A stretch of DNA of 25,358 bases from Planctomycetota bacterium (lineage in GTDB: Bacteria; Planctomycetota; GCA-002687715; DRQF01). Below, piece after piece: positions 1-25,358 of the stretch. The stretch lies in NCBI GenBank assembly GCA_036479435.1, contig JAZGFI010000201.1:1-25358 (forward strand), written 5' to 3'. Both the position numbers and the translations under genes were made by a program. The notes below the pieces were generated by a model that worked only from the letters and a program-made list of their open reading frames with translations, was not told the DNA's origin and ran no database searches. Within the stretch, counting starts at the first letter, position 1, and the number at the start of each line of letters is the position of its first letter.

Positions 1-125
1 CGGAACCCAAATCGGTGGTCCGGAAGAACAAGGGCTTGGAATCGCGTCGATGTGGTCAGACTGAACCCGAGACCAGGTGTGGCGTAACTAATTTGAAATT
101 GGGACAACTATCTTGACATCCATCG
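1..125 (+). mobile_element. Right end of an IS3-family-like insertion sequence (transposase C-terminus plus putative terminal IR)
   Basis: Frame +1, 1-87, reads RNPNRWSGRTRAWNRVDVVRLNPRPGVA*. This resembles the P-x-RWSG-x-TR-x-W...V-x-LNP tail I recognise from a group of IS3-family transposases. GACAACTATCTTGACA (103-118) looks like an IS end (terminal CA). Exact boundary uncertain (118-125). Confidence 0.7.
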
Positions 126-177
126 CCTCGCAGACTTCACTCTCAGTGTCCAGGGCGAGAAACCTGAAGGGGTCATC

Positions 178-1578
178 TTGGATGCCCTCAGAGCCATTGA
201 AGGCCTTGAGGACAAGCTGGCGTCCGTCAAACCCGGCGACAAAAACGGTGCCAACCGAGTCGCCCGCCCTCTCAAGATCGTCCTCCTGAAAATCAAAAGC
301 GCCAGAAAGACCGGCCATCCAAAGTACAAAGAAGCCGTCAAACGTTACAACGCGCTCATCGCGGGCATCAAAGCCAAGGCAGCTGGCGGCCCGATGCCGA
401 ACTCTGGTCTGTTGGGACTAAGGTCCGACGTCTCTGACGCTTTCAGAAGAATGGGTAAGTCCTCGATCTCGACGATGGGTGATCCGAAGGTGGTCCAAGG
501 TTGGCGTGATCTCACCGCCAGTTTCAGAAAGCGCCTCGCGGCGATGCCGGACAAAACCTCGACGCAGTGGGCCAAAGTCGAGAGTGAAATCGGTCAGATC
601 GAAGGAACGCTTGCCAACGGGATCGCCGCCTTCAAAAAGAGCAAGGCCAAAGCCGCGGGTGAATCCGAGGTCGCCAAGGTCTTAGACCCGATTGGCGACA
701 AGTACCGAAGCAACCGCGTCCCGCGCGACCTTTACTACCCCTTCGATCTTGAGACCGCGAAGTCTTGGGCTGAAGCCGTCGGCGGTATGTTGAACGGCGG
801 CATCGATGCCGATCTCAAAAGTATTACCGCCATCGCCAAGCACCCAAACGCCGACCCCAAAAAGGTCCAAAGCCTCAGTCGCTGGCTTGGCATCGACATC
901 AAACGATCGCTCAACGAGAAGGTCAAAAAGGCGAGCGAACTGGTCGACAGCTACGTTAAAAACGGGCTCGACACCGCTAAGTTCGTCATGGATACCGACG
1001 TCAACAACGACCATCACGTCAGAAACCGTCTGCTCGGCGAAGGCAGCCTTGACCGTCTCACGAAGCGCCTCAAGACCGGGCTCGACTCGGTCGCGGCCGC
1101 GCGCGCTTTTGATGCGGGCCTGGGGCGTAAAGGCGGCCCCAACCGCGACAACGAGCAAAAGACCATCGAAAGGGCCATAAAGCAAATGGAAGTTCTGGCC
1201 GAAAAAGCCGTCGGCTCAGTGCGAATGCCCAAGGCTCAGTCTGACGACAAAAAACTCCTCGCGGCGGCGGCAAAAGTGCTCGATGAAAATGGGCACAAAG
1301 CCCGCGAGCGGATGGTCATCAACTTCAAGTTGAAGTCGCATGACCAGTGGCGAAGCCACTCCAGGCTCTCCGGTTCTTCGATCAACACGACGACGACCCG
1401 CTACGTCTGGGATGAGTTCCAAACCACGACGGCGGAAAAAGAAAAAGACGGCTACTGGCTCTACGCCAACCGTTTCCGTTTCTATAAAAAGGGCGGCACC
1501 ACGACACGCATCGATGTTTGGTATCTGTCGGAGCGCTTTAAGACCACGCGCATCCTCGAAGAAAACATCAAAAAGTAG
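178..1578 (+). CDS. Hypothetical Lys/Ala-rich protein, probably 5'-truncated by the IS
   Basis: 466-aa ORF followed by a terminator. Frame is open from 97, so the TTG start at 178 is doubtful. No family recognised. Confidence 0.75.
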   Translation: MDALRAIEGLEDKLASVKPGDKNGANRVARPLKIVLLKIKSARKTGHPKYKEAVKRYNALIAGIKAKAAGGPMPNSGLLGLRSDVSDAFRRMGKSSISTMGDPKVVQGWRDLTASFRKRLAAMPDKTSTQWAKVESEIGQIEGTLANGIAAFKKSKAKAAGESEVAKVLDPIGDKYRSNRVPRDLYYPFDLETAKSWAEAVGGMLNGGIDADLKSITAIAKHPNADPKKVQSLSRWLGIDIKRSLNEKVKKASELVDSYVKNGLDTAKFVMDTDVNNDHHVRNRLLGEGSLDRLTKRLKTGLDSVAAARAFDAGLGRKGGPNRDNEQKTIERAIKQMEVLAEKAVGSVRMPKAQSDDKKLLAAAAKVLDENGHKARERMVINFKLKSHDQWRSHSRLSGSSINTTTTRYVWDEFQTTTAEKEKDGYWLYANRFRFYKKGGTTTRIDVWYLSERFKTTRILEENIKK

Positions 1579-1595
1579 TCTTCGATCGCTCCATC

Positions 1596-1640
1596 AAAAG
1601 AGCCCCCGTGTTGCCTGGCAACACGGGGGCTCTTTTTCTT
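1596..1640. terminator. Bidirectional intrinsic terminator
   Basis: Perfect 20-bp inverted repeat AAAAGAGCCCCCGTGTTGCC (1596-1615) / GGCAACACGGGGGCTCTTTT (1617-1636), with A and T tracts, between convergent genes. Confidence 0.9.
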
Positions 1641-1660
1641 CGTCCGATCTTCGCGCAGGC

Positions 1661-2041
1661 TTACGAGCCGAGCGCCGACGTGATCTTTCCGATGATTGTC
1701 TGCAAGTCGGGGATCGCCGACTTGAGTTTGTCACCGATGGCGCTCATCACGCCTTCGCCGGAGGTGAGCTGCTTCATCAAGCCCTGGATATCGCCGAATT
1801 TCGACTGGGCTTGATCGGCGAGACCGGTGAGTTCCGCCCCACCCTTTTCTTTGGCCTTGCCGATCAAATCGTTGACGTTGAGTTTGTCAAGCGTGCTTTG
1901 GAATCCCTTGCCCATCTTGTCACGGGCTGCCTGCTCAACTTCCTTCTTCTTAGCTTCGATGTCTTCGGCGCTGCAAGCAACAAAGGCCGTCATGAGGGCG
2001 AGCATCAAGGTTGCAAACAACACGAGTTTCGAACTGATCAT
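1661..2041 (-). CDS. Small helical lipoprotein, hypothetical
   Basis: Signal peptide ending in lipobox-like FVAC. AGGAG RBS upstream. 126 aa. Confidence 0.8.
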   Translation of the reverse strand: MISSKLVLFATLMLALMTAFVACSAEDIEAKKKEVEQAARDKMGKGFQSTLDKLNVNDLIGKAKEKGGAELTGLADQAQSKFGDIQGLMKQLTSGEGVMSAIGDKLKSAIPDLQTIIGKITSALGS

Positions 2042-2156
2042 TTCTCACTTCTCCTGAATCTGTCATGCGGGGGGAATCGCGAGATGTCGGCCGCTGCCGA
2101 GATTTCGCGCCCTCGCAGCCTGTTCGATCACGGCCAAAAGATCAACCGGCCATCGC

Positions 2157-4112
2157 CTAGTCATGATCGGGTTTTCCCGCAGAGACGACATGAAAAGCAA
2201 TGAATAAGAGAATTCCCGCCAGTCCGACCATGGCCAAGCCGTTGCCCACCGCATCGGAAAGCCCAAGATCGAGGCCTGAGATGCGCCCTCCCCCCCGCAG
2301 AACCACCCACAGAGCCAAGATAACGCCGGTCAGCCCCGCTCCGCCGACGAGGCCAGAACCAAAGAGGACGCCTCGTTCACGGCGACGCTCACCTTCTGCG
2401 GCGTCTTTTCCTCGGCCCAACCACCATCTCAGCAACCCGCCCAAAAACACGGGAGCCATCGTCGACAAAGGCAAGTAGACACCCACCGCAAAAGCCAAAA
2501 CCGGCAACTTGGCCGCCCTCACCACGAGGGCGATGCCCACGCCGATAAAGATCAGAGCCCAAGGCAAATTTTGCTCGAGGACCCCCGTAATGACCAAGTT
2601 CATCAGCACGCCCTGGGGTGCCGGCAACTCAGGTCCTCCAAAGCCTCCCTCGGCGCTTCCATCCAGTAAGATGAGAGTCCAGCAGACCACACCAGCCGAT
2701 GTAATCACTCCAAGGAGTTCACCGATCTGTTGTCGCCTTGGCGTCGCACCCAAGATGAAGCCGGTTTTCAGATCCTGTGAAGTGTCGCCCGAAATACTCG
2801 CCGCGATGCAAACCACCGTCCCAACCATGAGTGCGGTGGCCTTGCCGGCCTGGTCCGTCCAACCCAGCAAGTAGAAGATGAAGCTCGTGCCGAGGAGCGT
2901 TGCGATCGTCATCCCAGAAGTCGGATTCGAAGTGACGCCGACCATGCCCACGATCCGCGAAGCCACGGTGACGAAGAAAAAGGCGAACACCGCCGCGAGG
3001 ACAGCAGCGAGCCCGCGACCCGCGAGACTGTCGATCGCGCCGAGTACCCCCGGTACAAAAGCCAAGACCAGCACAATGCCAGCCATGAAAATCAGGACCG
3101 TCTTGAAGGAAAGATCACGGTCGCCACGCTCGATGTTCTCATCCTGACCCTTACCCATTTGGCGAAAGCCCAGCTTGAACGACTCAAGCATGGTTGGGAT
3201 GGACTCAATAAGGGTGATAATACCCGCCGTCGCCACCGCCCCGGCGCCGATGTAGCGCACGTAGCGATTCCAAATCTCACTCGCCGACATGTCGCGAATG
3301 AGTAATTCGGTCTCCGGGTAAAAGGGCTCGCCAAACTCCCGCCCCCAGTACGCGATGGCAGGGATGATCGCAAAGGCCGAAAGAGCGGCACCGCCGACCA
3401 TCACACTCGCAACCCGGGGGCCGAGGATATAGCCGACGCCAATGAGAGCTGGAGACAAACCACAACTCAGCTCGGCCCTGCCGCCGAGACCAAGTTTGAA
3501 ACTGCCGGGGATCAACTTGAGGCCGTCCGTGATCAACTTGACCAAGACCCCGAAACCAAAACCCGCGAACACCGAACTCGCCTGTTTGTGGCCGCTGTCT
3601 GCCGCGACCAAGACTTCGGCACAAGCCATGCCTTCGGGATACGGCAGCTTGCCGTGTTGATCCTTGATGAGGTAGCGGCGCAAGGGGACCATGCAAAGCA
3701 CACCAATAAGGCCGCCCGACATCGCGAGCAGGGTGAGCTGCCGCCAGGCGGGCTCCATGCCCCAGATGAACAAAGCCGGAATCGTGAACAACACGCCAGA
3801 GGCGACCGACGAACTCGCGGAGCCGATCGTCTGCGACATGTTCGCTTCCAGGATACTGCCGCCCTTGCCCACGCCACTTAGGATGCGAAAGACCACCAAA
3901 GTCAACACGGCCACCGGGATCGACGTGCTGATGGTCAATCCAGATTTCAAGCCGAGGTAGGTGTTGGCCGCGCCAAAGACAATGCCCAGCGCGATACCCG
4001 TCACAACCGCTTTGAGCGTGAACTCCGGCAGGCTCTTTCCCGCCGTATAGGATTGATACGCCTCGCCCTCGATGGGCTTGTAGGCGGACGGCGGCAGACC
4101 TTTTTTGTCCAT
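2157..4112 (-). CDS. OPT-family (OPT/YSL) oligopeptide transporter
   Basis: Polytopic membrane protein with motifs YLGLKSGLTISTSIP, LPYPEGMACAEVL, SNPTSGMTIATL, SQDLKTGFILGATPRRQQ and LPAPQG. ATG at 4112 chosen because a GAGGG RBS precedes it. Confidence 0.92.
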   Translation of the reverse strand: MDKKGLPPSAYKPIEGEAYQSYTAGKSLPEFTLKAVVTGIALGIVFGAANTYLGLKSGLTISTSIPVAVLTLVVFRILSGVGKGGSILEANMSQTIGSASSSVASGVLFTIPALFIWGMEPAWRQLTLLAMSGGLIGVLCMVPLRRYLIKDQHGKLPYPEGMACAEVLVAADSGHKQASSVFAGFGFGVLVKLITDGLKLIPGSFKLGLGGRAELSCGLSPALIGVGYILGPRVASVMVGGAALSAFAIIPAIAYWGREFGEPFYPETELLIRDMSASEIWNRYVRYIGAGAVATAGIITLIESIPTMLESFKLGFRQMGKGQDENIERGDRDLSFKTVLIFMAGIVLVLAFVPGVLGAIDSLAGRGLAAVLAAVFAFFFVTVASRIVGMVGVTSNPTSGMTIATLLGTSFIFYLLGWTDQAGKATALMVGTVVCIAASISGDTSQDLKTGFILGATPRRQQIGELLGVITSAGVVCWTLILLDGSAEGGFGGPELPAPQGVLMNLVITGVLEQNLPWALIFIGVGIALVVRAAKLPVLAFAVGVYLPLSTMAPVFLGGLLRWWLGRGKDAAEGERRRERGVLFGSGLVGGAGLTGVILALWVVLRGGGRISGLDLGLSDAVGNGLAMVGLAGILLFIAFHVVSAGKPDHD

Positions 4113-4168
4113 GTCTTCATTTCCCTCGCGGCCCACACGGGCCGGGTGGATCTTACCCCAGGAGAAAG

Positions 4169-4212
4169 GAAAGGGTGGTGACTTTGGTCTGACCCAAATG
4201 GACAGGGTTTGC
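4169..4212 (+). repeat. Degenerate ~44-bp intergenic repeat, copy A (copy B at 21049-21091, opposite strand)
   Basis: GAAAGGGTGGTGA-n5-GTCTG-n12-AGGGTTTGC aligns by eye with the reverse complement of 21049-21091. Confidence 0.45.
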
Positions 4213-4255
4213 TGGGTTGGGGTTTCGGTTCGGACTAGAACGGCGGGGCCGAGAC

Positions 4256-4353
4256 TAAGACAAGAACGCTGGGGCTTCGGTTAGGACAAGAACGCTGGGG
4301 CTTCGGTTAAGACAAGAACGCTGGGGCTTCGGTTAGGCCAAGAACGCTGGGGC
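4256..4353. repeat. 26-bp tandem repeat, about 3.8 copies
   Basis: TA(A/G)GACAAGAACGCTGGGGCTTCGGT at 4256, 4282 and 4308, plus a partial copy at 4334 overlapping the DUF1501 gene end. No spacers. Confidence 0.95.
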
Positions 4354-5541
4354 GTTCTTGGGCCCGAAGGTGGGTTCGAGGGGGAGGTTTAGCCAGGACT
4401 TGCCGATGCTTCCCCAGACCGATCGGAAGTCGACGCGGGCTTTGAGGTCGCCGGCGGCGAGGTCTTCTAAGTTGATCGGCCCGCCGAACACGCCGGCCTT
4501 TGCTTTTCCGCCGGCGATGATCATGGGACCGGCGGCGCCGTGGTCCGTACCCGAGCTAGCGTTCTCGCGCACCCTTCTTCCGAACTCGCTAAAGGCCACG
4601 GTCATAACCCGATCGTCCAAAGACGCGCTGGCGATCTCGTCCATGAAAGCCTGAAGGGCCGAAGCGAAGATCCCCAACAAAGGCGGGTGGGTTTGGTCTT
4701 GGAGGGCATGGGTATCGAAGCCTGAGAGACGAACATGATAAATCGCGTGATCGAAACCACTGCGTATGAGGGCTGCAACGAGCCTCAGCTCTCGCCCTAG
4801 AGTCGTCTGCGGATACTTATCGCGGCTCGCCTTTAGTCGTTCTTTAGTTTGCTCAAGCCGCTCGCCCATATCCAAGGCGCCGCGGGCGGCTTTTTGGATG
4901 AAGTCCAGATCTTTGGACCCCGATGCTCGACCGCCCAGTTGCTTTTCAACGGCCAGCTTTTGTTTCTTGCCGCCTTTGGCCGCGAGGTCTTCCAGCTTGG
5001 ATAAGGCGGTCACCGACTGCGGTGCTCCCGCGAAAGCCAAGGGCACCGAGCCGCTTCCCAGCGAGAACAACTCAAAAGCCTTGGCGGTCTCAGTTTTCAG
5101 TTTCGCCTGCCGGGCCAAGGCCCGCCCCAGCCAGCCGGTTTGGGTCTCAACGCGATCGGGGATACCGCTGTGCCAAATGTCCATGGATCGAAAATGCGAG
5201 CGATTCGGCGAGGGGTAGCCGACGTTGTTGACGACGGCGATACCGCCTTTTTCGAAAGCCTTGGACAAGGGATTCAATCGCGGGTGCCAACCTAAGTCAT
5301 CATTCACGCGAAACAGGTCTTTGCGGGGCAAGGCCAGCTTGGGACGGTAGCGCGCGTACAAGGGATCATGAAGGGGAATGATGGTGTTGAGCCCGTCATT
5401 GCCGCCGTTCAGCTCCAACAGGACCAGGGTTCTCGGCGCTTTGGCATCTACTGCGGCGAACGAGGTCCAATCCAAAGTCGGCAAGGCTGGTACCAGCAAA
5501 GAAGAGGCGCCCAGGGTAGTCAGGAATTTCCTGCGTTTCAC
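4333..5541 (-). CDS. DUF1501 domain protein with Tat signal
   Basis: MKRRKFL twin-arginine signal. Motifs LxGGNDGLNT, VGYPSPNRSHFRSMDIW, GFDTH and FSEFGRRVRENASSGTDHG. GTG start with AGGAG RBS. Confidence 0.9.
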   Translation of the reverse strand: MKRRKFLTTLGASSLLVPALPTLDWTSFAAVDAKAPRTLVLLELNGGNDGLNTIIPLHDPLYARYRPKLALPRKDLFRVNDDLGWHPRLNPLSKAFEKGGIAVVNNVGYPSPNRSHFRSMDIWHSGIPDRVETQTGWLGRALARQAKLKTETAKAFELFSLGSGSVPLAFAGAPQSVTALSKLEDLAAKGGKKQKLAVEKQLGGRASGSKDLDFIQKAARGALDMGERLEQTKERLKASRDKYPQTTLGRELRLVAALIRSGFDHAIYHVRLSGFDTHALQDQTHPPLLGIFASALQAFMDEIASASLDDRVMTVAFSEFGRRVRENASSGTDHGAAGPMIIAGGKAKAGVFGGPINLEDLAAGDLKARVDFRSVWGSIGKSWLNLPLEPTFGPKNAPAFLA

Positions 5542-5550
5542 AGCGCTCTC

Positions 5551-6861
5551 CTAGAAAAGATGGACTTGGGACATGAACAAGCACTCGCCTACGAGGCGCG
5601 TGGAGCCCTCGCCTATCAGACGCGGGGCCTTTTCGGGTTTCGTGTCGATGGCCGCCTGGCCGCCAGTCAAGATTGCAGAAACCCAAGGCTTCAGCGCGCT
5701 CGTTTCCTCACGCGACCGGGCCTTCAGAGAATCTGCCTCGCCCTCAATAAGAGCTTGGCCAAAGTTTTGGCGAGCGACGAGAGCGGAGGAATTGATCCAG
5801 CTCCTCCCCCCCTTCCATCCTTCAACCGACGGTGGATTAAACAGATCCTGGCCCATCATGCGGCAATGCTTGGCCAACTCGATAGCGTTGACGTTAGCGT
5901 TCAAGGTACGCAGAACAGCTACCACAAGCTGCACCGGCGATCGAAACAAGACAGCGCGCGACGCCGGCTCAAAGAAGATGCGACTGCCCAAAATCCGTTT
6001 CAAAAAAGGACCCGTGCACCGTTCGCAGTCTGCAAATAGTTGCCCCAAGGCCGCAGCCAGAGTCTCGTCGATATCGGGTCTTACAAACCAGCGAAATAGT
6101 TTGGTGGCCACGAATCGATCCGAGGCCCCACTTTCGGCTATGGCCGCCAGGACGTCGCCACCGTCAAGTTTGCCCATTCGGTCCAAAACGAATTTCGGAT
6201 TCTCATCGTGCTGAGTCGCTTCGAAATGGAAGCGACGTGCCTTAACGCCCCAACCGGTAAACGCTCGCGCCGATTCTTTGACATCGCGTTCATCGAAGTT
6301 CCCGAGGCCCAGACTGAAAAGCTCAAACAGCTCGCGCGCGAAATTCTCGTTGGGGCTCACTTTGGTGTTCGAATCGTTGTCGAGCCAAGTCAGCATCGCC
6401 GGATCGCGAGCGATCTTTTCCAACAATTCGTCGAAAGGCCCGGCGGCGCCAAGGCGAAAGATCTCGTTTTGGATCTGCATCGCCACGGTGTCTTTGACTT
6501 TGAAATTAGAGGTCGCGAAATGGTCGTGCCAAAACAGAGCCAAGTGTTCGCGGAGCGGGCGGCGAGCGCTCAAAAACCGTTGCAACCACTGCGCTTGCAG
6601 TAACGACAACTCCTGCCTGCGGCCAATGCGACTCCCCAGCCTTAGGTGGCGACGATAAAGGGCGGATTCCTTGGCATCATCGAAAGCCAAGATGTTGTCG
6701 AGAGCTTGCGAAAGTCCCAGCGCTTCGATCTTCGCCGCACGGGCGGCGGTGGCCCCCAGTTCCGTACGGCCGAGCAGGTGCGCGACTTCGGCGCGACCAA
6801 AAGCGCCGTCTTGGCCGGGACGGTAAGGCTTAAGTCTGTGATCGTTGCTCGTGAACAGCAT
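5551..6861 (-). CDS. DUF1800 domain protein
   Basis: LREHLALFWHDHFATS, DPAMLTWLDN, PNENFARELFELFSLG, ARAFTGW and PPSVEGW motifs. ATG at 6861 lies just after the upstream stop. Adjacent to DUF1501, the usual pairing. Confidence 0.9.
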   Translation of the reverse strand: MLFTSNDHRLKPYRPGQDGAFGRAEVAHLLGRTELGATAARAAKIEALGLSQALDNILAFDDAKESALYRRHLRLGSRIGRRQELSLLQAQWLQRFLSARRPLREHLALFWHDHFATSNFKVKDTVAMQIQNEIFRLGAAGPFDELLEKIARDPAMLTWLDNDSNTKVSPNENFARELFELFSLGLGNFDERDVKESARAFTGWGVKARRFHFEATQHDENPKFVLDRMGKLDGGDVLAAIAESGASDRFVATKLFRWFVRPDIDETLAAALGQLFADCERCTGPFLKRILGSRIFFEPASRAVLFRSPVQLVVAVLRTLNANVNAIELAKHCRMMGQDLFNPPSVEGWKGGRSWINSSALVARQNFGQALIEGEADSLKARSREETSALKPWVSAILTGGQAAIDTKPEKAPRLIGEGSTRLVGECLFMSQVHLF

Positions 6862-6865
6862 GGAT

Positions 6866-8539
6866 TCACCGCGCTTGCCTTTCGCGCTGGTCTGCCTTCG
6901 CAGCCGATTTGAAGGCAGCTTTCTCGAAAGCCTTCGCTCCCACCACCAGCCGCCAGCGCGCGCCATCATCCGTTTGCTGACGCCGCAAAACTAGATCGCC
7001 AAACTCTCGTACTATTCCGAGGAGACCTTTGATGTTTGACTCCGCCTCTTCGTCGCTTGCCGCGCCCTCGAGCAACTGCTGATCGACAAGGGCCTCGTGA
7101 TTGAGGTTCAAGATCGCATCCAAGCGCTTGCCGCGGATCATCATTAGATCACCGGTCTCCGAGCGCTGACGGGTCTTTTTCAGACGCACGACGAGGCGCT
7201 CAGTAAGCTCGACCGAGGTCGCCACAATCAACCTCGATCCGACGAACGCCATCGCCGGCACAATGTTGTAGGAGACACCGGACCGACCATCGCGCGGATC
7301 ATCCAAAAAGCGCGCGGCGAGGATCTGTGTGCCCTGAACATCCTTGCTGAACTGCAGCATGGGTTGCCGACCTTCTTCCGCGGCGCCGGCATTGACGATG
7401 CCGATGGCCGTCTGGAAAGCCACGCGAAAACGATCGCGAACTTTGTCGTCAAACTTGGTGTCAAAAACGAGGGCGAAACCAGGTAGCTTGATGTCAGGCC
7501 GAGCGCTGGGCCCGGACTGGCAGTCCTCAATGATGAGTTCCAATCCCGGCTTCGTTGCCGCCAAGACGTCGGCAAAAGGAAAGCCCGAGAAAAAGACGTT
7601 CATGCCCTGAGTGAACTCGGCGAGTTCCTGGGTTCCCGCCTCCGGAACGAGTTCATGACGCCGGCGCCAAAAGGCATCGAAGTCGCGGTCAATGCGGATC
7701 GCAGCCAAGGTATCGGGGCCGATGGGCATCGCGAGGTGTCGCCGCTGCGAGCTGGACCAATCGTCGAGCTTGGAGGCGTCGTGCCGGGTCTCAAGCGTCA
7801 AATCCGGCAGCGGAATAAGGCGGCCGTGTAAGGTCGCGAACTCTGCCGCCTTCAATTCCTTCACGACACCTGCCAACATCATCGTCGCCAAGAAATTAGG
7901 CGGTGCTTCGAACTTCTCGAGCTTTGCAAGCACCCGCCCAAGTCGGCCCATCGCAACGATCTGATCTTTATTGGCGCGAGCCGCCAGTTGTTTCCAGTCC
8001 TCGCGATCGGCGATGGTCGCCCCGGTTTTGCGACGCAGTGCTCGCCGTAGTAGGAAGCGATCGCTCGACCACAGCAAAGTGGCCTCACAACGTGCCAAGA
8101 ACCCGAGATTTTCGACGGCGACAAGCCGCGCCTCCCGATACTCCTCGATGTCACCAGTTTTGAGGTCCGGGTCGATCTGCTGCACCCGCTTGATGAAGTC
8201 CTCAAGGGAATGCCCATCGGGGTTTTCGAGCACGGCTAGAAACTTGAAGGTCTTGCGCGAGCGAATGCCGAGCCCCAGGCGTCCGGATAAGTAGGGCCTC
8301 AACGGCGCCATCACTTTTCTTAGTTTCGCCAAGCCATCATCGCGAGAGAGTTTGCCGTCTTCCGCCAAGTCCAAGGCGCGGTAGATCGGAGATTCCAGGA
8401 GTTGATCGTAGAGCGCTTGGGGATTGCGGACTTCCAGGTAAAAGTCGACGTCAGCGGGTACCATCTCGGCCGGGGCCTGGCCCCAAACCGTGGCCGCAGC
8501 ACTTGCGAGGATTAGATAGGTGATCAGGCGACTTAGCAT
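6866..8539 (-). CDS. Secreted hypothetical protein (possibly DUF3352-like), first gene of the DUF1800/DUF1501 operon
   Basis: ATG at 8539 with GGAG RBS. Signal peptide MLSRLITYLILASAAATVWG, then APAEMVPADVDFYLEV. Confidence 0.75.
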   Translation of the reverse strand: MLSRLITYLILASAAATVWGQAPAEMVPADVDFYLEVRNPQALYDQLLESPIYRALDLAEDGKLSRDDGLAKLRKVMAPLRPYLSGRLGLGIRSRKTFKFLAVLENPDGHSLEDFIKRVQQIDPDLKTGDIEEYREARLVAVENLGFLARCEATLLWSSDRFLLRRALRRKTGATIADREDWKQLAARANKDQIVAMGRLGRVLAKLEKFEAPPNFLATMMLAGVVKELKAAEFATLHGRLIPLPDLTLETRHDASKLDDWSSSQRRHLAMPIGPDTLAAIRIDRDFDAFWRRRHELVPEAGTQELAEFTQGMNVFFSGFPFADVLAATKPGLELIIEDCQSGPSARPDIKLPGFALVFDTKFDDKVRDRFRVAFQTAIGIVNAGAAEEGRQPMLQFSKDVQGTQILAARFLDDPRDGRSGVSYNIVPAMAFVGSRLIVATSVELTERLVVRLKKTRQRSETGDLMMIRGKRLDAILNLNHEALVDQQLLEGAASDEEAESNIKGLLGIVREFGDLVLRRQQTDDGARWRLVVGAKAFEKAAFKSAAKADQRERQAR

Positions 8540-8647
8540 CAGAGCTCTCCACAGCGGGATTGAAACAGATCCTCGGATTGCAAAGCGGTTTATTTTGAGA
8601 TTCCAAGATCGAGCCATGGTGGCGTGCTTTTCGCAAAGGGGCGGCCG

Positions 8648-9208
8648 ATGAATTCTCAACCGACGCGGGCCTGGATCAAGACCATCTCCTTCGAAGACGC
8701 CTCCGATGGCCTCAAGACACAGTACCGCAGAGTCTTAGATCCGCAGAGTGGGCGGCTGGATGCCATCATGGAAGTCCACTCGCTGCACCCGGCGGGCCTC
8801 AAGGCGCACTTTGGGCTCTACGCGGCGGTCATGAGGGGAAACGTGGCTTTATCGGCGGCGGACCGCGAGATGATCGCCCTGGTCGTGAGCAAGCTCAACG
8901 ATTGCCACTACTGAGTGGCCCATCACCGGCGCGGTCTGCGCCGCCTCCTTCGCGACGAAACCTTGGCAAGTGCCATCGAGGTCGACTGGCGCAAATCGAC
9001 GCTCGATGCGAAACGGCTTGCGCTGCTGACCTACGTTGAGGCACTCACTCTGCGGCCAGCCGCAATGAGGCGGTCCCATGTCCAAGCGCTTCGGGACGCG
9101 GGCTTTGAAGACGATGGAATCTTGGCTGTGGCTGAGGTCACGGCCTACTACGCCTACGTCAATCGCATCGCGGATGGGCTAGGGGTCGAGTTCGAAGACC
9201 CGGAATAA
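8648..9208 (+). CDS. AhpD-like / CMD-family peroxidase-related enzyme, probable selenoprotein (CxxU, U89)
   Basis: ORFs 8624-8914 and 8915-9208 are in the same frame, separated by one TGA (8912-8914). Joined: REMIALVVSKLNDCHY-U-VAHH...LTLRP...AYYAYVNRIADGLGV, the AhpD-like E-x6-S-x2-N-x-CxYC-x2-HH pattern with the second Cys as TGA. 186 aa. Confidence 0.88.
8915..8943 (+). promoter_or_regulatory. Putative bacterial SECIS element
   Basis: Hairpin CGGCGC (8927-32) / GGTCT loop / GCGCCG (8938-43). Loop starts 18 nt after the TGA and begins with G. Confidence 0.75.
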
Positions 9209-9225
9209 CGAATCCAAAAACCTAG

Positions 9226-9271
9226 AAAAAACCGCGACCCTGAGTGATCCTCGAGGTCGCGGTCTTTTTTT
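9226..9271. terminator. Bidirectional intrinsic terminator
   Basis: ACCGCGACC (9231-39) / GGTCGCGGT (9255-63) stem flanked by A and T runs, between convergent genes. Confidence 0.8.
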
Positions 9272-9307
9272 GTCTGCTGGTGAGGCTTAGGCCAAGCTGC
9301 TCAAGCC

Positions 9308-9511
9308 TTAGGCGAGGCTACGCATCTTCTCGGCGCGGCGGATCGTCTTCATCCGCTCTTTGGCTTCGCGACGGCGACGCTCGCTCGGCTTTTCGTAGAA
9401 ACGCTTGGCCCCACGTCCGAGCACAACACCTTCACGGTTACAGAGGCGCTTCAAACGGCGAAGCGCTTTTTCTACGGGTTCATCACCTCTGAGTTCGACT
9501 CGAATCGCCAA
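9308..9511 (-). CDS. rpsU: 30S ribosomal protein bS21
   Basis: MAIRVELRGDEPVEKALRRLKRLCNREGV...RFYEKPSERRRR matches the S21 pattern. TTG start at 9511 with AGGAG RBS. 67 aa. Confidence 0.9.
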   Translation of the reverse strand: MAIRVELRGDEPVEKALRRLKRLCNREGVVLGRGAKRFYEKPSERRRREAKERMKTIRRAEKMRSLA

Positions 9512-9803
9512 AGCAGGTCTCCTCGTGTCGCCGTAGCCTTCCCGGCCTGGCGGGGACGCCTCGGCGCCCTGTGTCATAACTGATTCAAAATTAGCGACTT
9601 AGCGCCTTTTCCTCGACTCCAATCCAGCCCTTGGAGCTGAAGTCGGGATCTTGGGAGAGGAGGTTAGCACGGCGACAAGCGGGCGAACAAGGCCTCTGGG
9701 CTCCCCCATGCTGGCTCTATCTCACCGCACTGCAAGAGTTTGGAATGTGGCTCGCATAGGATGCCGTCCTGGCTGCCATTCACCCCGTCCCTGGAGACTC
9801 ACG

Positions 9804-10199
9804 ATGATCCTTCGTTCCCTCGCTCTTTTGGCCCTCGCCGGCTCAGCTCTGAGCCTTTTTGCCTGCAGTGAAGCTGTGGTGAGCGACAAAAAGGCGCCGG
9901 CCGCAACTTCCAAGCAATCTTTGCCCTTGGTTCAGTACTACCAGATCTCTGAAAACTGAATGCTCTGTGGCCGTATCGCAACCGCCGTGAGCGAGTTGCA
10001 AGACGAATACCGAGGCAAGATCATCCTGAGAGTCGTCCAGGTAAACGATTCGAATCGCGACCTCATGAAAGAACACATGGACCCCGAAAGCCACGGCATG
10101 CTGGCCTTCGACCCCGATGGCAAGATCGTGGATAAGATCATCGGCCACAAGTTCGGCAAAAAGGAAATCGTGGCTCTGCTCACAAGACTGTCAAATTAG
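9804..10199 (+). CDS. Thioredoxin-fold lipoprotein, probable selenoprotein (UxxC, U52)
   Basis: ATG 9804 with GGAG RBS and lipoprotein signal ending LFAC (C21). In-frame TGA at 9957-9959 gives LVQYYQISEN-U-MLC-GRIATAVSELQDEYRGKIILRVV...MLAFDPDGKIV, a thioredoxin-like beta-UxxC-alpha-beta pattern. 131 aa. Confidence 0.82.
9978..9999 (+). promoter_or_regulatory. Putative bacterial SECIS element
   Basis: GCAAC-CGC / CGTGA loop / GCG-A-GTTGC hairpin. Loop is 26 nt after the TGA, with G at position 2 followed by U. Confidence 0.55.
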
Positions 10200-10248
10200 A
10201 CTGCAATCGCGCTGGCTTTTCCTGCATGAAAACCCAAGCGGCTGGTCG

Positions 10249-10304
10249 AAAAGAGACGATGGACGGGTCCCCCTGTGGATTCCCTTCCGTCGTCTTTTTG
10301 TTTT
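10249..10304 (+). terminator. Terminator-like hairpin
   Basis: AAGAGACGATGGA (10251-63) pairs with TCCGTCGTCTTTT (10286-98) using G-U pairs, followed by a T-rich tract. Confidence 0.6.
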
Positions 10305-10319
10305 GGGGATGAGAATCAA

Positions 10320-12383
10320 ATGTTCGCCTACCGCTCGATCACATGCCTTACTTTGTTGCTCTTGGTGCTGGTAAGGACAGAGCTGGTCGCGCAGGCCGAT
10401 ATTCTCGGCCCCTCGCAGAACCTGGCGTTCCCGTCATCCAACAATCTGGTCGGCGGCGATGACGCCTTGGCGATTGCGCCGGACGGCAGTTGGATGATCG
10501 CCATCGCGACGAACAGCAGCAACGCGGACGTCATCATCACCGAGTTCGATGCTTGCGGCGTCGCCGGCGTGCCTCAGCCTTTGCTCTTTCCCTCCAACGT
10601 CAACGTGTCGAGCGGCAACCTCGGCGCGACTATGGCGGAAGACAGTTCTTTTGCCGCGCTGATCGGAAACGGCGGCCTCGGTGATCTCGTCATCGTCCGC
10701 CCCAACTTCCTTGGTGTTTTCGAAGCAATCTTAGTCGACTACCCGGGTGGATCTGTGCCTTCGTTGAACACGCGCGCCGTCATCCCCCCTCACTCAGAAT
10801 ACGTCTGCACGATCGGAAACGGCGGCAGCAATGATCTTGTCATCACGCCGACGCCGCGCGACATGAACGGAGTCAGAACGCCCGGCGCTCCCATCGGACT
10901 GTCGTTTCCGGCCAGCAACGGCGTCGCGGCCTTCAATGGCGTTCGCCCGGCGCTGACTTTTGATGGCCGTTCGATCGCCGTGCCCGGTTCGATCACCGCC
11001 GGAGACCTCGTTGTCACTTCAGTGCCGCCCACGCTCGCGCCTGCGAGTTTTGTCAGCACCAACGTCCCCTATCCCTCTAACGGGTTCATCCCCAGCCCGG
11101 GAGCCCCGGTGCTCGCCTCGCCCGACGGCAGTTACTTTGCGACTTATGGCACCCAAACCGCTGGCGACATCGTCATCACGCCTTTGGACTTCGACGGCTG
11201 CCCCTTCGCGGCCGAGGCACGCCTTTTTCCGAACAACAATAACGTCTTCGACACCAGTACGGCCATTGCGGTGACCTGCGATGGCCGCCTGCTCGCGACG
11301 CGCGGAACTCAAACCACCGGCGACATCGTCGTATTGCCGATCGCCCTGAACGGAGTCCCCGGCAATGCCGTCAACGTTGCCTACCCCTCAAACAACTTTA
11401 TCCCGGCCGATGCCCCCCTCGTGGTCGCAGCGCCCCGTGGCACTTACTTTGCAACCGCAGGCTCAGGCTCCGTCGGAGATGTTGTCGTCACCGAAGTTGA
11501 CTACGACTTCTTTACGAACTCCGTTACTGCGACCGCAAGAAACGCCTTGTTTCCGGGGAACATCAACCGACGCGCCAACGCGCGCTTCGTGGTCGCCCCC
11601 GACAGCAGCGCACTCGTGACCTACGGCGCTTCAAGCAACACCGCCGACCTCGTCGTCATCCCGGTCGACGATAGCGGGGTCGTCGCATCGCCGTTTTCAT
11701 TGTTCTTTCAAAACAACGTCAACGTCGCGGCCAGTTCGAACGCGCCGTCCTTTGATCCCGGGTCCGACTGGGTGGTTTGCCCCACCAGCACCATCTCGAG
11801 TGATCTGGCCTTGGTGTCTTTTGCTCGCGACTTCAGCGGCTTCGTTGGCATTCGCGACGTGGAGCTGACGCAGTTTGCCGCTTCGAACCACGTCGCCGCT
11901 CTCGACAATGCGATAGCCATCGCTGGCTCGGGACAACTCATCGTGGCCCGCGGAAGCAACTCCAATATCGGCGACCTCGTGTCGACGCCTCTCGACGACG
12001 CCCGTTGCTTTGCCCTGGCCACACCCCGCGACGGCAACATCCTCCCCTTGCGATTTCGATCGCCTTTGGACGCCGGGCTCGACTACCTTGCCGCCCTTTC
12101 CTTCGGCCGATTCGCGGGCGTCGGGCTCAATGGCAACCTCGATCACATTCTTGAACTCGTGATTGACGAGTTGCTTTTGGCATCACTCGACCCAATGGCC
12201 CCAGGGCTGTTGGGTTTTCGGGGAACTCTCGATGGCGATGGAAACGGCCAAGGCTTCATCTTTTTCCCACCCGCGCCCTTTTTGAGGGGGCTGACGATCT
12301 ACACCAGTTTCATCACGCTTGACCCCTTGGACGCCGACGGCATCTCGAGAGTCGCTCGCACCCGCTCGCTAACCCTGAAGTAG
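10320..12383 (+). CDS. Secreted repeat protein (ten ~50-aa repeats, beta-propeller-like) with a separate C-terminal domain
   Basis: Signal peptide after ATG 10320. Repeats of the form [FY]PxxN...xPDGS...G...GD[LIV]V[IV]xP. Confidence 0.8.
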   Translation: MFAYRSITCLTLLLLVLVRTELVAQADILGPSQNLAFPSSNNLVGGDDALAIAPDGSWMIAIATNSSNADVIITEFDACGVAGVPQPLLFPSNVNVSSGNLGATMAEDSSFAALIGNGGLGDLVIVRPNFLGVFEAILVDYPGGSVPSLNTRAVIPPHSEYVCTIGNGGSNDLVITPTPRDMNGVRTPGAPIGLSFPASNGVAAFNGVRPALTFDGRSIAVPGSITAGDLVVTSVPPTLAPASFVSTNVPYPSNGFIPSPGAPVLASPDGSYFATYGTQTAGDIVITPLDFDGCPFAAEARLFPNNNNVFDTSTAIAVTCDGRLLATRGTQTTGDIVVLPIALNGVPGNAVNVAYPSNNFIPADAPLVVAAPRGTYFATAGSGSVGDVVVTEVDYDFFTNSVTATARNALFPGNINRRANARFVVAPDSSALVTYGASSNTADLVVIPVDDSGVVASPFSLFFQNNVNVAASSNAPSFDPGSDWVVCPTSTISSDLALVSFARDFSGFVGIRDVELTQFAASNHVAALDNAIAIAGSGQLIVARGSNSNIGDLVSTPLDDARCFALATPRDGNILPLRFRSPLDAGLDYLAALSFGRFAGVGLNGNLDHILELVIDELLLASLDPMAPGLLGFRGTLDGDGNGQGFIFFPPAPFLRGLTIYTSFITLDPLDADGISRVARTRSLTLK

Positions 12384-12443
12384 CCCGCGTCGCTCAGGAC
12401 CGTTATGATCTTTAGGTCACCGCGGTTGTGCAGATGAGACGAG

Positions 12444-14582
12444 ATGAAACGAGCACCTTGGCTGATGGTCATCGGACTTGCACTGCTGCTGTTGTTTGCG
12501 GTCGGTTACTTTTTCACCGTTCTCAATGGCGATGACGACAGCGAGACCTGGAACGAAAAGGGCGAAGAAATCGGCGAAACCGCCACGGACGAATCCACCA
12601 TCTCTCGCCGCCGTGAGTTCAAAAGCCGGCCTATTCCAATCGCCAACTCCGCGGAGGCTTCCGGCGACCTTCAGTCAGGACGGTGGGTGGCAAAGTTCGG
12701 GGCCGCGGTTGAGCGCGGTCGCGCCCGCCTGACCTTGAAGATCCAAGACGCCAAAGGACAACCGCTCGTTCCGAGGTTTGCCGCGAACGCTCAGCTACGG
12801 CTCTCCGCGCAGCAGGGGTCCTATTGGTTAGATAGGCCCCTCGTCTACGACTGGGAGAACAGTGAGATTTTATGTCCACCGGCCCATCACCCGGGCCTCG
12901 AGGCCGGACACTATCGACTCGAAGCCTCCTTCGGCCCCTACGGCGACCTCGACTTCGAGTTTAGTTTGAGTCGAAACGAAGAACGAAGTCAGACCCTGAA
13001 GACCAGAGGCTTTTCGAGCGAGGTCGTCTTGAGTTTCAGAGACGGCGATGGCCGCGCCATCCCCTACACTTCTTTTCTGCCACAGTTCATCCCTCGTTCG
13101 CCAATAAAGCTGCCAGCACTACTGCCAGCCTTGCCAAGCGTTTTTTCGGCGCGACCAAGACCGAAGCCGCGGCGGCGCGACATCGACCCGGGCCCCGGCC
13201 CTCTCCAGCCCGCGGCGCTGGCTCTCCAGACAGCGGTCGCCACCGATGACGGCAAGATCCATCTTCCCATTATCGCCGGCCAGTACGGCCAAGTGCGAGT
13301 ACCCTTCGACGAAGATCCGCTCTTTGATACGCCAAGCTTCGAGCGCCGAGACAACTTCCTTTCGTCAAGCCAAAGGTCCATCGACATTCATGTCGAAACG
13401 GCCGCGGACTACAGTCGACTCGTACGAGAGCTGATGGTCTCCAGCCGCATCCAGCCGGGTTCGCCCCGAAGAACTCCCGCGGATTTCTTGCGGCTTCCCA
13501 AAATCCAAGGGTCCAAGCCTCGCGAGAGGGCTATCCCGTCGCGGCAGCCGAAGAACTCCGTCTTGTTGAGGATCAAAGACCTCAAGAGTGATTCGGTCAA
13601 GCCTTGGATTGCCCATCAAAATACGAGCCGCGTCAGTGCGCCGGCCTTTTTTGCCCACCCGACTGGCTCTTGGTGTCTTTTGAAGTTGAAAACACCCTAT
13701 CTCCTCGGCGCCCACGATGGGATGGGCTTTTTCACGCGGCCAACATCTTTTGTGTCCGGTGGTGGGAGTGATGAGGAACTCGGAGCAGAAATTGAAATTA
13801 ACCGTCAAGGGTTTTCGCTGGCCTTAAGCGTGCCCCGCACCCTGGCCGCCTGGGCGCAACACGCCGCTTTGCTGTGGCATTTTCCCAGCGGAGCCTTTGC
13901 GACTAGCCTGAGGAATCAAAAAGCCTGGCGTGGCGCCCTACGATTTGGCCAGGTCTTTCGTTTCGAAACCGCAGTCGACGCAGCTTGGCCGGCAAGTTGG
14001 CCCGACTCCACGCGCGTTGAATTCAGGTTCTCGGCCTCGGCAGGGGGCCAGAGTCGCTATGACCCCAACGGCGACGCCGCGGTCCTTGCCGAATCCGACG
14101 TCCACTTTCTCCATCAGTTCGAGGTCGCGGCCTTAAAGTCTGCGGGCACCACCCAAACGGCGCTCAACTGGAAGAGTTTGGGTCCCGAAACCTCCGCCGC
14201 CACCGCCACCGGATTTTTGGCGCGCTGCGTGGGCGACTCCGACGAAGGATTGCCCTGGGTCGAAGCCTGCCTCGTCACTGCCAAGCAGGACTTAGCCGCG
14301 ATAGGGGGCGGGCCCCTGAAACGAAAGGATGACCGCCCTGACGGTCGGCTTCAGGATGGGCCGCACGATTCTTGGCACAATCCCCAAAGCCACCACTTCG
14401 GCGACGACGAGGGCTACCTTGTCGTCCCTGCAGACCGCGCCAATGCCATGACCGCTGGTAAAGACTACGTCCTTTATTTGTGGTCGCGCAGCCGAGATGC
14501 CAATCGGCCCGATCGACGCATCGTCTTTCGGGCGCAGAAAGGCTGGACCGACCTCGGCGTCATTAGACTAGCGAGCTACTGA
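12444..14582 (+). CDS. Hypothetical protein with N-terminal membrane anchor
   Basis: 712-aa ORF with one N-terminal hydrophobic helix. No family recognised. Confidence 0.7.
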   Translation: MKRAPWLMVIGLALLLLFAVGYFFTVLNGDDDSETWNEKGEEIGETATDESTISRRREFKSRPIPIANSAEASGDLQSGRWVAKFGAAVERGRARLTLKIQDAKGQPLVPRFAANAQLRLSAQQGSYWLDRPLVYDWENSEILCPPAHHPGLEAGHYRLEASFGPYGDLDFEFSLSRNEERSQTLKTRGFSSEVVLSFRDGDGRAIPYTSFLPQFIPRSPIKLPALLPALPSVFSARPRPKPRRRDIDPGPGPLQPAALALQTAVATDDGKIHLPIIAGQYGQVRVPFDEDPLFDTPSFERRDNFLSSSQRSIDIHVETAADYSRLVRELMVSSRIQPGSPRRTPADFLRLPKIQGSKPRERAIPSRQPKNSVLLRIKDLKSDSVKPWIAHQNTSRVSAPAFFAHPTGSWCLLKLKTPYLLGAHDGMGFFTRPTSFVSGGGSDEELGAEIEINRQGFSLALSVPRTLAAWAQHAALLWHFPSGAFATSLRNQKAWRGALRFGQVFRFETAVDAAWPASWPDSTRVEFRFSASAGGQSRYDPNGDAAVLAESDVHFLHQFEVAALKSAGTTQTALNWKSLGPETSAATATGFLARCVGDSDEGLPWVEACLVTAKQDLAAIGGGPLKRKDDRPDGRLQDGPHDSWHNPQSHHFGDDEGYLVVPADRANAMTAGKDYVLYLWSRSRDANRPDRRIVFRAQKGWTDLGVIRLASY

Positions 14583-14590
14583 TCTAGAAA

Positions 14591-15331
14591 ATGAAAGAAC
14601 GCATGATCTCAAAAACTAGACTTATCACGGCGATCCTTGCGATGTTGTTGGCGACGGCCACCGCCTGCCAAAACGTCTCCAATTTCGATGCCATGGGGCA
14701 GCGCCCCGCGGGCTTGCCGAGTGACATCAACGACAAGTTCACCAGCCAAAGCTTGGTTACTGAGGACTATGTAGATCGATGGGAAGTTGAGTCCCGCGAG
14801 ATTTACCTGCAGCGTCACCTCATTGCGTCGACTCTCGACCTGCGCGAGGGCATGAGCATTGCCGACATCGGCGCCGGCACCGGTCTGTTTGAGGGTCTGT
14901 TCTCGGCCTCAGTGGGTGCGAGTGGTCAGGTGCATGCCGTCGATATCTCCACGGTTTTTCTGGACGACCTCGACCGGCGCATCAAAGCCGAGGGTTGGTC
15001 CAACGTCGAGACGAACTTGTCCGATGGCATCTTGGTACCCCGAGAACTTCAGGGAATCGACCGAGCCTTTATTTGCGACACTTACCATCACTTCGAACAT
15101 CCCCACGCGACGATGTCGAGCCTCTTTCGGGCCATGAACCCGGGAGGCATTTTGGTGCTGGTCGACTTCGAGCGCATTCCCGGTCGTACGAAGGAGTGGA
15201 TCTTGGAGCACGTCCGCGCCGGAAAAAGCACCTTTCGAGCAGAAGTCGAAGCGGCGGGTTTTCACTTCTTCGAGGAACCCGTGTTGCCCGGAATGAAGGA
15301 AAACTACCTGCTGCGTTTTCTGAGGCCATGA
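14591..15331 (+). CDS. Class I SAM-dependent methyltransferase with lipoprotein-like signal
   Basis: IADIGAGTG motif I, VHAVDIS, DTYHHF and PGGILVLVDF. N-terminal hydrophobic stretch ending ATAC. Start could be 14603. Confidence 0.88.
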   Translation: MKERMISKTRLITAILAMLLATATACQNVSNFDAMGQRPAGLPSDINDKFTSQSLVTEDYVDRWEVESREIYLQRHLIASTLDLREGMSIADIGAGTGLFEGLFSASVGASGQVHAVDISTVFLDDLDRRIKAEGWSNVETNLSDGILVPRELQGIDRAFICDTYHHFEHPHATMSSLFRAMNPGGILVLVDFERIPGRTKEWILEHVRAGKSTFRAEVEAAGFHFFEEPVLPGMKENYLLRFLRP

Positions 15332-15409
15332 ACTAGGGCGACGCCAAGCGCGTCGATGATGCACAGCAACAGTTCGCAGTGAAGGCGCCTCATCACAGGA
15401 GTTCAAACA

Positions 15410-15910
15410 TTGGCCGCCATTGCCCAGAAACTTCAGCACTCCTTAACCTGGATGTTCGCCCTGTGGGCGCTCACGTTTGGAGCCTATGGGGCCTTTAAGT
15501 ACGGCCGCGACTACGCCAGCACCAACGTTGAGCGGGCACGTTCATTCTTGAGCGACGACGCCGAAACTCGATTCATTAAGGAAACCGGACGCCATTTCGA
15601 CTTGATCAAGGCCATTCGACACCAAGTTCCCTCCGGTGAGGAGATCATCTTTCACGGATCGGTCGACCCCAACGACCGTTTGCCGCAGAGCCGTATTCGA
15701 CAGCTCGGCAACATCATCTTCCCTCGCACGCTGGTTCAAGTCGCCTTCCCCGCTTTCGATTTTCCCCGCAGCAAAAGCGAGTGGAAGATGTGGGGCACCG
15801 GCCATCGTTTCTTGTTGCAGCGCAATCGCAGCATCGACATGAGCAGAGATTTTGAACTGCTGCTCGATGTCGGCTGGATTCGTCTTTTTCGCATGCGGGA
15901 GACGCCATGA
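15410..15910 (+). CDS. Hypothetical membrane-anchored protein
   Basis: TTG start with AGGAG RBS. ATGA overlap with the next gene. Confidence 0.7.
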   Translation: MAAIAQKLQHSLTWMFALWALTFGAYGAFKYGRDYASTNVERARSFLSDDAETRFIKETGRHFDLIKAIRHQVPSGEEIIFHGSVDPNDRLPQSRIRQLGNIIFPRTLVQVAFPAFDFPRSKSEWKMWGTGHRFLLQRNRSIDMSRDFELLLDVGWIRLFRMRETP

Positions 15911-17319
15911 GTGCCATGGGGTTTGGCGCCCTGGCTTGGACACTGGGAACACCCTGGTTGCTGGGCGCGAGTATTCTGGCCGCGCTGGGAATTCGATGGC
16001 GCGAAGATCGCACGGGTTTCGTAGCCTGGGCCTGGTTGGCGGGCGCTTTGGCTAGCGGTCTCGTTTGCATGGCGAGCTTGGCCCTCGGATTGCCTTTCAG
16101 CCTGCTACGAGTTTTGCCCTTGGCGGCCTTAGTGCCTTTTTCATTGGTCGCCTGGCGCCGGGCTCCGAGCCCTGGGTTTCATCGAGATGAAGGACCATCA
16201 AAAGTCTTTTGTCTACTCGCTGCCCTGGTCATGATCGCGGCAACTGTTCATGTGCTCGCGGCCAACGCCTCACCCGTCACCACCAACGACGAGGGCGACT
16301 TTTGGTCACTCCGCGCCAAGATCATGTATGTCTGCGGCGACTTCGGAGACGACTGGAGGTGGCACACCGCACCTGAGCGTTCTCCGATAGACCTCGCGCA
16401 TGACTATCCCGAGTTAAATCCCCTGCTCCAGTTTTGGGTCTATGTTAACGCTGGCGAGATCGTCCATTTCGAAAACCGGCTGCCCATCCAGTTCTTCGCG
16501 CTCGCTACTTTGTTGATGATGATGTCGCTCCTAGGCTGCCGCGTTAGGCCTTGGCTCGCAATTTCATTGGTCGTCATCTACGCGACGAGCGATCATTTCC
16601 TACGGATGTCGGCGCTGGCCTACGGCGATCTCATGGTCGCGGCGGGTGCGACACTCGCGCTACAAGGCTGGCTGCGGTATCGCGAATCTGGAGCCACCAA
16701 GTTCGCGGCCTTGGGCGCCTTGGGCCTGAGCATCGCCACCTGGTCGAAAAACGAGGGGCTCCTCCTTCTCCTAACTTCCGTCGCCGTCCTGTTGTTTGTG
16801 GCCCTCAAAGTTGAGGGCTCCGTTGCCGAGCGCTTAAAACGACACCGTCGCCCCGCAGCTTGGCTGCTGTTACCCTTGGGGTTCGCGGCGTTGGCGCGAG
16901 GATTCAATCTTTGGTTTGGATTCAAAAATGAACTTTTGAATCCAGCCTCAGACAAAAGCTCACCACTCGGACGGGCCTTGAGTCATCTCCCGGAACACAG
17001 CGGAACTTATTTGGAGTGGTTTTTCCGCGAGCTACTGGGAAAGCCCGCCGTCGGTCATGCCATCATATTGGTTTTCGCCGTTCTTTTGCTGCTCGCGCCG
17101 AAGCGCTTTGTCTCCGGGGCGCGAGCGGTACCGATTCTCGTGATCTTGTTGTTCTTCGCTGGGGTAAGTGCGGTGTTCTTCTCCGGGACACGCGAGTTCG
17201 CCTGGTACCTACAAACTTCTGGTCGGCGCGTTTTCTTTCAGATGGCACCCGCGATCATCGTCTTGGCGGCGAGCTTCGTCGCAGAACTAAACACAAAGAT
17301 AGCTAGGATCGAACCCTGA
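15907..17319 (+). CDS. Polytopic membrane protein, likely GT-C fold glycosyltransferase
   Basis: Many TM helices. First loop NDEGDFWSLRAK...HDYP, plus YGD and WSKNEG motifs typical of GT-C-like proteins. Confidence 0.7.
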   Translation: MSAMGFGALAWTLGTPWLLGASILAALGIRWREDRTGFVAWAWLAGALASGLVCMASLALGLPFSLLRVLPLAALVPFSLVAWRRAPSPGFHRDEGPSKVFCLLAALVMIAATVHVLAANASPVTTNDEGDFWSLRAKIMYVCGDFGDDWRWHTAPERSPIDLAHDYPELNPLLQFWVYVNAGEIVHFENRLPIQFFALATLLMMMSLLGCRVRPWLAISLVVIYATSDHFLRMSALAYGDLMVAAGATLALQGWLRYRESGATKFAALGALGLSIATWSKNEGLLLLLTSVAVLLFVALKVEGSVAERLKRHRRPAAWLLLPLGFAALARGFNLWFGFKNELLNPASDKSSPLGRALSHLPEHSGTYLEWFFRELLGKPAVGHAIILVFAVLLLLAPKRFVSGARAVPILVILLFFAGVSAVFFSGTREFAWYLQTSGRRVFFQMAPAIIVLAASFVAELNTKIARIEP

Positions 17320-18533
17320 GTTACGTAACCCATCTTGAGGCCGCCATCGACGGCACAACATACCCCGCTCGCAGCGTTCAGACTCTCCACAAAGGTCGCC
17401 CGCTCTGGGTGCGCTACGACCTGGAGCAAGTGAAGGCGAACGTGGATCGCGACAAGCTCGTTACCCGAAAGAACGATCTGTGGCGGTATCGAGAGTTGTT
17501 GCCCTTGGAAGACGATGTCAACCGCGTCAGCCTCGGCGAAGGCATGACGGCTCTTCTAAACTGCCCCAAGCTGGCCGCCGAGTTCGGCATCGCCAAGCTG
17601 TGGGTGAAAGACGAATCGCAGCTTCCCACGGGCTCTTTTAAAGCCCGGGGCATGGCTTTAGCTGTGTCGATGGCAAAAGAATTGGGCCTTCGCAGACTCG
17701 CGGTTCCCACCGCCGGAAACGCCGGGGGAGCCATGGCCGCCTATGCCGCCCGAGGTGGGTTAGAAGCCTATGTCTTCATGCCCGCAGATACACCGGTCGT
17801 CAACCGCTATGAGGCGACCCTGTTCGGAGCGAAGGCCTTTGTCGCCAACGGCCTCATTCACGAATGCGCGGCCATCGTGGCTCAGGGAATGGAGCGCATG
17901 GAGTGGTTTGACTTCAGTACTTTGAAGGAGCCCTATCGAATTGAGGGCAAAAAAACGATGGGGCTGGAGTTGGCCGAGCAGATGAATTGGTCATTGCCCG
18001 ATCGAATTCTGTACCCCACCGGCGGCGGCACGGGCCTCATCGGAATGAGCAAGGCCTTTGCCGAGCTCGAAACTTTGGGCTGGCTCGAAGGCGACCGACG
18101 GCCGCGCCTAGTGAGTTGCCAATCATCATCCTGCTCGCCCATCGCCGCCGCCTTCGACGCGGGCGAGCGTTTTGCCGAAACACCTACAGATCCCCACACG
18201 GTCGCCTCGGGCATACGAGTTCCAAAGGCCGTCGGAGACTTCATGATCTTAGATGCCGTTCGCGCCAGCGGTGGCCGTGCGGCGCACGCTGACGAAAGCA
18301 AACTCTTGGATTGGATGCGAATCGCCTGCAAGCTGGAGGGAATCTCTCTTTGTCCCGAAGCCGCCATTTGCCTGGGCGTCTTGGAGCGAGGTCTACGTGA
18401 GGGTTGGATTGACGAGAACGAAGAAGTCGTGCTCTTCAATACCGGAGCCGTTCAAAAAAACCTCGAGTGCATCGAGATGGCACTTCCGGCCTTAGACCTA
18501 CAGAACATCGATTGGGATCTGATCTCGAACTAA
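17316..18533 (+). CDS. thrC: Threonine synthase (PLP fold type II), probable CTG start
   Basis: LWRYRELLP, SLGEGMT, KDESQLPTGSFKARG (PLP Lys), PTAGNAG, KEPYRIEGKKTMG and YPTGGGTG motifs. Frame is open back to CTG 17316, with a TAG at 17304. Confidence 0.88.
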   Translation: MSYVTHLEAAIDGTTYPARSVQTLHKGRPLWVRYDLEQVKANVDRDKLVTRKNDLWRYRELLPLEDDVNRVSLGEGMTALLNCPKLAAEFGIAKLWVKDESQLPTGSFKARGMALAVSMAKELGLRRLAVPTAGNAGGAMAAYAARGGLEAYVFMPADTPVVNRYEATLFGAKAFVANGLIHECAAIVAQGMERMEWFDFSTLKEPYRIEGKKTMGLELAEQMNWSLPDRILYPTGGGTGLIGMSKAFAELETLGWLEGDRRPRLVSCQSSSCSPIAAAFDAGERFAETPTDPHTVASGIRVPKAVGDFMILDAVRASGGRAAHADESKLLDWMRIACKLEGISLCPEAAICLGVLERGLREGWIDENEEVVLFNTGAVQKNLECIEMALPALDLQNIDWDLISN

Positions 18534-18554
18534 TTCTCTTCAAGGGAGCGACTC

Positions 18555-19181
18555 ATGCGCTTTTTCATTAGCTACCTCCTCATCGCCTGCATTTGCTTTT
18601 TCGGCTGCGGCCAAAAAGACCCAGTTTCTCCGTCAAAAAATGCGAGCCTAAGTTCCGTGCAAAATTCAGATGATCTCGATCTGGCGACTTTGGGAGCCGG
18701 CTGTTACTGGTGCATCGAGGCCGTGCTCTTGCAGATCGACGGTGTCGAATCTGTGGAGTCGGGATTCATGGGTGGACACGTCGTCAATCCCAGCTACGAA
18801 GATGTCTGCAGCAAAAAGTCCGGGCATATCGAAGTTGTACAGGTTCGTTTCGACGCATCAAAGATTCCCTACGAACACCTGCTGGCGTGGTTTTGGAAGT
18901 TGCACGACCCGACATCTTGGGACAAACAAGGTGGCGACAGTGGCCCCCAATATCGCTCCGCGATTTTCTACCACTCGGATGCGCAACGCGACACCGCACT
19001 GGCGTCGCTGAAAGCCGCCGAAAAGGAACTCGATGCAAAAGTCGTGACCGAAGTTCGCCAGCTCGCCGTCTTTTATCCCGCCGAATCCCAGCACCAAAAC
19101 TACTACGAGCGGAACAAAAGCCGGGGCTACTGCCGCTTCGTGATTGCGCCCAAGCTCGAGAAACTTGGGCTTAAGAAATAA
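18555..19181 (+). CDS. msrA: Peptide methionine sulfoxide reductase A with lipoprotein-like signal
   Basis: GAGCYWC, GHIEVVQV, HDPT, QGGDSGPQYRSAIF, FYPAExxHQNYY and GYC motifs. GGGAG RBS. Signal peptide ending FFGC. Confidence 0.93.
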   Translation: MRFFISYLLIACICFFGCGQKDPVSPSKNASLSSVQNSDDLDLATLGAGCYWCIEAVLLQIDGVESVESGFMGGHVVNPSYEDVCSKKSGHIEVVQVRFDASKIPYEHLLAWFWKLHDPTSWDKQGGDSGPQYRSAIFYHSDAQRDTALASLKAAEKELDAKVVTEVRQLAVFYPAESQHQNYYERNKSRGYCRFVIAPKLEKLGLKK

Positions 19182-19502
19182 AAAGAGAGTCGCGACTTAT
19201 TGTCGCGGGCTGCCACAACTCCAAGCCCGTGAATGCTCTTCAGAAAGGGGACAAAGTGTCCAATGTGAGCGCAACTCTCTGTCACTAAAGGAGCTTCGTA
19301 ACTCCTGAACTTTTGTCCCGTTAAGGTTGCGTGTAGACGCTCTCGGCCTTCGCAAATAATTCAGAACAACTCCTCAAGTTAGGCCGATCTCCGCTATAGA
19401 ATCATGGAGCCGTTCGAGGTGAAGATCCCGGCACGCGTTTGAACTCGCGGCTTGCTTCACCAACACCGAGTTTAGACACCATTTTTCGCCCCAGAGAACC
19501 CA

Positions 19503-20924
19503 ATGAATCCCAAAATGCGTAATGGCATCATTTGCCTCGCCCTTATCGCGAGCTTTACGTTACCGCTCATGGCCCAGGCCGGAGAAGAGCCCAACCTGGG
19601 CGCTACCCGCGTCACCCAAGCCGACATCACCGGTGGCGGCCTGTCGTTCATGGACATCCGCCTTGCGGGTCGCCGTATGTTTACGACGCCCTTCAACAAG
19701 CTCGATGGCTACGGCGTCGCCTACGACAAGAACGTCGCGGACCACACCAGCTTCTCCAACCGCCCGACTTTGCAGAACAACGGGACTTTTCTGCGCGTCA
19801 ACGGCTTGGACTCACAGTCCTGCAACGAATGTCATGGCATCGTCAGTCACGCCAGCATCCCCGCCGTTCTCGGCGTTGGTGGCGTCGGCGGCATCACCAG
19901 TAGTGCCATGTTCATGACTCGCGACATCGACGTCGACGACTCAGACCTGAACGGCTTTGCCTTTTTTGACGGTCGCCTCATCAACCCGCCCTTTATCTTC
20001 GGCGCGGGCGGAATCGAAGCCATCGGAAAAGAAATGACCACGGATCTGCAGGCCCTCAAGATGCAAGCCTTGCTCAACCCGAACACCATCGTCAACTTGG
20101 TCACCAAGGCCGTCAACTTCGGCACCATCAGCCACGACGGCAGCAACTTCGATTTAAGCAACATCCAAGGTATCGAAGAAGACCTCGTCGTCCGTCCTTT
20201 CGGACGCAAAGGCGAGAACTTCACGACGCGCGATTTTGACCGCGGTGCCATGCAGTTCCACTTCGGAATGGAGCCCGTAGAAGTCGTTGGCGCTGGCAAC
20301 GATGGCGACGGCGATGGCGTGACCGATGAAATCTTGATTGGCGAAATGAGTGCTCTGCATGTCTTCGCTAACACGCAAGTCAAACCGCGCATCGTGCCCC
20401 AAACCGGAGCCGGCTTTGGTTTTGCTCTGTTCTCATCGATCGGTTGCACCGAGTGCCACCGCCCGGTGATGACGACCCTCACCAACAACCACACCTTCTC
20501 GTTCCCGGACGTCGGCGATGATCCCTCGGCCAACATCTACGGCACGATCAGCCTCGCGTCCGCGCCGATGAGCTTCAACAACATCCCGGGTGGCGGCATC
20601 GCGGCATTCTGCTTTGCCGACCTCAAACGCCACGACATGGGCCCGGACCTCGCCGAGTCCTTTGGCGCCAGCATCGACAACGAGTTCACGACCGCGCGCC
20701 TTTGGGGAGTTGCGGACACCGCGCCCTACCTTCACGACGGACGTGCGCTGACCTTGACCGACGCCATCATGGCTCACGGTGGCGAAGCTGCGACGTCGAA
20801 GAACAACTTCGCTTCGATGCAGGACTTCGAAAAAGTCGCCATCCTCTCCATGCTGCGCTCGCTGCGCACACCGGAAAACCCGAACGCCGAACTCGGCGGA
20901 CCGGAAGAGGACATCAACAACTAA
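19503..20924 (+). CDS. Di-heme oxidoreductase (DHOR-like) family exported cytochrome c protein
   Basis: Signal peptide and two CxxCH motifs (CNECH, CTECH). RPFGRKG, DLKRHDMG and TARLWGVADTAPYLHDGRALTLTDAIMAHGGEA motifs. DGDGDG possible Ca-binding loop. Confidence 0.88.
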   Translation: MNPKMRNGIICLALIASFTLPLMAQAGEEPNLGATRVTQADITGGGLSFMDIRLAGRRMFTTPFNKLDGYGVAYDKNVADHTSFSNRPTLQNNGTFLRVNGLDSQSCNECHGIVSHASIPAVLGVGGVGGITSSAMFMTRDIDVDDSDLNGFAFFDGRLINPPFIFGAGGIEAIGKEMTTDLQALKMQALLNPNTIVNLVTKAVNFGTISHDGSNFDLSNIQGIEEDLVVRPFGRKGENFTTRDFDRGAMQFHFGMEPVEVVGAGNDGDGDGVTDEILIGEMSALHVFANTQVKPRIVPQTGAGFGFALFSSIGCTECHRPVMTTLTNNHTFSFPDVGDDPSANIYGTISLASAPMSFNNIPGGGIAAFCFADLKRHDMGPDLAESFGASIDNEFTTARLWGVADTAPYLHDGRALTLTDAIMAHGGEAATSKNNFASMQDFEKVAILSMLRSLRTPENPNAELGGPEEDINN

Positions 20925-20978
20925 AAACGGCGCGGCAAGTCAAAACCTAGACTTACCGCCCACCGTTCGACCCTGTTG

Positions 20979-21026
20979 AAAAAAATGAGGCCGGAGTCGC
21001 CATCGCGACTCCGGCCTCTTCTTTTC
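20979..21026. terminator. Bidirectional intrinsic terminator
   Basis: Perfect 14-bp stem GAGGCCGGAGTCGC (20987-21000) / GCGACTCCGGCCTC (21005-18), CATC loop, flanked by A and T tracts. Confidence 0.9.
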
Positions 21027-21048
21027 TCCACCCCGCCCCGCCCCCAGC

Positions 21049-21091
21049 GCAAACCCTCAACAGTCGCGCCAGACGTTTTCACTACCCTTTC
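21049..21091 (-). repeat. Degenerate ~44-bp intergenic repeat, copy B
   Basis: Minus strand reads GAAAGGGTAGTGA-n4-GTCTG-n12-AGGGTTTGC. Confidence 0.45.
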
Positions 21092-21160
21092 AAACCCAAG
21101 CTCAGCCCTTCACCCACTCAGGCGACCGGTCAGACTTCGTTCGACTCACCGGAATCTCTC

Positions 21161-22474
21161 TCACTTCACGAGGCTCGTAAGGCGTGCTTTCAGTTCCTTT
21201 ATTTGATCAACGTCGCCGGCGAGCTTGGCCAGCTTCAGCAAACCCTCGAGCGGTTTGCGCAAGATTCGATGCTTCGGGCCTGCTTGCTTTTCCCAAGCGC
21301 GGAGGACCTTGCGGAAGCTGGTGGCAGCGGCCTTGGTCTTGCCGAGAGCTAACTGGCAGTGACCACGCTCGATGATAGCATCCATCGTTTGCGGATCTTG
21401 GGCCCGAAGGCGTTTTTCGAAGACAGCTACTGCCTTGGTTGCGGCCTCGAACGCAGCCTCATTTTCGTTCTGAGCGCGCAGGGACTCCGACAGCTTGCGG
21501 TGAAACCGCCCTACCCTCACGTTGGTACTGCCGTAGAAGTCGGTGGAGTATTTGATTCCCTCGCGCAACTGCTCGGATTCTCTTTTGCGATCACCCTTGA
21601 AGCGAGCGATTTCAGCTTGCATCTCGTGGAGGCGCCACAGCTCGGGATGCTTATCCGTTACCGAATTCAAAATCTTGCGCCAACGGTCACAGGTTTTCTG
21701 TGCATCGTCGGGACGCGCGTCGGCGATCTCAAGTTCCGCGATTCTGGCCAAATCGCTCGCGATGCTCGGGTCGTTCCTACGTTTCCGAACGCTTTCGAAG
21801 ATCGCGATCCTTTTCGTGATCGCCGCAATCGCGGCTTTGTAGTTACCAAGGATACGGTACGAATCTGCGATGAGCGTCAATGGCTGGGTGAGATCGCTAT
21901 GGAGCTTGCCCTTCTCCTTCGAGATTTCGTCGATGTAGGTCTGAATCGACACCACCGCTTCGGCGTGTTCGCCCGCACTTCGCTGAAACTTGGCGAGGTC
22001 GTGAAGCAGTGAGAGTTTGGCCGCGCTGGAACCAGCGGGCACTTTGTCTTGCAGGATGATCGCTCGACGCTGATAGGCAATGGCCGCCTTCAGGTCTTGG
22101 GTACGCGCCGAAAGCCGCGCCAAGCGTTTCAAGGGGTCAATCAGGTTGAAGTGAGTCTTTCCGTGCAATTCCTCGCTAAGGCCGAGGCGCCGGCTTTGGT
22201 CGACAATCGCGCTTTTCTCGTCTTGCCGAAGCTCATGAGCCAAAGCGCGAATGCGGTGCATTTCAATGCGATTTGGCAGCGTCAGGGGTTCTTGCGGCAC
22301 GGCCTTCAAGGCAGCATCAAGGTGCTTGATGGCGTCGTCGGCTTTCAAGAGGCTGAAGGCCTCTTTGCCGCTCGCCATCAGCTCTTTCCAGCTGGGGACA
22401 CCAACTTGGGCCATACCGGTCGAAAGGAGTGAAAGGAGGATGGCAGCGGCCAGAACAAAGGTGGTGCGAGACAT
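21161..22474 (-). CDS. Secreted tetratricopeptide repeat protein (42-aa TPR_12-like repeats)
   Basis: Signal peptide. Repeated G-x2-H...L-x2-LA...G-x3-A...AI units. Confidence 0.85.
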   Translation of the reverse strand: MSRTTFVLAAAILLSLLSTGMAQVGVPSWKELMASGKEAFSLLKADDAIKHLDAALKAVPQEPLTLPNRIEMHRIRALAHELRQDEKSAIVDQSRRLGLSEELHGKTHFNLIDPLKRLARLSARTQDLKAAIAYQRRAIILQDKVPAGSSAAKLSLLHDLAKFQRSAGEHAEAVVSIQTYIDEISKEKGKLHSDLTQPLTLIADSYRILGNYKAAIAAITKRIAIFESVRKRRNDPSIASDLARIAELEIADARPDDAQKTCDRWRKILNSVTDKHPELWRLHEMQAEIARFKGDRKRESEQLREGIKYSTDFYGSTNVRVGRFHRKLSESLRAQNENEAAFEAATKAVAVFEKRLRAQDPQTMDAIIERGHCQLALGKTKAAATSFRKVLRAWEKQAGPKHRILRKPLEGLLKLAKLAGDVDQIKELKARLTSLVK

Positions 22475-22558
22475 GGGTGTTCACTTTCGGGAAACCGGAT
22501 TCAAACGGTAATATGATAGTAAGAGTTTCTGGATGAGGCCCAGGGTCGACCCGCAACC

Positions 22559-24583
22559 ATGAATAAGATCTCAGGTGACAAGATCGCGCTTTTGCTGCTG
22601 GCACTCCTGGTGTTGGGAGGCGGCACCTGGTTTGTCTTGTTTGATACGGAAGACGACTCTGACTTCGAGAGTTCTTCCAACCCGATCCACAACGATCTGG
22701 GGGCAAAAGCCAGCCGACGGCAAGAAAAGGACACTCCCCAGGTAACGAATGCGGTCTTGGGTCAGATCGTCGATAGCGAAAATCTGCCCCTGGCTGGCGT
22801 GGAAATCCGCTTGGGTTTCAGCCCTCCCCCCGGGGTTTCGCCCGATACGGATCTACCACCGGCGCTAACGACTTATTCGGGAGCAGACGGTCGGTTCAAA
22901 TTCGAGGCCCAAGGCTATTGGGTCTTGAAATTGACGGTGCAACCGCCGAGGCAGATGCCTCGCCAATTGAACGCGTTGTTGATGCCCAGCGAGCCAATGG
23001 ACTTTGGTCGCATCATTTTCAGTGAGGGGCTAGCTCTTTCCGGCCGCGTCGTCGACGACGAGACGGACGAGGCCATCGCTGGGGCTCAAGTGAGAATTGG
23101 ATCTCGCGGAGCCACTCAATCAAAACCCGGCCAACCCATTTTTCACGGCGGTATCGACGCCGAGCGTTCTCGCGAGATCACCAGCAATGCGCAAGGCCGA
23201 TTCAGTGCCAGCGGCCTCGACCGAGGACGGCTGAGCATGAGCGTCACCGCTTCAGGTTTCGCGGCGGCCGCGATCGACGACTTTGCCATCGACGAACTCG
23301 ATCTTGAGGACTTTGAGTTTCGCCTTCGAATCGCGCGACCTCTGCGGGTCGTCGTCAGGGGAAAAAACGGTGATCCTTTGGCCGGAGCTGTCGTGAGGAT
23401 CACGGGGGTCGGCTACCACGCCAGTGATAAGGCCCTGCAAGCGATCAACAACCAAACTCGCCGCACCAACTCGACCGGCGAAGCCAGCTTTGGAGGCCTT
23501 CGCCGTCGACGTTTGCGATTGCGAGTGCAAGCGGATGGGTACCGCGTTCCGAAAGATCGCATGATCAACGCGGACGAAGTCGAAGTTGATGTTCTTATGG
23601 AAGAAGGCGGCAGCGTTTTTGGCGTCGTCCGCGCCAAAGAGTCTGGAGCCGCCTTAGAGAAAGTCGAGATCCGCGCCAACTTGCAAAGCTTTAGGAATCG
23701 CAGGCGTCAGAATCTAAAAGTCCTCCGTGGATTGGAAGCCTCCGAGAGTTTCGATCTCTCGCCGACCCCCGGCTCATTTGGCATTGCCGGCGTCGAAAGT
23801 TCGCGGCTGCAACTGGAGTTTTCGGCGCCGGGGCGCGTGAGCGGCTTCATCAAGATTCAGGGTCTAAAAAGTGGAGAGCTCAGGCGGCTCAATGTTGACC
23901 TTAGCTTAGAAAGCCGCATGACGGGACGGGTCATGAGTCACGACTACAAAGTCCTCCCTGGAGCTAAGGTAACCGCCGAGCGCATCGGCTCGGACGACGG
24001 CAGTGAAGAAGCAGCCCTCGCCCTGCTTGGGGGTGGTCTCAATAGCGTAGACCCCGCGCTCGGTCACGCCAAATTGCGCCCGGCCCGCACGATCCGAGTC
24101 GAAACCGACGACGCGGGGAACTTCGAGCTCGCCGGCCTCAGCGGCGGTCGCTACCGCTTGTTCGCCACTCATCCAGAACAACTGAGCGCACCGCCTCAAG
24201 AATACACCGTCGAGATTGGCAAGCGTGTGGGAGACATCGAGCTCCAAACCCGACCGGCTGGCGGCGTCGAGGGCTTCGTTTATTCGCCACAGGGAAAGCC
24301 GCTGGCGGGCTGTGAAGTCTTGCTGAAAACAACACCGCCCAAAGACGCTGCCAGTGCCTTCGCGGCGGAACTACTCAGCCGTAATTTGCGCCGTACTTGG
24401 GCCGACGCAAAAGGCTATTTCAAGATGACGGGCATTGCGCCCGGCAACTACGGCCTCGTCGCCAACCCGCCCGAGTTCAGCTTTCGAGACAAAAAGGGTG
24501 CCAAGCTTTTCGAGCGGGCGTCAACCCGCCTCCGTATTCGTCCGGGTGCCCTCGTGTCAATTGAGCTTCGCCTCAAAAACTAG
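22559..24583 (+). CDS. Membrane-anchored carboxypeptidase regulatory-like domain repeat protein
   Basis: N-terminal TM helix. Repeated GxVxD...PxAGAxV...TDxxGxF...GLxxGxY modules. Confidence 0.85.
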   Translation: MNKISGDKIALLLLALLVLGGGTWFVLFDTEDDSDFESSSNPIHNDLGAKASRRQEKDTPQVTNAVLGQIVDSENLPLAGVEIRLGFSPPPGVSPDTDLPPALTTYSGADGRFKFEAQGYWVLKLTVQPPRQMPRQLNALLMPSEPMDFGRIIFSEGLALSGRVVDDETDEAIAGAQVRIGSRGATQSKPGQPIFHGGIDAERSREITSNAQGRFSASGLDRGRLSMSVTASGFAAAAIDDFAIDELDLEDFEFRLRIARPLRVVVRGKNGDPLAGAVVRITGVGYHASDKALQAINNQTRRTNSTGEASFGGLRRRRLRLRVQADGYRVPKDRMINADEVEVDVLMEEGGSVFGVVRAKESGAALEKVEIRANLQSFRNRRRQNLKVLRGLEASESFDLSPTPGSFGIAGVESSRLQLEFSAPGRVSGFIKIQGLKSGELRRLNVDLSLESRMTGRVMSHDYKVLPGAKVTAERIGSDDGSEEAALALLGGGLNSVDPALGHAKLRPARTIRVETDDAGNFELAGLSGGRYRLFATHPEQLSAPPQEYTVEIGKRVGDIELQTRPAGGVEGFVYSPQGKPLAGCEVLLKTTPPKDAASAFAAELLSRNLRRTWADAKGYFKMTGIAPGNYGLVANPPEFSFRDKKGAKLFERASTRLRIRPGALVSIELRLKN

Positions 24584-24598
24584 GACCCTGAGCTTTGA

Positions 24599-25276
24599 CT
24601 ACAGCATGCCAAGTCCGGCCAGAATACGGAGGACCCGACGCTGCATGCCCGGACTATGCCGAACGATCATGCGCCCGCGATGGATTTCGAGGCTAGCCCC
24701 CTCGATGTCCCAGTTGGCTTCGCCAGTGGCACCCTTGATGATCTCGATGATCTGCTCCGGATCGGAGGAGACCGATTCAATTTCCTCGCGTTCTTCCGGT
24801 TCGCTGCCGCTGATGTTCAGATCGAGACGCGGGCCAGGGAAGTCCGGCGGCACATAGAGCCCCGCGCGAATGTCGTAGATCCTCAAGCGAAAACTACGTC
24901 GCATCATTTCGCTGCGCGTCATCGCAACCAACATGCGCCCGCGTTGTAAAAATCCGATGCCGAATTCATCGGCTAGAACGCGCATGACGGTGTAGGCGGG
25001 GACGCCGATCAAAGTGAGATCAATCTCCTCGTCGGCCAAGTCCTTGATGCCGCGTCCGACGAACAAGTTGATACCGGTGACGGCCCTTACCTCGCCGAGC
25101 GCCTCGAGCAGAGTCCGCCCCTCCCATTTGACATTCATCGGAACTTGCAGCAGTTGGTTGTGGAGGTGCCGAAGATTCTTCGACTCACGAGATGACGAAC
25201 GTGCGGGTTCGATCAACTGTGCGAAAATTGGCGCCGCAAGGATGCACAACACCAAGCTCGTTCTCATCAAAGTCAT
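24599..25276 (-). CDS. Secreted protein with STN/secretin N-terminal-like domains only
   Basis: Signal peptide. VKWEGRTLLEAL...IDLTL...VMRVL (N0/STN-like), then LRIYDI...DFPGP...W...MIVRHS...V (N-domain-like). GGAG RBS. Confidence 0.7.
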   Translation of the reverse strand: MTLMRTSLVLCILAAPIFAQLIEPARSSSRESKNLRHLHNQLLQVPMNVKWEGRTLLEALGEVRAVTGINLFVGRGIKDLADEEIDLTLIGVPAYTVMRVLADEFGIGFLQRGRMLVAMTRSEMMRRSFRLRIYDIRAGLYVPPDFPGPRLDLNISGSEPEEREEIESVSSDPEQIIEIIKGATGEANWDIEGASLEIHRGRMIVRHSPGMQRRVLRILAGLGML

Positions 25277-25358
25277 GACCCGTGGTCTCCATTGTGTACT
25301 TGTCCCGCCAAATTGACGACGTCACTTAGGATTCAGAACAGCAATTATGGTCACTTTT

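Follow-up and report, generated by a model that had tools for sequence, protein, structure and literature searches.

The window, by which we mean the whole analysed stretch of 25,358 nucleotides, carries on its forward strand a frame (9804-10199) that is open except for the TGA at 9957-9959 and reads MILRS...ISEN-U-MLC...RLSN over 131 amino acids. The sequence-only reading of this DNA had proposed a single frame with TGA readthrough that annotation would present as two small pieces, and both proposals were borne out: translation table 11 splits the frame into ORFs 9651-9959 and 9960-10199, and the protein library holds exactly the two halves, P0004 (residues 1-51) and P0002 (residues 53-131). 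The following features were assigned to the gene:

9793-9796 (+): Shine-Dalgarno-like GGAG, 7 nt 5' of ATG 9804, seen by eye
9804-10199 (+): predicted selenoprotein coding sequence, 131 aa, ATG to TAG, with one TGA read through (sequence and homologs)
9804-9866 (+): putative lipoprotein-type signal peptide (residues 1-20) and Cys21 (9864-9866) (sequence, regular expression, alignment)
9867-9923 (+): linker, residues 22-40, pLDDT 60-70, highly variable in length and sequence among homologs (alignment)
9924-10196 (+): predicted minimal thioredoxin-fold domain, residues 41-131, beta-alpha-beta-alpha-beta-beta-alpha (AlphaFold2, Foldseek, VIA-align)
9957-9959 (+): TGA, predicted Sec U52, first position of UxxC (TGA conserved in homologs; Cys in natural homologs)
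9966-9968 (+): Cys55, second (resolving-position) cysteine, in 143/144 family matches
9978-9999 (+): predicted bacterial SECIS-type hairpin, loop CGUGA at 9986-9990 (fold, covariation, synonymous-recoding control, published model constraints)
10092-10097 (+): His97-Gly98, with His97 at the thioredoxin cis-proline position (His 142/144, Gly 144/144; alignment register)
10143-10148 (+): Gly114-His115, second conserved His, at the end of the last strand (His 141/144, Gly 139/144)

No Shine-Dalgarno-like GGAG was seen by eye 5' of ATG 9960. Separate translation of the downstream half from this ATG, which the earlier reading had named as an observation that would speak against it, does not hold, as homologs do not conserve an ATG behind the TGA; Pro follows U in 111/146 rows. 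The TGA codon is covered without a variant letter by contigs of 4/4 sequencing runs, all four of which may be the source of this DNA.

The promoter scan at the gene gave none and the consensus terminator scan called none 3' of it; by eye, a long but imperfect inverted repeat with a run of T behind it, at about 10255-10305 (+), looks terminator-like. Directly 3' lies a gene (10275-12383, +) for a secreted-looking protein of 702 amino acids with repeated 'GDLVVTP/IP' units, for which no Pfam match was found at E 0.1. Two further exported redox genes are present in the window, one for MsrA with a lipoprotein-like leader (18555-19181, +) and one for a di-haem oxidoreductase (DHOR) protein (19503-20924, +).

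Reading of the UGA codon

As judged from the sequence comparisons, the gene is almost certainly a real selenoprotein gene in which the UGA at U52 is read as Sec. The presence of selA, selB, selC and selD in the genome had been suggested as a check, and all are there: selA (462.9 bits), selB, selD and tRNA-Sec were detected in the host genome (G000) over curated cut-offs, with selA, selD and selC grouped on contig C117, where selD itself has one in-frame TGA (33916-34842, -). TGA is the commonest stop of the long frames of the host (800/1792), thus it is normally a stop codon in this organism.

When 401 Planctomycetota genomes were searched with a protein profile at E 1e-6, 53 matches were obtained in 52 genomes, and 42 of them, from 41 of the 401 genomes, contain one TGA, which stands at the U52 codon in every excised locus. 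The match in G047, a genome of the host's phylum, is the protein P0077, which NCBI labels as Planctomycetota. The 11 matches lacking TGA comprise three Cys members (G122, G049, G232), one protein without U and C (G040), four ordinary thioredoxins and three that fall outside this sorting. Sec use is the rule in the sampled Planctomycetota (selA in 288/401 genomes). Among the TGA-carrying genomes selA is found in 40/41 (Fisher p 1.4e-5 against the overall frequency, a value overstated since kin are not independent), being missing only from G256, a genome that is 84% complete. Outside Planctomycetota, or in unlabelled genomes, selA accompanies the gene in 33/36 carriers, and the selA matches found there have no in-frame stop. 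A metagenome branch of the family was found with peptide patterns from which the Sec codon was excluded; there the TGA is present in 56/56 parsed motifs, representing 55 of the 60 loci, while three more loci have TGA and two were unparsed. Natural Cys homologs exist as well (P0010, P0017, P0018, P0022, P0025, L231, L244, L248), so the expectation that homologs would have TGA or Cys at position 52 was confirmed.

Under the competing explanation the TGA would encode Trp, would result from a sequencing error, or would be a real stop, the locus then being a pseudogene or a pair of small genes. We regard this explanation as very improbable. It could draw on the databases, which contain the two halves and also some full-length proteins with Trp at the Sec position (P0014, P0016, P0023, P0034-P0041), and on the reading of UGA as Trp reported for some Verrucomicrobiota in the accessible part of PMC13462651. 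However, the Trp forms look like gene calls reading TGA under code 4, since they come from short contigs and locus L070, which matches the Trp-form P0039 at 99%, has TGA in its DNA; homologs with genuine Trp, which would have contradicted the earlier reading, were thus not encountered. Further points against this explanation are that the metagenome motifs have TGA although this codon was not part of the search pattern, that TGA is the commonest stop in those loci (79/187), that the selA matches are free of in-frame stops, and that the SECIS hairpin is lost in the natural Cys homologs. The ORF coverage under code 4 versus code 11 (0.83 versus 0.63) is uninformative, as fewer stops always lengthen frames.

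The hairpin that had been proposed at 9978-9999 folds at exactly this place, with a 5-nt loop (CGUGA), 26 nt after the UGA and at -13.4 kcal/mol. Taken alone it is moderately better than shuffled sequences (z -2.6 for 9970-10006, z -1.4 for 9957-10020), and in view of this modest stability the case for a SECIS rests on conservation. It agrees with the bSECIS model given in the legend of Fig. 2 of PMC13188914, namely a loop of 3-9 nt with G in the first two loop positions, 16-37 nt from the UGA, and MFE <= -7.5. The three loop-closing pairs hold in 86/87 cells of 29 loci, with 13 double-sided changes; the covariation is 0.336 compared to 0.194 +/- 0.019 in shuffles (0/500 shuffles as high), and slid controls stay at or below 0.121. 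It should be emphasized that the hairpin occurs in exact register in 36/41 TGA copies versus 5.8 expected under synonymous recoding (maximum 16 in 20000 simulations), a count restricted to loci picked by the protein profile and partly in-sample, since the register was derived from 29 of them; it is in register in 0/4 non-TGA homologs. The synonymous-recoding control argues that the constraint acts on the RNA and not on the protein alone. The count on all 77 representatives (72 versus 14.5) is partly circular because their search pattern contains SECIS letters, and the 41-locus count was used instead.

Other candidate selenoprotein genes were also recognized. An AhpD-like, peroxidase-related gene 600 bp upstream in the window (8624-9208, +) is split by a TGA at 8912-8914 (C-H-Y-U) and appears to be a second hidden selenoprotein: a hairpin with a GGUCU loop follows 18 nt after the UGA, and the read-through protein reaches 126.3 bits against TIGR01926, a CxxU family catalogued in PMC13188914 whose cut-off is 81.8. 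Elsewhere in the host genome, likely selenoproteins are a DsbD with a C-terminal UxxC thioredoxin domain (C271 near 81513, -), a 469-aa exported UxxC protein resembling AhpC-TSA/TlpA (C141 near 13141, -) and a DUF3179 UxxC protein (C262 near 46936, +); the genes of these three share CGUG-type SECIS loops. SelD, with its in-frame TGA, is another likely selenoprotein of the host.

Fold, conserved histidines and export

In the AlphaFold2 model, computed with Cys for Sec, residues 41-131 have pLDDT > 90 and form the four-stranded mixed sheet and three helices, with the redox motif at the N-terminus of helix 1, of the thioredoxin fold class. The best structural matches are thioredoxins (Foldseek E 1.5e-5; VIA-align Z 12.7, rmsd 2.0, 88 residues), in accordance with the thioredoxin-like domain proposed earlier. 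The matches start near thioredoxin residue 17, so the first strand and helix are absent. When P0010 was searched against the ESM Atlas, only generic clusters, thioredoxin-like or hypothetical, were obtained.

The U-M-L-C active site described in the sequence-only reading is correct for this member, and as a family trait it did not stand: among 141 non-redundant loci, a set filtered on the His motifs, UMLC occurs once, the consensus being UPFC (54), followed by UPMC (29), UVLC (20) and UPLC (17). In this filtered set the two residues between U and the nearly invariant Cys55 are mostly Pro-Phe/Met/Leu, as in the active-site motif CPFC/CPYC of glutaredoxins. In the 144 unfiltered matches, from which the conservation of the histidines was taken, the cis-Pro position is occupied by His in 142, by Ser in one and by Lys in one, and never by Pro; the Lys belongs to a Cys homolog (L231) and the Ser to one Sec copy. 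The register of His97 was supported by a profile alignment in which it is matched, without gaps, to the Pro in the QTPT segment of P0024, a thioredoxin-like protein; against canonical thioredoxins it aligns near IPT, where the HMMER alignment has a gap adjoining it. The earlier claim that ESHG replaces the cis-Pro segment therefore holds. The second conserved histidine, in G114-H115, had been absent from that reading. Thioredoxins have Gly-Ala in the loop equivalent to the His115 position, and this loop presumably adjoins the cis-Pro/His97 site, as taken from the structure of thioredoxin. On the alignments, the family signature is His97 at the cis-Pro position together with His115, rather than UMLC.

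The N-terminus contains R4, a hydrophobic stretch and L-F-A-C21, in which the F at -2 is a departure from the strict lipobox. An N-terminal export signal is present in all members seen, whereas a lipobox-like Cys was detected by regular expression in 58/79 members of the non-Verrucomicrobiota type and in 0/62 of the Verrucomicrobiota type. These sequences are best explained by a lipid anchor on the protein described here and by a cleaved, soluble form in the Verrucomicrobiota-type branch. From the earlier description of an exported and membrane-tethered protein the export is retained for the family, and the lipid anchor did not stand family-wide.

Distribution and relation to known families

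A word-indexed search with the single protein returned only its own C-terminal half, and a profile search was needed for homologs. Named genomes were also scanned with a DNA pattern, which yielded 101 stretches; 78 of the 80 listed are family members, labelled mostly as Planctomycetota and Verrucomicrobiota (Akkermansiaceae, Verrucomicrobiales), with some Calditrichota-like and single others. Since this pattern contains the TGA and SECIS letters, the scan shows range and gives no support for Sec. The set of 146 member rows forms 42 groups at 50% identity. No longer, fused forms (329-2000 aa) were found among 7997 candidates, which is weak evidence. In a quick tree (96 columns, 48/90 forks open) a long branch (SH-aLRT 99) separates the 86 family rows from seven cis-Pro thioredoxins, and the Cys forms are scattered among the Sec forms, from which no direction of change is claimed.

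Several unusual members were observed. L104 (3100-3408, +) has two domains in tandem, its single frame containing two UxxC motifs and two SECIS hairpins, and P0086 is the middle piece of this tandem protein, between its two TGAs. L232 (G189:C10) and L170 each have two family copies within a few kb. The lipoprotein homolog L049/L032 (G040:C43 8360-8797, -) lacks U and C (R-R-Q-G), His115 and the hairpin, and keeps His97-Gly, so that part of the family can exist without the redox residues, a point that weighs against the redox function proposed below.

No Pfam or NCBIfam model (June 2026) reaches its cut-off, where a cut-off is shown. The query scores 18.6 bits on PF00085 (cut-off 23.5) and 16.2 bits on TIGR01068 (cut-off 96.8), NCBIfam models give members 18-23 bits against cut-offs of 65-140, and the best Pfam E value in the family is about 1e-3. 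Thioredoxin (PF00085, TIGR01068) and its catalogued UxxC form are alike to the window family in the fold (Z 11-12.7, rmsd 2.0-2.4), in the motif at the start of helix 1 and in UxxC with an in-frame SECIS; unlike them, the window family is exported, has no WCGPC, carries a second His besides the His for cis-Pro, begins after the first strand and helix of the fold, and remains far below the cut-offs. The small exported cis-Pro thioredoxin-like lipoproteins P0024, L245 and L249 share the lipoprotein signal, the linker and the minimal Trx domain (hhalign to P0024: probability 97.3, E 2.5e-11), but they have xPT at the cis-Pro site and Cys, and stand outside the family branch in the tree. Glutaredoxin (PF00462) is similar in its minimal fold and CPFC/CPYC-like dipeptide, and 16/34 members match it weakly (best E 0.0024); however, the match is below the Pfam cut-off, the glutaredoxin motifs TVP and GG are replaced here by xHG and GH, and the window family is exported.

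A His metal ligand stands at the cis-Pro position of Sco. Peroxiredoxins, with Arg, and Sco are likewise thioredoxin folds with a functional side chain at that position (for Arg, PMC2757866 in its accessible part), but the window family has no AhpC-TSA, Redoxin or SCO match (SCO at E 0.1), carries UxxC and not TxxC or CxxxC, and its model is without the beta-alpha insertion of the Prx/Sco/CMP subclass. SaoT (NF040730), TsoX (NF045809), HUIPC (NF047660), GOS_C and GOS Trx-like 1-3 of the 2026 catalogue (PMC13188914) are likewise thioredoxin-like UxxC selenoproteins. Family members score 18-19 bits on SaoT (cut-off 65); the best E values are 0.016 for TsoX and 0.039 for HUIPC, Uxx-star lies within E 0.016-0.1, and ArsF reaches E 5.6e-5 at best, in 4/34 members. 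The first sequences of each GOS class look unlike the window family, and none of 12 family motifs found a member in four GOS supplements (PMC2398784).

By the tests applied to these sequences, the family does not belong to the thioredoxin, glutaredoxin, Sco or named Trx-like selenoprotein families. Among the 119 families in Table 1 of the 2026 review (PMC13188914), none was recognized as a match on motif or model, though family members could be accommodated in its broad entries for Trx and thiol-disulfide isomerase-like proteins. Nothing identifying the family was found in the accessible parts of deep-Sep (PMC12013277), of BSepDB (PMC13326102, whose supplement is a genome list) and of a planctomycete genome paper (PMC4807772, 12 of 14 supplements), where the last gives two 'thiol-disulfide isomerase-like thioredoxin' candidates without a sequence to compare. 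Haft and Tolstoy 2025 was covered, via the scans, for families with NCBIfam models. The literature search found no paper on the family. We consider it quite probable that the family is undescribed, the catalogue entries having been compared by motif or model only.

It could also be supposed that the histidines are structural and that the protein acts as an exported protein-disulfide reductase or isomerase of the ordinary thioredoxin/TlpA-like kind, in which case it would belong with the 'Trx UxxC' or 'thiol-disulfide isomerase-like' groups of the catalogue. All fold and sequence matches are indeed thioredoxins, and by homology some members may already be filed in those broad categories (PMC13188914). 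Such an assignment nevertheless appears unlikely: no member seen reaches a Pfam or NCBIfam cut-off, the family is separated by the long branch from the cis-Pro thioredoxins of the quick tree, and the cis-Pro is absent from 144/144 matches.

Proposed function in the cell envelope

Given that the gene encodes a selenoprotein, the chemistry of the thioredoxin fold suggests a redox-cycling selenol/thiol oxidoreductase of the envelope which would be recycled by DsbD, and to this reading we assign a probability of about 0.55. In the proposed mechanism SelB and tRNA-Sec would translate through the UGA, guided by the hairpin 26 nt downstream, to give the exported thioredoxin-fold selenoprotein. Once in the cell envelope, the U52 selenolate would attack an oxidised substrate. 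Resolution of the U52 intermediate by C55 would leave a selenenyl-sulfide, and the selenoprotein would be re-reduced by a membrane relay of the DsbD type; the host does encode a DsbD with its own C-terminal UxxC domain. The scattered, non-operonic position of the gene fits a general envelope role: clustering of ORFs around 78 loci and the window revealed no conserved neighbourhood beyond near relatives. In contrast to a general protein-disulfide reductase, a specialised reductase or peroxidase would be expected with His97 and His115 flanking the active site, as the His at the cis-Pro site and the second His in the neighbouring loop point to a specialised site; the substrate might be small, and probably anionic or a peroxide. 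According to the accessible part of PMC2757866, the cis-Pro is more conserved than CxxC and is likely part of the substrate site, and in peroxiredoxins the Arg at this position lowers the pKa of the Cys. His97 may have much the same role as this Arg.

The main rival of the redox enzyme is a metal-binding protein, in which U52, C55, H97 and H115 would create an envelope Se/S/N/N site (for Cu, Zn, Ni or Hg) and which might act as a Sco-like chaperone, a metal buffer or a metal-dependent redox sensor; we regard it as possible, though on the doubtful side. The two near-invariant histidines, one of them exactly at the cis-Pro position, and the export of all members are in line with it. PMC2757866, with reference to Su et al. 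2007, gives the proposal that the cis-Pro keeps metals from binding at CxxC, and it is just this residue that is lost here; Table 1 of the same source also provides the precedent of Sco, a thioredoxin-fold copper binder. On the other hand, no client or metal gene is conserved nearby, as the Pfam matches of 112 flanking frames from 58 representative loci fall in families unrelated to one another, cation efflux being represented by one gene and clusters with Sco, oxidase or CopA by none; the spacing xx is unlike the xxx of Sco; and His97 is replaced by Lys in the Cys homolog L231 and by Ser in one Sec copy. The prediction of a homodimer with Zn for the Cys homolog P0010 scored 0.00, which is evidence neither way; ligands are unscored by the complex tool. 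More tentative still is the specific proposal that U, C and the two His together form the metal site of an envelope metal chaperone or sensor with a selenolate ligand, kept almost always in the Sec form.

Whether it is the redox-cycling oxidoreductase that we favour or a metal protein, this apparently uncatalogued selenoprotein family is carried by about one tenth of the sampled Planctomycetota genomes and also by marine Verrucomicrobiota and Calditrichota, while in protein databases it is represented solely by split hypothetical proteins and by false Trp forms. Members with Cys are rare (three Cys and one Cys-less versus 42 TGA in the phylum search), and this rarity may be the reason why screens for Cys/TGA pairs missed the family. 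The His-for-cis-Pro site offers a natural, small and soluble test of why thioredoxins keep their cis-Pro, and with the family one can ask whether a selenolate combined with histidines creates a metal site or a reductase pocket of a new type. The family also points to the use of Sec in the cell envelope of these phyla, in a host that has several exported selenoproteins.
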